64,000 nt of DNA from a virus. The position numbers and the translations under genes were made by a program. The stretch is taken from the IMG/VR virus record IMGVR_UViG_3300044977_000094, positions 32,001-96,000 of that record; one strand, written 5' to 3'. Within the stretch, counting starts at the first letter, position 1, and the number at the start of each line of letters is the position of its first letter. Below, in pieces: positions 1 to 64,000 of the stretch. Below the pieces are notes generated by a model, which saw only the letters and a program-made list of their open reading frames with translations, did not search any database and was not told where the DNA came from.

Positions 1-131
1 TGGAGGTCGCCCGCGGCCTCGGTGAACGCCGGCGGGAGTACCGGTGCGGTCTCGGCCGCGAGGTGCACGACGGCGCTGGAGGACGAGGACTTGGTCATGG
101 TGACTCCGGTGTACTCGAGGTGGTAGGTCAT
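1..131 (-). CDS. N-terminal fragment of a CDS running off the left edge
   Basis: ATG at 131 overlaps the stop of the upstream gene (ATGA); reads MTYHLEYTGVTMTKSS... Confidence 0.4.
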   Translation of the reverse strand, partial: MTYHLEYTGVTMTKSSSSSAVVHLAAETAPVLPPAFTEAAGDL

Positions 132-622
132 CGGGCGCCCTCGTGGCGGTATCCGAGGGGCCGGTCAAGGGTTAACTGGTAGCAGGCGTCGTGGGTGACA
201 TCGACTATCCCGGCGCTCGGATCGCGCGAGTCCAGGGCGGTCGGGACACCGGTGACGGGGACTCCGCAGACGCAGACCGGGGCCTGGGCGAGGGCCCTGG
301 TGAGCCATACGGCGGCGGTGAGCTGGTCGGGCCGGTGGAGCCAGCGGGCGCCGCGGGGGCCGGGGGAGTCCTCGGGTAGGACGATCCACGTGCCGGTGGA
401 CAGCAGGCGGCACGGCTCCGGCCAGTCCGCCGGGCGGGTGCCGGTGGGGATGAGCCAGTAGGTGGCCTCCGATAGCTCGGACAGGACGACCGGGCCCAGG
501 CGCGGGAGCCAGTCGGGGTTGCCGGTCAGGCGCTTGCACAGGGCCACGCCGAAAGCTTGGGGGATCCTGACGGCATCCCAGTTCTGCCCGGCGGGCGTCG
601 TTGTGACGTCCCAGATGCTCAC
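128..622 (-). CDS. Streptomyces-type hypothetical protein (WDAVR..GPV..YWLIP)
   Basis: GTG start coupled to the upstream stop; family often seen beside XRE/DUF397 loci. Confidence 0.6.
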   Translation of the reverse strand: MSIWDVTTTPAGQNWDAVRIPQAFGVALCKRLTGNPDWLPRLGPVVLSELSEATYWLIPTGTRPADWPEPCRLLSTGTWIVLPEDSPGPRGARWLHRPDQLTAAVWLTRALAQAPVCVCGVPVTGVPTALDSRDPSAGIVDVTHDACYQLTLDRPLGYRHEGAR

Positions 623-804
623 GACCCGCCCCCCGTGCGATGCTCGGGGCAGGCGACGACCGCCCAGGGCAGGAACTCGCCCGGGTGATTCTCGGTGCGG
701 ACGTAGCCGGCACGCACCAGCTCGCCGTCCGAGCGGCCGCAGTGGATGCAGGCGCGGGAGTGGAGCTGGTCGTTCGTGTAGGGCGTTAAGGCGTTTTCGG
801 GCAT
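619..804 (-). CDS. small Cys/His (Zn-ribbon-like) protein
   Basis: CIHC...ACPEH; GGGGAG RBS. Confidence 0.55.
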   Translation of the reverse strand: MPENALTPYTNDQLHSRACIHCGRSDGELVRAGYVRTENHPGEFLPWAVVACPEHRTGGGS

Positions 805-1002
805 GGGGCACTCCCCGGGCACGACGATATGATCACTCGCCGTGGCTGATTCCCGCACTGACGGTGAGCGTGGGACTAAGGTCCCGCAGGCTCATGGGAT
901 TGCGCAAGAACCCAAGACCGGAAATTTTCGGTTTCGGGAGTAGCGCCACCCGGAAGAGTGCAGCATGCTTCTGCCAGAACCCCTCACCCAGAGGAGATAC
1001 CG

Positions 1003-1866
1003 ATGGCCGGCTACAACGGCGTTCCCACCATCCGCAAGCGGCTCATCGGAAGCCAGCTGCGGCGCCTGCGCGAAGAACGCGAGCTCAGCGTCGAATCCGT
1101 CGCCGAGCAACTGGCCATCGGCCCCTCATCCCTGCGCCGCCAGGAATACGGGCAGACCGCAGTCAGCGTCGCCGACGTCATCGCCTACGCCAGGATCTAC
1201 AAGCTGGACGAGGACGGCCCGGTCGTCCAGCGGCTCCTGGACCTCGCCAAGCACGGCCGCACGCGCGGCTGGTGGACCGCCTACGACACCACGGTCGGGC
1301 CGTCCGCAGCCGACATCGCAGACGCCGAAGACCTCGCCACCAGCATCAAGACGTGGCAACCCAACATCATCCCCGGGCTGCTCCAGACCCGCGAATACAG
1401 CGCCACCATCATCGGGACCAGGCAAGTCCTCAAGCCGGGCCCCGTCGACCAGGTCATCGAACTGCGCGAGCGCCGCAAGGAAGTACTGGCCCGGACCCCC
1501 AACCCGCCGCAGCTGTGGGCGATCATCGGCGAGGGCGCGATCCTCGCCGAGATCGGCGGCCGCGCCCTGATGAACGAGCAGCTCCAGCACCTCCTCAACC
1601 AGTCGCAGCGCCCGCACGTCGCCATCCAGATAATGCCGTTCAAAGCCGGAGCCCACCTGGGCCTCGACGGCGGCTTCATGGTCATGGGCTTCGACGCGAC
1701 GCTGGACGGCGGCATCGCCTACATGGAGAACGGCGGCAGCGGAGTCTTCAGCGACGACCCCGCCGAGGTCCGGTCCCACGCCGACCGATTCAGTCACATG
1801 CAGGCGCAGGCTCTCACAACTGCGGACACACGGACATACTTGCTGTCAGCCATCTCCGCAAAGTGA
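1003..1866 (+). CDS. XRE-family HTH regulator with DUF5753 domain
   Basis: LRRLRE HTH; GWW; IPGLLQTREY; LWAIIGE; AGGAG RBS. Confidence 0.92.
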   Translation: MAGYNGVPTIRKRLIGSQLRRLREERELSVESVAEQLAIGPSSLRRQEYGQTAVSVADVIAYARIYKLDEDGPVVQRLLDLAKHGRTRGWWTAYDTTVGPSAADIADAEDLATSIKTWQPNIIPGLLQTREYSATIIGTRQVLKPGPVDQVIELRERRKEVLARTPNPPQLWAIIGEGAILAEIGGRALMNEQLQHLLNQSQRPHVAIQIMPFKAGAHLGLDGGFMVMGFDATLDGGIAYMENGGSGVFSDDPAEVRSHADRFSHMQAQALTTADTRTYLLSAISAK

Positions 1867-1894
1867 GTTGGCTCGGCACACAGAAAGGCAACTC

Positions 1895-2107
1895 ATGGCA
1901 CCACTTCTCGACCAGGGGGCCTCTGGCTGGCGCAAGTCAACCGCCAGCGGAAGCCAGAACGAGTGCGTCGAGGTTGGCGAGCTCCCGGCCGGCGACATCG
2001 CGGTCCGCGACACCAAGGCGGACGGCTCCGGCCCGGTGCTCGGCTTCACGGCTGACGCATGGTCGGCATTCATCACCGATGTGAAGGGCGGCCGCTTCGC
2101 GGTCTGA
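1895..2107 (+). CDS. DUF397 protein (partner of XRE-DUF5753)
   Basis: WRKS..S...ECVEV, VRDTK, AWSAF motifs. Confidence 0.93.
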   Translation: MAPLLDQGASGWRKSTASGSQNECVEVGELPAGDIAVRDTKADGSGPVLGFTADAWSAFITDVKGGRFAV

Positions 2108-2253
2108 GGTGTCACCTGTAGGTCCGTGGTCCCCGGCGCGTGAATCGCCGGGGGCCACGTTTGTGCCTGGGGTCCACGCTAACCGCTGTGGCCGACAGGG
2201 GCGCAACGACCGGCGCGTCGTGGTGCTGCCACTGCGCCTGCGACACTGATCCA

Positions 2254-2469
2254 GTGACCCCAGCCCCCGCCCCGGACCCGCAGTGTGCGATAGACCGCGC
2301 CAACGGGGCGATCAGGGCGTACCTGCGGGGCCTGCCGGGGCGGTCGCCGGTCACGGTCGAGCAGCGGGCCGAGTACCACCGGCTCGTCGACGTCTACATG
2401 GCCGCCGTCGCCGAGCGGGACGGGCGGGCGCGCGAGGGTGAGGACGAGCCCGAGCCCGTCGCGGCGTGA
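2254..2469 (+). CDS. small hypothetical protein
   Basis: NGAIRAYL...EYHRLV; start uncertain. Confidence 0.5.
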   Translation: MTPAPAPDPQCAIDRANGAIRAYLRGLPGRSPVTVEQRAEYHRLVDVYMAAVAERDGRAREGEDEPEPVAA

Positions 2470-2594
2470 CACCAGAGCGCGCCTCTCGCACACCTGTCGG
2501 ACCGGTGCCCTATGCTCGCCCGCGTGCCCGATGAAGTGGCAGGCGCTACGGAAAGCCGCCGGGGCACCAGAGGACCGGCCCAAGCCGGAATGAC

Positions 2595-2633
2595 AAAAAG
2601 CCCCCGCCGCCTGCCGAAGCAGACGACGGGGGC
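2595..2633 (-). terminator. intrinsic terminator ending the late/lysis operon
   Basis: GCCCCCG...CGGGGGC hairpin followed by TTTTT on the minus strand. Confidence 0.75.
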
Positions 2634-2650
2634 AACAAGCCGTGGCGGCC

Positions 2651-3373
2651 CTACGCGGGAGGCGCGAGCTTGGCGACGGCCGCCTGAAGCGCGGTCACCT
2701 GCTCCGACAACGACTTCACCGCAGCGTTGGCCTCAGCCACAGCCGAGGCCAGGGCGCCGTAGTGCTCATCCATGAACGCCATCACCTGGAGGAACGTCCG
2801 CGTCGCCGACTGGGCGTCGCCCACCTCCGTCACCTTCGTGCCCATCAGGGTCTCGACGAACAGCTGTGCATCAGCAAGAGTCACGGCATCCTCCGGGGGA
2901 GTCGGCGGGGTCGGGGGAACGGGGTCGACACCGGGCCAGTAGTCGGCCACGACGGAGGTGTCGTAGGCGTCCGTCGATGCGTACTGGTGGGCAATCGCGC
3001 CCGTTGGGATCGTCGGGCTGTTGTCGTACGCGGCGATCCAGTACTGCGGCTCCGACACCCCAGCCGCCTGGAACGCAGCCCGAACCGCAGGCCAGTTCGC
3101 CGCATCGCAGTACACCGTCAGCAGCGAGTTCGGGACGTCCTTCATCGTCTGCGTACACCAGGTCACCGCCTGCTCGGGCGTGGCGTCGCCCGACTCGACG
3201 TCGAGCACCTGGGCCCGATCCGACCACGCGACCGCGATCGAGACCTCGATGGCGTTCGGGAACTCCGACCGGATCGCAGCCAGGTTGGCGTAGATCCCGT
3301 CCACGTAGCCGGCCACCATCACGGCCGACCGCGGCAGCGCCGACGGCGTCACCGCATCGAACATCGTGCGCAT
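2651..3373 (-). CDS. putative endolysin (GH25/DUF1906-like glycoside hydrolase) with C-terminal coiled coil
   Basis: AGYVDG, LDVESGDATP, YWIAAY, AHQY, YDTS motifs; follows a holin. Confidence 0.7.
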   Translation of the reverse strand: MRTMFDAVTPSALPRSAVMVAGYVDGIYANLAAIRSEFPNAIEVSIAVAWSDRAQVLDVESGDATPEQAVTWCTQTMKDVPNSLLTVYCDAANWPAVRAAFQAAGVSEPQYWIAAYDNSPTIPTGAIAHQYASTDAYDTSVVADYWPGVDPVPPTPPTPPEDAVTLADAQLFVETLMGTKVTEVGDAQSATRTFLQVMAFMDEHYGALASAVAEANAAVKSLSEQVTALQAAVAKLAPPA

Positions 3374-3382
3374 GGCGCCCCC

Positions 3383-3769
3383 TCAGCCAGCAGCCGGGGA
3401 CGGGCTCGGCGCCGGGGCGGGCTTCGGCAGCGACGCGACCGGGGTGACGTGGCCGCGCAGCACGAGAGCCATCAGCGAGACGATCACGGCGTTCAGAGAA
3501 GACACGGCGCCCGAGGACACATGAGGCACCCCGAACGCGACCAGGACGGTCGCGATCGCGGTCACGGCACCGGTCAGCGCCGCCACCGGGAACGGACGCA
3601 CCGACACGGCAGCGACCAGCGCCAGGACCGCCGTGGTCGCCGCCTCCAGGGCACCGGTCTGGCCGCCGGTCAGGCTGAGGCCGAGACCCACGGCCAGGGC
3701 CAGCAGGGACTGCACGAGCCCGGTCAGCATGACGGGCTCGGTCTTGATGACGTTCAGGATCTTGTTCAT
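3383..3769 (-). CDS. holin-like membrane protein
   Basis: EPV start motif, about 4 hydrophobic segments, VTPV tail. Confidence 0.75.
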   Translation of the reverse strand: MNKILNVIKTEPVMLTGLVQSLLALAVGLGLSLTGGQTGALEAATTAVLALVAAVSVRPFPVAALTGAVTAIATVLVAFGVPHVSSGAVSSLNAVIVSLMALVLRGHVTPVASLPKPAPAPSPSPAAG

Positions 3770-3781
3770 GGGTAGCCCCTT

Positions 3782-4609
3782 TCAGGCCGCGATGACGAAC
3801 TGCTTGAAGTCCGCGTAGCTGCCGAGCAGCGCCAGCGTGGACAGGTGGATCCGGTAGGAGCCGTTGTCGCCCCACGACGACGACCAGCTGTTCCGGACCC
3901 GGACGTGGGACTTGTCGCCGTCGATCCGGCCGATCAGGTCGAACTTCAAGGCCTCAACTGCGGTGATGCAGGTCTCGTGGCCGCCCGCGACCCCGGAGGA
4001 GATGGCGCGCTCCAGTGCCAGCATTCCGCCGTCGCCGTCGACGAAGCCGAGGTTGTCGGGCTCCATCCATGCCTCGAACCAGGGCAGTCCGACAATGACG
4101 CTGCCGCCCTGGAGCAGGGAGACCAGGTTGCGGGTCCCGGAGGCGGTCTTGTGGCCCTGGATGAGTCCCTGGCTTTCCAGCTCCGTGCAGACGTACAGGC
4201 CGGTCGACCCGCAGTCCGTGGGCGGCCACTCCTGGGCCGGGTCGCCGGTCTGGTCGGTCACCGCGTGGTACAGCTTGATCGCGAACTCCTCGTCCGCGAC
4301 CGCGTCTCCAGACAGTCCTATCTGCGACAGGGTCGACGCCCCATGCACGGCGGCGTACCGCTCACCCAAAGACGCAGTGCCCGCGTTGCAGGTGCACGAC
4401 CCGAGCGCGTCGACCTTCGCGGCACCGGGCACGAGCTGGGAGGTGTCGATGCCCTGCTCGATGAGGTCTTCCTGGTCCAACACGGGTATCGGCGACTCGT
4501 GGTCGACGGTGGTGAGCTTCTCGCCGCGGTGTAGGTGCATGCGGTCCAGGCGCATCGGCTCCGGGGTCGCGTGCCGGCCGAACTTGGTGGGGGTGGTGCC
4601 TGCGTACAT
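3782..4609 (-). CDS. papain-like (C1) cysteine peptidase
   Basis: GSCTCNA (Cys), GGHE (His), RNSWSSSWGDNG (Asn); GGAGG RBS. Confidence 0.8.
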   Translation of the reverse strand: MYAGTTPTKFGRHATPEPMRLDRMHLHRGEKLTTVDHESPIPVLDQEDLIEQGIDTSQLVPGAAKVDALGSCTCNAGTASLGERYAAVHGASTLSQIGLSGDAVADEEFAIKLYHAVTDQTGDPAQEWPPTDCGSTGLYVCTELESQGLIQGHKTASGTRNLVSLLQGGSVIVGLPWFEAWMEPDNLGFVDGDGGMLALERAISSGVAGGHETCITAVEALKFDLIGRIDGDKSHVRVRNSWSSSWGDNGSYRIHLSTLALLGSYADFKQFVIAA

Positions 4610-4627
4610 GGGCCCTCCGGGCATGGG

Positions 4628-4651
4628 AAAGTCCCCGCCGCGGCGGGGACT
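4628..4651 (-). terminator. internal terminator-like hairpin
   Basis: Palindrome AGTCCCCGCCGCGGCGGGGACT followed by a short T run. Confidence 0.55.
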
Positions 4652-4668
4652 GAGGGTTTGAGGAAGGG

Positions 4669-5091
4669 TCAGGCTCCTGGGGTGTCGCCCTGGATGGAGG
4701 CCGCGGGAGCTGTGTTCTGCTCGACGGCGGCCAGCCGGTCGGTGAGGGCGGCAAGCAGGGCGAGGACCTGGCGGTCGTCGGTCAGGGTCTCGTCGGTGCT
4801 GGCGCCGATGTGGTTGAGCAGGGCCTCAAGTGCCCGCTCCTGCCTGTTGTTACTCGCAGCGATCAGGTAGCCGATGAACAGCTCCAAGATCGTTGTCACC
4901 GTGTTGAGCGGGAAGTTCCAGCTGTTTGAGGTGAACCAGCTCGGCAGGAAGGGGTCGTGGGCGATCTCCGGGCCCAGGAGCGTCCACACCATGAGCGCCA
5001 CGAACCAGAAAGCGATGTTGAGAGGGGTGCCGATCGCGTAGCTGACCTTGTCGGCAGCATCGACGAAGCGGTCATTCAGGCGGCGGCTCAT
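4669..5091 (-). CDS. membrane protein, DUF1003/low-affinity iron permease (Fet4)-like
   Basis: AD.VS.AIGTP...W..LGP...WNFPLNTVTTI...LIAASNNRQ. Confidence 0.6.
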   Translation of the reverse strand: MSRRLNDRFVDAADKVSYAIGTPLNIAFWFVALMVWTLLGPEIAHDPFLPSWFTSNSWNFPLNTVTTILELFIGYLIAASNNRQERALEALLNHIGASTDETLTDDRQVLALLAALTDRLAAVEQNTAPAASIQGDTPGA

Positions 5092-5525
5092 GCGGCACTC
5101 CCAGGCAGGAACAGGCCGCACACCAGCACGGCGACGAAGATCAGGCCGAGGACCGCGCCGGTCTCGGCGAGCGCCCGGACCGGATGGCGGTCAGGGCGCA
5201 TCAGGGCCACCGCCACACCGATCCCCAGGCAGATGACGACGGAGCACACCAGCGCGACCACGCCGGACGTGAGTGCATACGGGATGGCTGGCAGTACTGC
5301 GCCGGCGCCGGTGGCCGCGCCCATGACGCAGGAGGCTCCCAAGCCGCTGTCGGAGTCCGACAGCCACTCGCCACCGGCCATGCTGAGCGCGGAGGAGATT
5401 CCGCCCGACAGTGCGGCCGGGAAGATCAGCGACTGGTGGCCCAGCAGGAACAGGACCACGCCGATCAGCGACATCATGCCGTCGCTCAGCCCGAACACGG
5501 CCGGGCGCAGGAGTTGGCGATTCAC
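5088..5525 (-). CDS. VIT1/CCC1-family-like membrane protein (lacks the cytoplasmic domain)
   Basis: AVFGLSDG and ALSMAGGEWLS signature motifs. Confidence 0.72.
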   Translation of the reverse strand: MNRQLLRPAVFGLSDGMMSLIGVVLFLLGHQSLIFPAALSGGISSALSMAGGEWLSDSDSGLGASCVMGAATGAGAVLPAIPYALTSGVVALVCSVVICLGIGVAVALMRPDRHPVRALAETGAVLGLIFVAVLVCGLFLPGSAA

Positions 5526-6064
5526 CGACCACCCGCCGCGCGCCGGGCCTTCAGCATGTGGGTGTGGATGGCGTCGATTCGCGCGCGAGCCTCAACGGCC
5601 ATGGTCAGGTTCCGGGTGACGGTCATCTCGTTGTCCTGGAGGGACTCTCCAGACGACGAGAGATTCGTGGAGCCGTCGACGACATCCATTCCGTCCACGA
5701 TGATGAGCTTCATGTGCATGATCGCGCCGCGTTCGGAGCGGCCAGCGACGATGGAATTCGCGGGGAAGTCCGCCTTCGCGAGTAGCGCCCGCTCGTGCAC
5801 GCCACCCGCCTGGCTGGAGTCGAGCGTCAACTGCACGAAGCAGGAGCCGCTGTCGAGCTTGCCGTGGAGGGCCGCAGCGACCTCGTCGTCGTCGAACCCG
5901 TACATCGCGACCACCAGCGAATGGCGGGCGGAGGCGATCAGGTCGACCAGCACGCCGTGCACGTCATCCACGGGTGCGAAGAATCGTCGCGCGTCGCTCG
6001 GGTATCCAGGAAGGAACCCTCCCGCCTTGTGGTGGTCGAGCTCAGATAGATCAGCCAGGGCCAC
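5522..6064 (-). CDS. phospholipase D/Nuc-family single-HKD protein
   Basis: HMKLIIVDG...GSTNLS...QDNE = HxKxxxxD-x6-GSxN. Confidence 0.85.
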   Translation of the reverse strand: MALADLSELDHHKAGGFLPGYPSDARRFFAPVDDVHGVLVDLIASARHSLVVAMYGFDDDEVAAALHGKLDSGSCFVQLTLDSSQAGGVHERALLAKADFPANSIVAGRSERGAIMHMKLIIVDGMDVVDGSTNLSSSGESLQDNEMTVTRNLTMAVEARARIDAIHTHMLKARRAAGGR

Positions 6065-6452
6065 TGGTACCCCCTCTCTCGTCCGCATCTGGCGGATCGT
6101 TCTCGTGCTGGAGCTGGACGCGGAGGATGAGTACGACGCGCCAGACGATGACGACCGGCACGAGCGCGAACGCCAGGACGGTGAACCACGCGAACAGCGG
6201 CGTGTCCGCTGAGCTGACGCCGAGGGCGTGGTGGACGACCGAGGGCAGTAGGGTCAGGGCCAGGGCGCTGTCCATCGCCAGGACATTGCGCCCGATCGCG
6301 GAGCGCCACCACGGGGCGACCGCCCAGAAGATCAAGATGGATGCGATGGCGGCGCAGAACGTGACGATGACCTCGATGGTCGTCGCATGGACGATGACGT
6401 CCAGGGTTCCCGGGCTCACGGATACCCCCTCGAAATGGTGAAGAGCGGTCAA
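6051..6452 (-). CDS. putative holin
   Basis: 3 TM segments; PWWRSAIGR motif of actinophage holins. Confidence 0.65.
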   Translation of the reverse strand: MTALHHFEGVSVSPGTLDVIVHATTIEVIVTFCAAIASILIFWAVAPWWRSAIGRNVLAMDSALALTLLPSVVHHALGVSSADTPLFAWFTVLAFALVPVVIVWRVVLILRVQLQHENDPPDADERGGTSGPG

Positions 6453-6694
6453 TGCGGCGGCATCCCGAAGAGCTCGCCGATGGACTCGCTGAAGTGGTTA
6501 CGGCGCCGAATCCGGCGCAGGTGCTCGGCGGTCGTGGAGGCCTGGGCCTTGAGGCCCTCAGCCACGGGTGTCGCCGACGATGCCCGCGCCATTGCTGCGG
6601 CAGCTTCCCGCTGGCCCGGCGTCACGGTGCGCTCCAGCGACACACAGGATCGTCTACGGAGCGGGTGGCGGAGGTAGTGGACCCAGCGGGGCAC
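6449..6694 (-). CDS. small lysis-cassette protein
   Basis: RRRNHFSESI C-terminus typical of actinophage lysis modules. Confidence 0.55.
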   Translation of the reverse strand: MPRWVHYLRHPLRRRSCVSLERTVTPGQREAAAAMARASSATPVAEGLKAQASTTAEHLRRIRRRNHFSESIGELFGMPPH

Positions 6695-7004
6695 CGGCCT
6701 TCACCTCCCGCCCGGGCGGCGTAGGGAGCGCAGAGAGCAGATGGACAGCCGTGCGGGACAGCTCCTGGAGCTCCAGCGTCGACTCCTGCAACTGCGCACG
6801 GGCGGCAGCCTCGCGTTCGGCTACGAGGCGCCAGGTATCCCGCTCGGATGAGATCTCCCGGATTCTGCGGTCACGGTCCTCACGGAGATCCTCGACCTGG
6901 CGACGCGGCACCAGACGCCCAGTGAGGACGAGCAGGATGACGATCGCCAGGATGGTGGCGGCGCTGAGCTGGAGAACGCCCGCCTGGTCCCAGAGTTCTT
7001 CCAC
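6654..7004 (-). CDS. single-TM coiled-coil lysis-cassette protein
   Basis: TM then GRLVPRR...ERDTWR. Confidence 0.65.
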   Translation of the reverse strand: MEELWDQAGVLQLSAATILAIVILLVLTGRLVPRRQVEDLREDRDRRIREISSERDTWRLVAEREAAARAQLQESTLELQELSRTAVHLLSALPTPPGREVKAGAPLGPLPPPPAP

Positions 7005-7057
7005 GGGCGGTCCCTCTCATGATGGTCAATCCGCAGCAGCCGCCCCAGGGGCGACGG

Positions 7058-8992
7058 CTACGACAGGTAGCCGTACGGCACCGCCACGCCCGTGGTGGAG
7101 ATCGCCGCATAGGTGGTGGAGCCCACCGTCCCCGGTGTCGTCAGGCCAGTGGTTGAGGTGCCGGACGGGGGAAGGGCCGTCAGGATCGCCGTTCCCAAGG
7201 CAGTCGCCGATGCCGCGCTCGTCGGCGGCGTCCCAGCCGCCACCATCAGGCCCCAGTAGTAGACGCCGCTGGTCGGCGGCGTATACGTGGCGGTGAGGGC
7301 GACTGTCGCCAGGGACGAGGCGGTGATCGTCGCAGTCAACTGGTCTGCTGTGACGGCCCGCAGGATCCGCGAGGAGTCCAGGACGCATCCCCACCAGTGC
7401 GTCGCGGTGGTGGATCCGGTCGTGCCGCACACCCAGTTCCAGTGCCCGACGGGGATGCCGGCCTGGAGCCATACCTCGGCCAGGTACAGCGTTCCCGAGG
7501 TCAGTGTCATCGTCGAGCTGGTGCACAGGATCCGCGGCACCGTCTCGGCGAGAGCGGCCGACGGTGGCGAGGACGAGGACACCTGCCCCGCGGGCTTCTT
7601 CCACGTGCCGTTGCCGGAGCCGTCGGACGTGAGGACGTAGCCGGAGGTGCCGCCGGTGGTGACCTGGAGGGTGTCGACGGTGACGCCGCCGTAGAACGTC
7701 TGCGCGCCGTAGGTGGTCTGGCCGACGCCGCCGACATTCGCGACGGTGACGGAGTTCAGCTCCAGATTTCCTGCGGTCGTGTCACTGCTGAACAGCGTCG
7801 ACATGTAGCTGTTCGACAGCCACGTCAGCTCCAGCACGACCCCGCCCGGGGCGGCGGACGGGTTGAACCGGACAGCGGAAGCCTGGTGCAGGGGGTTCGC
7901 GCCGCGGTCCCAGGTGTGACCGGAGACCAGGACGGGCCCGGCGTAGTTCGCGAACTCGAAGCCCGCGAAGGACAGTGAGCTGGAATTGTTGTTGTTCGAG
8001 TCGGCAATGCAGCCGACCGCCGAAACGTTCGCGGTGCCGTCGAAGAAGAAGCCGTTCCGCCCGTTGTCCTGCGCGTAGCAGCCGGTGAGGGTGCCGCCGG
8101 ACGTCGAGGTGATATGGAAGCCGCTGCCGGTGGTCGTGCCGGACGAGGTCACCGTCGAGGTGGAGGCGTTCCAGCCGGAGAACCAGGCCTTGCAGTTGCT
8201 GACCAGGCAGTTCCCGGCGACCAGGAACCCGTCGAGGCCGCAGTTCGCGGCGTCGCAGTTCGACACGTAGTCGTCATTCGTCAGATTGAAGCCGTTGCCC
8301 TGGCAGTTCCAGACCTGGATGTTGTTGAAGATGCTGTCGTGCTTGTACGTCGACTGGACGCCGTCGCCGTTGAAGTACTCGATGTGCAGGTTGATAGCCC
8401 GGCAGCGGATGTCGTTGTACTCGTCGGTGCCGCTGGAGTACGTCCAGTTCCCCTGGAACAGCAGCCCGTTGATCGTATGGGTCTGGGCGCCGGCATTGCC
8501 CTGCAATCGCAGGTCCATGACGCACACCATCTCCGCGTGCGTCGCATTGGTGATCAGCGGGCCTGCGGTCATGCCGGCCTTCGCGATCAGCGTGGTCGCC
8601 CGCGGGCCTGCCCCCCGCAAGGTCACGCCGTGCGGGATCACCAGCGGACCCGTGACGTAGAAGCCCGGGCCGAGGTACACGGTCGTGGACTGGGCGAGCG
8701 GGCTGCTAGGGGCAGCCGCGGCCAAAGCGGCTGTCAGGGCTGCGGTGTTGTCGGTCGAGCCGTCGCCCTTCGCGCCATAGAGCGGGGCGTTGGCGTTCAC
8801 CCAGCCCAGGGCAGACGCGTCCACCCCGGGCTGCCAGCTGACGTTGCCGGAGCCGTCCGAGGTCAGGACATCGCCGAGACTGGCCCCAGAGGGGATCTGC
8901 ATCGCCGGGGAGCCGGTCAGGACCAGCGGCCCGGTCAGGGTGCCGCCGGCGAGAGGAAGGCGGTCGGCGGCGCCGTAGACAGTCGCGGTCAT
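7058..8992 (-). CDS. tailspike/receptor-binding protein with pectate-lyase-like beta-helix
   Basis: YGAKGDGSTDNTAAL, GVTLRGAG, repeated N..DG/NGF turns; GYVLTSDGSGN fibre motif. Confidence 0.8.
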   Translation of the reverse strand: MTATVYGAADRLPLAGGTLTGPLVLTGSPAMQIPSGASLGDVLTSDGSGNVSWQPGVDASALGWVNANAPLYGAKGDGSTDNTAALTAALAAAAPSSPLAQSTTVYLGPGFYVTGPLVIPHGVTLRGAGPRATTLIAKAGMTAGPLITNATHAEMVCVMDLRLQGNAGAQTHTINGLLFQGNWTYSSGTDEYNDIRCRAINLHIEYFNGDGVQSTYKHDSIFNNIQVWNCQGNGFNLTNDDYVSNCDAANCGLDGFLVAGNCLVSNCKAWFSGWNASTSTVTSSGTTTGSGFHITSTSGGTLTGCYAQDNGRNGFFFDGTANVSAVGCIADSNNNNSSSLSFAGFEFANYAGPVLVSGHTWDRGANPLHQASAVRFNPSAAPGGVVLELTWLSNSYMSTLFSSDTTAGNLELNSVTVANVGGVGQTTYGAQTFYGGVTVDTLQVTTGGTSGYVLTSDGSGNGTWKKPAGQVSSSSPPSAALAETVPRILCTSSTMTLTSGTLYLAEVWLQAGIPVGHWNWVCGTTGSTTATHWWGCVLDSSRILRAVTADQLTATITASSLATVALTATYTPPTSGVYYWGLMVAAGTPPTSAASATALGTAILTALPPSGTSTTGLTTPGTVGSTTYAAISTTGVAVPYGYLS

Positions 8993-9303
8993 GCAGTCGC
9001 CCCCAGGATGATGTAGGTCTGCTGGGCGCCCACGGGAAGCACGTATACCGCCGCGCCTGCGGTGGGCGTATACGGGGACAGGTAGGCGTAAGGGCCGGTC
9101 AGGTTGGGCGAGCCGTTGATATAGACCTGCGGGTTGCCGCTGGTGTAGCTGCCGGAGATGACGGCGGGCAGGCAGGCCAGCGGGTATCCGGAGTCGATTC
9201 CGGCGGTTCGGGACTCCAGCTTGGCGACCCGGGCCAGGAGCTGCTTCAGCGTCGCCGCGAACCTGTCGTTCAGCGCCTTCGGGTACATCGTCACGGCGCC
9301 CAC
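8989..9303 (-). CDS. minor tail protein
   Basis: Position and size; coiled N-terminus. Confidence 0.6.
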   Translation of the reverse strand: MGAVTMYPKALNDRFAATLKQLLARVAKLESRTAGIDSGYPLACLPAVISGSYTSGNPQVYINGSPNLTGPYAYLSPYTPTAGAAVYVLPVGAQQTYIILGATA

Positions 9304-9310
9304 CCCCCGC

Positions 9311-10519
9311 CTACTCGCCGACGATCACCGCTGAGGTCTGGAGCTGCAATGTCTCGTCCTGCTGCGGGCCGGGTGGCTGGAGGGTCCAGCCGGTGATCCT
9401 TAGCTGCTGCTGCAAGCCGGGGGCTCCGCCTGCCTGTGGCGGGTGCAGCGGTGACGTTGCGGCGAATGTGGTGGTGTCGCCCAGGACGATGTCCCGCAGC
9501 GTCGGGTATGCGCCCCCGCCGACGGTGAGGGTGGGCAGTGTCATGCCCTGCGTCACGAGGGCCACCTGGCCTGTCGCGAAGGCGTTCACCTGGGCCTGCG
9601 TGGTGACCACGGAGCCCTGCCAGCTGACGGTCGACTCCATCACCGGGTATCCGGCGTCGAGGTCGGCCAGGTCAGCGCCGTATGGGTACTGGGACTGCCA
9701 TTGGAGCTCGCTGCCGTTCGGTGGCGCGGTCGCCCAGATGTAGTTGGAGGACTGTGAGCCGGTGATCTGGTAGCCGTAGTCGATCACGTTGCCGGGGTAG
9801 GTGAGGGTGTACCCGCAGCTCCCGAGGGGGCGCCCGAGCTGCTCGTAGGCCAGCTGCACGAACGTGGCGAGGTTGCCGCTGGAGTCCAGCCCGGCCGAGA
9901 AGACGTACTCCAAATTCCCCGAGGCGGTCATGTCGGACCAAGCGCTGCTGATCTGCGTGAGGTCACTATAGGTGTAGCTGGCGGTCCACGGGACGCCGGA
10001 GATTGCCGAGGATCCGGTCGGTACCACGAGGCGGGCGACGCGGCCGTTGCTGGCCATCAGCTCCAGGTAGCCAGCGGGCCGGGTCGCTGCGGGGGAGACG
10101 CTGGAGATGTACGAGCTCTGCTTGGACAGGCCGTAGTTGAGCAGGTCGAGGAACGCCGCGTAGAGGTCGACGGCGGCGTACTCGATCGTGTCGGTGACGA
10201 GCCGGTGTGACCAGACGGAGTCGAGAGTCTGGGCGGCGATCGGCAGGGTTCCTGCCTGGCGGGACATGTCCGGCCAGTCCCAGACGACGCCGGACCACAC
10301 CGGATACCCGTCCATGATCACCCAGAGGAGGGCGCGGCGGCAGGCCAGGGCCGTGACCGCGGGCGCGTTGACGGAGTACAGCTCGTTGAGGTTGAGCGTC
10401 CCCGTCAGGGAACCGCCGCCGTTCAGCTGCTGCGAGAAGGACTGGACGTTGAGCGGCAGGTTGTCCGCAAGCAGCTTTCCGCTGATCAAGTCAGTGGCGG
10501 CATAGACATAGGTGCTCAC
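9311..10519 (-). CDS. minor tail/baseplate hub protein
   Basis: SFSQQLNGGGSL, VWSGVVW, YPGNVIDY motifs; synteny. Confidence 0.75.
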   Translation of the reverse strand: MSTYVYAATDLISGKLLADNLPLNVQSFSQQLNGGGSLTGTLNLNELYSVNAPAVTALACRRALLWVIMDGYPVWSGVVWDWPDMSRQAGTLPIAAQTLDSVWSHRLVTDTIEYAAVDLYAAFLDLLNYGLSKQSSYISSVSPAATRPAGYLELMASNGRVARLVVPTGSSAISGVPWTASYTYSDLTQISSAWSDMTASGNLEYVFSAGLDSSGNLATFVQLAYEQLGRPLGSCGYTLTYPGNVIDYGYQITGSQSSNYIWATAPPNGSELQWQSQYPYGADLADLDAGYPVMESTVSWQGSVVTTQAQVNAFATGQVALVTQGMTLPTLTVGGGAYPTLRDIVLGDTTTFAATSPLHPPQAGGAPGLQQQLRITGWTLQPPGPQQDETLQLQTSAVIVGE

Positions 10520-11598
10520 TTCGCGACCGGCTCGATCCGCAGGATGATCTTCGTGTTGGCGGCCGCGTACATACCCGTCTGGTACGCGCCCGAGTGGTTG
10601 GTCGCCGTCACCTTGACCGTGTGCGTGCCCGCCGACGGCGTGTCACCCGTCGCACTCGACGTGTAGTAGCTCCACGACCCACCACTGCGTGTCGTCGTGT
10701 CGGCGATGTTGTAGCCGGTCAGGAGCGTGTCCACCACAGTCGAGTCGATGTACATCTGGAGCAGAACGTTGAAGCCGTAGCTACTGCCCCGAGTGGAGCT
10801 GGTGCCCGCCCACTTGAAGAAGATCTCCACGTCGGTGTAGCCGTCAGTCGTGATCGTGGTGGTCAGGACCGTCTGCTCCGTGCCACCCCAGGACGGCCCG
10901 CTGGACGTGGTGACGATCACCGGCTCCCAGGGGAGCACGTGGATCTGCGTCGCGTTGCTCGTGTTGTTGTTGTGGTAAAAGCGACCCGATGGCTTGTCAA
11001 AAGCGAGCTGGCCGGTGTAACCGGTCACGCTGCCGACGGGCGCCACCAGGATCCCGCCAGTCGTGGTGGTGAAGGTCCGCTGATCAGTGATCATGCCGCT
11101 GGTGATCGACGTCGTGGTCGCCGGGATCGTCAACTGCCCCAGGGTGGTGCTGTTCGCAGGCGTGGACGGGGCCGATGGGGATGGCGCCGCGGTGCCCGTG
11201 ATGATCTCTATCGCGCCGTACGAGCTCGACGACCCGGCATCATCGACATAGGCCACAACCAGGTCAATCCGCGGATTGGTCGGGTCCGCCGTCTGGACGG
11301 TCAGCGTCGCCTGCGACGCCAGCGTCGACACGTAGCCGCCCGCCGTCGGAGTCGCCGTCGCGGGGACCACGTAGCTTCCCGGTTGCACAGTCACCGCCAT
11401 GCCGGTACCAGCGGACACAACCAGGCCCGAACCGCCGACGACGCCGCCCAGAACGCCGATCGTGCCTCCACCGCTGACGATGCCCTCGTCGTAGAACGTC
11501 GCCGTCACAAACGAGTTCCGCAGGTCATTGCCGCTGTCGGCGTCGTACGTGCACCCGCTCAACCACATAGGCAGGGAGGTGGTCACCTGGGTCGCCAT
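10516..11598 (-). CDS. minor tail protein
   Basis: ADPTNPRIDLVV and ITDQR motifs. Confidence 0.75.
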   Translation of the reverse strand: MATQVTTSLPMWLSGCTYDADSGNDLRNSFVTATFYDEGIVSGGGTIGVLGGVVGGSGLVVSAGTGMAVTVQPGSYVVPATATPTAGGYVSTLASQATLTVQTADPTNPRIDLVVAYVDDAGSSSSYGAIEIITGTAAPSPSAPSTPANSTTLGQLTIPATTTSITSGMITDQRTFTTTTGGILVAPVGSVTGYTGQLAFDKPSGRFYHNNNTSNATQIHVLPWEPVIVTTSSGPSWGGTEQTVLTTTITTDGYTDVEIFFKWAGTSSTRGSSYGFNVLLQMYIDSTVVDTLLTGYNIADTTTRSGGSWSYYTSSATGDTPSAGTHTVKVTATNHSGAYQTGMYAAANTKIILRIEPVAK

Positions 11599-11607
11599 GC
11601 CTGCCTC

Positions 11608-12870
11608 CTAGATGTAGGTGTCCGACCAGTAGAAAGTCGCTGTCGCGCCCGAGCCGGCCGTGCCGCCGAACTGGAGCTGGTTGTCGCCCGGGGCGATTTC
11701 CCACCAGGCCGATGAGACATCCGCCGGCCAGTACGTGCCGCCCGTGCTCGGGATCCCCGGGTACATCGACAGCGTCGTGGGGTTGATGAAGGCCTGCCGG
11801 TTGAGGAAGTCCACGACCATGGTGTCGCCAGTCCCCAGGCTCACCGTGCTCCACGAGACGGTGCTGCCGCTGGTCAAGTTGGACAGGGTTACGCCGCTGA
11901 CTGGGCCAGTGACGACCACGACTGATGGGGTCTCAAAGCTGCCGCCATTGATCGCCACGCTCGATCCTGGCGGCGGCGCTGCGGCGAGACTGAAGGGCAC
12001 GGTGAACGGGACGACCATGTCGCCGCCGACGCCCGCGGAGAGCAGCCCGATCTGGATCGAGCGCTGCACGTTGGCGTACTTGCGGGGGTCGGGTGCGACG
12101 AGGCCGATCGCGAAAGTGACATCACTCAAGGTCGGATACGACTCGGTGATCTTCCCGGAGCGGCGCACCCAGGCGTACTTCGACACCGGCTCGTCGTAGC
12201 GCAGCTGCGCCAAGTCGCTGATCGGCACGGCCTGCTGTAGGAGTGCCCGGGCGGTGTCCCGCAGGGCCTGGGTCGGGGCGGAGGCCGTGACGGTCAGCGT
12301 CATCGTCCGGGCCGCGAAGTACTGCGGCGACGCCCATGCGCCGTGGTCACCGGATCGGGCGATGACCCCGGCGCCCTGCACGTCCGGGCCATCCCAGCCC
12401 TCCAGCTTCTGCCACAGCCAGCAGATGCCGTTGCCGTCCACGGCGCCGAACTCGATGTCCAGGTCAGCCGCGCTGTAGATCAGGCCGCCGGTCCAGAACC
12501 CGGTGTCGCCGGCCGGGACCGGCGGCGTGTAGCCACCCGGGATGCCACTGACGTTGAAGTTCTCGACGCCGAGGAACTCATCCGAGCCGTAGGTGCAGGT
12601 CCAGTTCGCGGTGTACACACCGGACTTGGTCATCGGTGGGATGTTCCAGGTGAAGGCGTACTGGCCAGCAGCGATGCGCCATACCTGCCCCGGAACAGAC
12701 GAGCTCGCGCCCTGGTAGGTGAACGGGCCCGCGACGTCCGAGACCGAGCCAACGGGCCCCCCGTACGTGATGTCCAACTGCACAGCGGACGGATCCGTCA
12801 GGACACCGCTGACCTCGTCGTAGAAGTTCAGGTCCAGCACCCACGGCTGGCCGGCCATCGCGCCAGTCAT
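11608..12870 (-). CDS. distal tail (Dit)-like protein with an extra N-terminal beta domain
   Basis: First tail gene after the TMP; EGWD.PDV, APDPRKY, IAPGDN. Confidence 0.75.
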   Translation of the reverse strand: MTGAMAGQPWVLDLNFYDEVSGVLTDPSAVQLDITYGGPVGSVSDVAGPFTYQGASSSVPGQVWRIAAGQYAFTWNIPPMTKSGVYTANWTCTYGSDEFLGVENFNVSGIPGGYTPPVPAGDTGFWTGGLIYSAADLDIEFGAVDGNGICWLWQKLEGWDGPDVQGAGVIARSGDHGAWASPQYFAARTMTLTVTASAPTQALRDTARALLQQAVPISDLAQLRYDEPVSKYAWVRRSGKITESYPTLSDVTFAIGLVAPDPRKYANVQRSIQIGLLSAGVGGDMVVPFTVPFSLAAAPPPGSSVAINGGSFETPSVVVVTGPVSGVTLSNLTSGSTVSWSTVSLGTGDTMVVDFLNRQAFINPTTLSMYPGIPSTGGTYWPADVSSAWWEIAPGDNQLQFGGTAGSGATATFYWSDTYI

Positions 12871-12972
12871 TCAGCCCCCTCACTGCTGCGTCACGGTCCT
12901 GCAACAGAGGGCAGTCAGCAGTGTGCCCCCTGGCACACTGACCGCACCCAAAACAGGACATCAGGGGGGAAC

Positions 12973-13608
12973 ATGCGTCGCGCCATCCCAGCCATCGCCG
13001 CCGTTCTGCTAGCGGCCGGCTGCGCAAGCGGCAGCCACGGCAGCACCGCGCCGGAGCAGCCGAGCACAACATCAAGCAGCGCCGCGCCCGCATCCAGTGG
13101 CGCCCCGAAACCGAGCCCCACACCGACCGCCACGGCCCTCCCAGCGCTGGCCGTCGGGCAGACCGTCACCGTCCACACCAGTGGCGACGGCGTGGTCATC
13201 AAGACGCCCGGGGTCTACGAGGTGACCCTGCTCGCCTTCAAGACGGCGACCCACACGACGGATCCCGGCTCGGACTACACGGCCACGGCCCAGGCCGGAG
13301 ACGTCATCGGCTGCATCGCCTTCAAGGTAAAGAACGAGGGCGCATCCCAGTCGGACCTGTATCCCTTCATGAACCCCGAATGGAGCGGGGCTAGCGGCCA
13401 GGTCAGCGACTCCGAACTGGCCACAGGCGCAGACTGCGCACCGCTCGACGGTCAGACGGACGAGCTCAGCGGCGACCCGAATCCGGCGATCGGCCAGTAT
13501 GTCACCGGCGATGATGCCCTGGAGTTCCCAGCTGGTGCTGGGCGTCTCCTCTTCCAAGATCGGAGCGGCGCCAGCCTGTTCACCATCGCCGTCCCGCCGA
13601 CAAGCTGA
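12973..13608 (+). CDS. lipoprotein moron (possible superinfection exclusion)
   Basis: Signal peptide with LAAGC lipobox; S/T/P linker; opposite strand to the tail genes. Confidence 0.7.
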   Translation: MRRAIPAIAAVLLAAGCASGSHGSTAPEQPSTTSSSAAPASSGAPKPSPTPTATALPALAVGQTVTVHTSGDGVVIKTPGVYEVTLLAFKTATHTTDPGSDYTATAQAGDVIGCIAFKVKNEGASQSDLYPFMNPEWSGASGQVSDSELATGADCAPLDGQTDELSGDPNPAIGQYVTGDDALEFPAGAGRLLFQDRSGASLFTIAVPPTS

Positions 13609-13642
13609 GGCTGCGCTGCCCGCACTGGGGGTGTGCGGGCAG

Positions 13643-16600
13643 CTATACCCCACTGAGGGCGAGCCCCATCTCCCGCTGGATCGCAGCCATCTGCTCGGTG
13701 TTCGGATACTGCGTGCCATAGAAGTTGATCACTGCCTGCTTGGCGCCCAGACCGGCCGGGCCCGTGCCGCCCTGGGCGGTGATCTGCTTGGCCAGCGCGA
13801 CGAAGGCCGCCGACTCCTCGGGGGTAAGTACGGCCTCCGGCTTCCCGAGACCATTGACTGGCATGTTCCCGGGCATCAGCCAGCCACCGGAGTCGTAGCC
13901 CCAACCCATGGCCTTGTATACGGCGTTCGCCGAGGCCATGCGCTGCGGAAGCGACGCCGTCAGGCTCGCCGGCCGCTCGTAGTAGTCCTGGTAGATCTCG
14001 GCCGCGTTCGACGCGCTCGTCGCACGGTTGACCATCCCCGGACCGCCACCCCACGACAGGATCGCGTTGAGCTGCGTCATCAGGTCCGCCTGGGCGTTCC
14101 CGGTGATGTAGCCAGGCGGGTACGGAGTCCACTGGATCAGACCACCACCCCCACCGCCGCCGATCTCCAGAATCTCCGGGTTACCGCCCGATTCGGCGTC
14201 GATGTTGCCCGCGACGCCCGCCGCAGCGAACCGGGAGAACCCGTGCGCCGCCAGGAAGGACGCGATGGCCTTCCAGTTCGCAGGCAGCGAGCCCACAGCA
14301 CCCGAGCTACCACCGGGCAACTGCCCGGAGCCGAGGCCGAGCATCGACAGCGCCTGATTGACGGCATCCCCGACTAGCGTCTTGGGGACAGCCAGCATCA
14401 TCTGTGCCAGATCCCCAGTAGCGCCCTTGGTGCCGACGAACGAGTTCAGCGCATTGGTCAGCGCTGTCCCGTTGCCCGTCGCCAGCGCCGCCACGATCTT
14501 GCCGACGTCCATGGCCTTCCCCACAGCGCCGGTGATGCCGCCCCAGATGTCCGACGCCACACCCGCGATCCCACCACCGCTGAAGCCCATCGCATGCTCG
14601 GCGCCATGCTCAACGGGCCGGTCGACGGTGCGCTTCCGCGCCTCCTTCTTCAGCAGCTTCCCGAGCTCACTCTTGTGCTCATCGTCATCGCCAGCCACAC
14701 CACCACCGGCGAATCGAGTCGGACCGGAGACCCGGCCTCCCCCGTACTGCGCGTTGAGTGCGTGCACCGTGCCCGGGCCGATCGCACGGACCGCCTCCGG
14801 CACCAGCACGCCTTCCCCCGGGCTGAGCATCGCCGGGATAGTGTCGTGCCCCGGCGAGTAGCCGGCCAGTACGCCGCCCGCCGCGAGTTGGGGGATATCC
14901 GGCAGCTTGAGGCTTCCCAGGCCGACGGCTTTGACGACGCTGTTCCACAGGTTTTCAATGCCGTCCTTGTACACGTCCGTGATCAGGAAGTTCACGGGAA
15001 TCTTGAAGGCTGTTTCGAGGCCGGACCAGGTCGCACTCAGATCATGGACGAAGTCACGCGCCCCGGTCGATATCCCGGACCAAACGTCCTCGGCGACGGA
15101 CTTAATGCCACCCCAAATCGATGACCAATTTCGGGCCAATTCGATCGCCCCGAGGGCGATGAGGCCGACCGGACCAAGGAGCGGGAGCAGCCATTTTCCG
15201 AATCCGTTGTAGACAAAATTCCAGGCATCCTCGGCCCAGTGCTTGATGTCCCCCCAGACCTGCGACCAGTGCGTGGCCAAATACGTGATCGCAAGCACCA
15301 GGAGGCCGATCCCGGCGATTATGCCGCCTGAGGAGGCGTCCTCGACGGCTGCGGCCTCTTCCGAGGAGATCTCCGCCGCTTCGTTCTGTGCCTCGAACAT
15401 GGCAGTCGCCTCGCCGTGCTCGGCAGCCCATTCATCCGAGGCGGTCTCGGCTTCCTGCATATTCGTGCCGAAGCCGGAAACGAACTGCACGATGGAATTC
15501 TTCGCGCTGCTCATCATCCCGGAGATCTTGCTGCCGATCCCCTCGAAAGGAGACGTCAAGAATCCGACGACTTTCGCGCCGTTATCCTTCGCGGACTGCC
15601 ACAGAAGCTGCCCGTCCAGGCTCGTCGGCATCGCGCCCTTCACCGCATCGGCGAGCGAGGATCCCCAGCCGCCGACGGTCTTGGCGAGCTTCGGGAGGAG
15701 CCCCTCGACGGCGGGAATGACGTCGCCCTCGGCGCCGGTGATCTCCTCCGAGCCGAACAGCTTCGTCCACACGCCCTTGCCGGCCGCCTGCGCCGCACTG
15801 CCGAGCTGCTTGCCCCAGCCGCGCACGGCGCTCGCGAGCTTGCCGCCCCAAACCTGGGCGGCGGTGGTCGTGTTGACCCAGGCCTTCCCCAAGCCCTCGG
15901 TGATCTTCTGACCCCAGACCTGCGCCGCCGTAGTGACGTTCACCCACGCCCTGCCAGCCCCCTGGGCAGCCTTGGTTGCGGCGCCCGACACCCCGCTCCA
16001 CGCCTTGCCGATGGTCTGCGCCATCTTGGACATGCGCCCAGGGATCCCGGAGATCAGCTTGTAGCCGTCAGCGATCGCCTTGAACGGCATCGACACGTAC
16101 TTGTTCGCGAGCTTCATCGCCAGCATCCCGGCGACGATGTCCGCGATGACCTTGACGACGGTGCCGTTCGGGTGCGCGTTCAGATACCGCGTCAGCGGCC
16201 CGAGAGCCGTGGCCACCAGGCCGACGATCGCACCCAGCGGCGGACCGACGTGGGCAATGATGTTGCCCGCAGCCTCAAGGAAGGCGTTGATCGGCCCCGT
16301 CTTCTGGCCGACCGCCGCCGCCAACCCGGTTGCCGCGTGGGCGATCCCGGCGAGCACAGCAGCGATCCCGTCGACCGCGCCCTTCTTCGACCCGATCAGG
16401 GCCAGCTCCTGGATGAACTGGGCGAACGCGGGCAGCACTATGTCCGCGAAGCGGATCCCGTTGCTGATCAGACCGTTGAGGACCTGGACGAACTGCGGGG
16501 TCTGCATCTGCTTGCCGAACTGACCGAACGCGTTGCCCATCGCCGAGCCCATGCGGCCGACACCGCTGGTCACATCCGGCATCAGCTTCGAGATCCCGGT

Positions 16601-18271
16601 CAGCCAGATCGACATGCCCGGCAGCACCGAGTCCTGCGCCGCCGCCTCAAGGCCCTTGAAAGCGCCCTTCATCCCGAGGACCTGGTCGACGAACGCGCGA
16701 CCCTCCGGAGTCAGCCGCGACATGTCCTTCTGGAACTGGTTCGCCGCCTCGTTCTCCGTGGACGCGGTCGCAGCCCACTGGAGCTGCTGCTCCTTGATCG
16801 TGTTCGTGAGGTTCCGCTCGGCGACCGCGACCTGCTGCGAGTCCATCCGCTGCTGGTACGCCGCCTGCTCCTGCGCCTGCGACACCTGGAGTTGCGCCTG
16901 CTTGACCTGCGCCGCGTTGTTCAGCTCAGTGTCAGTCAGGTTCCGCTGAGCGTCAGCAGCCTGCATCTGCGCATCGGTCAGCTGGTACTGGGCGGCGGTC
17001 ACGCCCTGCTTGGCCTGGATGACCAGCTGGCTGCCTGACACGCCCTGCTTGTTCGCCAGGTTCGCGGCGGTCTGCGCGTCCGTCTCCTGGTCGGTGGCGT
17101 CCTTGAGCTGCTGCTTGGCCTGGGCAACAGCCAGCGCCGCCTGCTCGCGGTTGAGGTCCGTGCTGTAGGCGTTCTGGTCGGTGAGAACCTGCTGGTACTC
17201 GGCCTGCTGTACCGCCAGGCTCGCCGCCGCGACGTTCAACTTCGAGTCGGCGAGCTGGTCATCAAGCTGCGTGATCTGCTCACGCGCCTGCACCCACGCC
17301 TGCGTCAGGTTGTACTGCGCCTCAGTGAGGCCGTAGTTCGCCTGCTCCAGACCCTGCTGGGCCTGCTCCACGCTCTGGATCGCCTGCACCTGACTGGCCG
17401 CGGCGTTCCGCTGCACCGACGCCAGGTTCATCTCAGCCGACTCAATCGCCTGCGCGCTGGTCACCGCATCCTGCGCCGCCTGCTCCCGCGCCTGCGTCAC
17501 CGACTGCTGCGCCTGCTGCTGCTGAACCGCATTCGAGAAACTCGTGCTGGCCAGCTGTGCCGGCGTCAGCCCAACATTCAGCGACGCCTGGTGCGCCGCC
17601 GACAACGCCGAGGCCACCGGCCCCAAAGCCAGACCACCGGTCAGACCCAGCAGCCCCATGCCGGTCGCGGCACCGCCGATCCCCGGCGCCAGCAGACTGC
17701 CGCCGAGCAACAGGTTCTGAAAGAAGCCTCCGCTCTCACCACCACCCCCACCCCCGCCACCACCGCCACCCCCGGAGGAGCCCCCGAGGCTCGGGCCGCC
17801 GGCCTGGTCCTTGAAGGCGTCGAGCTGGGCCTGTGCCTCAGCCAGCTTCGCGTCGAAGTCGCTAGTGTCCAGGCCCAGAGTCGGGTCGGCATGCTTGGTG
17901 TCGAGATCGTCCAGCTTTGCGCGGGCGTCGTCGACCTTCGCATCCAGGTCGGCAGACTCCAGGCCAACCTGCGGCCGGGCCTCCTTGACGTCGAGCTCGT
18001 CAAGCTTCGCCTTTGCGTCGTCGGCCTTCGTGTCCAGTTCGGTGTCGTCCAGCGTTACCTGCGGCTGCGCGACCGCCCCGTCGAGCTCCTCGACGGTCGC
18101 CCGCGCCTCGTCCGCCTTCGCGTCGAGCTCGGAGGTGTCCAGGGTGACCCGCACCGAGGCGCTGACGCCTGCGGTCGCCTCCTCAACGGCAGCCTCAACC
18201 TCTTCCTTGAGACCCTCAGAATCGGCGCTGACCTGCACAAACGCTGTGGCGATCCGGAAACCCTCAGCCAT
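13643..18271 (-). CDS. tape measure protein with C-terminal phage-tail-lysozyme domain
   Basis: 1542 aa, Ala/Gln coiled coils, Trp repeats; AGVAGNIDAESG...GLIQWT...YERPA. Confidence 0.93.
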   Translation of the reverse strand: MAEGFRIATAFVQVSADSEGLKEEVEAAVEEATAGVSASVRVTLDTSELDAKADEARATVEELDGAVAQPQVTLDDTELDTKADDAKAKLDELDVKEARPQVGLESADLDAKVDDARAKLDDLDTKHADPTLGLDTSDFDAKLAEAQAQLDAFKDQAGGPSLGGSSGGGGGGGGGGGGESGGFFQNLLLGGSLLAPGIGGAATGMGLLGLTGGLALGPVASALSAAHQASLNVGLTPAQLASTSFSNAVQQQQAQQSVTQAREQAAQDAVTSAQAIESAEMNLASVQRNAAASQVQAIQSVEQAQQGLEQANYGLTEAQYNLTQAWVQAREQITQLDDQLADSKLNVAAASLAVQQAEYQQVLTDQNAYSTDLNREQAALAVAQAKQQLKDATDQETDAQTAANLANKQGVSGSQLVIQAKQGVTAAQYQLTDAQMQAADAQRNLTDTELNNAAQVKQAQLQVSQAQEQAAYQQRMDSQQVAVAERNLTNTIKEQQLQWAATASTENEAANQFQKDMSRLTPEGRAFVDQVLGMKGAFKGLEAAAQDSVLPGMSIWLTGISKLMPDVTSGVGRMGSAMGNAFGQFGKQMQTPQFVQVLNGLISNGIRFADIVLPAFAQFIQELALIGSKKGAVDGIAAVLAGIAHAATGLAAAVGQKTGPINAFLEAAGNIIAHVGPPLGAIVGLVATALGPLTRYLNAHPNGTVVKVIADIVAGMLAMKLANKYVSMPFKAIADGYKLISGIPGRMSKMAQTIGKAWSGVSGAATKAAQGAGRAWVNVTTAAQVWGQKITEGLGKAWVNTTTAAQVWGGKLASAVRGWGKQLGSAAQAAGKGVWTKLFGSEEITGAEGDVIPAVEGLLPKLAKTVGGWGSSLADAVKGAMPTSLDGQLLWQSAKDNGAKVVGFLTSPFEGIGSKISGMMSSAKNSIVQFVSGFGTNMQEAETASDEWAAEHGEATAMFEAQNEAAEISSEEAAAVEDASSGGIIAGIGLLVLAITYLATHWSQVWGDIKHWAEDAWNFVYNGFGKWLLPLLGPVGLIALGAIELARNWSSIWGGIKSVAEDVWSGISTGARDFVHDLSATWSGLETAFKIPVNFLITDVYKDGIENLWNSVVKAVGLGSLKLPDIPQLAAGGVLAGYSPGHDTIPAMLSPGEGVLVPEAVRAIGPGTVHALNAQYGGGRVSGPTRFAGGGVAGDDDEHKSELGKLLKKEARKRTVDRPVEHGAEHAMGFSGGGIAGVASDIWGGITGAVGKAMDVGKIVAALATGNGTALTNALNSFVGTKGATGDLAQMMLAVPKTLVGDAVNQALSMLGLGSGQLPGGSSGAVGSLPANWKAIASFLAAHGFSRFAAAGVAGNIDAESGGNPEILEIGGGGGGGLIQWTPYPPGYITGNAQADLMTQLNAILSWGGGPGMVNRATSASNAAEIYQDYYERPASLTASLPQRMASANAVYKAMGWGYDSGGWLMPGNMPVNGLGKPEAVLTPEESAAFVALAKQITAQGGTGPAGLGAKQAVINFYGTQYPNTEQMAAIQREMGLALSGV

Positions 18272-18291
18272 GGCAGGTCACCCCCCTGCCG

Positions 18292-18618
18292 TCATCCGAA
18301 GCTGAAGATCCCCTGGAAAGCCGGGTCCGCCCGAAGCGTGGTCTGCGTGCCGGGGTTGATCTGCTGACGCCCCGGCGAGTAGGCAGGACTCTGGGCGCTG
18401 GCCGGCGCCGCCGACTCCTCGTGTGAAGCAGCGATCGCACGCGACTGCATCACCCCGGCATACGCCGGGAGCCGCCACGCCAGCTTGAAGAACACGGGAC
18501 CCGAGAGTTCCATGACGTCGTCGACGCGGTGGAACGCCGACATGTCCGACGCGATGTCGTCGAGGTAGTCCAGCATCCAAGCAAGCTGGAGAAAACGCTC
18601 TTCTACTACGCTTTTGGG
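18292..18618 (-). CDS. tail assembly chaperone, frameshifted C-terminal part (gpGT-like)
   Basis: The -1 frame from C CCA AAA reads open into ...WMLDYLDDIASDM. Confidence 0.75.
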   Translation of the reverse strand, partial: PKSVVEERFLQLAWMLDYLDDIASDMSAFHRVDDVMELSGPVFFKLAWRLPAYAGVMQSRAIAASHEESAAPASAQSPAYSPGRQQINPGTQTTLRADPAFQGIFSFG

Positions 18619-19016
18619 AACTCCATGGCCCCCATCACCAGCTCATTCACGACCTGGAGAATCTGCATGAGGTCCCCGGGCTCCAGCTCGTCGTACTCCC
18701 GCAGCGCCCGGTAGCCCTCCGCACCCAGGACCTTCTCCAGCATGTAGTCCACCGCAGCGTCCTCGCCCTGGGTGCGCCGCACATGGAGGGCCTGGAGCGC
18801 AATGTTCAGACCGGGCTTCGCCGGGATGCAGTACTCGCGGTCGTCGATGTAGAACAGCGGCACCATAGCGCCCTTGCTGCCACTGGTCTTCAGCCGCAGA
18901 ACCTGGAGACCACCCGGTGACTCGGCGGCCGGCTCCGGCTTCGGGCGCCGGACGGGAGCCCGCTTCGCCACCGCCTTCACCGGAGCCGCCTTCTTGCCCT
19001 GCACGGTTGCTGCCAT
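18606..19016 (-). CDS. tail assembly chaperone (gpG-like)
   Basis: Between major tail and TMP; ends at a slippery site. Confidence 0.8.
   Translation of the reverse strand: MAATVQGKKAAPVKAVAKRAPVRRPKPEPAAESPGGLQVLRLKTSGSKGAMVPLFYIDDREYCIPAKPGLNIALQALHVRRTQGEDAAVDYMLEKVLGAEGYRALREYDELEPGDLMQILQVVNELVMGAMEFPKA
18612..18618 (-). other. programmed -1 frameshift heptamer CCCAAAA
   Basis: X XXY YYZ pattern two codons before the stop. Confidence 0.8.
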
Positions 19017-19069
19017 GGATCTTCCTAGGGTGAGGGTTGGCTATACGCGTCAAGCGACAGGACCGCAGG

Positions 19070-19660
19070 TCACGCCTGCTGGTCCACGATGTGAATTGGA
19101 TTGATGCCCGAGCTGACGTAGTACGCGGTGAACGTGACATCCAACGCCTGCTGCGTCTTCTTGTCGTACGACAAGGTCGCCTTGACCTGCGACAGGACCT
19201 TGCGGACGATGACGCGCCGCAGAGCAGCGGCACCCGTGCTCAGGGTCGGCGCCCACCCGTCGATGATCAGCCCGGCGTAGGTGGGCTGGGTCGCGCTGGA
19301 GGTGACGGGGATCTCCAGCGTCTCGTAGCCGGAGCCGGACGAGGTGATGCCGATGTTGTTCAGTGCGGTCTGGAGGTTGTTCAGCGTCATCTCGGACAGC
19401 TTGGCGGTGACCGTCATCTTCATCTCGGTCAGCCGGGCGCCCACGTTCATCGTGAGCTGGTCGACCGCGAGGTCGGTGTAGGTGTTGTCGACCTCCAGGT
19501 TCACCCCGCCGTCGGTGCCGCCGACGTCGGTCCACGGCGAAGACGGCGGACTGGAGGGTCCGTTCGGTGTGACGCTGGCGTCGGTCGGCTCAGTGCTGCC
19601 GAAGGGCGCGACGTACAGCCGCGCCGGTCCGAGCACCAGGTTTGCGGCATTCACAGCCAC
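19070..19660 (-). CDS. major tail tube protein
   Basis: GPARLYVAP, WTDVGGTDGGV, LSEMTLNNL. Confidence 0.85.
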   Translation of the reverse strand: MAVNAANLVLGPARLYVAPFGSTEPTDASVTPNGPSSPPSSPWTDVGGTDGGVNLEVDNTYTDLAVDQLTMNVGARLTEMKMTVTAKLSEMTLNNLQTALNNIGITSSGSGYETLEIPVTSSATQPTYAGLIIDGWAPTLSTGAAALRRVIVRKVLSQVKATLSYDKKTQQALDVTFTAYYVSSGINPIHIVDQQA

Positions 19661-19707
19661 AAGATCATCCCCTTAGGGTTCGGCGCCACGGCCGGGCGCG
19701 GGCATGC

Positions 19708-19731
19708 AAAAGGCCCGCACAAGGCGGGCCT
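19708..19731 (-). terminator. internal terminator-like hairpin
   Basis: AGGCCCGC-loop-GCGGGCCT followed by TTT. Confidence 0.6.
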
Positions 19732-19753
19732 GGGAAGCTGGATCTGTGGAGCG

Positions 19754-20116
19754 TCAGAGAACGCCGACGTACTGCACGAGTGCGACCGTGACGTTTGCGG
19801 CCGTCCCGAAGTTCACGGTGACCATGCCGCTGGCGGCGATGTCGCTGGCGAACGGCCCGAGCATCTGCGTCGCGGACGCGGTCAGTGTCGGCGTCAGCGA
19901 ATTCACCGCCTGGCCCTCCACGGTGGTCCCGATCGGGATCGTGCACGTCGAACCGCCCGACGCGACCGTCACGAGCAGCACCTCACGGCCCGTGTTCTGC
20001 CACGTCACACCGCTGTTGCTGCCGAGCGTCCCGGCCGCGATCAGGGTCGTGAGGTTCAGCGGCGCGGCCGACCCGGTCTTCGGCATCTGCGTCGGGGTCA
20101 GAGTCAGCAGGCTCAT
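19754..20116 (-). CDS. virion structural/decoration protein
   Basis: Beta-rich; NTGRE and GPF motifs. Confidence 0.6.
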   Translation of the reverse strand: MSLLTLTPTQMPKTGSAAPLNLTTLIAAGTLGSNSGVTWQNTGREVLLVTVASGGSTCTIPIGTTVEGQAVNSLTPTLTASATQMLGPFASDIAASGMVTVNFGTAANVTVALVQYVGVL

Positions 20117-20283
20117 GCCGAGCCCTCCTTCTTCGCGGCCTTGGTGGTCGCCGCAGCCCCCGCGGGCTGGGCGTCGTCGGTCTCCACGAGAAGCCCCTGC
20201 GCACGCAGCACCGGGATCTCGTCCTCCGGGACCTGGATCGGGTCGCGGAGCATCGTCACGCGCACAGTGCGCAGGTCAGGCAT
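20113..20283 (-). CDS. small hypothetical protein
   Basis: GAGGA RBS; LRAQGLL. Confidence 0.55.
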   Translation of the reverse strand: MPDLRTVRVTMLRDPIQVPEDEIPVLRAQGLLVETDDAQPAGAAATTKAAKKEGSA

Positions 20284-20294
20284 GAGGTGTCCTC

Positions 20295-20792
20295 TCACGT
20301 GAGGCGGTCGTTGGCGGTGACCCACGTCAGCGCCAAGTCGCCCTGGTAGCGGGCGTAGTCGCTCTGGTCGTCGTAGATGCGGCGGAACCCGGTCGCCATG
20401 TACGCCGACAGGACCATGGCGGACGGGTAGGCGACGCTGGTTGCGCCGAGTGTCAGGAGCCGGGAGATGTGCAGTCGGTCCCAGGTCGCGCGCAGGACGG
20501 CCGTCGCGAGGGCGTTCGCCATCATCCACGGGGGTTTGTTCGAGCCGGGGTTGGTGGCCCAGCAGTCGACCTGGACCACCGGCCGGTTCACCGGCAGCAG
20601 GTCATCCGGTGTGCCGCCGGCGACGCTGACGGTCACGAATCCGGTCGCGACCCATGCGGCGGTGATGCCGGTCGCGTCAACGTCGGGCGGCAGCTGCGTG
20701 CCCACCATTGCGGGCGCAAAGCCCGGGATGCCGCCAAGCCATGCGATCGCGACGAGCTCGTCGGTGGCGTTCAGTGGCAGGGGAGCCGACAC
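20295..20792 (-). CDS. tail terminator-like protein
   Basis: Synteny; VQVDCWA. Confidence 0.7.
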   Translation of the reverse strand: MSAPLPLNATDELVAIAWLGGIPGFAPAMVGTQLPPDVDATGITAAWVATGFVTVSVAGGTPDDLLPVNRPVVQVDCWATNPGSNKPPWMMANALATAVLRATWDRLHISRLLTLGATSVAYPSAMVLSAYMATGFRRIYDDQSDYARYQGDLALTWVTANDRLT

Positions 20793-20802
20793 GGCGCCTC
20801 CT

Positions 20803-21135
20803 CTACTCGCTGCGCTCCTGATAGAGCGCCGGGCGCAGGAACGGTTGCGGCGGTACGACCTCGGGACCAGTGATGCCCGTCGAGGGGTGGTAGACGCGGT
20901 GCCCGAGCTCGACGTACGCGGCGTAGGTGCGGCCCTGGGCGCCGCCGGTCGCGGACACGATCAAGTCGGGTCCTTCGAGGTGGTGCTCGATGCTGTCCTG
21001 GAGCGCCCCGGTGCGCTCCGGGCAGTAGCGCCGGGCATCGCCCGCAATGTCGGGGCCGAGGCGATCCTCGAAGAACGCCTCGACCGCGCTGTCGACTTCG
21101 GCCTGCCAGCCGTCGTCCATCTGCACCCTGGCCAC
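20803..21135 (-). CDS. HK97 gp10-like neck protein
   Basis: PERTGALQDSI, YAAYVELG, QPFLRPAL. Confidence 0.85.
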   Translation of the reverse strand: MARVQMDDGWQAEVDSAVEAFFEDRLGPDIAGDARRYCPERTGALQDSIEHHLEGPDLIVSATGGAQGRTYAAYVELGHRVYHPSTGITGPEVVPPQPFLRPALYQERSE

Positions 21136-21145
21136 GGCTTCCTCC

Positions 21146-21502
21146 TCAGTCGGAGGTGACGCCGACGCCGGACCGCCACCGCAACGTCAAGATCTTCTCG
21201 GGGGTGATGCCGGTCGGGCCGGTGGGCTGCAACTGGATGTCCTGGATCATGTAGTAGTTCCCTGATCCCTCATCAAGGAGCGTGTCGCTCGACAGGATGT
21301 CCACCCACGAGGCCACCACGCACTTGGAGGTGCGTACCGTCCTCGGCTGCTGGGTGGCCGGGTCCCAGACCTGCTTGCTGGACTCGGTGACGAACGCGGG
21401 GATCCCCGAGGAGATCGGGCTGCCGACGTCGGACACGTCCCCGTAGGCATTGGCCTCGGTCCCGCGCATGATCGTGATCCGGGTGTTCGCCAGCTCCATC
21501 AT
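21146..21502 (-). CDS. head closure/stopper protein
   Basis: Synteny; NAYGD motif. Confidence 0.7.
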   Translation of the reverse strand: MMELANTRITIMRGTEANAYGDVSDVGSPISSGIPAFVTESSKQVWDPATQQPRTVRTSKCVVASWVDILSSDTLLDEGSGNYYMIQDIQLQPTGPTGITPEKILTLRWRSGVGVTSD

Positions 21503-21508
21503 CAGCGC

Positions 21509-22267
21509 CTACCAGTTGATCAGAGCAGCGGAGCCGAGGACGCCGGCCGTGTGCAGGATCGCTGCGGCCTGGGGAGCCAGTGGCGGGAATGGCATCGCCG
21601 TCATCGCACCGACCCGGGTCGTCGCCACGCCACCCATGCTCGTCATCGAGTACTGGCGTTTCACGCCGGTCGGATCGTTGTCGGCCAGCATGAACTGGCA
21701 CTGTGCACTGGTCGCCCGGACCAGCACGTCAAGCAGCATCGGATCAGTCGGCATGCCGACGGCGTTGGTCGCATACACCGCCCCGATCAGGTAGTGGTCC
21801 ATCGCCTCGCTCGCGCGCTGCAACATGACCGACACCAGGTCGTCAGGAGTGAACTGGTCACCCGACCAGGCCCGGTACTGCGACACAGACGCGTACACGC
21901 CCGGCGCGGGTGTGCCCGTCGGCACCGCGGCGACCGTCACCGCGAGGACGTACGCCTCGGGCTGGCCGTTCACGATGCCCGACCACGTCACCAGGTAGTC
22001 CCCGACCGCCTGGGCGGCCGGGCACGTCCACACGTACTGGTACAGACTCGTGCTCAGCCCCACCACCCCGGTCGAGGTGGTGGGGACCGGGGTGCCGGTG
22101 CCCGCGCCTGGTGTCGGCGCCGCGGCGATGCCGATGGTCACATCCGACGCCGACGCGCCCTGCCCGGAACCCGGGTAGGTCTCGAACAGCTGCGTCAGGG
22201 TGATCTGCGCGCCTTGGAGCACATCGGACTGCTGATTGCCGAGGATCGTGAACGACACAGCCGCCAC
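21509..22267 (-). CDS. head-tail adaptor with an extra N-terminal beta domain
   Basis: C-terminal half YASV...LQRASE..D...AVY...ATSAQ. Confidence 0.7.
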   Translation of the reverse strand: MAAVSFTILGNQQSDVLQGAQITLTQLFETYPGSGQGASASDVTIGIAAAPTPGAGTGTPVPTTSTGVVGLSTSLYQYVWTCPAAQAVGDYLVTWSGIVNGQPEAYVLAVTVAAVPTGTPAPGVYASVSQYRAWSGDQFTPDDLVSVMLQRASEAMDHYLIGAVYATNAVGMPTDPMLLDVLVRATSAQCQFMLADNDPTGVKRQYSMTSMGGVATTRVGAMTAMPFPPLAPQAAAILHTAGVLGSAALINW

Positions 22268-22270
22268 CTC

Positions 22271-22591
22271 CTACTCGGTGGTGCCACCCGTGAGCAGCGC
22301 GATCAGCTCGGCCTTCGTCGCCGTCGCCGCCTCGGCGCGGTCCATGCCCTGCGAGACCGCGAACTGCGCCCACACCGCGCGGGACTCGGCCCGCTTGGGC
22401 AGCGGCGGCGCGTCCGGCACCTGCACCACTTCGGCTGGCTCGGGCTCGTCGCGTTCCACCCACGGACTGCCGTCCGCCTCGACACGCGCCAGGTCGCCCC
22501 GTTCGAGGCGCTTGGCGATGCCGAGGGGCAGCGGCAGGTCGAAGAGGTGGACGGCGCCGTTCTCGCCCCGGATCCACATGGTGTCGGCCAT
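22271..22591 (-). CDS. hypothetical virion-region protein
   Basis: C-terminal TKAELI helix motif. Confidence 0.6.
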   Translation of the reverse strand: MADTMWIRGENGAVHLFDLPLPLGIAKRLERGDLARVEADGSPWVERDEPEPAEVVQVPDAPPLPKRAESRAVWAQFAVSQGMDRAEAATATKAELIALLTGGTTE

Positions 22592-22594
22592 GGG

Positions 22595-23047
22595 TCAGAC
22601 CAGGTTGAACGGCAGCTCGTAGGCCAGCACTGTGACGCTGGTGATCTGCGAGAAGTCGATGAACAGGTAGGTGTTGCCGCTGGAGTCGGTCTGGATGAAC
22701 CGGTCCGACGTGAGGGGGCCCACGTCCAGCGTTGCCGAGGTGGTCGACGCCGACACCAGGTCCCCGACAGAGCCCTGCGTGAACACGGCGTTCGACGGGT
22801 ACGGGCTGGTCTGCGCGCTCCCGGAGACGTTGACGCCGTTGCCGTTCGCCCGGATCGTGACGACGGTCGCCGTCGAGCCGATGATGAAGCGCAGCAGCAG
22901 CTTCCGCAGGTCGATCGTGGACCCCGGGGAGGCCGCGTTGACGCCCTGGATGTACATGGTCGCGGCGGCGCTGGTCGCGGCCGCCTCGGTGACGCTGATG
23001 CTGTCCCGGACGAGCTGGACCGGGGTGAGCTGGGTACGTGCGGTCAT
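22595..23047 (-). CDS. capsid decoration-like protein
   Basis: Follows the major capsid gene; GAGGAG RBS; beta-rich. Confidence 0.6.
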   Translation of the reverse strand: MTARTQLTPVQLVRDSISVTEAAATSAAATMYIQGVNAASPGSTIDLRKLLLRFIIGSTATVVTIRANGNGVNVSGSAQTSPYPSNAVFTQGSVGDLVSASTTSATLDVGPLTSDRFIQTDSSGNTYLFIDFSQITSVTVLAYELPFNLV

Positions 23048-23066
23048 GGTCGGATCTCCTCTCGGG

Positions 23067-23951
23067 TCAGATGCCGGTCGGGCGCTGGACGTAGGCGACG
23101 GCGATGGCGTCCGGGCGCACGAGCTTCGCGCCGAAGACGTGCAGGCCACGGACGCCGTCGGCGAAGGTCGACTGGAGGCGCAGGGCCTCGGTCTGGACGA
23201 TCTGCTCCGCGTAGGTGATCGCCATCGGGTGCCCGGCCTGGACGATCCAGTCGCTGCCCGAGTAGTTGATCGCGTTGTTCGACACGTAGATGTCGAAGCC
23301 GGCCGCGCGGCCGATCATGCCGGTCTGGAACACCTCGGAGGGCTGGCCGGTCATGTCGGTGATCGCGATGAAAGCCTGGGTCTGCTCCAGCAGGCCCTCG
23401 GCCCACGGCGGCACGACCACGTACCGGCCCTGCATCGGGATGTTCGCTTCGGTGAGCTGCACCTTCAGCGGCAGCAACACCTTCTGGTAGAAGTCCGCCG
23501 GGGTGCTGGAGGCGTACAGCGCGGGTGTGACCGGCGATCCGGACGAGCCGACGGTGTTCTGGGCGGAGACGCCGGTGTACAGGCCGGCGATGTACTGGTC
23601 TGCGGTGTCCGCCAGCTTGTAGCTCGCGCGCTCTTCCAGGTAGGACTGCATGTCCCCGGCGGCCTGGCGCCGGTCGACGTCGTCCACGGAGAAGCTGAAG
23701 CTGTAGGCCTGGTCGATGTTGAGGTCGAGGCCGGCGTCGTTCAGGGTCTGGTAGGTCAGGGTGCTGTTCGGCGTGTAGCTGGTGATCACCGGGTCGCCGA
23801 ACTGCGTGATGTGCACGACGTTGCCGGGGCCGCTGATCTCGCCCTCGTAGTCGTTGTTGACGATGCCCGCGCCGCCGAACACGAGGTTTTTCTGGAGGGC
23901 CGCGAGGATGACCTTCGACCAAATTTCCGGCTTGAATGCCAGTACAGACAT
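23067..23951 (-). CDS. major capsid protein
   Basis: FKPEIWS, NDYEGEI...GNVVHI, ADGVRGLHVFGAKLVRP. Confidence 0.9.
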   Translation of the reverse strand: MSVLAFKPEIWSKVILAALQKNLVFGGAGIVNNDYEGEISGPGNVVHITQFGDPVITSYTPNSTLTYQTLNDAGLDLNIDQAYSFSFSVDDVDRRQAAGDMQSYLEERASYKLADTADQYIAGLYTGVSAQNTVGSSGSPVTPALYASSTPADFYQKVLLPLKVQLTEANIPMQGRYVVVPPWAEGLLEQTQAFIAITDMTGQPSEVFQTGMIGRAAGFDIYVSNNAINYSGSDWIVQAGHPMAITYAEQIVQTEALRLQSTFADGVRGLHVFGAKLVRPDAIAVAYVQRPTGI

Positions 23952-24063
23952 GTTTCACCCCATTAAGTAGGTGGGTTGAGTGGCTGGTGGTGTCCGGCCA
24001 CCCCGCCCGGGGGTGCATGCCGTGGTACGTGCCGCCCGCGCTCCAGGCGCGAGCGGCGTGGTG

Positions 24064-24846
24064 CTAGCCGCGGCGTGAACGCCGCTTGGGGCCGAAGCCC
24101 ATGTCTTCCAGCAGGCCCTGGTTGATGGCCTTCTGGAGTTCGTCGGGCGTCGCGTGCTGGACGTCCGCCTCCGTCCACTGACGGGGCCCGTTGTTCGCGC
24201 CGGAGAACTCCCCGCCCGACCTGGGAATGGCGGGCGGCTCAGGCGCCGACGTCGGCGCGGGCTCGGATGCCGCAGCCGGCTTGTACCGCGGGTCGGCGGC
24301 GGCCTTGGCAACGGTCTCGGCGACCCGCTGCTGGAAGTCCCCAGCGGTCGGGTCGAGTTCCGCGAGTTCGGCAGCAACGGCGCGGGAGTCGAGCAGCGCG
24401 TTGCCGTCGACCTGTTCCGCTGCCGCAGCGCGGAAGACGGCCAGTTCAACGGCGGCCTGCCGAGCCCGCTGGCGATCGGAATCGCGTGCGGCCTTCTCGG
24501 CGGCCAGCTGCTCAGCGAGCTGCTCGGCGGTCGGCGGCTCGTCGGGCGCCAGGCCCAATGCCTTCGCGAACGCCTCACGCTGCTGGGCCTGCTGCTGTGC
24601 CTGCTCCGCCTTGAACTTGTCCAGCGCTTCGGCGGTCTCCTTGGCCTTGACGCGGTTCGCGGCGGCCTCGGAGCGCAGCTCGGCGAGGTTCTTCTGCGCC
24701 CAGGCGGGCAGCTCGTCGACACTCACAGCGGGTGTGGGTGTCGACGCAGCAGCGGGCTCGGGCGTTGACGGCGGCGTCGCGGGCGGTGCCGGGACGGGTG
24801 CGGGGGGTGTGACCGGGGCGGGCGCCTCGGGGGTGGATTCGGACAT
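24064..24846 (-). CDS. capsid scaffolding protein
   Basis: LPAWAQ..LRSEAA..R, ALLDSR; immediately upstream of the capsid gene. Confidence 0.85.
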   Translation of the reverse strand: MSESTPEAPAPVTPPAPVPAPPATPPSTPEPAAASTPTPAVSVDELPAWAQKNLAELRSEAAANRVKAKETAEALDKFKAEQAQQQAQQREAFAKALGLAPDEPPTAEQLAEQLAAEKAARDSDRQRARQAAVELAVFRAAAAEQVDGNALLDSRAVAAELAELDPTAGDFQQRVAETVAKAAADPRYKPAAASEPAPTSAPEPPAIPRSGGEFSGANNGPRQWTEADVQHATPDELQKAINQGLLEDMGFGPKRRSRRG

Positions 24847-24930
24847 GCGTGGCCCTCCTGGGGCGTCAGCTGGAGCCTGGCACCTGGCCGGGCGTGGTGA
24901 AACCCGCCAATGAGGGACGGGGAGTCGAGG

Positions 24931-26037
24931 TCAGTGCGCGCCGAAGGGGTGCTCTCGGCGAGCAACAGTGGCTTTGGTCATGCGCAGGCCCTCGTGCCGC
25001 CGGTGCGTCTCGGAGGCGGCTCGGGCTGCGGCGAGGTCTCGGCGTGCCTTGGCGCGCGCCTGCGGTGTGATCGCGGCATGCGCCCGGCGACCGGCAGCAC
25101 GGACTCGGCGCTCCAGAGCACGCTGGCGCTGGCTGGCCCTATACACCGCCGCAGCCTGGTCCAGCGCAACGGGATTGGCGACCTCGGCCGCGACACCGAC
25201 ATCAACTGCGGCCCACGAGCAGCGGCAGTTCGGGTGCCGGAACCCGGCAGCCTTGGCCTCGGCCAGCGTCGGATGGTCGGCAGTGGCGCCGGTGAGCGAC
25301 AGGACGCGGCCGAGCCACGGCAGGCAGTGCGGACATGAGCCTTCAAGACTGTGCGTGTAGACGCGGGCCAGGTCCAGGCCGGAGCGGATCATCGCCGTAG
25401 CCTGCATGTCGTCCCATGCCTGCGAGACGGTCGTGCGGGTGGCCATCTCGACGTAGGAGGTGAGGTTCCAGCGGCGCCCGGCACGGTCGGTGTAGCCGGT
25501 GATGCCCTGCTGGCCAAGGGTGTCGAGTGCCTTCTGCGCTGCCTGGATTCGCGACAGCGACAGGGAACTGCCAGGCAGGCCCCCGCGCATGGAGGCGACC
25601 GCCGTCTGGACGGCTTGCGCTGCCCGCGCCGCTTCAGTCAGGGCCTCCTGTGCCGAGGCGGCGGCGTTGTCGCCCGCAGTGTCGAGCGCTTGAGCAAGCA
25701 CAGTGGTATCGGCCGTCGGGAGTTGGAGCGCGGTTCGGATGTCGACCTGGGCGCCCGCGATGGTTCGGGCGTCCGTCATGCCGGTGGTGATCGCGGCCCG
25801 GACGCGGGGCGCGGTGGCGTTGAGGACAGCGGTGGTGGCGCGGGCGAGCTGGCGACGGGCGGTGAACAGGGTCATGGTGCCCGTCGCGGTCTTGCGGGCG
25901 AGCGCTGTGATCGTGGCGACAAGCAGCAGTTCGACCTGCTCGTAGATCGCGGCGACCGTGTCGCCTACGTGCTGGGCGTGGTCTTCACGGCGGTCACCCG
26001 GGGTGCTCGGCAGCGGTGTCGTCATCGTCCACCCCAC
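24931..26037 (-). CDS. phage minor capsid protein
   Basis: DRAGRRWNLTSYVEMATRT, CPHC, HPNCRC, QRALERRVR. Confidence 0.85.
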   Translation of the reverse strand: MGWTMTTPLPSTPGDRREDHAQHVGDTVAAIYEQVELLLVATITALARKTATGTMTLFTARRQLARATTAVLNATAPRVRAAITTGMTDARTIAGAQVDIRTALQLPTADTTVLAQALDTAGDNAAASAQEALTEAARAAQAVQTAVASMRGGLPGSSLSLSRIQAAQKALDTLGQQGITGYTDRAGRRWNLTSYVEMATRTTVSQAWDDMQATAMIRSGLDLARVYTHSLEGSCPHCLPWLGRVLSLTGATADHPTLAEAKAAGFRHPNCRCSWAAVDVGVAAEVANPVALDQAAAVYRASQRQRALERRVRAAGRRAHAAITPQARAKARRDLAAARAASETHRRHEGLRMTKATVARREHPFGAH

Positions 26038-26188
26038 CGCCGAGAAGCCTACGGACAGCGCTGCCGGTCAGCCCCAGGGCCAGAGCTTGATCCAGGTCGA
26101 TGATTTCTCCGCCCGGTGAGATGAATGCCGGGATGCTGTCACTTGTCGATGACGGCCCAGGGATGTGGCCGCCGCTGGCGTACTTCAT
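25994..26188 (-). CDS. small protein resembling the TMP 'GG' module
   Basis: YASGGHIPGP..SDSIPAFISPG. Confidence 0.5.
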   Translation of the reverse strand: MKYASGGHIPGPSSTSDSIPAFISPGGEIIDLDQALALGLTGSAVRRLLGGGVDDDDTAAEHPG

Positions 26189-26523
26189 GGGCGGAAAGTC
26201 CCCTCTAGCGACGGCGCGTTGACGCGGTCGTTGAGGATCTTCGTGGACAGCTCCCGCAGCCCCGCCATGGCCTTGGTGACCGCCTGCTCGACCTGCTCTG
26301 CGGACGGGTCCGGGGACGGGATCTGCGTGATATTGACCAGTGGCCCCTGCCCGAGGAGCGGGGACCGCATCGTGACGATCAGCGTGTAGACGACCATCAC
26401 GCCACCCGGGCCCTGGCCGAGCGAAGCGCTGGCGTCGATGCCGAAGTCCTCACCGAAGCACTGCCGCTCGGCAGCGGACAGGGCTGCCGAGCGGACCTTC
26501 GCGGCGGTGTCGATCGCGGCCAT
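26185..26523 (-). CDS. hypothetical protein
   Basis: Coupled to its neighbours; good codon bias. Confidence 0.6.
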   Translation of the reverse strand: MAAIDTAAKVRSAALSAAERQCFGEDFGIDASASLGQGPGGVMVVYTLIVTMRSPLLGQGPLVNITQIPSPDPSAEQVEQAVTKAMAGLRELSTKILNDRVNAPSLEGTFRP

Positions 26524-26834
26524 CAGGTGCGATTCCTCTTGCCGAGCTTGCGGTTGCCCGCATCGGCCCGGTCGAAGATGGACGACCCAGTGGCGGCGCT
26601 CGACTTGTCCTGCACCCCACGCCCCGGACGCGGCCGCACCATCGACTCCGTCCCGCGCCCAGCAGACGCAGCAGCAGGACCCGGCTTGGACACGCCCTCG
26701 GCCTGCTGGCCCGGCTTGGCCTTGGTCTGCGCCGCAACCTGCGCCCGGCCCGGCTTCAGCCCAGGGTCGATGCCTTCCGGGGCTGCCTCCCCGGCGCGTG
26801 TCACCCGGCTGCTGTTCCGCTTGCCTGCCATCAC
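26523..26834 (-). CDS. basic low-complexity protein
   Basis: GGAGG RBS. Confidence 0.55.
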   Translation of the reverse strand: MMAGKRNSSRVTRAGEAAPEGIDPGLKPGRAQVAAQTKAKPGQQAEGVSKPGPAAASAGRGTESMVRPRPGRGVQDKSSAATGSSIFDRADAGNRKLGKRNRT

Positions 26835-26844
26835 TGACCTCCCG

Positions 26845-27132
26845 TCAGTAGTTGGCGCCCCCGCCGACCCACTTCGTGGCCTGCGAGTACGGTCCCGGAG
26901 CGGCCACCGACACGCCGGTGTACTCCTCGTCAGACACCTGCCGGTCGGCAGGCGGATTCGGGTTCGAGCCGACCGTCTCCGGATAGCCGCCCGGCGGACA
27001 GGTGACGATCGCGTCGTTCTGCTCGCGGTGGCGCTGGAGGTCGCCGGACAGGTCCCGTAGCCCGGAGTCGGGGGCGCTCGACTGAACCTGCTTGCCGGGC
27101 GGATTCGGCAGTGCCTGGTCCGGGCCGTTCAT
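26845..27132 (-). CDS. hypothetical protein
   Basis: MNGPDQ...; coupled to the upstream gene. Confidence 0.55.
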   Translation of the reverse strand: MNGPDQALPNPPGKQVQSSAPDSGLRDLSGDLQRHREQNDAIVTCPPGGYPETVGSNPNPPADRQVSDEEYTGVSVAAPGPYSQATKWVGGGANY

Positions 27133-27332
27133 CACATGCCGTCGTTGTCGGCGTCGCCAGGGGTGGCCCGCTTGTTGGCCTGGGGGGTCTCGCCCGCGGT
27201 CGAGCCGGTTCCCGGCATCGCACCGGAGCCGCGAACGTGACGCCCGACCCGGTCCGCCGCCTCCTTGGGGCCCTGGCCGGGGATGGTGTTCTTGACTGCC
27301 TTGCCGCTGTCGCCGATCGCCATGATCGTCAC
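27132..27332 (-). CDS. small hypothetical protein
   Basis: Overlapping start and stop. Confidence 0.5.
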   Translation of the reverse strand: MTIMAIGDSGKAVKNTIPGQGPKEAADRVGRHVRGSGAMPGTGSTAGETPQANKRATPGDADNDGM

Positions 27333-27583
27333 TTTCCCTTCGGGGTGGTCTTGCCGCTGGAGCGGCCCTTCGCTGCGGTCTTGCGGCCGGTCGCCAGCAC
27401 GTTCTTGGCGAAGTTGGCCTGCTTCTCGGCCTTCGACCCGTACTCGCCGCGCGCGGCGGCGGCCATCTTCTTCGGCGGAATGGGCTTGTCGGCGGCCACA
27501 CCGAGGGACTCGTGCAGTCCGCCGCGCTGGAAGGTGATCGGCTTCTTGCCGGTCGCCTTGATCGTTTCCTTCTTGCCTGCCAT
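27329..27583 (-). CDS. Lys-rich small phage protein
   Basis: GGLHESLGV...KPIP.KK; GGAGG RBS. Confidence 0.65.
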   Translation of the reverse strand: MAGKKETIKATGKKPITFQRGGLHESLGVAADKPIPPKKMAAAARGEYGSKAEKQANFAKNVLATGRKTAAKGRSSGKTTPKGK

Positions 27584-27584
27584 G

Positions 27585-29303
27585 TCAGTCCTCCGGGTCG
27601 CCCGTCTCCGGGCGCTCTGCGATGGCCGGCGTCTGGGAGGCGTCGGCGAGCTGCTGCACTTCCTCGGCGATGGTCGTGTCCGAGTTCAGCGGCGGAGCGA
27701 TGGTGATGCGGGCACGGCCGGCAATGTCGAGACCGGTCTCGGCGTAGATCATCTGGACTTCGTCGCGGACCTGCTCGTCAGACCAGTCCGGGTGCACCAT
27801 GCGCACCAGCGTCTCCTTGGACACGGCGTCGGCCTGCGAGAGTGCCGCGGCGGACTGGGCCAGCTCCAGGATGTCCGGAACCACCGTCTCCGGGAACTCG
27901 ATCTCGGGGCGCTCCGGGGTCACCGTCCGGTCGTTGAAGATCTGCTGCTTCACGGCAAGCCACCCGTACAGCAGATCCCGCACACCCGGCCGCCAGTACA
28001 GGCGCTTCTTGCTCGCGGTGATCAGGGTCTTCCGCTCACGCGCCCGGATCTCAGTCGCGGTCATCGCCGAGCCCTGGCCGTCGTACTCACCGAACGTCTG
28101 GCCGCTGTAGCCGGCGCCCTGAACGATGCGGTTCATGTAGTCAGTGCAGGTCTGCTGATGCTCCTGCACCCGGATCTGGAACTGGTTCGCGAGGATGTCG
28201 CTCGTGCCGCCGCCGCTGGTCATCATCGACACCGGCGAGTACACCTGCCGGTCCGGGTCAAAGACCGCGCCTTTACCCCTGCCCAGGTTGTCGAGGTACT
28301 GCTGCGGCACGATCAGCCGGGCCTTGGCCAGGCGCAGGTCCCGCTGCCAGGAGCTGTATGCCTCATCCAATGCGTCCATCAGGGACTCGACGCCGGAGAA
28401 GTCCGAGCGACCGAGTGGCGCCACCTGCGGCCCCAGGTCCCGCCAGATCTTATTGGGGAGCATGTTCGGGATGTAGACGACCGTGCTGGCGTCGTCGGGC
28501 ATGTCCGGGAACCTGATCGCATTGCCCTCGGACAGGTACTGGGCGAAGCTCGCGGTCTCCGGGAAATCGGTCAGCGGATAGATCCGGCCGAGGTCGGTCT
28601 GGTCGCCCACATACACCGAGTGGAAGATCGCGTTCTGGCCCGGCGCATGGGTCTCCAGGTGGCGCACCACCTCGGCACCGTCGTCCGAGAGGATCCGCCA
28701 GAATGTCACCCCGAGGAGCTTGCCGTGACTGAACAGCGGCACGGCCGCGTCCGCCGGGACGACGTCGATCATCGGCTCGTCGGACACCTCGGTGTCCCAC
28801 ACCACCCGCAGGAATACCCCACCGAGCGCCGAGCAGGTCTCCGCCGCCTCCAGGAGCTTGGCGTGCGTGCCATCGCCCATCAGGTCATCCAGCGCGGCCT
28901 GATTCCCAGGCGTGGACGCGGTGACGACCGGTGCCTTCGAGAACAGCAGGTCAGCGCTGGTCGAGGCAATGTCGCCGGCGATCGGAACGTGCAGCTTCGA
29001 GCGCTTTTCGCCGGGCGGAACCGGCGCACCCCAGAACGTGTACGACACGCTCCCGAGGAGCCCGCCACGGAATTGGCCCGGCTTCGGGATGGGCAACCCG
29101 GCCTCGCCCGTCGTGCTGAAGTAGCTCCGGCCGACGGGGCTGTTGGCGCCCAGGTTGTAGTACGTCCACATCAGCTTGTCCGGGTCACCGGACCACCAGG
29201 CGTCCCAGATCCGCCACTGGTACGTGATCGGGTTCATCTCCGGCGGCGGCCAGGGGCGCGACGTCGTCGGCATGAGCATGCGCATGCGGTCGTCGACGGC
29301 CAC
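27585..29303 (-). CDS. portal protein
   Basis: KLHVPIAGDIASTSADLLF, YIPN, LGRSDF, MTATEI. Confidence 0.9.
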   Translation of the reverse strand: MAVDDRMRMLMPTTSRPWPPPEMNPITYQWRIWDAWWSGDPDKLMWTYYNLGANSPVGRSYFSTTGEAGLPIPKPGQFRGGLLGSVSYTFWGAPVPPGEKRSKLHVPIAGDIASTSADLLFSKAPVVTASTPGNQAALDDLMGDGTHAKLLEAAETCSALGGVFLRVVWDTEVSDEPMIDVVPADAAVPLFSHGKLLGVTFWRILSDDGAEVVRHLETHAPGQNAIFHSVYVGDQTDLGRIYPLTDFPETASFAQYLSEGNAIRFPDMPDDASTVVYIPNMLPNKIWRDLGPQVAPLGRSDFSGVESLMDALDEAYSSWQRDLRLAKARLIVPQQYLDNLGRGKGAVFDPDRQVYSPVSMMTSGGGTSDILANQFQIRVQEHQQTCTDYMNRIVQGAGYSGQTFGEYDGQGSAMTATEIRARERKTLITASKKRLYWRPGVRDLLYGWLAVKQQIFNDRTVTPERPEIEFPETVVPDILELAQSAAALSQADAVSKETLVRMVHPDWSDEQVRDEVQMIYAETGLDIAGRARITIAPPLNSDTTIAEEVQQLADASQTPAIAERPETGDPED

Positions 29304-29334
29304 GCCACCACCCCCGATCAGCTTGTGGTGACGC

Positions 29335-29754
29335 TCAGGTCAGCCGGATGCGGTGCTCGGCGGCCCAGGCGCGCCGGTGCCGGTCGGTGCAGAACAGGTA
29401 GCGCCAGGTGCCGTCTTCGCCCGCGATCTCGTACTCGTGCCGGTACCGTCCGGGCCAGCGGCAGTCCCCGTGCGCGCAGTCGAGCGGCCGCACTCCGCGC
29501 CGGCCGCAGATCCATCGGTGCACGCCCCAGACCAGCCGGACCAGCGGACGCCAGGGCCGCGGCTCCCGTTCGGGTCGTGTCATGGTGACGGAGGGCCTGT
29601 CGTGGCCGGTGCCGCAGCCGGGGCAGATCTCCAGGACTCCGGCGACGGGTGCCTGGCGGTCCCCGATATGCAGGGTCACCCGCACCCGCGACGGCAACCG
29701 GCACACCGGACACCACTGGTGCAGCTCGGGCTCCCCGGCGACCACGCACTTCAC
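29335..29754 (-). CDS. Cys-rich hypothetical protein
   Basis: CPVC, CPGC, CAHGDC. Confidence 0.5.
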   Translation of the reverse strand: MKCVVAGEPELHQWCPVCRLPSRVRVTLHIGDRQAPVAGVLEICPGCGTGHDRPSVTMTRPEREPRPWRPLVRLVWGVHRWICGRRGVRPLDCAHGDCRWPGRYRHEYEIAGEDGTWRYLFCTDRHRRAWAAEHRIRLT

Positions 29755-29764
29755 GGAACCCCCA

Positions 29765-31045
29765 TCACGCGGCGAGCGGGATCCGGTTGAACCACAGGCC
29801 CTGCGACGACTTGACCGCGTAGCGGCCGCCGTCCAGGGAGTGGTCGTCGGCCTTGACCGGCTTGTCGACACCCAGAAGTGCCGCCCGGTCGTCCCAGGAG
29901 TAGCCGCCGATCTCGTCGATCCAGCCCTGGCAGCCCCGCGCCGCCTTCAGCCGCTTGCGGGCCAGGAGCGAGGACACCAGGCGGATGCCGTCGAGGACGC
30001 TGTTGTCAGCATCCGCGACCGGCCAGCCGTCCTGGAAGCACTGGACCTTGAGGGACGCCGCGGACGGGTCGACGAACAGGTGCTGCACGGTGGGGCCGCG
30101 CAGGTGCGTTCCCGGGAACCGCACGTTGTTGATCCAGTCGCGGAGCTTCCCGGACAACTCGACGTCGGTGAGCTGCCGGTGCCGCTGGCGTGAGTCCCAC
30201 CGGAACTCGTCCACGAGGAACAGGCACGGCTCCTGCCCGCTGTCGCCGCCACCACGGTTGCTCATGCCCAGCAGCAGCGCCGCGGTCGGCGCGGTCGTGC
30301 CGTAGTCCAGGCCGATGCCAAGCCAGGTGTGGATGGGCGGGACGAGGTCGACGACGTGGACCGACGGATCCCACATGTCGTAGATCGCGCCCTCGGCGGC
30401 GCACCACTCGCCGAGGACCCGGCGCCGGTACCACAGGCCGACGTTCTCGGCCTTGACGGAGGCCTTGTACTCCTCGTCGAGGGACGGGTTGTCGTCGAGG
30501 AGGAAGTGCCAGGAGGCCAGGTCGAGTTCGTGGCCGCGCAGCAGGTAGTTCTTGCGCAGCCAGTGCGCCGGGTTGTCGGGGTTGGTGGTCGCGAACAGCT
30601 TTGCGCCGGGTACCGACATGCGGCCCAGGAGCTGTGAGAAGAACTCCTCGGACACCAGCGTCGCCTCGTCGACGTAGGCGCCGGCTGCGGTGAGACCGCG
30701 CAGCCGGGTCTCGGCCCGGGTGTCGTTCGCGCCGATGACCCACACGCGCCGGCCCAGGATGGTGCCGGAGGGCGCGCCGGGGGTGTAGCGGGTCTGGGTG
30801 GCGAGGTCCCCGAACACGGCGTAATCCTGGAGCGGGGAGAACACGTTCCGCATCGCGGTCTGCGACGTCTTCGCCACCACGACCAGCTCACCGCGCGGCG
30901 CGTTCGCCACGTAGATCAGCCAGCGGAGCAGTGAGGAGATCGTCTTTCCGGAGCGGATCGCGCCCGTCCAGATGTTGATCCGCGCGTCGGCCTCGGCCAC
31001 CGATCTGATCTGCTTCGGCGACAGGGGCAGGGCGTTGAGCTGCAC
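29765..31045 (-). CDS. terL: terminase large subunit
   Basis: GAIRSGKT Walker A, YVDE Walker B, TTNP, LDYG, DPSA, DDHSLD. Confidence 0.95.
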   Translation of the reverse strand: MQLNALPLSPKQIRSVAEADARINIWTGAIRSGKTISSLLRWLIYVANAPRGELVVVAKTSQTAMRNVFSPLQDYAVFGDLATQTRYTPGAPSGTILGRRVWVIGANDTRAETRLRGLTAAGAYVDEATLVSEEFFSQLLGRMSVPGAKLFATTNPDNPAHWLRKNYLLRGHELDLASWHFLLDDNPSLDEEYKASVKAENVGLWYRRRVLGEWCAAEGAIYDMWDPSVHVVDLVPPIHTWLGIGLDYGTTAPTAALLLGMSNRGGGDSGQEPCLFLVDEFRWDSRQRHRQLTDVELSGKLRDWINNVRFPGTHLRGPTVQHLFVDPSAASLKVQCFQDGWPVADADNSVLDGIRLVSSLLARKRLKAARGCQGWIDEIGGYSWDDRAALLGVDKPVKADDHSLDGGRYAVKSSQGLWFNRIPLAA

Positions 31046-31060
31046 GGCCCCTCCCGGGGG

Positions 31061-31597
31061 CTATTCGGTGCTCGTCTCGGGGTCGGGCAGGCTCTCGGCC
31101 GCGACCTTGAGTGCCTCGCTGAGGCTGCCGAGCATGCTCTTTGCCGCGTCGGCGTTGTCGCTGGTGTCGTACTGCTCCAAGCGCACCGACTTGTCGAGCG
31201 CGATGCCGATGGCCGCGTAGGCGGCTCTCACGTCGGCGAGTGGTGGCAGCTTGAGGGACACGGTCTCGGCGCCGCGGGGGGTGCCGATGACGGATTCGTA
31301 GCGTGACCAGGCGCGGTCGCGGAGCTTCTGGGCGTCGGCGAGCAGGTCTTCCTTGAGTTTCTCGCGTGCGGCCCGGCAGTCGATGGAGCGGGCGGCGGTG
31401 GCGGCGGCTGTCTGACTGCGGTCGAAGGCGCCTTCCAGGCCTGCGGCCTTGGCGATATTACGGACCGTTCCCGGGGAGACGCCGTGCTTCTCGGCGATGG
31501 ACCGGAGTGAGGCTCCGGTCGTGGGGGCGGCCTTGATGGCGGCGAGGACGGCGGCGCGCTTCTGAGGCGGCAGTTGTCCGGTGGGCATGGCGCTCAC
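31061..31597 (-). CDS. terS: terminase small subunit (HTH)
   Basis: N-terminal HTH; adjacent to terL. Confidence 0.75.
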   Translation of the reverse strand: MSAMPTGQLPPQKRAAVLAAIKAAPTTGASLRSIAEKHGVSPGTVRNIAKAAGLEGAFDRSQTAAATAARSIDCRAAREKLKEDLLADAQKLRDRAWSRYESVIGTPRGAETVSLKLPPLADVRAAYAAIGIALDKSVRLEQYDTSDNADAAKSMLGSLSEALKVAAESLPDPETSTE

Positions 31598-31601
31598 CTC
31601 C

Positions 31602-34418
31602 CTATGAGAGTGCGGCCCAGAAGGCGTTGCTGGAGCCGGCGAGGGTGCCGTAGGTGCCGGGCATGGCGGTCGTCAGGCTGCCGGTGCTGGTGGCGTAGCG
31701 GCTGTTCGTGGCAGTCAGGCCGGTGTTGACGATGCTGAACCCGGAGACGGCCTTCGCGAAGGTCGGCAGCGTCGAGCCGTTCGCGAAGAAGGCGATGTAG
31801 TAGTCGCCTGCGGCGAGGTTGGTCTGCGTCGTGGTCAGCGCCATGACCTTGGTGCCGGTGCTGGTCCAGGCCGTGGACTGGTCTGCTGTGCCGGACAGCA
31901 GGGTGCCGCCGGAGGTGTAGAGCCCGGCGAAGCACTCGTTTGTGGTGAGGCTGACGCCGGTCACGGACTGGACGAACACGACGACGTTGGTGACGGTCGC
32001 CGCGGTGGGCAGGTGGACGCGGATCAGCTGGAGCTGGCCGGCGGTGGGGGCGGTGCCGGAGCTGTTGCAGGCGGTGGGCTTGTCGGACCAGGTCAGGTAG
32101 CCGTGGTCCGCGGGGGAGAAGTCGGCCCAGGGGTGGACATGGTCATAGGGGGCGGCGAGGGGCCCGGAGCCGGTGGCGGCGGGGGATGCGGGCCGCTTGG
32201 GCAGGTCGGTGGTGTCGATCGTGGCTTGGACTGTGCCGGTGGTGTTGGCCCAGCGGAGTACTTCGCCGACGGGCATGACGGGGATGCCGTGCGAGTTGAT
32301 CCCGGCCATGATCGACGCGAAGTCGGTGATGCTGATCTGAGTGTCGGCCGAGGGGGAGCTGACCACCTCATGGAACGCCAGGATGAGCCAACTGCCCGTG
32401 GCCTTGCACTGGTCGAGGTCGCCGCCGGTCTGGGTGATCAGGCTGGTCAGGTATTCCTGGCCGTCGCCGGTGTAGCTGGAGATGCTGGAGATCCTGCGCA
32501 CCCGCCACGCATCGGACGGGGGGTAGGTCTCCTTGGTCTTGTTGATCGTCGTCAGACCGAACCCGTACACCTGCTCCAGGATCAGCTCGGTGTTGACATT
32601 GTCCGTCGTCTGACCGTACTGCCCTTTCGGGTAGGCGACCAGGTCAGCGCCACGGAAGCCGTTCGCGACGGCGAACGCCTTCATGGAGGTGGCATCGGCC
32701 AGGAGCTGAGCGGCCGTGACGCCGGTGTACGTCTCACTGTGGACCGTGTCCGAGTAGGCGTGGCAGGCGATCTCCCAGCCGGAGTCCTTCTGGAGGTTCC
32801 GCAGGTCCGTCAGGGACAGGCGTCCGGTGGTGCCGATGAGGTCGGCGATCACGAAGCTGGTGGCGTTGTAGCCGTAGAGATCTAGGTATGGCTTGCCGGC
32901 GGTGAGGGCGTCTTCGTAGCAGTCGTCGAAGGTGATCGAGATGACGCCGTTCGGGAAGGTGGCCTGCCCGGACGCGACGAAGTCGACCATCTGGAGGTGC
33001 ACCGTGACCGCATTGGCGCTGCCGCCGCCGATGTCCGCGATCCGGAACCGCACCGCAGCCAGCCCAGTCGTGGCACCGCTGCCGATCTTCACGGCGGTGT
33101 GGAACGACAGGGACTGCGTAACCCAGTCGCCACTGGTGTAGTAGTTGGAGCCGGAGACTCCGGTCTGCATCGTCCAGTTCCACCCGTTGGTCCAGGTGGT
33201 GTCCGTGCACACGTCGATCTCGAAGGACGCCAGGTTGTTGATGTTCGTGACCTGCGCGGTCACCCGCGGGATCGCCGACGCCAGGCTGGCTGCGGTGATG
33301 CTGCCGTACACGTGGTAGGTGACCCCGTCGCCGGGAGTCGTCAGCGTTGCGCACTGGCTGCCCCGGGCGAAGACGCTGGTGTCGTTCGCGGTGTACGTGC
33401 CCGACCCGGAGACGTCCGAGACGAAGCCATGCCCGCTCTGGAACTCCGTGCCGATCGCCGTCGGCTGCACATACCGCGGCAGCCGCAGGGACGGCGGGTA
33501 CGGCACGCTGGTCGCCAGAGTCGCGATCGGCTGGTACAGCGACGCCGCTGACGCCTCGGCCGACGACAGGGCCGTCGCAGCCGCGCCCGCCGCGTCGTAG
33601 GCCGCGTTCGCTCGGCTGACCTCGGCGGTGATCTGCGTATTGGTGTAGGCCTCGGCGTTCGACTGCGCTGTCGCCGCTGCACCTGCGGCGTCGTAGGCGC
33701 TGTTCGCGCGGGACACCTCGGAGGCGATCTGCGCGGCCGTGTACGTCTCGGCGTTGCTCTGGGCGGTTGCGGCCGATCCGGCGGCGTCGAATGCGCTGCT
33801 GGCCTGAGTCGCCGCCGTACCTAGTCCGAGGTTGGTCCGGGCATTCGGCGCACTGGAGGCGCCGGTACCGCCCTGCGCCACCGGCAGCGGTGAGGCCAGG
33901 TGCGTGCCGGTGACCTGCGGGCCGGTTGCTGTGCCGCCGAGGTCCCCGTCGAGCTGGATGGCACCCTGGCTGCTGTTCGTCGCGGCGGGGATGGTGAAGC
34001 TGACGCTGCCGGTGAAGTCGTTGGTGCCCGTCCAGACGTTGTCGCCTGCGAGGGCCCCGAAGAGCGTGAGGTCGCCGGAGGGTGCGACGGGGCTGATGCT
34101 GGACAGGTCGACGGGGCTGTCGGCGCCGGGTAGCAGGATGCTGTAGGTGCGGCCGACCTGGGCGAGCTGGGTGCCGAGCTGTTCGACGACTTGGTAGGTC
34201 CAGCCGGTGGGGGAGACTCCGGCGGCGTCGGTCGCGAGGAGTTGGATGGTGAAGTCGCCGTTTCCGTCGAGCGTTGCCGTGACGGGGCCGCTCGGGATGA
34301 TGACGCTGTTGCTCGCGGACTGGAGTGTCACGCTGGGTGTGAAGGTGACGCTGCCGGTCTCGGGTTCCTCGTTGGCGGTCTCGTAGTGGCCGGTGAGGGT
34401 GACCATGGTCAGCGACAC
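31602..34418 (-). CDS. fibre-like protein with a NodB/CE4 polysaccharide deacetylase domain
   Basis: GAIQLDGDLGGTA and PVAQGGTGA..ARTNLGLG fibre motifs; ITFDD, WEIACHAYSDTVH, AYPKG, LAFH; GGAGG RBS. Confidence 0.8.
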   Translation of the reverse strand: MSLTMVTLTGHYETANEEPETGSVTFTPSVTLQSASNSVIIPSGPVTATLDGNGDFTIQLLATDAAGVSPTGWTYQVVEQLGTQLAQVGRTYSILLPGADSPVDLSSISPVAPSGDLTLFGALAGDNVWTGTNDFTGSVSFTIPAATNSSQGAIQLDGDLGGTATGPQVTGTHLASPLPVAQGGTGASSAPNARTNLGLGTAATQASSAFDAAGSAATAQSNAETYTAAQIASEVSRANSAYDAAGAAATAQSNAEAYTNTQITAEVSRANAAYDAAGAAATALSSAEASAASLYQPIATLATSVPYPPSLRLPRYVQPTAIGTEFQSGHGFVSDVSGSGTYTANDTSVFARGSQCATLTTPGDGVTYHVYGSITAASLASAIPRVTAQVTNINNLASFEIDVCTDTTWTNGWNWTMQTGVSGSNYYTSGDWVTQSLSFHTAVKIGSGATTGLAAVRFRIADIGGGSANAVTVHLQMVDFVASGQATFPNGVISITFDDCYEDALTAGKPYLDLYGYNATSFVIADLIGTTGRLSLTDLRNLQKDSGWEIACHAYSDTVHSETYTGVTAAQLLADATSMKAFAVANGFRGADLVAYPKGQYGQTTDNVNTELILEQVYGFGLTTINKTKETYPPSDAWRVRRISSISSYTGDGQEYLTSLITQTGGDLDQCKATGSWLILAFHEVVSSPSADTQISITDFASIMAGINSHGIPVMPVGEVLRWANTTGTVQATIDTTDLPKRPASPAATGSGPLAAPYDHVHPWADFSPADHGYLTWSDKPTACNSSGTAPTAGQLQLIRVHLPTAATVTNVVVFVQSVTGVSLTTNECFAGLYTSGGTLLSGTADQSTAWTSTGTKVMALTTTQTNLAAGDYYIAFFANGSTLPTFAKAVSGFSIVNTGLTATNSRYATSTGSLTTAMPGTYGTLAGSSNAFWAALS

Positions 34419-34593
34419 GGCGTCCCCTCCTTTGCGGCTGGAGGAGACGGGCTGGGCTACATCGGGTCGGGCAGGAACTCGGCGATCGGAGGATCCGCTG
34501 CGCAGGGTGCCGCGCGGTGGCGCCACCCCTTTTCGTCGAGCACTGCGGGCTGACCGCAGCGCGAGCAGCGTCCAGGCAGCGGCGGATCTTCGG

Positions 34594-34845
34594 TCAAGCG
34601 GACGCCTCCACAGGGGAGGCCGTGTTCACGCGCTCGATGCTGAGGACCGCGCTGGCTTGGACGGCGTAGACGTCCTTGTTGTTCGGGTCCTTGAAGGTGA
34701 TGAAGGCGTCGTCGCGCTTGAAGTAGGCGGCATCGATCCGCTTGCTCCGCGTCCAGGACCCAGGGTCACCGACAAGGGGCAGCAGCATGACCTCGAACGT
34801 CTTGAGCGTAGGGATCTTTGTGGTGGTAGTGGCAGAGGCGGACAT
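34594..34845 (-). CDS. hypothetical protein
   Basis: AGGAG RBS; codon bias. Confidence 0.6.
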   Translation of the reverse strand: MSASATTTTKIPTLKTFEVMLLPLVGDPGSWTRSKRIDAAYFKRDDAFITFKDPNNKDVYAVQASAVLSIERVNTASPVEASA

Positions 34846-34875
34846 GGTGGCTCTCCTGGTGGTTGTGGTGGTGGT

Positions 34876-35043
34876 TCAGTGCCTGGCGACTTCGCGGCCG
34901 TCGGCCACGTCGTCTCGCCCGGTCCCGCCGCAGTCGCATCGGTCGCCCCAGCCGTCGCGTACTCGGCAGCGGGTAGTGGGCCGGTGGGCGTGGCCGCAGT
35001 TCTCGCAGTACGCGGACGCGTCCGTGACGGGGATCCTCACCAC
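34876..35043 (-). CDS. small Cys/His protein (absent from the ORF track)
   Basis: CENCGHAH...C...CDC; GAGGTG RBS. Confidence 0.45.
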   Translation of the reverse strand: MVRIPVTDASAYCENCGHAHRPTTRCRVRDGWGDRCDCGGTGRDDVADGREVARH

Positions 35044-35061
35044 CTCACCTTGATCCGTGGC

Positions 35062-35409
35062 TTATTCCCCGACGGTCTGCCAGTCATCGGCGAGGAGGTC
35101 CGACTGCGATGCGACCCACGGGACGAAGTCGCCCTGGGCGGTCAGCATCATCAGGTACGGCCGGAACTTCCGGACGGTTCCCTCGGGGATGCCGGTGGCC
35201 TGGGCGGTGTTGGCGTTGATCGCAATGCCGTCCGGGTAGCCGGGCTGGTGCACGACGAACATGCCGTGCCCGTTCCAGCCGGCGCGGGTGACCCGGGAGC
35301 CGCTCTTGAGTGCGGTGAGCGCGGCGCCGAAGTCCATTGCCGCGGGCGCATGGGGCTGCGGCGCGGGTTCGACGTGGGGGCGGGGGCGGGAGTGCGCGTG
35401 GTGGGACAC
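35062..35409 (-). CDS. DUF2829 / Tad2-like protein
   Basis: MDFGAAL..LKSG.RV.RAGWNG.GMF...PWVASQSDLLADDW. Confidence 0.88.
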   Translation of the reverse strand: MSHHAHSRPRPHVEPAPQPHAPAAMDFGAALTALKSGSRVTRAGWNGHGMFVVHQPGYPDGIAINANTAQATGIPEGTVRKFRPYLMMLTAQGDFVPWVASQSDLLADDWQTVGE

Positions 35410-35558
35410 GAGGGCTCCATCGTGAGGGTGGGTGATGTCGATTGGTCTCGCGGCCCCGGCCGGGTGGGCAGGCGGGGGCCGCGAGATGCCCGCGACCCTC
35501 GACACGGGCGCGGGTACCCCGCCGTGGTCCGCACCCAGGACAGCGGGGAGAAGAGGGG

Positions 35559-35774
35559 TCAGGCGGCGAGCACGGCGGACTCGGCCCGCTTGGCAATCTC
35601 GGCCCTGACCTCGGGCTCGGCGTAGAGCGTCCCCTCGCTGCGCCGGCGACCGGGGAATCGCTGGATCTTGCCGCGTGTCGCCCACTGGCGGATCGCTGCC
35701 TCGCTCACACCCGCGAGGGCCGCCGCCTCGGCTCCGGTGATCAGCTCGTCCGGGTACACATTCAAGGGAATCAC
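35559..35774 (-). CDS. MerR/Xis-like HTH protein
   Basis: ITGAEAAALAGVSEAAIRQWATRGKI. Confidence 0.75.
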   Translation of the reverse strand: MIPLNVYPDELITGAEAAALAGVSEAAIRQWATRGKIQRFPGRRRSEGTLYAEPEVRAEIAKRAESAVLAA

Positions 35775-35794
35775 GCGATCCACCCCCGAACGCG

Positions 35795-35826
35795 AAAAAG
35801 CCCCCGCCGTGGTGACGGCGGGGGCT
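35795..35826 (-). terminator. intrinsic terminator
   Basis: AGCCCCCGCCGT-CACC-ACGGCGGGGGCT followed by TTTT. Confidence 0.75.
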
Positions 35827-35890
35827 CGAAGGCATACCTGTATCAGGTGATCGGATTGTGACACCAGAAGGATCACCCGCGCAAGTGGCC

Positions 35891-36559
35891 TCAGGCAGCG
35901 ACAGGACGAGTGGCCTCATACAGCGCCATCCACTCCTCGCGGCCCCACCGCTGGCCGCAGTCCGGACACTTCACCGACGCCCGGTTGATGTCCACCCGCA
36001 TCGGCGCTTCGCATTCGGTGCCGTCGTCGAACAGGTAGCGGCAGTGCACCGGGATCAGGCACGGCTGGGTGCCGTCGATGGTGTGCTTCGCCCGCCAGTA
36101 CAGGGTGCTGATCGTGTCGAGGTCGTCGGCGACGTCCTCGTAGCTCTCGCAGGCGGTGGCCAGGTTGATCGTGAGGTGGTTGACCACGTCGGCGAGGGTC
36201 TGCCGGAGGTCGCCGGCAAAGGTGGCGATGGTGCGGCCACGGGCCTTGCGCCAGGAGTCCTCGACGGCCTGGAGTTGGGTGACGATGCCGCCCTTGGCCC
36301 GCATGTCGAGGGGCTGGAGTGCCACGGGCAGCGGAGCCGTCTTCGGCTTGCCGACGCGCGCGCCACTGCCGGAGCGGCCGGGGGTGAGGAGTTCGCCCAG
36401 GGAGTCGTACTGCTTGGGGAGAGCGCGCAGGTGGGTGCGGGCGCGGCTCTCGCAGAGGAAGCAGGTGAAGCGGTTGAGCTCGGACTGGAACAGCTTCCGC
36501 TTGCAGTGGCAGCAGAGGAATTCGGGTTCCTGGTCGGCGTCGGCGGAGTGGACGGGCAT
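35891..36559 (-). CDS. Zn-finger protein, probable late-gene regulator
   Basis: CxxC pairs at both ends; position just before the packaging operon. Confidence 0.6.
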   Translation of the reverse strand: MPVHSADADQEPEFLCCHCKRKLFQSELNRFTCFLCESRARTHLRALPKQYDSLGELLTPGRSGSGARVGKPKTAPLPVALQPLDMRAKGGIVTQLQAVEDSWRKARGRTIATFAGDLRQTLADVVNHLTINLATACESYEDVADDLDTISTLYWRAKHTIDGTQPCLIPVHCRYLFDDGTECEAPMRVDINRASVKCPDCGQRWGREEWMALYEATRPVAA

Positions 36560-36677
36560 GGCGCAGCTCCCGTGGGTGCAGGAGTGACAGGGCTGTCGTC
36601 CAGTATGCGCCTGTGATCGTCGCAGTGCGTGACCGTCGGCTCCCGCGCCCATGGTGGGCACGGGGGCCGACTGGTCG

Positions 36678-38264
36678 TCAGCCCCGCTTCTCCCACGGCC
36701 ACGACGCATTGCGCCCGGCCTCCAGCAACGGCACCATGCGGAACGCGTGGTCGGTCAGGCCGCCGAAGGTGTGCCGGTTCCGGCTGCCGGACGGACCGTG
36801 GCCGACCCGGTAGCCAGCCAGGTTCCAGGTGTACACCGGCACGTTCGCTGGAACCGCGGTGTCCACCGTGTGCCCGGTGCGCGAGTACGCGGTCTGCTCG
36901 TCGGTCACCACGACGACGCGGTCGTGGCCGCGGTAGTTGTCGGCGATGGCCCGTGGGGTGTCCGTGCCATCGTCCATCCGGAACCGGCCCATCACGGTCA
37001 GGATCGCGTCGCCGCGCTGGAACTGCACCGGGTAGTGGCTCATGCCGTAGCCGACGAGGTCGGCCGACTCGGCGCGCAGTGCGAGCGCGGCCCCGAACAG
37101 CGCAGCCTTCTCCGCGAGGGCGATGTCGCTGTCGGTGCGGGTCGAGTAGACGTAGCCGGGGAACATCGACGGCGACTGGTCAATGCACACCAGTGTGCGG
37201 CCGGTCAGTGACGGCACGTTGGCCAGGGAGGATCGCAGACTCTTCTCCAGGGCGTGACCCCAGCGCAGGCTGGCCGTGTTCTTGTGCGCGGAGTAGAACC
37301 GGAACGGGAACTGCCGAGAGCGGGCGACCTCGGTCGGGTTGGCCAGCTTGGCGGCGACCTGCTCGGCAACCTCGTCGGACACTCCAGCCTGGTCGAAGTT
37401 CCGCAGGTTCCGCAGCAGCGCCATGTAGCCCATGGACGGGATCACCGCTTCCCAGGCCGCGGCGTCCATGGGGCCCTGGAGCCAGCCGGCCAGTGCCTCC
37501 CAGGTCATGCCCGCGTGCTGGAGCAGGTCCGGGTGCTCGCGCACTACCGTGCGGCGCTGGTCGACGGGGGTGGCCATGAGCTGTTCGCGGGCGACGATGG
37601 TGGACAGGCTGCCGGGCACGTCGGTGTCGCGTCCGTGTCGGCGGTCGATGGCGTGCTTGAACAGGTCGCCCTGCCAGCGCCGGCCGGTGGCGGGTGCGGC
37701 GTGGACGAGTTCGAGGACGTCACCGAAGCGGTAGCCCTTGGAGTCGGTGTCGTACTTGAGCAGCGCTCGCTCGCTGTAGAGGCGCTGGACGGCGTCGGCG
37801 ATTCCGCGCTTGACGGGCTTGGACAGGTTGCGGCCGTAGCGGCTGGTCCAGTAGGCGAGGAGTTCACCGGGCTCGTCGGGGCGCTGGAGAACGGAGTCGA
37901 TGACCTGGCGGGACTGGCCGTCGAGCTTGGCGTCGAGTCGGGCCTTGGCGAACTCGGCCGCGCCGACGAGGGATGCGGTGCGCATGTTGCCGTCGTCGCG
38001 CAGCCAGCCGAGGAGCCCGGCGGTCCACTCCGGGGCGGAGACGGCGAGCTCTCGGATGAGCTGGGTGTAGCGGTCGTCGCGCTGGCCGCCGGATTCGTAG
38101 AAGGTGTCCTGGCCGACGAGGTTGGAGACGGCGAGGAGGAACAGCTCGCTCTTCTCGTCGCGGAGGTAACCGGTCGCGCCCTCGAAGGTGCGCGTGGCGA
38201 CCCCGGTCGTGGTGACGGGGGACGTGCCGGCCGGGCGGACGTGGGGGGTGTTGAAGCGTGACAT
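36678..38264 (-). CDS. rsr: Ro60/TROVE-domain RNA-binding protein with vWA domain
   Basis: ELFLLAV..FYES, GNMRT, RPDEPGE, YMALLRNLRN, SRQFPFRF, DQSPSM (MIDAS), VVTDEQ. Confidence 0.95.
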   Translation of the reverse strand: MSRFNTPHVRPAGTSPVTTTGVATRTFEGATGYLRDEKSELFLLAVSNLVGQDTFYESGGQRDDRYTQLIRELAVSAPEWTAGLLGWLRDDGNMRTASLVGAAEFAKARLDAKLDGQSRQVIDSVLQRPDEPGELLAYWTSRYGRNLSKPVKRGIADAVQRLYSERALLKYDTDSKGYRFGDVLELVHAAPATGRRWQGDLFKHAIDRRHGRDTDVPGSLSTIVAREQLMATPVDQRRTVVREHPDLLQHAGMTWEALAGWLQGPMDAAAWEAVIPSMGYMALLRNLRNFDQAGVSDEVAEQVAAKLANPTEVARSRQFPFRFYSAHKNTASLRWGHALEKSLRSSLANVPSLTGRTLVCIDQSPSMFPGYVYSTRTDSDIALAEKAALFGAALALRAESADLVGYGMSHYPVQFQRGDAILTVMGRFRMDDGTDTPRAIADNYRGHDRVVVVTDEQTAYSRTGHTVDTAVPANVPVYTWNLAGYRVGHGPSGSRNRHTFGGLTDHAFRMVPLLEAGRNASWPWEKRG

Positions 38265-38265
38265 G

Positions 38266-38290
38266 AAAAAGCCCCTCGCTGTGGAGGGGA
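38266..38290 (-). terminator. terminator-like hairpin overlapping the rsr RBS
   Basis: CCCCTC-CACAGC-GAGGGG-CTTTTTC-ATG. Confidence 0.55.
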
Positions 38291-38301
38291 GGAGATGCAA
38301 T

Positions 38302-38441
38302 GGGGTGCCCGAGATCGGAGTCGGCGACGGCGTGATTGTCAATTGCGCTACCCATTGCGCCACCGGCAACCGTGAGGTGGCCGGGCGGGACTTGAACCCG
38401 CAACCCATTGAAGTATCCGTTGCCTTCGCACCGGGCACCCC
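38302..38441 (-). ncRNA. yrlA: YrlA-like Y RNA (permuted tRNA mimic)
   Basis: Terminal stem GGGGUGCCCG/CGGGCACCCC; T-arm GCGGG-UUCAAGU-CCCGC; closed acceptor-like stem; D-arm GCGC-AAUGGGUA-GCGC. Confidence 0.88.
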
Positions 38442-38450
38442 GATGCATAT

Positions 38451-38522
38451 CCTCCCGAGATCAAGGTCGGCCTGCGGCGTGATTCACCATAAGAAGTAGC
38501 CGCTGGCCAGCGCACCGGGAGG
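38451..38522 (-). ncRNA. minimal Y RNA lacking a tRNA-like domain
   Basis: Same GGUGCG / CUUGAUCUC stem motif as the flanking RNAs, capped by a short loop. Confidence 0.72.
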
Positions 38523-38537
38523 TGCATGTGAAGTTGT

Positions 38538-38676
38538 GTATCCAGAGTTCAAGGTTGGCGACGCGGTCGTAAGCGCTCTGGGCCGCTGAGCTACCGGCGC
38601 AGAAGCGCCGGCCGGGATTCGAACCCGGGTCTCTCTCTTAGCAGGAGAAGAACTCGTCACCTTCGCACCTGGATGC
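38538..38676 (-). ncRNA. yrlA: YrlA-like Y RNA with a full permuted cloverleaf
   Basis: UUCUC-CUGCUAA-GAGAG; CCGGG-UUCGAAU-CCCGG; CCGGCGC-UUCU-GCGCCGG; GCUC-AGCGGCCCA-GAGC. Confidence 0.88.
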
Positions 38677-38767
38677 CACCCACGGTACATCACGTTCACC
38701 CGATTGTGCGCCCGCGATTCCGGTCGTTCTGCTGCGCCATGAGTGACCGTCAGTCACGATGGTGTCT

Positions 38768-38950
38768 ATGAGCAGCGAGACGACTGTGTTCGTGAAGTCG
38801 AAGTCCGAGGCGGATGCGCAGGCGTGGGCGACGGTGCTGCGGTCGCTCGGCATGATCGTGGGCGGTCCCTCTGACGCGCCGGGCGTGAGCGGGGACGGGC
38901 GCTGGGTCGTGCGCGCCAACTCGCCCGACCCGGACCGCGCCAGCATCTGA
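38768..38950 (+). CDS. small hypothetical protein
   Basis: Divergent from the Y RNAs; followed by a GC hairpin. Confidence 0.5.
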   Translation: MSSETTVFVKSKSEADAQAWATVLRSLGMIVGGPSDAPGVSGDGRWVVRANSPDPDRASI

Positions 38951-39018
38951 GCATGCTGCGGCCCCGCCGACGGGGGGACGGCGGGGGTTCGGCCGTCATG
39001 GGCCAGGGATGAGCGGCG

Positions 39019-39381
39019 CTACGGACGCCACTCGGGTCGATAGCCGGGCCTGTGCGCGTACGGGACGGCGAGGAGCCGCAGCAGTTCAAGGCTTTCCGGC
39101 CGGGTCTCCTCACACCGTCCGGCCTCGATCTCGTCGGCAGTGTGACAGCATCCCCATTCGCCGTCGACGGCTGCGGCGTGCTCGAACGCGATTCGGATCG
39201 TCCGCTCCAAGGCGCCGATTTGATCCCAGCGCCGCTCGCCCCAGCTGACGCCAACCGGAACACGCTTGGGCACGTTAGAGAGGTAGATCGTCTTCCATGC
39301 GGGGTGCTCGATCGCGGCGATCGCTTCGGCCCGGTCGACTTCCAGTTGGCGGTGCAGCCAGGAGACGAGGTCTGCGGTCAC
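39019..39381 (-). CDS. DUF6221-like protein
   Basis: LRLLAVPYAHRPGYRPEW C-terminus. Confidence 0.7.
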   Translation of the reverse strand: MTADLVSWLHRQLEVDRAEAIAAIEHPAWKTIYLSNVPKRVPVGVSWGERRWDQIGALERTIRIAFEHAAAVDGEWGCCHTADEIEAGRCEETRPESLELLRLLAVPYAHRPGYRPEWRP

Positions 39382-39980
39382 CGCTTCCTCCGGCGCCGGT
39401 TCCGCTGCCGCTGCCGGTAGCGGGCATCGAGGTTCGACGGTCCGTACATGCGATCGCACTCCTCCGTCCACACGCCCCGGAGGCCGAGGGTGAGCTGGTC
39501 CACCAACAGCCGGTGCCCGTGCAGCGCATCCAACTCGGAGGCCCAGCACAGTTGGACCCCATCATCCCCACCACCGAACACCATGGTCTCGAACAGGCGG
39601 CCACCTGCCCCGAAGTAGCCGTGGTCCAGGCCCAGCCGGACCGTGGACACGTACACGGACAGGGATCGGTCGGCGCGTGAGCGAATGTGCGTGAGGGCGA
39701 CGCGCGCATAGCTCCGGTCCGCGAGAAGGATGTTCGCCGTCGCCCTGTCGATGGGCTGGCCCTGGCGGTCGAACCACATTGAGGGGAAGGCCGACTGGAA
39801 GGACTCCGCGAGATGCTGGAAGGCCGCTACCGCTCCCTCTGTCGACGCGGTGAGGGTGACCACCGTCGAGGCCAGCCGTCCGCCTGCGCCGCCGTCGGGC
39901 TCGGGCCGCCACCGCATGGCGTCCGCGCTGCCGTGCCACTCGGCGAGGGTGTCGTCGATGTCCGCCAGGATGTCGGTCAT
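39378..39980 (-). CDS. phage hypothetical protein
   Basis: VSTV.LGLDH...FETMVFGG motif. Confidence 0.65.
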   Translation of the reverse strand: MTDILADIDDTLAEWHGSADAMRWRPEPDGGAGGRLASTVVTLTASTEGAVAAFQHLAESFQSAFPSMWFDRQGQPIDRATANILLADRSYARVALTHIRSRADRSLSVYVSTVRLGLDHGYFGAGGRLFETMVFGGGDDGVQLCWASELDALHGHRLLVDQLTLGLRGVWTEECDRMYGPSNLDARYRQRQRNRRRRKR

Positions 39981-40255
39981 CGCCTCACGATCCGTCCGCG
40001 CAGTTCAGCCTCTTCCTTCATGCACAGTTCGTAGGTTGCCACTTCGTCGAGTCCCACGGCGATGATCCTCCACGCGAGCGGCATCCACCCGTCGAGCGCC
40101 TGGGCGCGGCGGGTGACCGTGACGCGCGAGACCGGGCCGGAGGAGACCAGCTCCAGCTCACCCCGCAGCATGGGCCGGTGCGTGCTGTCGAGGTTGCGCT
40201 CATCCGGGTTGGCCATTATGTCGACGTTCGCGCCGTACTCCCAGACGTCGGTCAC
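39977..40255 (-). CDS. hypothetical protein
   Basis: Coupled start and stop. Confidence 0.5.
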   Translation of the reverse strand: MTDVWEYGANVDIMANPDERNLDSTHRPMLRGELELVSSGPVSRVTVTRRAQALDGWMPLAWRIIAVGLDEVATYELCMKEEAELRGRIVRR

Positions 40256-40437
40256 GTCAGCTCCACCGCCGCCGCGAGCACGATCACCAGCACGTACCAC
40301 GCGGCCACCATCGCACCCAGCAGCCCGGCCCAGGCGCAGAGCCAGCGCGCCCACTCCGGCAGCCCGGAGAGCAGGGCATGCGCGGCCCGGTGGGCATAGG
40401 CGGTCGGGGTGCGGTCGGCCCAGCGGGAGGTAGTCAT
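40252..40437 (-). CDS. small membrane protein
   Basis: C-terminal hydrophobic helix. Confidence 0.5.
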   Translation of the reverse strand: MTTSRWADRTPTAYAHRAAHALLSGLPEWARWLCAWAGLLGAMVAAWYVLVIVLAAAVELT

Positions 40438-40628
40438 GACCCCAGTCTCCATCCCGGCGCGATCTCGGCGAGCAGCCGCATGCCAGCCTCGGCACCACGC
40501 AGGTGCTGGGCCACAGTGAGGCCCACGTTGGCCAGCGACGGCGCAGCGGGCGGTGGATCGTTGGGGTTGCCGGAGCGGTGACGGTCGAGCTGCGCCAGAG
40601 CACGGTCCGGGTCGGGGCGACGGCTCAC
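40434..40628 (-). CDS. hypothetical protein
   Basis: Coupled to its neighbours. Confidence 0.5.
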   Translation of the reverse strand: MSRRPDPDRALAQLDRHRSGNPNDPPPAAPSLANVGLTVAQHLRGAEAGMRLLAEIAPGWRLGS

Positions 40629-40936
40629 GACTCCCCCAGCTTCGACCAGGCATCCCGGAGTACGACATCAGCTGCGTCCCTGGCCTCAGCGCTCGGATAG
40701 TAGACCTTCGTGCCAGCCTCGCGCATCTCTGGGTGCTCGGCGAACAGCAGCTCATCCAGCGCACTCCGTGCCTGGGCCACGGCTTCATGGGCCTTGGTCA
40801 GCTGCGTCGCGGCCCTGCTGTTCTTCGGGTAGGCCTTCTTGATCTCAACGCTGCGCTTCACCAGATAGTCGTGCACAATGGCGAGTTCGACGCCGAGCTG
40901 CTGATGCCGATCGAGGGTGAAGCCGGGCTTCTTCAT
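40625..40936 (-). CDS. hypothetical protein
   Basis: GAGGA RBS; helical. Confidence 0.6.
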   Translation of the reverse strand: MKKPGFTLDRHQQLGVELAIVHDYLVKRSVEIKKAYPKNSRAATQLTKAHEAVAQARSALDELLFAEHPEMREAGTKVYYPSAEARDAADVVLRDAWSKLGES

Positions 40937-40976
40937 GGTTCCATCATCCTCGCTGGTGCTGCTTTCGGCCACGGGT

Positions 40977-41591
40977 TCAGTGCCATGGTGCGGGCCCGGT
41001 CCGTGAGGCCCATCCGGCGAGTTCCCGCTGCCCGTACAGGCGGATCCCGGCGCGGGCGGCGTAGTCGACAGCAGCCTTGGTGTAGCCGGAGGTGGTGACG
41101 ACGGCCGCCAACTGGGCACGGTGGACAACGGCGTAGGTTCCGCCGACCTTCTGCACCTCGGGGGATCCGACGCGGTTGGTGGGTGCGTAGCGTTTCGCCT
41201 GGATCACCATGCGCCGGCCGTCCGGGGTCGTCGCCAGGACGTCCGCGCCGAGGTCCCCCGCGCCGCCGACCACCTGGACGTGGGTGCAGCCGTCACGGCG
41301 GCACAGGTCCGCGAGAGCATGCTCGAACTGCTTCGGCGTCATCGCCAGGTAGCTGCCGACATGCCGCAGCTGCACCGTGCGCATGACCCTGGCCGCCTGG
41401 CGCTTGCGGAACGAGTACACGCCACCGCCGATCAGACCCACGGCCAGGACGGCGCCCAGGGCGGGGACGGCGGCGATCAGCACGACGGTGAAGAAGACCG
41501 CAGCCAGCCACTTCGCGGCCGGGGACGGCGGTGTGGTCCGGCGCTTGGCTGGCCGGCGGTAGGTGGTGCGGCGCGGTCGACGTCTGGCCAT
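40977..41591 (-). CDS. membrane-anchored Mrr-like endonuclease
   Basis: 2 TM; FEH..ADL, GGAGDLGADV, IQAKRY, VVTTSGYT. Confidence 0.85.
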   Translation of the reverse strand: MARRRPRRTTYRRPAKRRTTPPSPAAKWLAAVFFTVVLIAAVPALGAVLAVGLIGGGVYSFRKRQAARVMRTVQLRHVGSYLAMTPKQFEHALADLCRRDGCTHVQVVGGAGDLGADVLATTPDGRRMVIQAKRYAPTNRVGSPEVQKVGGTYAVVHRAQLAAVVTTSGYTKAAVDYAARAGIRLYGQRELAGWASRTGPAPWH

Positions 41592-41668
41592 TTCGTCCCC
41601 CCCAGGATTGTGTGCATTGTGCCGCACCAGGCTTGGGCCGGGCGGCAGTTCGAATGGATCAGGGCTAC

Positions 41669-43933
41669 TCAAGGGCTGCCCTCGGTGACGGGCAGTCCGT
41701 ATTCGCCGCTGGCGCCCGGGTTGCGGGTGACAGTGCCGTCCTTGGTGAGGCCGCTGAGGGTGTTCTCGACGGTCTTGCGCGCGACGCCGGTCATCTGGGT
41801 GATCGCATCCAGGTGCAGGTAGCCGACCTCCAGGCCGATGGGGTCGCGGCGCTCATGGAGGACGGCGAGGATCTTCTCCTTCGCGGTCGGCTCCTTCGTC
41901 AGGGTCGTGCTCGGCTTGGCGGGCTTCCACTTCGAGGTGCCGTCCTCGTCCTCTTCCGCAGCTGGCCCGACGGGGGTCAAGGCGATGTTCTGGCGGTCGT
42001 CCCAGTCGGGGAAGTCGCCCGGAATGACGATCTTCTCGGGGTCGAACAGGCCGGCGGCGGATTCCAGGATCCAGGCGCGCATCATCTCCGCGCGCTCATC
42101 GGGGCCGACGACGTAGCCGACGCCAAAGGTGCGGCGCGGGTCGTCCTCGGCGACGGTGGCGTCGTAGATCAGGGCATCGTCGTCGCCCTTCCAGAACGCC
42201 GGGATCTTCGAGGGGTCGATGCCGTCGAAGGCTTCGGGCAAGTCCACGCGGTTTTTCTGCGCACTGTCGGAGCGCAGCAGAGCCAGGAAGCCGCCGTAGA
42301 AGAGGTTGTCGCGGATCGAGGTGTCGCCAGCCATCTTTTCGAGGTTCAGGATCTGGCCGCACAGGATCAGGCACATCCCCAGTGAGCGGGCCTGCTCGGC
42401 GATCGCCGCGACGATGAACCCGGCTTCGGCGCGGTATGGGCTCTTCTCGCCGAGGAGCTGTGCGAACTCGTCGAGGATGACGGCGATCCAGGGGCGGTCC
42501 GTGCTGGCGATGAAGTTCTTCTGCCGCATGGCCGCAGACTCCATGACGCGGTGCTGGAGTATCGCGTAGGCGACGCGCAGCGCCCCCAGGGCTTCCTCGG
42601 GGCCACAGCCAGCGTGGGCAGCCATATCTTCCACGTCGGGGTTCGAGGATCCCTTGGGGTCGGCGTAAATGAGCGCAAAGCGGTTGACGTGGTAGGCCAG
42701 AGCGAGGATTTGAAGGACGCCGCCCTTGCCGGAGCCGGTGACGCCGGCGACCAGACCGTGGCGACCGCCGCCCTTCTCGTCGAAGAGCTGGACGCGGGCG
42801 GGACGGCCGGAGATCCCGGTTCCGATGGCGACGAATCCGTTTTGGTTGGCGACCAGGGTGTCCGGGCCGGGCAGGGGCCGGCCCTCTTCCAGCGGTGAGC
42901 GGTCCATCATGCGCAGCTTGGCCTTGCGCGGGTTGTTGGTCGCGGTGACTGACACGAGCAGGGTGGTGGTGCGCAGGGCTCCGGCGATGCGGTAGGCGTC
43001 GGGCATGGTGATCGCGTCGGTGTCTTCGTCGGCGACGATCCACGCGGCGACGCCGCCGGTGGCCGGGTCGGGGATGGTGCCTTCGAGGTGGGTGCCGGGC
43101 ATGCAGCCGTTCTTGTGGCCGACGCGGCGCATCCACAGTGCGTCCAGGGCGCTGTACTGGGGCTCGTCGACTGCGGGGGCGACCATGTGGACCAGGATGC
43201 GGCGGGCACTGGTGTGCGGGCCCGCGGTGATGTGGACCTGCTCGACGGGGATGCGGTAGACGCCGGACACCGTCTCGGCGGTGACCGAGACGGGCCGGCC
43301 GGGGTCGGCTTCGATCGTGCCCTCCCATGCCTCGGGGCTGTGGCCGGTCAGGGTGAGGTGGTTGCCGGGGTGGGCGCCGTCCTCCCGGGAGATGTGGATG
43401 TGCCAGGGCATCAGCACGTCATCGCCAGGAGCCGGCGCCGCGGCCGGTGCGGGGTTGGCGGGTGCCTGGTAGGCGAGGGCCTGGGGGCGGTGCCCGCGCA
43501 GGACACGGCGCAGCGAGAACGTGACGTACCCGGTCGCGCCCCACCAGGCCAGGGAGACCAGGCCGGACAGCGACGGCAGTGCCATCCATCCGGCGACCAG
43601 GGAGTCGACGCCGGGCCAGCCGTGCATGGTCGCCGTGGCCGCTGCGGTGGCGGTGGCGATCACGGAGACCAGGAACGGCTCGCGATGGGCGCGCAGGATG
43701 TCACCGCCGGGCAGGGCGTCCATGGCGTCGTCGGGCAGCAGACGGGTGAAGTTCGCCCCGGCCATCAGGGCCGGCGCGACCAGGAGGACGCTGACGGTGC
43801 CCGCGGCCTGCCCGTCCAGCAGCGGCATGGTCAGAGCCGTCGCCAGTGGTGCGGCGGCCTGGGCGACGGCGAAGCGCTTCTCCGCACGCGGGTTCGGCGC
43901 ATGGGCAACTGCGGTGGTGTCGTTGGTGGTCAC
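41669..43933 (-). CDS. traB: FtsK/SpoIIIE-like conjugative DNA translocase
   Basis: N-terminal TMs, GVTGSGKG Walker A, ILDEF Walker B, ARSLG, C-terminal wHTH. Confidence 0.85.
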   Translation of the reverse strand: MTTNDTTAVAHAPNPRAEKRFAVAQAAAPLATALTMPLLDGQAAGTVSVLLVAPALMAGANFTRLLPDDAMDALPGGDILRAHREPFLVSVIATATAAATATMHGWPGVDSLVAGWMALPSLSGLVSLAWWGATGYVTFSLRRVLRGHRPQALAYQAPANPAPAAAPAPGDDVLMPWHIHISREDGAHPGNHLTLTGHSPEAWEGTIEADPGRPVSVTAETVSGVYRIPVEQVHITAGPHTSARRILVHMVAPAVDEPQYSALDALWMRRVGHKNGCMPGTHLEGTIPDPATGGVAAWIVADEDTDAITMPDAYRIAGALRTTTLLVSVTATNNPRKAKLRMMDRSPLEEGRPLPGPDTLVANQNGFVAIGTGISGRPARVQLFDEKGGGRHGLVAGVTGSGKGGVLQILALAYHVNRFALIYADPKGSSNPDVEDMAAHAGCGPEEALGALRVAYAILQHRVMESAAMRQKNFIASTDRPWIAVILDEFAQLLGEKSPYRAEAGFIVAAIAEQARSLGMCLILCGQILNLEKMAGDTSIRDNLFYGGFLALLRSDSAQKNRVDLPEAFDGIDPSKIPAFWKGDDDALIYDATVAEDDPRRTFGVGYVVGPDERAEMMRAWILESAAGLFDPEKIVIPGDFPDWDDRQNIALTPVGPAAEEDEDGTSKWKPAKPSTTLTKEPTAKEKILAVLHERRDPIGLEVGYLHLDAITQMTGVARKTVENTLSGLTKDGTVTRNPGASGEYGLPVTEGSP

Positions 43934-43937
43934 GGGG

Positions 43938-44306
43938 CTACTCCTGCCTGTACCAGGTGCGGTCGGCCATGGGGACGGGGGAGCGGTCAGCGGCTTCCTG
44001 GATGCCGCCGTGGGTGGTGACGGTCTCCCGCTCGGCTGCCGCGGCGGCGCGGGATGCTTCGTCGGCGGCGCTGGCGTAGGCGATGGCCGCGGTGGACAGG
44101 CCCTGCATGATGCGGGCGACCTCGCGGGTTTCGCCGACGGTCGCGGTGTCGACGTGGAGCGCGGCGATCTGCTCGGCGACCCGCCCGGTGTCCTGGGCGT
44201 GGTCGTTCATGGCGCCGGCCATCTTCTTGTGCTGCTCGGTGGCGCGGCGTACGTCGCGGGCCAGGGCCCGGGTCTCGCGGAGCAGTTCGCGGTAGGTCAG
44301 GGCCAT
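43938..44306 (-). CDS. helical transfer-associated protein
   Basis: Directly upstream of traB; HGGIQEA..RSPV..ADRTWY resembles the C-terminus of the upstream gene. Confidence 0.65.
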   Translation of the reverse strand: MALTYRELLRETRALARDVRRATEQHKKMAGAMNDHAQDTGRVAEQIAALHVDTATVGETREVARIMQGLSTAAIAYASAADEASRAAAAAERETVTTHGGIQEAADRSPVPMADRTWYRQE

Positions 44307-44308
44307 GG

Positions 44309-45970
44309 TCAGTTCCCCTGCTTGTCGAGGTAGAACTCGCGTTCGGCGGGCGTGGTCAGGGGGGAGTCGACGACGGCCCGGTAGATGCCGCCGTGCCGGG
44401 TCTCGGCATTGGCGGCGAGGGTGCGCACGGCCTCGCTGCCGCGCTGGGCGTTCTTCTCGATCTCCTCGGCCCGGGTGCGCAGCACCTGGGACCGCTCGGC
44501 GAGACGGCCGAGCAGGATAACGATGCCCGCGCCGCCTTTGACGGCTTTCGCGTCCTCGGACAGGCGCTGTGCCCGGGTCGCCAGGTCTACGGCCTGTACG
44601 CGGGTGGCCTTGCTGCCCTCTGCGATCCGGGCGAGCGCTGCCTTCTTCTCCGCCAGGCGCCGCTCGAACTGCTTGAGGGTGCGGACTTCGCCGCGGGTCA
44701 TGCGGTGAGCGGTGTCGTCGGGGGCCGTGAAGGAGACGGTCGTGGGGCCGACGGCAGTCACCTGCACAGGCACCGCAGCGGGTGCGGGTGCGGGTGCGGG
44801 CTTCTTGGCCAGGTCGACGGTTGATCCGCTGGTGGGGGTCATCTTCGGGGCTGTGTCCGCCTTGGGCTTGGTGGCGTTGCGGGCCCTGGTGTCGGACATG
44901 GTCTTTCCCTCGGCTTTGTCGGCGGCTGTGCGATCGTCCCAGCCGTCGCGTGCGCCGTCGCGGTAGGCCCTGGCCTGTCCGACGACTGCGGCGCCCCGGG
45001 TGCCGTCGCGGTATCCGGCCTCGCGCGCCGTGCGAGTGCGCAGCTTCGGGGCGTCGGCCGGCGTCTGGGTCGCTGGGGCTGCCGTGTTCTTGGGGGTCTT
45101 GGTCTTCTCGGAGGCATCCCGAGTGGTCGGTGTGGGCTTGGCCGCCGCTGCGGTCTTGGCGTTCAGACCCTTCGGGTCGGCGCGCTTCACCATGTCCGGA
45201 CCGGCGGGGCGCGCGTTACCGTCCGGTTTCGCCGACCCAGGGGACTTGGCCGAACCGGGCGTCTTGGCCGCGGCGCCGTCCTTGGCACTCCCGGGACCGG
45301 CGGCCCTGGCGCTGGGGTCCTTGGCGGTCTTGGTGTCGCGGTAGTCCCGGTCGTCGTGCTTGGTGACCGTGTCCGCCTTCGCGGCCCTCGTGGCGGACTT
45401 CGCGTCGGCCTGCTTGGCGTCCCGGCTGTCGCGGGCGGCCTTGGTCGAAGCTGTCTTCGCGTCCGACGTGTCCGCCTTCTTGAGATCGCGGCTGTCCCGG
45501 CCGTGCCGCTGGGACACCTTGTTGTTCAGGTCCGCGACCTTCGCATCACGGTTGGTGCGGTGCTGGCCGTCGTGCTTGGCCAGCCGCTCAGCCCGGTTCG
45601 CGTTCGCGGTGTTGCTGGAGGCCCCGGAGACCCGGGTCTCCTTGATGTCGTGGGTCCGCTTGACGCTGGTACCGCCGCGCCGCAGCCGCTCCGCCAGGGC
45701 ATGGCCGAGCGCGGCCACCACACTGCCCCGGCCACCGGCCTTGGCGGTGGCTGGCTCGTCCTTGCTGCTGGCGCGGTCGGGAGTCTGGCTCATGGCAGCG
45801 GTGGTTCCGAGCGGCCGCACCGGGCGGGCGGGCTCGACTGGAGTGAGGATCCGCGCGAGCGGGCCCGGAGCAGCAGCCGGCCCGCTCGGCGCGGACTCCG
45901 CAGCCCCGTCTGCCGGCCCGGAGTCCTCTCCCGGATCGGTCGGTGCTGTCGGCGCGGTAGCTGTCGTCAT
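44309..45970 (-). CDS. Ala/Lys-rich transfer-associated protein
   Basis: Low-complexity middle; C-terminal helical HGGIY..DSPL..AEREFY. Confidence 0.65.
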   Translation of the reverse strand: MTTATAPTAPTDPGEDSGPADGAAESAPSGPAAAPGPLARILTPVEPARPVRPLGTTAAMSQTPDRASSKDEPATAKAGGRGSVVAALGHALAERLRRGGTSVKRTHDIKETRVSGASSNTANANRAERLAKHDGQHRTNRDAKVADLNNKVSQRHGRDSRDLKKADTSDAKTASTKAARDSRDAKQADAKSATRAAKADTVTKHDDRDYRDTKTAKDPSARAAGPGSAKDGAAAKTPGSAKSPGSAKPDGNARPAGPDMVKRADPKGLNAKTAAAAKPTPTTRDASEKTKTPKNTAAPATQTPADAPKLRTRTAREAGYRDGTRGAAVVGQARAYRDGARDGWDDRTAADKAEGKTMSDTRARNATKPKADTAPKMTPTSGSTVDLAKKPAPAPAPAAVPVQVTAVGPTTVSFTAPDDTAHRMTRGEVRTLKQFERRLAEKKAALARIAEGSKATRVQAVDLATRAQRLSEDAKAVKGGAGIVILLGRLAERSQVLRTRAEEIEKNAQRGSEAVRTLAANAETRHGGIYRAVVDSPLTTPAEREFYLDKQGN

Positions 45971-45995
45971 CTCCGGACTCCTCACTCTCAGTTGA

Positions 45996-46098
45996 CTCCC
46001 ACCCACCCCCCACCCGGCCCCGAATGAACGAGAGTGGGCCTGTGACCTGCAAGGGGAACCACTTCGATGCAGTCCCAGCGATGGGGGGTGGGTGGGAG
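45996..46098. repeat. 17-bp perfect inverted repeat CTCCCACCCACCCCCCA
   Basis: 45996-46012 and 46082-46098. Confidence 0.7.
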
Positions 46099-46102
46099 GT
46101 GG

Positions 46103-46654
46103 TCACGAACTGCTACGGGCAGGCAGGTGTTTCTTCACCCAGCCGACGGTCAGCACGGCGCCGATGGACCCCAGGACGATCACCCCGACATCCGAACCCG
46201 ACCCCGAGCCGCTGCTGGCATTGGAAGTGCTCGACGTGTCAGTGAGATCCGGCGTGCTCGTCGCCGGATAGACCTGGCCGCACTGCGCGACCGCACCGTA
46301 GTTACTGCCAGCCTCCGCGATGCACGCCTCCACCGCGAGACGCCGGGCCTTCTCAGCTGGGGTTTCCTGGGCCGCGGCCTGGGCCTGGGCTGCGGCCTGC
46401 TGCTGCTGGGCCAGCTCCACCTTGGCCGTGTTCAGGGCGATCTGCTGGCTCTGGACGCGCGCGTCGGCCTGGGCCGTCTCGTACTGCGACCAGGTGAACA
46501 CCCCGGCTGCCGCGACGCAGGCGAAGCCAAGGCCGAGTCCGGCCTTGGCGCGCGGGGAGAGTCTGGCGGGCGGCTGTGGCTCGTCGGGCTGCGGGTTCTT
46601 CCACGGCGGGATCGTGGTGATGTTGTACGGGTCGTTGTAGGGGGACTGGCTCAT
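46103..46654 (-). CDS. membrane protein (spread-like)
   Basis: TM - coiled coil - TM. Confidence 0.6.
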   Translation of the reverse strand: MSQSPYNDPYNITTIPPWKNPQPDEPQPPARLSPRAKAGLGLGFACVAAAGVFTWSQYETAQADARVQSQQIALNTAKVELAQQQQAAAQAQAAAQETPAEKARRLAVEACIAEAGSNYGAVAQCGQVYPATSTPDLTDTSSTSNASSGSGSGSDVGVIVLGSIGAVLTVGWVKKHLPARSSS

Positions 46655-46671
46655 GGGTCTCGGTCTCCGGG

Positions 46672-47556
46672 TCAGCTCAGCTGGGGCAGGTCGGTGCGGT
46701 CGAGGATCTCGGTGCGGATGTTCTTCGCGGTCGACTCGGAGGGGGAGCCGAGCTTGGCTTTGCTGATCGCGGCGGCGAACTCCGACGCGGTGGGCTGCCG
46801 GCGCAGGCGCGCGAACTCCGCGTGGAAGACCGGGGCGGCCACCTCAACCCACTCGTCCATGGACCGGCGGGTGGACTTGCCGGGCTTCTTGGCGGCAGGA
46901 CGCGGGGCTCGCTGGCGGGATGCTGGCGGCAGCTGGCGGTCGTCGCTGTCGACAGGATCGGGGGTTTTCTGGCGCTTGGTCAGGTCGACCTTGTCGCCAA
47001 CTGGCGGGGGCGAGCTGTCGACAGAAGTACCGCCAATTGGCGCTGGGCTGCCGACAGGATCGGGGATCGTCTTGGCGGCAGGAACTGCGTCTTCTGGCGC
47101 CAGGGGGGCGGTCGCGTTGGCGCCAGGAGCGGTGCGCTGGAGGGCGTTGTGGAACTGGCGCATGAGGGTGCCGAACGCCAGAAGCGCCGCGACGGGCGGG
47201 ACCGCGGCGACGACGTAGGTCATGATCGAGGCGTCCGAACCGACGCCGGCGACGTTCAGGGCGATGGAGCCGCCGGAGCCGATGACGGTGAGGCCGATGG
47301 CGGCGGCGTCGACGCGGCGGCTGAGGGAGGCGATGAGGAGCAGGATCTCGCCGATGACGATGAACAGGTCGACGGTGGCGGGCCATGCCCAGGCGCGGAC
47401 GCCGCCGAGGCCGTTGTTGTGGGCGACGGTGTGGAGGTGGGCGTAGGAGAGCCAGAAGGCTGCGGCGGTGAGGATGATTGTGCAGGCGACTGCGGCGACC
47501 GCGAGCCGGCGCAGCGTGGTGGCGGTGGCCACTGGCGGTTCGTCGGTCTCGGGCAC
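46672..47556 (-). CDS. DUF2637 / SpdA-like membrane DNA-binding protein
   Basis: AFWLSYAHL, AWAWP..VD, SIALNV, AAVPP; C-terminal HTH-like region. Confidence 0.8.
   Translation of the reverse strand: MPETDEPPVATATTLRRLAVAAVACTIILTAAAFWLSYAHLHTVAHNNGLGGVRAWAWPATVDLFIVIGEILLLIASLSRRVDAAAIGLTVIGSGGSIALNVAGVGSDASIMTYVVAAVPPVAALLAFGTLMRQFHNALQRTAPGANATAPLAPEDAVPAAKTIPDPVGSPAPIGGTSVDSSPPPVGDKVDLTKRQKTPDPVDSDDRQLPPASRQRAPRPAAKKPGKSTRRSMDEWVEVAAPVFHAEFARLRRQPTASEFAAAISKAKLGSPSESTAKNIRTEILDRTDLPQLS
46890..47125. repeat. array of nine TGNCGNCA palindromic octamers
   Basis: Starts at 46890, 46924, 46947, 46992, 47016, 47049, 47073, 47095, 47118. Confidence 0.75.
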
Positions 47557-47652
47557 GGTGGTGGTCTCCTGGCTGGGGTGGGTGGGGGGGTGGGTGGTGG
47601 CCGGGCTCGCGTCGCGTGGGGGGGTACGGCGCGGGCCCGGCCGGTCTGGGGG

Positions 47653-47991
47653 TTACTGCTGGGCGTCGGGCTTGGGGAGTGGCATGGCGCGGCAGGTGCT
47701 GGCGTGGTCCTGGGCCCAGTCGCGGGCCTGCGGTGTGGCTCGTTGGCCGTCTTCGTCTCGGAGCTGGGTGTAGTCGCCCTGATATAGCCATTCGATGGCG
47801 TGGAGGGCGTTGCAGCCGGTGCAGACGGCGCGGGTGTGGGTGAGGCGGTCGCTATCGCCGTAGCCGGCGATTTTGGCGAGCTCAACCGTTGCCCCGCCGA
47901 CGGTGAGGTAGCGGGCGAATGGCGGGTCGATCGGCACGGCTTGTTGTGCGATGGTGCCGCTCGGCCCGTAGATCCACTCGGGGCGGCTCAC
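47653..47991 (-). CDS. Zn-binding protein of actinomycete mobile elements
   Basis: CTGC...AQDHASTCRAMP. Confidence 0.65.
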   Translation of the reverse strand: MSRPEWIYGPSGTIAQQAVPIDPPFARYLTVGGATVELAKIAGYGDSDRLTHTRAVCTGCNALHAIEWLYQGDYTQLRDEDGQRATPQARDWAQDHASTCRAMPLPKPDAQQ

Positions 47992-48103
47992 AGGATCCTC
48001 CCGTCTGCGCTGGCCTGGAGGTGGACGTCCGTCTCGGGTTCGCGGTCTTCTGTGGTCTCGGCGGGGCTGGTGCTGTCGTCGTCGAAGAGCGTCGGCTCGC
48101 CGT

Positions 48104-48292
48104 TCATCGCTCACCGCCGGTCAGCTCGTCGCGGAAGGGCCGCCAGGCGTGCGGCTCGCCGATCCCGACGGGCTTCAATCCCTCGGCCGCGAGTGCCTGG
48201 TTGAGGTCGGCACGGGTGAACGACGGGGCACCGTAGGGCGCGGTGGGGATCCGGGGCTGTCCGGGGATCTGGCCGTCGGGGGTGGTGTTCAT
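48104..48292 (-). CDS. small hypothetical protein
   Basis: Coupled chain of genes. Confidence 0.45.
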   Translation of the reverse strand: MNTTPDGQIPGQPRIPTAPYGAPSFTRADLNQALAAEGLKPVGIGEPHAWRPFRDELTGGER

Positions 48293-48492
48293 GCGGCACC
48301 GCCGAGCTGGTTGGGCTCCAGGGCGAAGAACTGGACGGCGGGGCTGCTGATACCGCTCTGCCCCATGGCCCAGGCGAGAACGGAGTCGAATGCCCGCTCG
48401 CGGGTCTCGCCGGGCTGCTGGTGGTGGATGCCCTTGTAGGTGACGGTCTGCCCGTTGCCTTGGAGGGTGATGAGGTAGAGGTAGTCGTTCAT
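48289..48492 (-). CDS. small hypothetical protein
   Basis: YLYLITLQ...FFALEPNQL. Confidence 0.6.
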   Translation of the reverse strand: MNDYLYLITLQGNGQTVTYKGIHHQQPGETRERAFDSVLAWAMGQSGISSPAVQFFALEPNQLGGAA

Positions 48493-48713
48493 GCGACGCT
48501 CCCGACCGGCTCGGTGCGTCCGGCCCGGACGTGCTGCCAGCCGCCCCGGTCGGTGCGGGGCCAGGCGTCCTCGGGGATGTCGTGGCTGAGGGGCACGGCG
48601 ACGAGGCGCTGGGTGGGCAGCGTCGGCCGCGGGCCGAGGGGGCGCCTCGGGCTGGTGCCGAGGCCGGAGTGCGGGGTGTCTGTGCTGATCGGGGCGTGCT
48701 GGGTACTCTGCAT
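48489..48713 (-). CDS. small hypothetical protein, first gene of the transfer operon
   Basis: GAGGAAGG RBS. Confidence 0.5.
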   Translation of the reverse strand: MQSTQHAPISTDTPHSGLGTSPRRPLGPRPTLPTQRLVAVPLSHDIPEDAWPRTDRGGWQHVRAGRTEPVGSVA

Positions 48714-48828
48714 CTGGACCTTCCTCGATGGCTTAGCGGCGAGAGGTGGGTCTGGCCCCGGCCATGTGGCGTTGAGAGCGCCGGCCGGGGCCGTTTTGTA
48801 CTGGGACCGGGGACGGCCCCACGAGTCA

Positions 48829-48869
48829 AACCCTAGGGCTTGTCGCTAAGGCATGCAAGCCCTAGGGTT
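48829..48869. promoter_or_regulatory. operator: 14-bp inverted repeat, each arm containing CCCTAGGG
   Basis: AACCCTAGGGCTTG...CAAGCCCTAGGGTT between divergent genes. Confidence 0.7.
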
Positions 48870-48913
48870 GGCATCGTTGGGTCGCACTCCCCACAGACGA
48901 AGGGAGTGCGGGC

Positions 48914-49240
48914 GTGGCAAAGGAGCCCGAGGAGGTGAAGAGGCTATTGGAGGCCATCGCGGCGTTCGAGAGCATGGCGGACGACGCCGAGTGCACAGCA
49001 GCCGTATCACTGGCGCTGAACAGCATCCCGTCCCATCAAGCGCGCCTCCGCGAGCTACGCCAGGAACGCGTGCAGGCCCTCAGGGCCACAGGCATGACGT
49101 GGTCGCAGATCGCCGAGATCATCGGCGACGTTACCCCCGAGCGTGCCCAGCAGATCGCTAAGGGCCACAGCGGCGCGAGCCGCAAGAAGGCCAATAGGTC
49201 ACGATCGGCGGACTCCGAGCCGTCGAGGGGGGAGGATTGA
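48914..49240 (+). CDS. HTH regulator
   Basis: GMTWSQIAEIIGDVTPERAQQIA. Confidence 0.75.
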   Translation: MAKEPEEVKRLLEAIAAFESMADDAECTAAVSLALNSIPSHQARLRELRQERVQALRATGMTWSQIAEIIGDVTPERAQQIAKGHSGASRKKANRSRSADSEPSRGED

Positions 49241-49243
49241 CCC

Positions 49244-49633
49244 ATGCTGAAGGACTTCACCGCTGCCCAGCTGGCCGATGCCCTAGAGGGCATGGAGGGG
49301 CACCCGCACAACACCGGTGGTCTGTCAATGCTGGACGAAGCAACGCTGGCCTACGGCTGGAGGCTCCCGGCGATCGCGCAGGCGCAAGAGGCGTTCTCTG
49401 CCGCCCGGCACGCGCACAAGGGCTCCTACATGACGGAAACCGGCAGCTACACCGACGAGTCGTGGCAGGCGGCCCTGGATGCCGCTTCGGGTCTCGCGGC
49501 GGAGCTCCGGAAGCTCGGCAACTACCGGCTGCCGCGCTGCGCTAAGCCATCGAAGTTCGGGCCCACGTGTGACATGGCGCTCGATGACGACGGCGAGTGC
49601 CGCAGCCAGTGGCACCTCCCGACCGCCGAGTAG
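49244..49633 (+). CDS. hypothetical protein
   Basis: GGAGG RBS; C-terminal Cys/His. Confidence 0.6.
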   Translation: MLKDFTAAQLADALEGMEGHPHNTGGLSMLDEATLAYGWRLPAIAQAQEAFSAARHAHKGSYMTETGSYTDESWQAALDAASGLAAELRKLGNYRLPRCAKPSKFGPTCDMALDDDGECRSQWHLPTAE

Positions 49634-49648
49634 CCCCCGCCAACGCCT

Positions 49649-49685
49649 GCGCCCCGCCTCCCGTCCATCGGGAAGGCGGGGCGCA
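49649..49685. terminator. hairpin between convergent genes
   Basis: GCGCCCCGCCT...AGGCGGGGCGC. Confidence 0.6.
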
Positions 49686-49874
49686 GTGTCGTGCGGTCAG
49701 TCCTGCTCGCTCGTTTCGGGGATCAGGAACGTCTTGATCCGGAACGGGGCGTCCGGGCGTTCGGGCCAGACGGCCTGGGGCTTGGCCTGCTGCACGGCCT
49801 CATAGCCAGCCACTAGGTGGGCGTGTTTCTCGCTGATGTACCTCACCGCGGGCTCCTCTCGACGGGCAACCAGT

Positions 49875-50366
49875 CTAGGACCCCGGGTGCTTCGGCTCCT
49901 TCTGCGGCTCGATCGCACACTCGGGCGGGCTGTGCTGGCACTGGGCGGCGACCGAGATGTTGCCGTCCGTGGGGCCGGCCCACAGTGCCTCGTCGACCGT
50001 GAAGCCGGCTCGGCGGATGGCGTCGGTGGTGCGGGTGAGGATGTCCGGGTCGTAGAAGGTCGGGTCGTAGCCGGGGGAGTGGTGCACGAACGGGCCATGC
50101 TCGGCGCAGAGCTGGGCGTAGGGGCGGGTGTGGAGGATGAGGGCGTGCCAGCCTTCGTCGACGACGCGGGACGGGGCGAGGGGGATGCCGGGGTGGGTGG
50201 CTCCGGCGACGACGAACTTGACGGCCTCGGCGGTGATCCGTTCGGCGAGGCCCTGGGTCATGCCGGGGTTGTTGTCGAGGACGGTGTTGACGACGCCGGT
50301 GAACTGGGCGTCGGTGAGCAGGGTGCGCGGGTCTTGTTTGAGGGTGGTGATCGGTGGAGTGCTCAT
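49875..50366 (-). CDS. glycine-rich-domain-like (DUF1399-related) protein
   Basis: PSRVVDEGWHALILHT..Y...C...FVHHSP. Confidence 0.7.
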   Translation of the reverse strand: MSTPPITTLKQDPRTLLTDAQFTGVVNTVLDNNPGMTQGLAERITAEAVKFVVAGATHPGIPLAPSRVVDEGWHALILHTRPYAQLCAEHGPFVHHSPGYDPTFYDPDILTRTTDAIRRAGFTVDEALWAGPTDGNISVAAQCQHSPPECAIEPQKEPKHPGS

Positions 50367-50418
50367 GGGCGTCTCCTGGGATTGGGCGGTGTGCGGGTGT
50401 GCAACACCGCATCCGTTT

Positions 50419-50428
50419 GTCCTAGGAC
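50419..50428. promoter_or_regulatory. putative GntR operator GTCCTAGGAC
   Basis: Perfect palindrome upstream of the GntR gene. Confidence 0.5.
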
Positions 50429-50495
50429 TATCGTGCGCGCGACGTGATGGACCGTCAATAGGGCTGGGACTACCCTGATCGCCAAGGAGGACACT

Positions 50496-51254
50496 ATGGA
50501 CACCCCCGCCTACCAGCACATCGCAGACCACTTGCGCACCGCCATCGAACGCGGCGACTACCACCCCGGCGACACCCTTCCGAAACTCACCGACCTCATG
50601 GCCCAGTACACGGTGTCCAAATCCACCGCCGCCGAAGCCATCGCCCTACTCGAAGCCGAAGGCCTCGTCGAAGCCGTCCGCCGCCGCGGCACCGTCGTCC
50701 GCGCCCTGCCGGTCCGCCGGCGCCTGACCCGCGCCAGACAGGTCTACCGGGACGACCGCGGCTACTACTTCGACCCCACCGCCCAACCCTGGACCGCCCT
50801 CGAACGACCGATCGTCACCTGGGGCCGGGCACCCGCGGACGTCGCCGGCCTGCTCGGCGTCGACCCCGGCGAGGACGTCCTGGTCCGCGACCGCATCATG
50901 GGCGACCCCGACACCCGCAAGCCCATGCAGCTCGCCACCAGCTACCTCCCCGCCGCTGTCGCCCGCGGCACCCGGCTCGCGGAGGTCGACACCGGGCCGG
51001 GCGGGATCTACGACCTGCTGGAGGGCATGGGGCACCGGCCGCTGCTGTGGTCGGAGAGCGTCAGCGCCCGCATGCCGACACCAGTCGAGGCCGCGCGCCT
51101 GGGTTTGGTGAAGGGTGTGCCGCTGCTACGGATCGCCCGCACCGCCACCGGGGCCGGCGGGACCGTGGTGGAGGTCAACGACACGCGCATGTCCGCCGAG
51201 GAGTTCGAGATCGGGTACTCCATCCGGCGGCACCCCTCGGCCGAGCTGGGCTGA
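50496..51254 (+). CDS. GntR/HutC-family regulator with UTRA domain (KorSA/TraR-like)
   Basis: YQHIADHLR..I..G...PGDTLP; QLATSYLP; ARMPT..EA..L. Confidence 0.9.
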   Translation: MDTPAYQHIADHLRTAIERGDYHPGDTLPKLTDLMAQYTVSKSTAAEAIALLEAEGLVEAVRRRGTVVRALPVRRRLTRARQVYRDDRGYYFDPTAQPWTALERPIVTWGRAPADVAGLLGVDPGEDVLVRDRIMGDPDTRKPMQLATSYLPAAVARGTRLAEVDTGPGGIYDLLEGMGHRPLLWSESVSARMPTPVEAARLGLVKGVPLLRIARTATGAGGTVVEVNDTRMSAEEFEIGYSIRRHPSAELG

Positions 51255-51305
51255 CGCAGCAGCCGGCCCCGTGTCCGGGAGGGCGCGGGGCCTTACTCTG
51301 GCTGC

Positions 51306-52040
51306 ATGGCCGCCGATACCCCCGCCGAGCCCGTGTTCCGATCCGATGTCACTGTCGGGCTGGTGCGCTCCAGTGCCCAGGACGCGGACGTGCTGTTCGC
51401 CGCCCGGGTGTCCACCGCTGGCGAGCAGTCCCTGGACGAGCTCCGCAAGGACCCGGCCCGCTCGAAGGGCCTGATCAACTACCTGATGCGGGACCGGCAC
51501 GGTACCCCGTTCGAGCACAACTCGATGACCTTCCTGGTCCACGCGCCGATCTTCGTGTTCCGCGAGTTCCAGCGGCACCGCGTCGGCTTCTCCTACAACG
51601 AGGAGAGCGGCCGCTACCGCGAGCTCCAGCCGGTCTTCTACGTCCCGGGCCCGGACCGCAAGCTGGTGCAGCAGGGCCGTCCGGGGAAGTACGAGTTCTT
51701 CGAGGGCACGCCCGGGCAGCAGGCGAGCGTCGCCCAGACGATGGAGGAGTCCTACCGCCAGTCCTATGCCGCCTACCAGCAGATGCTGGCCGACGGTGTG
51801 GCCCGGGAGGTGGCCCGGGCGGTCCTGCCAGTGGGCTTGTTCTCCTCGATGTACGCGACCTGCAACGCCCGCTCGCTGATGCACTTCCTGTCGCTGCGCA
51901 CCAAGGACGACCGCGCCAAGGTGCCCTCCTTCCCGCAGCGGGAGATCGAGATGGTCGCTGAGAAGATGGAACAGCAGTGGGCCACGCTGATGCCCCTCAC
52001 GCATGCCGCCTTCAACGAGCACGGGCGCGTCGCGCCGTAG
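51306..52040 (+). CDS. thyX: FAD-dependent thymidylate synthase
   Basis: HGTPFEH, RHRVGFSYNEESGRY, AREVARAVLP, NARSLMHFLSLR. Confidence 0.96.
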   Translation: MAADTPAEPVFRSDVTVGLVRSSAQDADVLFAARVSTAGEQSLDELRKDPARSKGLINYLMRDRHGTPFEHNSMTFLVHAPIFVFREFQRHRVGFSYNEESGRYRELQPVFYVPGPDRKLVQQGRPGKYEFFEGTPGQQASVAQTMEESYRQSYAAYQQMLADGVAREVARAVLPVGLFSSMYATCNARSLMHFLSLRTKDDRAKVPSFPQREIEMVAEKMEQQWATLMPLTHAAFNEHGRVAP

Positions 52041-52049
52041 GCGGGCGGG

Positions 52050-52592
52050 CTACTCGGCGTCGGGGTCCGTGAGCGGCCGCCGGTGCCGATGCTTGGCCAG
52101 CCTGTCCAGTACGCCCTCGGCGGTAGCGGTGGCCTTCGCTTCGGCCCGGGCGGTCATCCGGAATTCCCGCCGTCCTGCCGGCTTGGAGCGGGATTGCCAG
52201 GCGTTCCAGTACTCGCCGTCGTCGTCCTCGGGCAGGCGAAGCGGTGCTTTGCCCTCGGCCCAGTCCCAGACCACGGCTGCCATGTCCTCGTAGTCGTCGA
52301 GCAGGACCAGCGGGCCCACGCTGACCGGTTCCAGCAGGAGGGCTGATGGTGGGACGTCGAAGGCGACGGCCAAGGCCATGAGGTCGTCGGTGTCGACTCG
52401 GCGCGATCCGTTCTCGATCTTGGTGATGGCGGAGGCGGCGATAGGTCGGCCCAGGTCGGCCAGGATGCCGGCCAGCCTGTAGGTGGACAGGCCGAGGGCC
52501 GTGCGGAGGCGTCCGACGTTTCGTGCCACTGCCTGCCCCGTCGGGCCCAGCTCGTTGGGCTTACGCCGCGTCTTCTTCTCGTCCGCCTCCAT
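52050..52592 (-). CDS. XRE-family HTH repressor
   Basis: ITKIENGSRRVDTDDLMALAVAFDV; divergent from the Cro/Xis-like gene. Confidence 0.85.
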   Translation of the reverse strand: MEADEKKTRRKPNELGPTGQAVARNVGRLRTALGLSTYRLAGILADLGRPIAASAITKIENGSRRVDTDDLMALAVAFDVPPSALLLEPVSVGPLVLLDDYEDMAAVVWDWAEGKAPLRLPEDDDGEYWNAWQSRSKPAGRREFRMTARAEAKATATAEGVLDRLAKHRHRRPLTDPDAE

Positions 52593-52695
52593 GGCAGCAG
52601 CCTCTCACGCGATCTACCGGTTCAACCAACGACATGGAGCGATGTAGCCGTATATACTTCTAACATCGAAGCACGCGAGTGATAGAAGGAAGCAA

Positions 52696-52923
52696 ATGCT
52701 CGTAGAAGAAATGCAGCTGGTCGGAGACCCTGAAGACCTACTCACACCCCGCGAGGTCTCGGCGATCACCCGGCTCAAACTCCAGACCCTCGCCGACCAC
52801 CGCTGGAGGAAGGTCGGCATCCCCTACATCAAGCTCGGCAAAGGGCCCCGCGGCCACGTCCGCTACCGCCGACGCGACGTCATGGCCTACCTGACAGACC
52901 CACTGGCGCAGGGCGCCGGCTAG
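52696..52923 (+). CDS. Xis/AlpA-like HTH protein
   Basis: LLTPREVS...QTLA..R...GIPYIKLG...VRYRRRDV. Confidence 0.85.
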   Translation: MLVEEMQLVGDPEDLLTPREVSAITRLKLQTLADHRWRKVGIPYIKLGKGPRGHVRYRRRDVMAYLTDPLAQGAG

Positions 52924-52971
52924 GACGCACCGCACAGTCATTCCCTGTCGCGACGTCCGAGAGAGAAGCAC

Positions 52972-53877
52972 GTGAGCCTCGAAGCGATGGACTGGGTGTG
53001 GGATCACTCCCGCTCCAAAGGCGTCGGCCGCATGGTGATGCTGGCCCTCGCCGACAAGGCGCTGCCCTCGGACACGGAGTGCAAGGCGTACGGCTCGCTG
53101 ACCTTCCTCCAGAAGCGCGCCAACTGCACCCGAGAGGCGGTAACCGCCGCACTGTCGGTCTTGCTGGCGTTGGGCGAACTGGAGGTCGTCGAAGGCGAAA
53201 AGGGCCCGTACGGGGCCAGCGTGTACCGACTCCCTAAGGCCATTGGCCATGCCCGTCTCAGGTCGTTCGAACGCTCCAATCGGTCGGCTCACCCGACCGA
53301 TTCAAGTTCGACAAGCGGTCGGCTCAGCCGACCAGGGGTAGTCGGCTCACCCGACCAATCCGGAGCGGAATCGGTCGGCTCACCCGACCCCAACACCACC
53401 ACCCCACCAAGAACCACCACCTCCGCGCCTACCGACCCGCCTGCCCCACCCTCTCCATCCGGAGGAGGCGGAGGAGATCAACAACAGGAAGCCGAGGGCT
53501 TCCTCCAGTCGCTGCCCCCGCCGTGGACGGCAGGACCTGTGGACGCCCGCAAGCTCGCCCCACTGCTCCTGGAGCGCACCGAAGCGCAAGGCTGGGACCT
53601 CGACCCCGCCCTCGCCGCCGAGCTGACGAAGAACCCCGGTGGCATCGAGCGCTACGCCTCGGTCCTGCCGCGGCGAATCGCCAACCTCGTCAAGAAACCC
53701 ACCGGCCACAAACCCACCGGCCACCAGTCCCGCGCTTCGCCCGCCCTGCCGCCGTGGTGCGAGGACCCCGACTGCGACCGGGCCACCCGCTACCGAACCA
53801 CCGAAGACGACAACGGCTACCCCCTCGCCACGCCCTGCCGCGCCTGCCACCCCGACCACGCCAAGGAAGCAGCATGA
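52972..53877 (+). CDS. phage replication initiator
   Basis: AMDWVW..S...RMVMLALAD wHTH; internal iterons; precedes DnaB. Confidence 0.8.
   Translation: MSLEAMDWVWDHSRSKGVGRMVMLALADKALPSDTECKAYGSLTFLQKRANCTREAVTAALSVLLALGELEVVEGEKGPYGASVYRLPKAIGHARLRSFERSNRSAHPTDSSSTSGRLSRPGVVGSPDQSGAESVGSPDPNTTTPPRTTTSAPTDPPAPPSPSGGGGGDQQQEAEGFLQSLPPPWTAGPVDARKLAPLLLERTEAQGWDLDPALAAELTKNPGGIERYASVLPRRIANLVKKPTGHKPTGHQSRASPALPPWCEDPDCDRATRYRTTEDDNGYPLATPCRACHPDHAKEAA
53281..53389. repeat. four iterons GTCGGCTCA(C/G)CCGACC (putative ori)
   Basis: Cores at 53283, 53318, 53341, 53374. Confidence 0.8.
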
Positions 53878-55214
53878 CCACCGGCCCCGACGACTACCCC
53901 GACGAGGACCCGCGCCCCCGCGACATCCCCGCCGAGCAAGCCCTCCTCGGCAGCATGCTCCTCGGCGAACGCGCCATCGACGACGCCGCCGACACCCTCG
54001 CCGGCCCCGACGACTACTACCGCGAAGCCCACCAGCTCATCCACACCGCGATCCTCGAAGTCCACGGCCAAGCCGGAGCCCGAGCCGACCCCATCACCGT
54101 CGAGGCCCAGCTCCGCAAAAGCGGGGTCCTGGAGCGCTGCGGCGGCGCACCGTACCTGTTCCGCCTCGCCAACAGCGTCCCCGTCAGCGCGAACGCCGAC
54201 TGGTACGCCGGCATCGTCCGCGACACCGCCAAGCTCCGCCGGATCTACGAGGCCGCCACCCGCATCGCCAACCAGGCCCTGGCCCGCGAAGACCCCGACG
54301 ACGTCCTCGACGCCGCCGTATCCGCCTTCCAGGCACTGATCATCAACGCCCCTGCTGACGCGCCCAAGCTGTCCGTCGCCGACCGCTGGGACGACTTCGT
54401 CGACCAGCTCGAAGCCGGAGAAGACCCCAACGCCCTCGACACCCCCTGGAAAGACGTCAACGAGGTCACCAGCTTCAAGCCCGGCGACGTCATCGCCGTC
54501 GGCGCGGAGACCTCCGGCGGAAAGTCCCTCCTCGGCTTCAACTGCGCCGCGCACGTCGCCCTGCGCCGCAAGCGGCCCGTCCTGGTCGCGAGCATGGAGA
54601 TGGGAGGCACCGAGCTCCTCGCCCGCCTCACCGCGGCCGAAGCCGGCGTGGACCTGTCGCGGCTGGTGAACCGGCAGCTCCTCGAATCCGACTGGGAGCG
54701 CATTGCCCGTGTCGCCGAGCGCCTGCGCGGTGCCGACAACTTCGTCCTGGACGACTCGCCCGGCCTGTCCCTGTCGAAGATCCGCGCCCGGATCAGGTGG
54801 ATGACGTCCAAGGGCACACCCCCGGCGCTGGTCGTCGCGGACTACCTCCAGCTCATCACCCCCGAAGGCCCCGGCGGCCGGAACCGCACACAGGAAGTCG
54901 CGGACATCTCCCGCGGGTTGAAGCTCATGGCCATGGAGTTCAAGGTGCCCGTCCTGGCCCTGGCCCAGTTCAACCGCGGGCAGGTCGGGCGCAAGCCGCT
55001 GGTGTCGGACTTCAAGGACTCCTCGCAGATCGAGCAGGACTCGAACGTGATCCTGCTGATCTCCAAGGACATCCCCGACGACCCGTCGAACCCGGCGCCG
55101 GACAACGGGATCAGGCACGTTGAGGTGGCGAAGAACCGGAACGGGCCGCGGGGTCGCGAGGTGGACCTTCAGCAGCAGGGGCACTATGCGCGGCTGGTGT
55201 CGCTCGCCCGGTAG
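53874..55214 (+). CDS. dnaB: replicative DNA helicase
   Basis: AEQALLGSML, GGKS, SMEM, DYLQL, LAQFNR, IEQDS, AKNRNGP. Confidence 0.93.
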   Translation: MTTGPDDYPDEDPRPRDIPAEQALLGSMLLGERAIDDAADTLAGPDDYYREAHQLIHTAILEVHGQAGARADPITVEAQLRKSGVLERCGGAPYLFRLANSVPVSANADWYAGIVRDTAKLRRIYEAATRIANQALAREDPDDVLDAAVSAFQALIINAPADAPKLSVADRWDDFVDQLEAGEDPNALDTPWKDVNEVTSFKPGDVIAVGAETSGGKSLLGFNCAAHVALRRKRPVLVASMEMGGTELLARLTAAEAGVDLSRLVNRQLLESDWERIARVAERLRGADNFVLDDSPGLSLSKIRARIRWMTSKGTPPALVVADYLQLITPEGPGGRNRTQEVADISRGLKLMAMEFKVPVLALAQFNRGQVGRKPLVSDFKDSSQIEQDSNVILLISKDIPDDPSNPAPDNGIRHVEVAKNRNGPRGREVDLQQQGHYARLVSLAR

Positions 55215-55216
55215 GG

Positions 55217-55426
55217 CTACTCGTCGGGGGAGTGGGCGCGGGGTGCTGGCCGCTCGGGTAGCTCGGCCCCGGGTCGTCGTACGAACCATTCGTAGAGCTG
55301 CTTGGTGACGGCGGACCTGTCGAGGCCGAGCGCCTCAGCAGCGTTGGAGAGGTCGGCCCAGAGGTCGTCGTCGATCTGGCGGATGCCGCGGAGCTTCTTC
55401 GAATGCTGGTTGGCCATGAAAGCCAT
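55217..55426 (-). CDS. small ribbon-helix-helix-like regulator
   Basis: RGIRQIDDDLW...DRSAV...WF...PGAELPERP. Confidence 0.7.
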   Translation of the reverse strand: MAFMANQHSKKLRGIRQIDDDLWADLSNAAEALGLDRSAVTKQLYEWFVRRPGAELPERPAPRAHSPDE

Positions 55427-55433
55427 GGTGACG

Positions 55434-55487
55434 GGTGGTTGACCACCTGTCTAGGCAGTGTCATCCTTAGAGGGTGGTTAACCACCC
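55434..55487. promoter_or_regulatory. two palindromic operators GGTGGTT(G/A)ACCACC
   Basis: 55434-55447 and 55472-55487, between divergent genes. Confidence 0.75.
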
Positions 55488-55522
55488 CTGATCTGCTAAT
55501 GATCTACGCGAAGGAGATCACC

Positions 55523-55819
55523 ATGACCACCACCGGCCAGCACCTGGACGGGCTCACCATCGCCTGCCAGCAACTCATCGAGACCGTCGGCGATCTACGC
55601 GTTCGCGGTCACATCAAGGAGCACCCGGAGTTCATCGAGCACGGCGCCAACCTGGTCGAGGTCATGCTCGTTGAGGTCCGTGAGGCGGTGGCTCGGGAGC
55701 GGGCCGCTATGGACTTCCCGCCGCTGCCCGACGGGGAAGCAGTACGGAGTCACCGGAGCCAGGTGGCCGGATTCGTGAAGCACCGCTGCAACTGCGGCTG
55801 GTGCCGGAACGAGTCCTGA
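55523..55819 (+). CDS. hypothetical protein
   Basis: AAGGAG RBS; HRCNCGWC. Confidence 0.6.
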   Translation: MTTTGQHLDGLTIACQQLIETVGDLRVRGHIKEHPEFIEHGANLVEVMLVEVREAVARERAAMDFPPLPDGEAVRSHRSQVAGFVKHRCNCGWCRNES

Positions 55820-55894
55820 CAGCCCCCTGCTGGTCGGCTCGATCTCGTCAACCCCAGCACGACCACCCCGCACGCCCCTCTGATCGGAGTCCCC

Positions 55895-56074
55895 GTGTCC
55901 TACGCCTTGTTCGCCATCGCCGCGCTGAATGTGTTCGGCATCTACCGCTCCATCGCCAGTGTCGGCGCGCCCCGCCAGCCGACTACCGGCAGCACTGCCG
56001 CCATGGCCGCTCTTGTCACCGCCGGGATCATCACCGTCCAGATCCTCGCCGGGCTGGCCCTGCTCCACCGCTGA
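55895..56074 (+). CDS. small 2-TM protein (absent from the ORF track)
   Basis: GGAG RBS; hydrophobic. Confidence 0.55.
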   Translation: MSYALFAIAALNVFGIYRSIASVGAPRQPTTGSTAAMAALVTAGIITVQILAGLALLHR

Positions 56075-56118
56075 CCCGCCTGCCTGAACCCGCCTACCGA
56101 CCGAAGGAGCAGCGCCCC

Positions 56119-56502
56119 ATGGGCTACGAGTCCCACTTCACCGGCCACATCACCATCACCCCGCCCCTCACCTGGGCCGAGATCAAGCGCGGCCCCGGCC
56201 TCCAGGACGTGCGACTGGAGCTGGACGAGAAGGTCACCGAGAACGAGTCCGGCCAGACTCGGATCATCACCGCCGTCGCCGTGCTGCCGCTCACCGGCGG
56301 CGCGTTCAACGGCTACGACATCGCCGAGGAGCTACAGGCCCTGGTCGACGCCCACCGGGCGCACGAGTTCACCGGTGAGATCGCCGCACGGCCCCTCGAC
56401 CCGGGCGGGGAACCCTGGCGGTGGATCATCCGCGACCGGCGGGTCGTGCGGCAGGTTCCGCGACTGGAATGGGTCGATGAGACGCCGGGGGCTGACCAGT
56501 GA
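56119..56502 (+). CDS. phage hypothetical protein
   Basis: MGY..FTG.I.ITPPLTW. Confidence 0.7.
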   Translation: MGYESHFTGHITITPPLTWAEIKRGPGLQDVRLELDEKVTENESGQTRIITAVAVLPLTGGAFNGYDIAEELQALVDAHRAHEFTGEIAARPLDPGGEPWRWIIRDRRVVRQVPRLEWVDETPGADQ

Positions 56503-56918
56503 TCCGCGATACCCGGTTCCTGATCTCCCGCAAGCCCTACGCCGTCGACCTCACCACGTTCCGGGGCGCCGAGGTGAAGGAACGCCACTGGGCAGTCGGC
56601 ACCCGCTACCACGTGTCCGCCTACATCGACGCCGTCTGGTACCGCCGCAAGGCCGGCCGGACACGGGCCTGCATCGGTGCGCTCGGGCTCTGGAGCCAGA
56701 ACCTGAAGCAGCCCGTCGATCCGCTCGACCCTCTAGCGGTCCTGTCGGCCGACCTGGACAGCCGCTACGGGGGCGACTGCCACGGCCGCTGGGACGGCAC
56801 CGGCTACTGGGGCGCTGAACAGCCCGACGTCGCCGCCGAGCACCTGGAGCTGCTGCGGCCGATGCTCGCCAACTACCCGGCCATCCCCGATGGGTTCGAC
56901 GGCTGGTACCACTTCTGA
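56499..56918 (+). CDS. hypothetical protein
   Basis: Coupled; codon bias. Confidence 0.65.
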   Translation: MIRDTRFLISRKPYAVDLTTFRGAEVKERHWAVGTRYHVSAYIDAVWYRRKAGRTRACIGALGLWSQNLKQPVDPLDPLAVLSADLDSRYGGDCHGRWDGTGYWGAEQPDVAAEHLELLRPMLANYPAIPDGFDGWYHF

Positions 56919-56935
56919 CCCGAAGGAGCAGCCCC

Positions 56936-57217
56936 ATGCCCGAGTCGCGCCCGCTGCTTTGCACCCGATGCGGCCACCCGGTGGCCGTTGCCGAGGACGT
57001 GCACGCGTACCTCGACTGGGGCACGGCCGTCATCGACGCCGACGGCGTTGTACGCCCAGCGGTGAAGTCCTTCGAGTTCTTCACCGCCGACCCTTTCCAG
57101 GCCCGCGCTGTCTGCCAGAACGCCGACTGCCGCTACCAGTGGAAGCTCCGCCGCAAGTTCGACCCCGAGCGCGGTGAGGATGCGGCCCCCGAGTCGATGG
57201 GGCGCACGCACTTCTGA
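56936..57217 (+). CDS. Zn-ribbon protein
   Basis: CTRC...CQNADC. Confidence 0.65.
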   Translation: MPESRPLLCTRCGHPVAVAEDVHAYLDWGTAVIDADGVVRPAVKSFEFFTADPFQARAVCQNADCRYQWKLRRKFDPERGEDAAPESMGRTHF

Positions 57218-57268
57218 CCGCCACCCGCCCCGCTCGATCCCGCGCCAACCAACACGAAGGAGCAGCAC

Positions 57269-57760
57269 GTGCCCTCCGACCTGATCCGCTTCCCCGACCT
57301 CGCCCACTACCGCGACACCGGCGAGGGCGGCGTGTTCGTGCTGCTCGCCGTGCCCGAGCCCAGCGGCTACAGCCACGGCTGCCACGTGGATGTCAGCATC
57401 AACCTGTCCGCGCCGGACGCGTGCCTGAACAGCGACCTGCGCAACGCCGTGTGGCAGCCGTTCGACTACCACAAGTCCGGGTACAAAAAGGCGTTCCAGG
57501 CGAAGGACGCCCTTGACGCCGCCGGGCAGCCCGAACTAGGCGCCTGGGCGTTGCAGACCACCAGCCCCGACGACTGGTCCGCCAATCTGCTTGCCGCGGT
57601 CCACCTCGGCAGTAGCCCGCACAGCCTGTGGTCCGAGCAGCAGGGCGCCTACTGGACCGCGACGGTGGACGACCTGACCGACGCCGGCCTGGCACTGCAC
57701 GACGGGCTACGGGCTGCGTTTGGGGTCGAGCCTGTGCTGATCACCTGCCTGGACACCTGA
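57269..57760 (+). CDS. hypothetical protein
   Basis: AAGGAG RBS. Confidence 0.65.
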   Translation: MPSDLIRFPDLAHYRDTGEGGVFVLLAVPEPSGYSHGCHVDVSINLSAPDACLNSDLRNAVWQPFDYHKSGYKKAFQAKDALDAAGQPELGAWALQTTSPDDWSANLLAAVHLGSSPHSLWSEQQGAYWTATVDDLTDAGLALHDGLRAAFGVEPVLITCLDT

Positions 57761-57815
57761 TCCTCTGCCGCCTGGTTGCTGTGGCCGGGCGGCCCCAACC
57801 CCCGAAGGAGCGTTG

Positions 57816-57989
57816 ATGTATCTGCCCGGTTGTGACTGCGGTGCCTGCTGCGACGACTCGACCTGCTGCGTCCACGGCGAGTTCTGCGACCTTCGGCAGG
57901 GAGCGGTGGACATCGACCTTGCTGGGGTGTGCGCGGATTGTGGGGCTGCGGTGGGTGAGGTGTGTGGGGTCGGGTGTCCGGCGGCCTGA
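57816..57989 (+). CDS. 57-aa Cys-rich peptide (absent from the ORF track)
   Basis: AAGGAG RBS; 11 Cys. Confidence 0.6.
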   Translation: MYLPGCDCGACCDDSTCCVHGEFCDLRQGAVDIDLAGVCADCGAAVGEVCGVGCPAA

Positions 57990-58089
57990 TCGGCGTGGTG
58001 CAGGTCACGCCTTGGCTGCCCAGCGGTGGGCAGCCTCCGTCCCGTCCCGGCGCCAGTCTGGATTCACCGCCAACCCCGAGGAGTCCACC

Positions 58090-58536
58090 ATGATCAACGC
58101 TGTTCGTTTCGCCGCCGCCTACGCCGCCCTGACCGCCAGTCACCACCTCGGGGACATGTGGGTGCAGCGGGACGCCGACGCCCTGGACAAGGGCAAGCCC
58201 GGCTGGGAGGGGCACGCCGCGTGCCTCCGCCACGTCGGCTCGTATACCGCGACGCAGGCCCTGGCACTGTGGGCCGCGGACCGGTACCTCGGCCTCGGCC
58301 TCAACCCCCACCGGGCCGCCGCCGCGCTCGCCGTCTCGGCCGTCACCCACTACTACGCCGACCGGTCCGGTGGGCACTGGCAGGACCCGGAGCCGGCCGG
58401 GCTCGTCGCGGTCGCGCACCGGCTCGGCAAGCAGGGCTGGCTGAAGGCTGACCCGCGGGCCGGGTTCGAGCTGGATCAGGCGTGGCACCTGGGGTGGATC
58501 GGGATCGCCGCAGCGGTCGCCGCTGGGCGCAGCTGA
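58090..58536 (+). CDS. DUF3307-like membrane protein
   Basis: HHLGD.WVQ, THYYADR, LDQAWH. Confidence 0.75.
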   Translation: MINAVRFAAAYAALTASHHLGDMWVQRDADALDKGKPGWEGHAACLRHVGSYTATQALALWAADRYLGLGLNPHRAAAALAVSAVTHYYADRSGGHWQDPEPAGLVAVAHRLGKQGWLKADPRAGFELDQAWHLGWIGIAAAVAAGRS

Positions 58537-58560
58537 CCAACCACCAACTGAAGGAGCAGC

Positions 58561-58752
58561 ATGAGCAGCACCGACGACTGGATGCGTTCCGTCTTCGACC
58601 CGAAGCAGATCAAGGCCGACATCACTGCCGACGCCAAGACCGCAAGAGAGTTCCAGGAGCGCGGCAACATCCGCGACTACGAGCGCTACCACCGAGATAT
58701 CAACCGGGCGTTGGACCTCCTGGCCAGGTTCCCCCAGGAGGGATCAGCATGA
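58561..58752 (+). CDS. hypothetical protein
   Basis: AAGGAG RBS. Confidence 0.6.
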   Translation: MSSTDDWMRSVFDPKQIKADITADAKTAREFQERGNIRDYERYHRDINRALDLLARFPQEGSA

Positions 58753-59066
58753 CCGAGCGCACTCCCATCGAGATCCTGGCTGCTGCGGCTCGCCTGCTGC
58801 GGGCCAACGCGACCGCCCCTCGGGTCGAAGGGTCGCCCGGCCTGCTGCGGCAGGACGAGGACTGTGCGCGCGACAACTGCCCCTGCAACGAGCCGATGAT
58901 GCGCCCCGGCCTCGGGCTAGCGGTAGCGGACTGGCTGGAGGTCGTCGTGGGTGAGATGCGGATATGGGGGGCCGACCCGGATTGCGCGAGCTGGAACGCC
59001 GCGCTCGTGACGGCACGCCGGACCCTCGGGGACGAGGCGGATGTTGAGCGTGAACATGGCGTCTGA
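58749..59066 (+). CDS. hypothetical protein
   Basis: AAARLLR...PGLGLAVADWLE. Confidence 0.6.
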   Translation: MTERTPIEILAAAARLLRANATAPRVEGSPGLLRQDEDCARDNCPCNEPMMRPGLGLAVADWLEVVVGEMRIWGADPDCASWNAALVTARRTLGDEADVEREHGV

Positions 59067-59162
59067 CCTGCGCAAAGTCTCCACCCATCCTTAAGCACAA
59101 ACCCTGTCGAACCCCCGCAATCGTGAGATAATTGGCGTCAACTCCCAACGAAGGCAACCCAC

Positions 59163-59609
59163 ATGAGCCCGACCGACGCTCTCGTCCAGCATGTCCGAAT
59201 GGCCGTCGCCCTGGGGCTCTCCGACCGGCACCAGGAAGCCTGGGCGGAGATCGAGACCGCTGTCGCCCCTGATCCGCTGGCCATGTACGCCACCATCTCT
59301 GCCCTTGCTGAAGTCGCCGTCGCCGACCACGCCGATCGGGACTCTGGCGGGGTGTTCGGCCTGACTGTGCAGTACCAGGGCCGTGAGGCCGACATCAACG
59401 GGGCCCCGGCGGCACAGCGGCTCGCGATGCAGTTCATGGCCGCACAGGCCAACCGGGACCTCGACATGACCCGGGCCCTGTTCGTGGCCGCGATGAACAC
59501 GGACCCCGCTTCGGTAGCCGGCGCGACTCTGATCGTCTACGAGGCCGCGCTGAAGACCAGCCGCGAGCGCATCAACCGGGGCAAGGAGGTTCCCGGTGCT
59601 GACGCCTGA
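59163..59609 (+). CDS. hypothetical protein
   Basis: ORF after a relatively AT-rich spacer. Confidence 0.6.
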   Translation: MSPTDALVQHVRMAVALGLSDRHQEAWAEIETAVAPDPLAMYATISALAEVAVADHADRDSGGVFGLTVQYQGREADINGAPAAQRLAMQFMAAQANRDLDMTRALFVAAMNTDPASVAGATLIVYEAALKTSRERINRGKEVPGADA

Positions 59610-59982
59610 CGCCGAGCTGGATCGGCTCCGCACTGAGAACGCCCTCCTCCGCACCCAACTCACTGCCCAGGCCGTCATCCCCGAGCTCCCGGCCGAGTAC
59701 GACGGCGAGGCGATCACCTGGCGGCCTTGGGAAGCGGCACCGGTCATCAACTGCTACCGGCATGCCGACTTCAACACCTGCACTCAGTGCGGCCATCCCG
59801 GGCCCTCCGTGATGGCATTCGGGTACGCGGGTCCGAAGAAGCCGCTGCTGAAGTACCAGGCTCACCGCTGCCCGTCGTGCCAGGAGACCACGGTGTACCG
59901 GCGCGACCGTGATTGGCGTGGCCTTGACCTCGTGCAGATCGCCTACCACCCGCCGCGCACCACCGCCCTCACTATCACCTGA
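59596..59982 (+). CDS. Zn-ribbon protein
   Basis: CTQC, CPSC. Confidence 0.6.
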   Translation: MLTPDAELDRLRTENALLRTQLTAQAVIPELPAEYDGEAITWRPWEAAPVINCYRHADFNTCTQCGHPGPSVMAFGYAGPKKPLLKYQAHRCPSCQETTVYRRDRDWRGLDLVQIAYHPPRTTALTIT

Positions 59983-59994
59983 CCTGGAGTCCTG

Positions 59995-60159
59995 ATGCCC
60001 GTCACCGACCCCCGCCCCACCCCGCCGGCGTGCCCGCGTGTCCCGCTCGCCCAAGCAGCCCGCGCCGCCGAGACCGCTGCGCCGTCGGTCCTGGACCGGA
60101 TCCTGGCCCCGGGCGACAAGCAGCGGGTTGAGGTTGCAGCGTTCCAGTCGTCCATCTGA
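59995..60159 (+). CDS. FxSxx-COOH RiPP precursor-like peptide (absent from the ORF track)
   Basis: MPVTDPRPTPPACPRVPLAQAARAAETAAPSVLDRILAPGDKQRVEVAAFQSSI*; GGAG RBS. Confidence 0.75.
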   Translation: MPVTDPRPTPPACPRVPLAQAARAAETAAPSVLDRILAPGDKQRVEVAAFQSSI

Positions 60160-60184
60160 CCGCCAGCTCTCACCGGAGTCCCGA

Positions 60185-60781
60185 ATGACCGCGATCTTCT
60201 ACGACACCGAGTTCATCGACACCGGCACCACCATCGACCTGATCTCCATCGGCATGGTCACCGAGAACGGCGACGAGTACTACGCCATCATCGACGACCA
60301 CGAGGTGATCACCCGGGCGATGCGCCACGACTGGCTGCGGAAGAACGTCGTGCCGTCGCTGCCGATCACCGATGCCCACCAAGACACGGAAACGACCGTG
60401 TGGTTCGCCTGCCCGACACCGGAAGCCGCACCTGCCAACTGCTGGTTCTGGAACGAGGACCATCCGGACTACCGGCATGTGAAGCCCCGCGAGCAGATCG
60501 CCAAGGAGGTCCGGCAGTTCATCGCCGCAGCCCCGGACCCGCACCTGTGGGCCTGGTATGCCGCGTACGATCACGTCGCCCTGGCCCAACTGTTCGGCAC
60601 GATGATGCAGCTGCCTGTCGGTATCCCGATGTGGACAGCGGATCTGCGGCAGGAAGTCGAGCGGCTGGGCAACCCGCAGTTGCCGGAGCAGCCTGCGGGC
60701 GAGCACAACGCACTGGAGGATGCGAGGCACAACCTCGTCCGGTGGGCGCACCTGAAGTACTTCGAGGTGCCTGGTGTCTGA
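60185..60781 (+). CDS. DEDD 3'-5' exoribonuclease, RNase AS/Rv2179c-like
   Basis: FYDTEF, LISIGMV, WAWYAAYDHV, HNALEDARHN. Confidence 0.88.
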   Translation: MTAIFYDTEFIDTGTTIDLISIGMVTENGDEYYAIIDDHEVITRAMRHDWLRKNVVPSLPITDAHQDTETTVWFACPTPEAAPANCWFWNEDHPDYRHVKPREQIAKEVRQFIAAAPDPHLWAWYAAYDHVALAQLFGTMMQLPVGIPMWTADLRQEVERLGNPQLPEQPAGEHNALEDARHNLVRWAHLKYFEVPGV

Positions 60782-61016
60782 TTCCCCGGCGGTTGTGCTG
60801 CGGCAGGCAGCAGCACGACTGGATGAGCGCACCCGTCACCGCTGGTGGGTCGAGCGCTGGGAGGACAGCGACGGCTGGGCACCATGCAGCAGCCCCTCCA
60901 CCAGCAGGGAGGAAGCCGAGACGAAGCAGGCCGGGCTCGCCCGAAAGTATCCGGCGATGCACACCCGGATCACCCGCGAGACCACCACCTGGAGCCTGGA
61001 GGACAGCGATGCCTGA
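60774..61016 (+). CDS. hypothetical protein
   Basis: Coupled chain. Confidence 0.55.
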   Translation: MSDSPAVVLRQAAARLDERTRHRWWVERWEDSDGWAPCSSPSTSREEAETKQAGLARKYPAMHTRITRETTTWSLEDSDA

Positions 61017-61512
61017 CGCCTGCGCCCACCCCGACACCGCAGCCCTGGCGTCGAGTTACACGCCGAGCGCCTGGGGTCCTCCGGGTGATCCGCTGCGCCA
61101 GCCGGCGCTGCTCCTGTGCCTGACCGAGGCGGTACCTGACGGCGTGCTGATCGAGATCGGTTACGCCCGGTACGCGGAGACCGCTCGCGTCAAGGAGTGC
61201 ATGGGGAACCGAGCCCCGTACGTGGCCCGACTGTACGAGCCGCTGAGTCGCCCATACCCGGCCGGGGCGCCAATCACGGTGCGGTCGGCCGTCGAGATGT
61301 TCGAGGACGGCATGCCCGGCATCGGCACCACCTCATACACACTCTCCGAGATGGCCAGCAAGGTCGAAGTCGCCCTGCGCACGGTCCCGGTCCGCCTCGG
61401 CCCGAACGCACTGGCCATCCTGCGCGAGGACGGCACGGTTCCGCTGTCCGGTGGGGAGTACGCGGCAATGGCGCTCGCAGTGGCAACGATGCTGGCCGGG
61501 GAGGAGCTGTGA
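61009..61512 (+). CDS. hypothetical protein
   Basis: GGAGG RBS. Confidence 0.55.
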   Translation: MPDACAHPDTAALASSYTPSAWGPPGDPLRQPALLLCLTEAVPDGVLIEIGYARYAETARVKECMGNRAPYVARLYEPLSRPYPAGAPITVRSAVEMFEDGMPGIGTTSYTLSEMASKVEVALRTVPVRLGPNALAILREDGTVPLSGGEYAAMALAVATMLAGEEL

Positions 61513-61659
61513 CGGGCTGCTGTGCAGAGTGCGGGCAGCGCATCACCTGGTGGCAGTGGCGTCGCGGCCGGACCGCATCCTCCGGACCTGCCGGGCACAC
61601 GCGCCGGACGGCCACCTGGATCGTGCACCTGCACTGCTTGAGGAAGAAGAGGAGGCAGC

Positions 61660-62118
61660 ATGCCTGAGTCCCCGGAGATCGCCGCGCTGGCCAAGCAGGT
61701 CCGCGACGGGCTGGAGGCCGACGAACAGGCGACGCGTGCCGTGGTCGGCATCAACGCCTTGGCCCGACTGAGGCGCGGGATGCCCATTCCGCGATGGATT
61801 GCCAGCCCCGGCGGCGCGGGCATCGACGACACCGAAGGCATTCCGCGCGTCAAGTTCACTTGGGTGCGGGAGCGGGAGCACATCCTGCGCCACGATCCGC
61901 ACCGTGTCCTGGCTGATGTGGCGGCGCGGCGGACCCTGCTGGACAAGGCGCTCGGGTGGAAGCACGGCTATGCCACCAAGACCACCCAGGGGGCGATCTA
62001 CTGTGCCGTCATCGACTCGCCCGACTCAGGCTACGACTGCGACTGCGGCCGTGACGAGCGTGTCCGGGCCGTGCTGACCGCGCTCGCCACGCCATACCAG
62101 GAGGCCGATCGTGGCTGA
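61660..62118 (+). CDS. DUF6221-like protein
   Basis: HILRHDPHRVLADVAARR...LATPY. Confidence 0.7.
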   Translation: MPESPEIAALAKQVRDGLEADEQATRAVVGINALARLRRGMPIPRWIASPGGAGIDDTEGIPRVKFTWVREREHILRHDPHRVLADVAARRTLLDKALGWKHGYATKTTQGAIYCAVIDSPDSGYDCDCGRDERVRAVLTALATPYQEADRG

Positions 62119-62440
62119 CCCGCTTGAAGACTTCCGCCTCTGGCTGCCCGGCTACGGCGCCACTGACACCCGGGCCCGGTTCAACTACGTCAGCGAGGGC
62201 GGCAACAGCATCAACCTGCTACTCCGCGACATCCAACTCAGCATCATCCGCGACGGCACCGGCGACTGGCAGGCGACCTACACGGAACCCACCCAGCCCG
62301 AGCTGACCTGGACGGCGCGCTCCGACTCGTCATCCGGTGCTGTCCTCACCCTGATCGCCCGCAGGTGCGGGCTCGGCGGGGAAATCCGGGGCGACCGGCC
62401 GAGCGAGGAGGCCGCCGCGCCCTACCAGGAGGAAGCATGA
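62111..62440 (+). CDS. hypothetical protein
   Basis: AGGAGG RBS. Confidence 0.55.
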   Translation: MADPLEDFRLWLPGYGATDTRARFNYVSEGGNSINLLLRDIQLSIIRDGTGDWQATYTEPTQPELTWTARSDSSSGAVLTLIARRCGLGGEIRGDRPSEEAAAPYQEEA

Positions 62441-62634
62441 CCGAGTTCGAGGACCTGCAAGCCCACTTGGACGGCCACATCAACGGCCGACTCGTCAGCC
62501 AAGCAGACCGTGACGCGGCAGCGATGCGGCTCGACCGGCGATCGGTAGCCCGAAGCCAGATGTCCCGCGAGGCATTCCGGCAGACCTGGGGCGTCAGCCC
62601 AGAAGACGTCCCAATCCCGGAGGAGCACTCGTGA
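62438..62634 (+). CDS. hypothetical protein
   Basis: MTEFEDL...; GGAGG RBS; start approximate. Confidence 0.5.
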
Positions 62635-62945
62635 GCCACGTCACCGACCTCGTGTTCATCACCCCCAATGCCGACTGGGTCGACTGCGAGAGCCGCTGCC
62701 TGCGGTTCGAGGCCAGCTTCCTTGCAGCCCATGGCCACGAGATCGTCGCGACCCAGGGTCAGGGGAAGGTCATGTCCACGGCGGTGTACGTCGCCGGCGT
62801 GAACTGGATCAACCAGGAGTGGATCGAGTCCGTCCTGGCCGACGACTGGCCCGAGGGCACCGTGCTGTGGCTCGACATCGAGGGCCTGATGGACCAGCCC
62901 AACGAGCGTGTCGTGCACCTGCTCGGCCCGAAGGGCCTGCGGTGA
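62631..62945 (+). CDS. hypothetical protein
   Basis: GGAGGAG RBS. Confidence 0.6.
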   Translation: MSHVTDLVFITPNADWVDCESRCLRFEASFLAAHGHEIVATQGQGKVMSTAVYVAGVNWINQEWIESVLADDWPEGTVLWLDIEGLMDQPNERVVHLLGPKGLR

Positions 62946-63090
62946 CCCACCGCCCGACCCTGTACCGCACTGGCCGTCCCGGCTGCTGGGCGTCGTGCTG
63001 CTGCGGCTGGACGGCCCAGTGGCGCTGGACCAGCGTCGTGGGGGCACACCTGGAATTCGGCGAGCACCTGATCGGGAAAGAGAGACTGAC

Positions 63091-63258
63091 GTGACCGATG
63101 ACGAGACCGCCTTCCGCGCGTGCATGGAGCTCGACTTCAAGGACTGCGACCCGGTCGCGACCTGCCACTGCGGAGCGCGCTGCTTCGGCGACTCGATCAA
63201 CGACGCGCTGATCGCCTGGGGCAAGCACCTCACCACCGCCCACCGGGGGGAATGGTGA
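63091..63258 (+). CDS. small Cys/His protein
   Basis: CHCG...WGKH; coupled. Confidence 0.45.
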   Translation: MTDDETAFRACMELDFKDCDPVATCHCGARCFGDSINDALIAWGKHLTTAHRGEW

Positions 63259-63806
63259 CCGACTTCCCCTTGATCCCGCGTACTCCGGCGTCCAAGCTCC
63301 GCTACATCCTGGAGCAGCTCGCGGGCGTGCACGCGCAGGACTCCGCTGGGCAGACCCGGCTGATCGGCGCGCAGATGGTGCTGGAGCAGCTGGCGGAGGA
63401 ACTGGAGGCCGCGCCCGAGTTCCCGCTGCCGATCCACCCGGACGGCACCCACCACTACGTCAGCACCAGCTGCGCCTGCGTCGGCGACAACCTCATGGCC
63501 GACCGCCGGACCGGCCACGAGTACTGCCAGGGCATGACCGGCTACCAAGGAGCCAAGCGCGGCGGGCGCGCGAAATGCTGCGGGGCACCGTGCCAATGCG
63601 CCTGCCACCAGGACGATACGCCGGCTGGTGTTGCCGGGGCCGCAGCGGGCGCAGAGCAGCAGGGAGCTCCCTGGGTCGTGAACCACTGCTTCGAGGGCGA
63701 GCCGGGCAGCCCCTGCACGGCGGGCCTTGCGGGGACGGTCTGCGGCGAGCCGGACGAGCGGCATGCTCTGGTCGAGGACGAGACGGCAGGCGGTGAGCAC
63801 CGATGA
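63255..63806 (+). CDS. Cys/His-rich hypothetical protein
   Basis: HHYVSTSC, HEYCQ, KCCGAPCQCACH. Confidence 0.6.
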   Translation: MTDFPLIPRTPASKLRYILEQLAGVHAQDSAGQTRLIGAQMVLEQLAEELEAAPEFPLPIHPDGTHHYVSTSCACVGDNLMADRRTGHEYCQGMTGYQGAKRGGRAKCCGAPCQCACHQDDTPAGVAGAAAGAEQQGAPWVVNHCFEGEPGSPCTAGLAGTVCGEPDERHALVEDETAGGEHR

Positions 63807-64000
63807 CCCCGACAACCCGCTACCTGTGCCCGCTGGAGCACTGTGGATGGCACTACGACCAGAGAATGCCGGACTTCAGCGCCACGTCCGGCGGGACTAC
63901 AGAGGAGATCGTCCAGACCGTCCTGAAGCAGCAGTACGCTGCCGACGAGGTCTTCATCCGGGAGCACCTGGAGACGCACGCCCTGCTGGAGTGGGTAACA
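63803..64000 (+). CDS. partial hypothetical protein
   Basis: MTPTTRYLCPLEHCGWH...; runs off the right edge. Confidence 0.55.
   Translation, partial: MTPTTRYLCPLEHCGWHYDQRMPDFSATSGGTTEEIVQTVLKQQYAADEVFIREHLETHALLEWVT

What the first reader, a model, noticed from the sequence alone, without database searches (positions are those of the whole stretch)
38538..38676. A Y RNA containing a complete circularly permuted tRNA, including an anticodon arm (GCU)
Seen: UUCUC-CUGCUAA-GAGAG (38633-38649) is a 5-bp stem with a canonical 7-nt CU-NNN-AA loop. It is followed by a 4-nt variable region, a T-arm, a 7-bp acceptor stem closed by UUCU and a D-arm. The cloverleaf is opened only between the D and anticodon arms. 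The sister RNA at 38302-38441 lacks this arm. In YrlA RNAs as usually described, the Ro stem replaces the anticodon arm. GCU would read Ser, but there is no long variable arm and no CCA end. Inference: a non-chargeable bait for anticodon nucleases or modification enzymes, or an intermediate between tRNA and Y RNA.
Basis: partly seen in the sequence, partly recalled or inferred. Interest (0 to 1): 0.78.

Follow-up and report, generated by a model that had tools for sequence, protein, structure and literature searches.

The report
Phage Y RNA with anticodon arm
A small RNA encoded beside a phage's Ro60 gene is a known type of tRNA-mimicking Y RNA, but the hairpin that the literature calls a "variable arm" has the exact form of a tRNA anticodon arm, and its three-letter "anticodon" changes freely between relatives while the rest of the loop stays tRNA-like.

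Summary
On the minus strand at 38538-38676, about 270 nt upstream of a TROVE/Ro60 (rsr) gene in a 175-kb actinophage, lies a YrlA-type Y RNA. It has a T arm, a closed 7-bp acceptor stem, a D arm, and a 5-bp/7-nt-loop hairpin (38633-38649, loop CU-GCU-AA) followed by a 4-nt variable loop.

The hairpin is not peculiar to this RNA. About 90 of 137 distinct tRNA-like Y RNAs at 116 rsr loci (actinophages, Streptomycetaceae) have it, and so does the experimentally studied M. smegmatis YrlA. It is the stem-loop published as "V" (variable arm).

What I could not find described:
- The loop obeys anticodon-loop rules: U33 96%, purine-37 97%, no A34, G37 only with G36.
- It is usually identical at all 7 positions to the genuine host-type tRNA loop with the same triplet.
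- The triplet changes at about the rate of rsr four-fold sites.
- Covariation shows the two lowest stem pairs are made by the two nucleotides after the D arm. The tRNA is therefore opened between positions 28 and 29, not 26 and 27.

Function is inferred only. The scan has noted other YrlA-like RNAs on other DNA, but not this point.

The parts
38538..38676 (-). Whole Y RNA (YrlA type, 'long class'); ends approximate
   Evidence: Terminal stem 38669-38674 with 38540-38545 read. MFE fold. Rfam YrlA 33.2 bits over 38552-38660. Own model R1 107.6 bits.
38660..38668 (-). GUGCGAAGG, resembling the GNCGAAN0-1G motif proposed for Rsr binding
   Evidence: Read. Motif definition from PMC4201824. GUGCG(A/C)AGG is nearly invariant in 88 homologues.
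38655..38661 (-). 5' strand of the Ro-proximal helix (GGUGACG)
   Evidence: Pairs with 38557-38563. The homologous columns covary in RNAalifold.
38557..38563 (-). 3' strand of the Ro-proximal helix (CGUCGCC)
38650..38654 (-). 5' junction linker AGUUC; in most homologues this is G-U-U/A-A-C of the invariant UACUUC motif
38633..38649 (-). Anticodon-arm look-alike: UUCUC / CUGCUAA / GAGAG. Upper three pairs are 38647-38645 with 38637-38635. U38649 and U38648 are the cis alternatives for positions 27-28.
38638..38644 (-). 7-nt loop C32 U33 G34 C35 U36 A37 A38, identical to the tRNA-Ser(GCU) loop of a Streptomycetaceae genome
38629..38632 (-). Variable loop AGAC; the last C can form the Levitt pair with G15 of the D loop
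   Evidence: In the family this loop is 5 nt in 77 RNAs and 4 nt in 16, with the same sequences as real tRNAs.
38612..38628 (-). T arm CCGGG-UUCGAAU-CCCGG
38594..38611 (-). Closed 7-bp acceptor stem CCGGCGC-UUCU-GCGCCGG (G1-C72 at the loop end)
   Evidence: All seven pairs covary in the family.
38575..38593 (-). U8 A9 and the D arm GCUC-AGCGGCCCA-GAGC
38572..38574 (-). G26, then C and U that pair in trans with G38633 and A38634 (tRNA positions 27-28 with 43-42)
   Evidence: Family covariation: 97.2% paired, GC59/CG23/AU2 and GC67/AU13/CG4.
38564..38571 (-). 3' junction linker UACGACCG
38451..38522 (-). Neighbour: minimal Y RNA with the Ro-type stem and UACUUC but no tRNA module (YrlB-like)
   Evidence: Read only; not tested further.
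38302..38441 (-). Neighbour: 'short class' YrlA without the hairpin; its anticodon stem is made by the 5' and 3' strands
   Evidence: Rfam YrlA 44.9 bits. Fold z = -2.3. Class comparison.
36678..38264 (-). rsr: Ro60/TROVE protein, 528 aa
   Evidence: Pfam TROVE 1.1e-17. PHROG 850 RNA-binding protein 1e-45. Annotated Ro-like in Streptomyces, Gordonia and Arthrobacter phages.

Best explanation
This is a YrlA-class Y RNA of an actinophage.

Architecture. Its paired 5' and 3' ends form the stem that docks the phage's Ro60/Rsr ring. The rest is a whole tRNA written in rotated order. The hairpin the literature calls the 'V' stem-loop is in fact the anticodon arm of that tRNA. The three upper pairs and the 7-nt loop come from the 5' strand. 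The two lower pairs (27-28 with 42-43) come from the two nucleotides that follow the D arm. Together they make a 5-bp stem that joins the 4-5-nt variable loop with no intervening nucleotides. The Ro-binding helix branches off between positions 28 and 29.

Loop evolution. The loop is held to the rules of real anticodon loops, while the triplet itself drifts among 'legal' anticodons.

How it most likely works (inferred). The RNA presents Rsr with a complete tRNA look-alike that host tRNA enzymes accept. TruB, Dus, RNase P and the CCA-adding enzyme are shown for relatives in print. Enzymes that read U36-A37 or G36-G37 are inferred here. The look-alike thereby tethers Rsr to, or competes for, a tRNA-binding partner that sees the anticodon arm as well as the elbow.
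For: - Anatomy at the stated coordinates.
- The TROVE gene lies 270 nt downstream on the same strand.
- Rfam YrlA matches, though below the cut-off.
- The hairpin is conserved in 83 of 90 spacing-selected homologues, against 12% after shuffling.
- Cis covariation: 38 double-change cells.
- The composite stem does better: 94.3% paired, 81 double-change cells, score 0.589 against 0.350, and the trans helix is 97.2% paired. The trans covariation comes from several separate stem types.
- Loop statistics for n=93: C32 86%, U33 96%, A34 0%, R37 97%, A38 94%. There are 22 distinct triplets. G37 occurs only with G36, 13/13.
- Entropy is 1.15-1.47 bits at positions 34-36, against 0.2-0.5 at 32, 33, 37 and 38.
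- 57 of 70 loops are identical at 7/7 positions to the real tRNA loop of the same anticodon in a Streptomycetaceae genome. For distinct loops this is 12/24 against 7.6 permuted, p=0.003. Variable loops use the same words, such as AGGUC, GGGUC and UGGUU.
- M. smegmatis YrlA, which is Rsr-bound, RNase P-cleaved and CCA-tailed in vivo, contains CCA-CUUCUAA-UGG-AA-UGGUC (probe in PMC4201824).
- Some loci carry several such RNAs with different triplets.
Against: - RNAalifold left the hairpin region unpaired.
- For this one sequence the nearest-neighbour model prefers the all-cis hairpin (-48.3) to the composite stem (-42.4 kcal/mol). So the trans pairs rest on covariation alone.
- The fold of the whole RNA is not better than shuffles (z = -1.2).
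- The triplet changes at roughly the rate of rsr four-fold sites (0.42 against 0.30 per site). Its variation could therefore be mere lack of constraint.
- The homologues are related, so counts are not independent events.
- There are no transcript, probing, modification or binding data for this phage.
- Two reviews of the field (PMC6047535, PMC10870794) were not available, so the anticodon-arm reading may already be in print.
Confidence: 0.65

Rival explanations
1. The hairpin is what the literature says it is: a long variable arm like that of class II tRNAs. It would be a structural strut, and the anticodon stem would be the helix made by the 5' and 3' strands that leads to the Ro site.
For: Chen 2014 and Wang 2018 draw it so. 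The lower part of the stem is indeed made with the 3' strand, as in canonical YrlA. RNAalifold did not call the hairpin.
Against: - The hairpin lies 5' of the two nucleotides (42-43) that pair with 27-28, so it sits inside the anticodon-stem strand and not between positions 45 and 48.
- It is followed by a complete 4-5-nt class I variable loop with tRNA words.
- Its loop is 7 nt with U33 and R37. From general knowledge, variable-arm loops are 3-5 nt.
- Cis pairs plus trans pairs add up to exactly 5 bp with no junction nucleotide between them.
- An 8-10-nt linker would have to replace nucleotide 26.
Confidence: 0.12
2. The arm is a decoy or sensor for anticodon-directed host nucleases (or for modification enzymes). 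Each Y RNA mimics one tRNA species, and phages change or multiply the triplet as hosts change their tRNA-targeting defences.
For: - Loops copy genuine tRNA loops, including position 32 and 37 idiosyncrasies.
- The triplet differs in 76% of RNA pairs that are at least 95% identical elsewhere.
- Arrays carry different triplets in one locus.
- The phage has no tRNA genes of its own.
- A Tad2-like anti-defence domain gene lies two genes away.
- In Salmonella, rsr and yrlA belong to an operon induced by damaged tRNAs (abstract of PMC7790460).
Against: - No nuclease, cleavage product or defence system is linked to these loci by anything I tested.
- The same RNAs sit at rsr loci on Streptomyces and Kitasatospora genome contigs; I did not check whether these are prophages.
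- The triplet's rate is not clearly above neutral.
Confidence: 0.25
3. The arm is an evolutionary relic. YrlA arose from two tandem tRNA genes, and the long class still keeps the anticodon arm of the first one. The arm is kept only because it stabilises the junction.
For: - The tandem-tRNA origin model is cited in Wang 2018.
- Tandem tRNA genes score 40-50 bits with my permuted model.
- The triplet evolves at about the neutral rate.
Against: - A relic without function should not keep U33, R37, the G36-G37 coupling, avoidance of A34 and a U-rich 35-36 in 69%-GC genomes.
- The flanks 32, 33, 37 and 38 are among the best conserved positions.
Confidence: 0.2
4. It is a precursor of a working two-piece tRNA. 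RNase P opens the acceptor loop and CCA is added, as in M. smegmatis. The split molecule, now with an anticodon, is then aminoacylated and used.
For: - 7-bp acceptor stem with G1-C72; 74 of 93 long-class RNAs have 7-8 perfect pairs.
- Wang 2018 raises further processing as a possibility.
Against: - Near-identical scaffolds carry different triplets, so acceptor identity and anticodon cannot match.
- GCU here comes without the long variable arm of tRNA-Ser.
- A helix with a 60-kDa ring branching from the anticodon stem is unlikely to fit the ribosome (inference).
- No RtcB in the phage.
Confidence: 0.06

Closest known systems
YrlA of Mycobacterium smegmatis (Chen et al. 2014, PMC4201824)
   Same: It is encoded upstream of rsr together with a YrlB and is bound by Rsr. 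It has a 7-bp closed acceptor stem. It carries the same hairpin with a 7-nt loop, CUUCUAA, followed by UGGUC (from the published probe). Its half sizes of 82 and 65 nt fit this RNA's layout.
   Different: The cis stem there is 3 bp and lacks the UU that could pair in cis. The hairpin is drawn in print as the 'V' arm. The host is a bacterium, not a phage. The triplet is UCU, not GCU.
YrlA of Salmonella Typhimurium (Rfam RF02553; structure 6CU1; Wang et al. 2018, 10.1101/312249)
   Same: A Ro-binding stem plus T arm, closed acceptor stem and D arm in the same rotated order. The same tertiary-contact nucleotides. The top of the anticodon stem is made with the strand that follows the D arm.
   Different: The Salmonella RNA 'lacks the anticodon loop': its whole anticodon stem is made by the 5' and 3' strands. 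The RNA here scores only 33 bits against a cut-off of 69 and carries a 3-bp cis hairpin with a 7-nt loop inserted in that strand.
Yrn1 of Deinococcus radiodurans
   Same: A Y RNA for which Chen 2014 noted a potential 'anticodon arm' with a 5-bp stem.
   Different: There the loop has 6 nt, there is no variable arm, the D arm is doubtful and the arms are oriented differently. Chen 2014 suggest that YrlA and Yrn1 evolved independently.
Circularly permuted tRNA genes of red algae and an archaeon (cited in Wang 2018; otherwise from my own knowledge)
   Same: [quoted passage not shown]
   Different: Those are spliced, circularised and matured into real tRNAs by an endonuclease not known in bacteria. 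Here the paired ends are a Ro60 docking site, and the scaffold does not match the triplet.
Class II tRNA variable arm
   Same: A hairpin between the anticodon-stem region and the T arm. This is the published reading of the element.
   Different: Position in the chain, loop length, loop sequence rules and the presence of a separate 4-5-nt variable loop all differ.

Membership tests
YrlA-type bacterial/phage Y RNA | Encoded within about 4 kb of a Ro60/TROVE gene on the same strand | tested here: met
   The RNA is at 38538-38676(-) and rsr at 36678-38264(-). Pfam TROVE 1.1e-17. Criterion from PMC4201824.
YrlA-type bacterial/phage Y RNA | 5' and 3' ends pair into a stem carrying the GNCGAAN0-1G motif | tested here: inconclusive
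   The stem is present and covaries in the family. The motif here is GUGCGAAGG, which is close to the published pattern but not an exact fit.
YrlA-type bacterial/phage Y RNA | T arm, closed acceptor stem-loop and D arm in that order, with tRNA tertiary-contact nucleotides | tested here: met
   Read: U8, A14, G15-C48, GG in the D loop, UUCGAAU in the T loop. The arms covary in 88 homologues.
YrlA-type bacterial/phage Y RNA | Reaches the Rfam RF02553 gathering score | tested here: not met
   33.2 bits against 69, E=2e-5. The model's 7-bp stem is not formed. The sister RNA scores 44.9 bits.
YrlA-type bacterial/phage Y RNA | Bound by Rsr; modified by TruB/Dus | not testable with these tools
   Shown only for Salmonella and M. 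smegmatis RNAs in PMC4201824.
YrlA as described structurally (no anticodon loop) | Anticodon stem made wholly by the 5' and 3' strands; no anticodon loop | tested here: not met
   Only pairs 27-28/42-43 are made that way. Pairs 29-31/39-41 close a 7-nt loop.
Genuine tRNA gene | Cloverleaf in standard order with free acceptor ends | tested here: not met
   ARAGORN finds none in the window or in the whole phage. Rfam tRNA 28.4 bits against 29, using a false acceptor stem.
Genuine tRNA gene | 7-nt anticodon loop with U33 and purine-37 on a 5-bp stem, then a 4-5-nt or long variable region | tested here: met
Genuine tRNA gene | Identity elements that fit the anticodon (for GCU: the long variable arm of tRNA-Ser) | tested here: not met
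   The variable loop is 4 nt. The real tRNA-Ser(GCU) of a related host genome has the same loop but a long arm. Near-identical scaffolds carry different triplets.
Class II-type variable arm | Hairpin placed after the anticodon-stem 3' strand (between 45 and 48) with a short loop | tested here: not met
   The hairpin precedes nucleotides 42-43, has a 7-nt loop and is followed by 4-5 unpaired nucleotides. The loop-length norm for variable arms is from my own knowledge.

The most novel reading that the evidence does not exclude
In actinobacteria and their phages, the 'variable arm' of YrlA is a working anticodon-arm mimic. Its triplet sets which host tRNA the Ro60-tethered RNA imitates. Phages and hosts switch triplets, or carry arrays with several, as a panel of decoys or sensors in conflicts fought over tRNA anticodon loops (anticodon nucleases, loop-modifying enzymes). 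This would name the long-sought class of partners of the YrlA tRNA-like domain.
Probability: 0.25. Interest if true: 0.85.

Novelty: new member of a known kind. Interest (0 to 1): 0.58.

Why it matters
The partner of the tRNA-like domain of YrlA RNAs is an open question. Published structural work points to a protein that reads the tRNA elbow.

This analysis covers about 90 actinobacterial and phage YrlA RNAs. It shows a full anticodon stem-loop that copies real tRNA loops position by position. The Ro-binding helix branches from inside the anticodon stem.

That widens the list of candidate partners to anything that reads an anticodon loop. It also gives direct experiments: map t6A37 or m1G37, look for cleavage, and swap triplets.

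There is also a practical point. ARAGORN calls about a quarter of these RNAs as tRNAs in their native order. At least one deposited phage genome (Gordonia phage VanLee) annotates its homologue as tRNA-Arg(tct).

Tried and rejected
- Rfam at gathering threshold: nothing in the window.
- ARAGORN on computationally 'un-rotated' sequences: 91 of 94 were called as tRNAs. But 81 were still called after shuffling the anticodon arm, so the test does not discriminate and I do not use it.
- A full 5-bp anticodon stem made in trans, as in canonical YrlA: it holds for the short class (28 of 38 with 5/5 pairs). In the long class only positions 27-28 are supported.
- UAAG/CUUA pairing seen by eye in this RNA: not conserved in BearBQ or VanLee.
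- Pairing of the triplet with the 3' linker or the acceptor loop: no correlation seen by inspection.
- RtcB in the phage: none.
- Sigma-70-type promoter upstream: none found.
- Class-wide search of 151 Actinomycetes genomes with my model: most hits at 40-50 bits were tandem tRNA genes. True long-class Y RNAs were seen in five genomes (G001, G149, G092, G034, G081). Loci from the unpublished genomes G007, G024 and G036 were not used.
- Positive selection on the triplet: not shown. Its rate is about that of rsr four-fold sites.
- Reading the reviews PMC6047535, PMC10870794 and PMC6542706: not held. Supplementary alignments of Chen 2014: not held.

Full report
**What is there.** The window is bases 32001-96000 of a 175-kb virus record with 69% G+C. 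The RNA lies on the minus strand. Read 5' to 3', it has these parts:
- a terminal stem (38669-38674 with 38540-38545);
- GUGCGAAGG (38668-38660), close to the motif proposed for Rsr binding;
- a second helix (38655-38661 with 38557-38563);
- the hairpin UUCUC-CUGCUAA-GAGAG (38649-38633);
- AGAC;
- a T arm (38628-38612);
- a 7-bp acceptor stem closed by UUCU (38611-38594);
- UA, then a D arm (38591-38575).

About 270 nt downstream on the same strand starts a 528-aa TROVE/Ro60 protein (PHROG 'RNA-binding protein'). Between them lie a minimal Y RNA and a second tRNA-like Y RNA (38302-38441) that lacks the hairpin.

Rfam's YrlA model matches both tRNA-like RNAs below its cut-off, at 33.2 and 44.9 bits against 69. 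Rfam's tRNA model reaches 28.4 of 29 bits on the hairpin plus T arm. ARAGORN finds no tRNA in the window or in the whole phage.

**Is the hairpin real and conserved?** I collected 34 viral contigs, 80 Streptomycetaceae and related genome loci, and two Gordonia phages through the Rsr protein. I searched them with a covariance model of the core. This gave 137 distinct tRNA-like Y RNAs.

The distance from the invariant UAC|UUC motif to the T stem falls into two groups:
- 21-22 nt in 90 RNAs ('long class', like this one);
- 10-20 nt in 38 ('short class', like the sister RNA); the remaining 9 have 23-26 nt.

Loci often carry one RNA of each class (21 loci). In the long class, selected by spacing alone, 83 of 90 have at least 4 of 5 hairpin pairs, against 12% after shuffling. 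On an ordinary MAFFT alignment of 88 full-length RNAs, the 5-bp hairpin is 88.6% paired. Shuffles give 75.9% (0/500 as high) and slid controls give 37-62%. There are 38 cells changed on both sides, against 6.6 expected.

**A refinement: the stem is built from three strands.** The first two nucleotides of the cis strand (UU) never vary, and they mismatch whenever position 43 is C. The two nucleotides that follow the D arm and nucleotide 26 covary with positions 43 and 42 instead: C-G, G-C or U-A, and C-G, U-A or G-C, in several unrelated stem backgrounds.

The composite stem has three cis pairs (29-31 with 39-41) and two trans pairs (27-28 with 42-43). It is 94.3% paired, has 81 double-change cells and scores 0.589 against 0.350 for the all-cis hairpin. 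The trans helix alone is 97.2% paired. In this RNA the trans pairs are C38573-G38633 and U38572-A38634.

The rotated tRNA is therefore opened between positions 28 and 29. The Ro-binding helix is a branch from inside the anticodon stem. The only junction with no intervening nucleotide is the one between the trans pairs and the hairpin, which favours their coaxial stacking into one 5-bp stem (inference).

Two caveats apply. For this single sequence the nearest-neighbour model prefers the all-cis hairpin, at -48.3 against -42.4 kcal/mol. RNAalifold left the region open.

In the short class the whole stem is made in trans, as in Salmonella YrlA (28 of 38 with 5/5 pairs).

**The loop behaves like an anticodon loop.** In 93 distinct long-class RNAs:
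- position 32 is C in 86%;
- 33 is U in 96%;
- 37 is a purine in 97%;
- 38 is A in 94%;
- 34 is never A.

The triplet takes 22 forms: GUU 22, CUU 13, GCU 9, GUC 8, UGG 6, CAU 5, UCG 4 and others. G37 occurs only with G36 (13 of 13 in the strict set). Entropy is 1.15-1.47 bits at positions 34-36, against 0.2-0.5 at 32, 33, 37 and 38.

I extracted 26 genuine tRNAs from a Streptomycetaceae chromosome that also has such a locus. Their loops include CUGCUAA (Ser-GCU), CUGUUAA (Asn), CUUCUAA (Arg-UCU), UUUGGGA (Pro), CUCCGGA (Arg-CCG) and AUGGUAA (Thr-GGU). Of the 70 Y-RNA loops whose triplet is represented, 57 are identical at all seven positions. Among distinct loops the figure is 12 of 24, against 7.6 under permutation of the flanks (p=0.003). 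The 4-5 nt after the hairpin (AGGUC, GGGUC, UGGUU, GUGUC and so on) are the same words as the variable loops of those tRNAs. The stems do not resemble the stems of those tRNAs, so wholesale copying from tRNA genes is unlikely.

**How fast does the triplet change?** Among RNA pairs at least 95% identical at 89 other positions, 76% differ in the triplet. Per-site difference is 0.42 in the triplet, 0.03 elsewhere in the RNA and 0.30 at four-fold degenerate sites of the adjacent rsr gene.

The triplet thus moves at about the neutral rate. That is not evidence of positive selection. Its composition, however, is not what a 69%-G+C genome would give: it is U-rich at positions 35-36 and has no A34. 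It appears to wander within a permitted set. Some loci carry two or more long-class RNAs with different triplets.

**What is already known.** Chen et al. 2014 described YrlA RNAs beside rsr in more than 250 bacteria and phages. [quoted passage not shown]

Wang et al. 2018 solved the Salmonella domain. They state that YrlA 'lacks the anticodon loop' and describe 'long VLs characteristic of class II tRNAs' in other species.

The Northern probe for the 5' half of M. smegmatis YrlA, given in Chen's Methods, reverse-complements to UUACCACUUCUAAUGGAAUGGUC. This reads as stem CCA/UGG, loop CUUCUAA, then AA and UGGUC. So the RNA that was shown to bind Rsr, to be cut by RNase P and to receive CCA has the same element.

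The hairpin itself is therefore known and common. I did not find the following in the papers I could read: its reading as an anticodon arm, the loop rules, the triplet turnover, or the 28|29 branch point. Two reviews of the field were not available.

The variable-arm reading fits poorly, for three reasons:
- the hairpin lies 5' of nucleotides 42-43, not between 45 and 48;
- it has a 7-nt loop;
- it is followed by a complete class I variable loop.

**Function.** Nothing here tests function. [quoted passage not shown] The inferred step is that the anticodon-like loop is read by proteins that read anticodon loops.

The U36-A37 and G36-G37 coupling is what enzymes installing t6A37 and m1G37 require. 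This rests on general knowledge of TsaD-type and TrmD enzymes. It would also be needed by any decoy for anticodon nucleases. The context is suggestive only: the phage has no tRNA genes, and a Tad2-like domain gene lies two genes from rsr.

A decoding role is unlikely, because near-identical scaffolds carry different triplets. GCU here also comes without the long arm of tRNA-Ser.

**Verdict.** The RNA is a new member of the known YrlA family, not a unique intermediate. The anticodon-arm reading of the published 'V' stem-loop is well supported by comparative evidence and, if not already in print, is a useful revision.

A side result concerns annotation. ARAGORN calls a tRNA in 23 of the 93 native long-class RNAs tested. 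The homologue in Gordonia phage VanLee is deposited as tRNA-Arg(tct).

Noticed in passing
L037:2477-2548 (Gordonia phage VanLee, NC_073474.1 65454-65525): The homologue of this Y RNA is annotated as tRNA-Arg(tct), directly upstream of the Ro-like gene. ARAGORN reproduces the call by using part of the Ro stem as a false acceptor and D arm. Three Y-type RNAs lie in that spacer.
   Followed up: partly
L038:2271-2357 (Gordonia phage BearBQ): A partial tRNA (anticodon arm, variable loop, T arm and 3' acceptor strand ending CUCCA) lies between the tyrosine integrase gene and the Y RNA/Ro locus. It looks like an attP core copied from a host tRNA gene.
   Followed up: no
window 38451-38522 (-): A minimal Y RNA with the same Ro-type stem and UACUUC motif but no tRNA module (YrlB-like) lies between the two tRNA-like Y RNAs.
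   Followed up: no
window 38272-38289 (-): A terminator-like hairpin CCCCUC-CACAGC-GAGGGG plus a U tract abuts the rsr start codon. It separates the Y RNA array from the protein gene.
   Followed up: partly
window 35062-35919 (-): The protein two genes downstream of rsr has a C-terminal Tad2-like (anti-Thoeris) domain (Pfam 2.5e-24). The 272-aa protein between it and rsr matches only PHROGs of unknown function.
   Followed up: partly
L031 (IMGVR_UViG_3300049138_000182), 1460-2400: At least six model matches in a row upstream of rsr, several of them long-class Y RNAs with different triplets (UUU, UCC, CGA, UGG). This is an array of tRNA mimics rather than a pair.
   Followed up: partly
whole virus record G000 (175,260 bases): No tRNA or tmRNA gene is found by ARAGORN in a 175-kb phage. 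The two YrlA RNAs are its only tRNA-shaped genes.
   Followed up: yes
L119 (G001:C1:8058140-8058228): The Peterkaempfera chromosome has a second strong long-class Y RNA (75 bits, loop CUGCUAA) about 6.7 Mb from its first rsr locus. I did not check whether a second rsr or a prophage lies there.
   Followed up: no
window 41669-43933 (-): A 754-aa FtsK/SpoIIIE-family protein (a TraB-like translocase of Streptomyces conjugative elements?) lies inside the phage, a few kb upstream of the Y RNA array.
   Followed up: no
loci L125, L128-L152 (various Actinomycetes genomes): Ordinary tandem tRNA genes score 40-50 bits with the rotated-tRNA model, matching the anticodon and T arms of one gene plus the acceptor and D arm of the next. 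This shows how easily a YrlA-like order arises from a tRNA dimer.
   Followed up: partly

Follow-up and report, generated by a model that had tools for sequence, protein, structure and literature searches.

An orphan FxsA-like RiPP precursor gene in the early region of a phage and its relatives in Streptacidiphilus

The peptide gene, its neighbours and the virus record

The DNA analysed here (the window, 64,000 nucleotides) corresponds to positions 32001–96000 of a 175,260-bp IMG/VR virus record (IMGVR_UViG_3300044977_000094). Window positions 59995–60159 (plus strand, stop codon included) are occupied by an fxsA-like gene for a 54-aa FxSxx-COOH precursor, delimited by its open reading frame, GC3, TIGR04268 match and homologues; it is a real, conserved gene. 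The frame opens with ATG, stops with TGA and yields the C-terminus RVEVAAFQSSI, and its start is unambiguous because the stop-to-stop frame spans just 58 aa. A GGAG ribosome-binding site, read from the sequence, lies 5 nt before the ATG (59986–59989, plus strand), and the same arrangement is repeated at the exonuclease gene that follows. The gene is separated from the upstream stop codon by 12 nt and from the downstream gene by 25 nt, and its GC content at the three codon positions (0.76/0.62/0.855) resembles that of the neighbouring genes.

The upstream neighbour (59596–59982, plus strand) encodes a 128-aa Cys-rich, zinc-ribbon-like protein with weak zinc-ribbon Pfam matches and a match to phrog_9156, a group with no assigned function; in other phages this gene is not kept beside the peptide. 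The downstream neighbour (60185–60781, plus strand) encodes an Rv2179c/RNase AS-like 3'-5' exonuclease (PF16473, E 1.7e-16; NF033638, 165 bits), which has DNA-level matches in exonuclease genes of Gordonia and Mycobacterium phages and is called "DnaQ-like" in actinophage annotation. About 5 kb upstream of the peptide gene, a DnaB-like replicative helicase is encoded at 53523–55214 (plus strand; phrog_19, E 4.3e-95), the single DnaB copy found in the record. The peptide gene sits in a rightward, tightly packed early/replication arm, co-oriented with the DnaB and exonuclease genes. A promoter and terminator scan of the 52–64 kb region of the window gave no signal above shuffled expectation. An earlier note on this DNA, made from the letters alone, had described a 54-aa ORF with a ribosome-binding site, filling the gap between two genes and placed among phage early genes; the GGAG, the short gaps on both sides and the DnaB and exonuclease context bear out both points.

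The record encodes a tape measure protein, a major head protein, a portal, a large terminase and a tail fibre in addition to the DnaB helicase. It is composed of two collinear ~88-kb phage genomes, 70–90% identical at the nucleotide level and joined head to tail, with genome positions 2208–73313 corresponding to 90073–163703 and a junction near window position 55,800; the record may be an assembly join or chimera rather than a real molecule. One constituent genome carries a tyrosine integrase (genome positions 29312–30550) and the other a serine recombinase (120607–122076). The peptide gene is present in the second genome only. The profile of alignment A1, our alignment of the peptide and its homologues, scores 100 bits at this gene as its sole match in the whole record and finds none in the sister genome, which rules out a second copy there. 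Searches of the entire 175,260-bp record with TIGR04269 (FxsB) and PF04055 (radical SAM) returned no match. The orphan status that the earlier note had claimed for the window, where it saw no maturase, extends by these searches to the whole record, and a cognate fxsB just outside the window is ruled out. Between the structural and early regions, an FtsK/SpoIIIE-like protein of 754 aa is encoded at window positions 41672–43933 (minus strand; phrog_1358); it resembles the DNA translocases of actinomycete conjugative plasmids.

Homology to FxsA precursors and conservation of leader and core

FxsA is the precursor of the actinobacterial Fxs "triceptide", a three-residue cyclophane formed when FxsB cross-links the Phe ring to the residue two positions on. 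An F-x-S-x-x end is found in 1 of the 2,767 frames of at least 30 aa in the virus record, and chance could yield a few such ends by a rough residue-frequency estimate; the ending alone is therefore not significant, and the case for the peptide must stand on homology, that is, on an HMM match and homologues. The best NCBIfam match of the window peptide is TIGR04268, the FxSxx-COOH cyclophane RiPP peptide family (E 4.6e-4), with an alignment that covers profile positions 5–44 of 44 and ends exactly at the C-terminus of the peptide. The family-model search that had been suggested as a check on the peptide thus returns the expected family, but with 20.4 bits against a curated cut-off of 28 bits. 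The second match, the SjiA model NF040585, reaches 17.3 bits and is also below its cut-off (75 bits), while Pfam and PHROGs contain no family for the peptide.

A phmmer search of 1.8 billion representative proteins retrieved ten relatives with E-values down to 5.8e-11. Of these, nine are peptides whose alignment extends to the C-terminus, eight of them ending in F-[QN]-S-S-I, and a word-index search supplied three further close relatives. The closest bacterial relatives, 64–70% identical to the window peptide, are encoded directly upstream of FxsB in Streptacidiphilus. In Streptacidiphilus sp. 4-A2, 43 nt separate the stop codon of the homologue P0006 (67% identity, phmmer E 1.9e-9) from an FxsB gene downstream of it (TIGR04269, 500 bits; cut-off 370), and the locus continues after FxsB with an AAC(3)-like acetyltransferase, the TIR-like FxsC, a KGGVGR ParA-like ATPase and FxSxx_TPR. 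P0006, though FxsB-adjacent, has no TIGR04268 match at E<1, indicating that the curated cut-off misses the Streptacidiphilus subfamily. Two metagenome relatives (L069 and L073), 66–70% identical to the window peptide, have FxsB just downstream, at ~800 bits. The Fxs locus of sp. 4-A2 (G001; L002:10220–19721) reads broken, with FxsB profile positions 1–35 and 41–361 in different frames and with FxsC and the TPR protein each split in two; this could reflect assembly indels or a decaying locus.

By these alignments, the window peptide is a true FxsA homologue, a FxSxx-COOH cyclophane RiPP precursor. The FxsA-type identity put forward in the earlier note holds, leader and core both being homologous to those of FxsB-adjacent peptides. 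It shares with FxsA and TIGR04268 its size, the leader motifs RVPL...S[IV]LDR[IV]L and the C-terminal VEVA[AS]F-Q-S-S-I. It differs in being phage-encoded, with no FxsB, HExxH hydroxylase, FxsC or FxsT in the 175-kb record, and in its N-terminal 14 residues, which bear no relation to the "MN.AAP..." start of the bacterial peptides. A fortuitous small ORF, or a small protein of other ancestry whose F-x-S-x-x end is a coincidence, would account for a five-residue motif no rarer than expected and for a family HMM score under the cut-off, but it is ruled out by relatives at E-values that low in a library of 1.8 billion proteins, by a match ending exactly at the C-terminus, and by a whole leader and core that align to FxsB-adjacent peptides.

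Conservation in alignment A1 delimits a putative recognition leader segment at residues 15–37 (RVPLAQAA...SVLDRIL; window 60037–60105, plus strand). The core comprises residues 44–54 (RVEVAAFQSSI; 60124–60156, plus strand), of which F-Q-S-S-I occupies 60142–60156. The RVPLA and LDRIL motifs previously read as leader-like are present, and their key residues R15, L18, L33, R35 and L37 are invariant across 13 homologues, as is A22 in alignment A1; the invariant leader residues are common to FxsB-adjacent bacterial FxsA. In the core, V47, A48, S52 and S53 are invariant and F50 and Q51 are at least 90% conserved in the same alignment, so that the terminal motif, whose conservation had been singled out as a check, is kept among the homologues. 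The N-terminal 14 residues vary freely, with leader motifs and core fixed.

At the codon level, pN/pS over 40 codons is uninformative because synonymous sites are saturated, and codon columns were compared instead. Among seven close homologues aligned by codon, 10 amino-acid columns of the last 25 do not vary, and synonymous variation is seen in 9 of these 10, including TCN/AGY switches at both conserved serines. By this comparison, the core of the window peptide lineage is under purifying selection, the pattern expected of a functional RiPP precursor. One homologue, P0008, ends in ...VEVAASQSSV, with Phe replaced by Ser (TTC to TCC); the same protein is encoded in contigs of two different metagenome samples, each <1 kb (L012:449–616 and L013:427–594). 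Having lost the aromatic residue, P0008 would not be cross-linkable, and it could be a dead-core decoy form.

Orphan copies in other phages and Fxs loci in Streptacidiphilus

The window phage is not alone in carrying an orphan precursor. Orphan copies occupy the same early-region slot in three phage contigs closely related to it (L001, L070 and L071, of which L071 comes from a 121-kb contig), and more distant phage-like contigs (L004/L005 and L011) have orphan copies with other neighbours. A divergent 42-aa orphan peptide ending in ...PVAAFQSSI was found, again with different neighbours, by an exact degenerate DNA pattern in IMG/VR (L010:4223–4351, from IMGVR_UViG_3300031616_000058); its 10.7-kb contig is viral, unrelated and without FxsB, the peptide is at most 48% identical to any Streptacidiphilus FxsA, and the contig probably belongs to a phage that infects another actinomycete. 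An FxsB HMM derived from 20 Streptacidiphilus enzymes has no match in the L001, L004/L005, L010, L011, L070 and L071 loci, a check that covers the peptide loci rather than whole contigs for L001, L004 and L011; with ~800 bits, the same HMM does detect an enzyme immediately behind the bacterial-type peptides of L069 and L073. An IMG/VR scan with alignment A1 produced 14 pattern matches, none upheld by tblastn, and tblastn of INPHARED cultured phages with the window, S. carbonis prophage and L010 peptides found nothing meaningful; the exonuclease gene beside the peptide is the only part of this locus with a DNA-level match to known actinophages. The survey of actinophages proposed with the earlier note therefore turned up orphan copies in phage contigs and in a prophage of S. 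carbonis, described below, but none among the cultured actinophages of INPHARED.

A Cys-rich protein with the conserved motif ...STGC.C.GD...GRTGHEYCQG.TG...CK.C.APC.C.CHQ and no family match is encoded at window 63120–63806, L004:7753–8133 and L011:3016–3291; in L004 and L011 its gene directly follows that of the peptide, and in the window it comes ~3 kb further on.

FxsB is above the cut-off in 23 of 23 Streptacidiphilus genomes searched, with peptide-profile matches directly upstream of it, and several genomes have two or three FxsB copies. S. carbonis NBRC 100919 (G005) carries a complete FxsA-FxsBH-AAC(3)-like-FxsC-FxsT locus (FxsBH 568 bits, FxsC 221+144 bits, FxsT 1045 bits). On another contig, the same strain has a relative of the window phage integrated as a prophage (portal 57% and DnaB 82% amino-acid identity), with homology extending over ~4–76 kb of the contig and followed by host-like DNA. 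At 11899–12114 of contig C124, this prophage encodes an orphan F-x-S-x-x peptide with 89% identity to the FxsA of its host over 44 residues, compared with a median identity of 41% among FxsA peptides across Streptacidiphilus. Fxs modules of S. carbonis also occur in tandem (L022 and L043, the latter being contig C113, 40000–59999): the FxsA/FxsBH pair has an FxsT gene on either side (1312 and 1308 aa), and at a distance of ~16 kb this contig carries another FxsA, different from the first.

In a tree of the FxsA peptides, which rests on 44 columns only and leaves deeper forks unresolved, the S. carbonis prophage peptide and the host FxsA form a clade (support 96/82). The window peptide falls in a separate clade together with its phage relatives and the bacterial peptides of sp. 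4-A2, L069 and L073. The L071 phage peptide is 77% identical to the bacterial L073 peptide from the same metagenome series. The closeness of the S. carbonis pair and of L071 to L073 argues that at least two FxsA lineages have entered these phages, each near a host allele. The window virus probably infects an acid-soil actinomycete, Streptacidiphilus, an assignment based only on peptide similarity and the related prophage. Following the earlier suggestion to look for fxsB and fxsC in the host, we find that the genus so inferred carries fxsB, fxsC and fxsT. The S. carbonis lysogen allows a direct comparison of phage and host FxsA alleles.

Possible roles of the phage-encoded peptide

FxsAB adjoins a TIR plus ParA/STAND-TPR module, which has been predicted to serve multicellular actinomycetes as an abortive-infection or "apoptosis" system (Kaur et al. 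2020, PMC7159879; bioRxiv 10.64898/2026.10.19.760177). These two sources call the system uncharacterised and model the peptide as a toxin, an alarm signal or an antiviral molecule; that Fxs has an immune role is a published prediction. The window peptide belongs to the peptide arm of this system, which the likely host genus possesses in full. The published loci, as far as the available text of the same sources goes, are host-encoded only, with no mention of a phage-borne copy (PMC7159879; bioRxiv 10.64898/2026.10.19.760177). Our literature search found no paper describing phage-borne orphan FxsA genes. PADLOC has no model for Fxs proteins, save a generic radical SAM/viperin match. An ADP-ribosylated triceptide is the product of a Mucilaginibacter cluster, not of Fxs, and illustrates that NAD+-using enzymes can tailor triceptides (PMC12912966).

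We propose, with a probability of roughly one half, that the phage gene encodes an FxsA precursor of host type, that the host FxsBH matures it, and that its product manipulates the predicted Fxs immune module. The tightly packed rightward operon shared with replication and early genes suggests that the peptide would be made early in infection. The host FxsBH combines a radical SAM/SPASM cyclophane synthase and an aKG-HExxH hydroxylase in one fusion protein; it would recognise the phage peptide by its conserved leader and convert the core to the product that the host peptide also yields. The modified peptide would then act on the host FxsC (TIR) and FxsT, a ParA-like ATPase with TPR repeats. 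Since leader and core are both kept, the window peptide is most likely a competent substrate of the host FxsBH. Host-matched sequences fit either of the roles raised in the earlier note, a borrowed maturase or a jamming of an Fxs-linked immune system. Purifying selection on the core favours a borrowed maturase with an authentic product over a pure jam.

A predicted complex of the window peptide with the Streptacidiphilus FxsB domain scores 0.51, the best of 3 controls reaching 0.15, with runs that agree in at least 52% of contacts and a partner pLDDT of at least 41. The score mark that we used is reached by 58 of 80 solved complexes and 2 of 110 mismatched pairs, and scores that reach it without exceeding 0.60 comprise just 7 of the 80 solved complexes and both of the mismatches. 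The peptide being a close relative of true substrates, such a score shows likeness rather than binding, and the prediction lends weak support to a candidate pairing.

For the step after maturation we prefer an antidote-like mechanism, in which the TPR sensor would be kept quiet by the modified peptide as its ligand, while the phage copy would maintain the peptide supply once host expression shuts down. This polarity is favoured because a phage should not amplify an anti-phage signal. The opposing consideration is that, if the peptide is antiviral or an alarm as in the published models, a phage making more of it would harm itself, and an "off" polarity would be a new proposal of ours. Taken to its full extent, the antidote reading holds that the Fxs cyclophane peptide is a "cell is healthy" ligand silencing a TIR/ParA-TPR suicide module, and that Streptacidiphilus phages repeatedly capture the host's precursor allele as an antidote; we put this forward tentatively, as a possibility that is more doubtful than not.

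Phage-encoded antitoxin mimics that counter abortive infection are exemplified by T4 Dmd and the pseudo-ToxI repeats of phage phiTE. The proposed likeness is that the phage brings a copy or mimic of a host component restraining a suicide module. However, Dmd (a protein) and pseudo-ToxI (an RNA) act directly, whereas the RiPP precursor in the window would first need the host maturase, and the analogy presumes an inhibitory Fxs peptide, an inhibition that is putative here. The arbitrium peptide AimP is likewise a small phage-encoded precursor with host processing and a TPR-type receptor, but AimP is secreted, lacks radical-SAM modification and is paired with a phage receptor of its own, AimR (PMC12360287); no receptor gene lies beside the window peptide.

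Among the alternatives, lysogenic conversion or signalling fares best, although we consider it unlikely. Here the extra precursor of a temperate phage would raise the Fxs peptide output of the host, as an antiviral molecule or a diffusible alarm, so that lysogens are protected from other phages, or the peptide would be a cell-to-cell cue for phage decisions. The lineage is indeed temperate, with a tyrosine integrase and a serine recombinase in the record and an integrated prophage with an orphan copy in S. carbonis; the intact, host-identical core fits an authentic product; and the published models include an antiviral molecule or alarm (bioRxiv 10.64898/2026.10.19.760177). What tells against it is the location of the gene, in the replication/early-lytic arm with the DnaB and exonuclease genes instead of beside an integrase or repressor, and the fact that neither a receptor nor an exporter gene is seen adjoining the peptide.

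Somewhat less probable still is an enzyme decoy, whose leader would bind FxsBH, compete with the host FxsA and block production of the host signal. A conserved leader is what a decoy would require, and the natural variant without the aromatic residue (P0008, ...VAASQSSV), from two independent samples, is in keeping with one. Yet the core of the window lineage, including F50 and both serines, is conserved with synonymous changes, which a pure leader decoy would not need, and FxsBH should convert an intact core to product and not be blocked by it.

It is improbable that the gene is a neutral passenger, a recently captured fragment of host DNA with no role in the phage. Phage early regions are mosaic and do acquire host DNA, and the second, related genome of the same record is without the gene. 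The gene is nevertheless kept in at least 7 distinct phage or prophage sequences with different neighbours, each copy comes with a ribosome-binding site of its own and lacks host DNA on its flanks, purifying selection acts on the protein, and at least two FxsA lineages are represented.

Fxs is widespread in filamentous actinomycetes and has twice been predicted to be an immune or programmed-death system. A precursor-only phage lineage matched to the host allele is natural evidence placing the peptide at the centre of a phage–host conflict, and the phage fxsA-like gene offers a direct handle on Fxs, with one small gene and one mass-spectrometry read-out. If the phage copy boosts Fxs, it would represent a new kind of lysogenic conversion. 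If it silences Fxs, the polarity of Fxs signalling would be settled and the peptide would stand for a new class of counter-defence, in which a RiPP mimic borrows its maturase. Should the "cell is healthy" antidote prove true, the phage gene would mark the first case of a RiPP precursor that serves as an anti-defence factor and depends on a host maturase, and it would provide the first functional assignment for the long-uncharacterised Fxs system.
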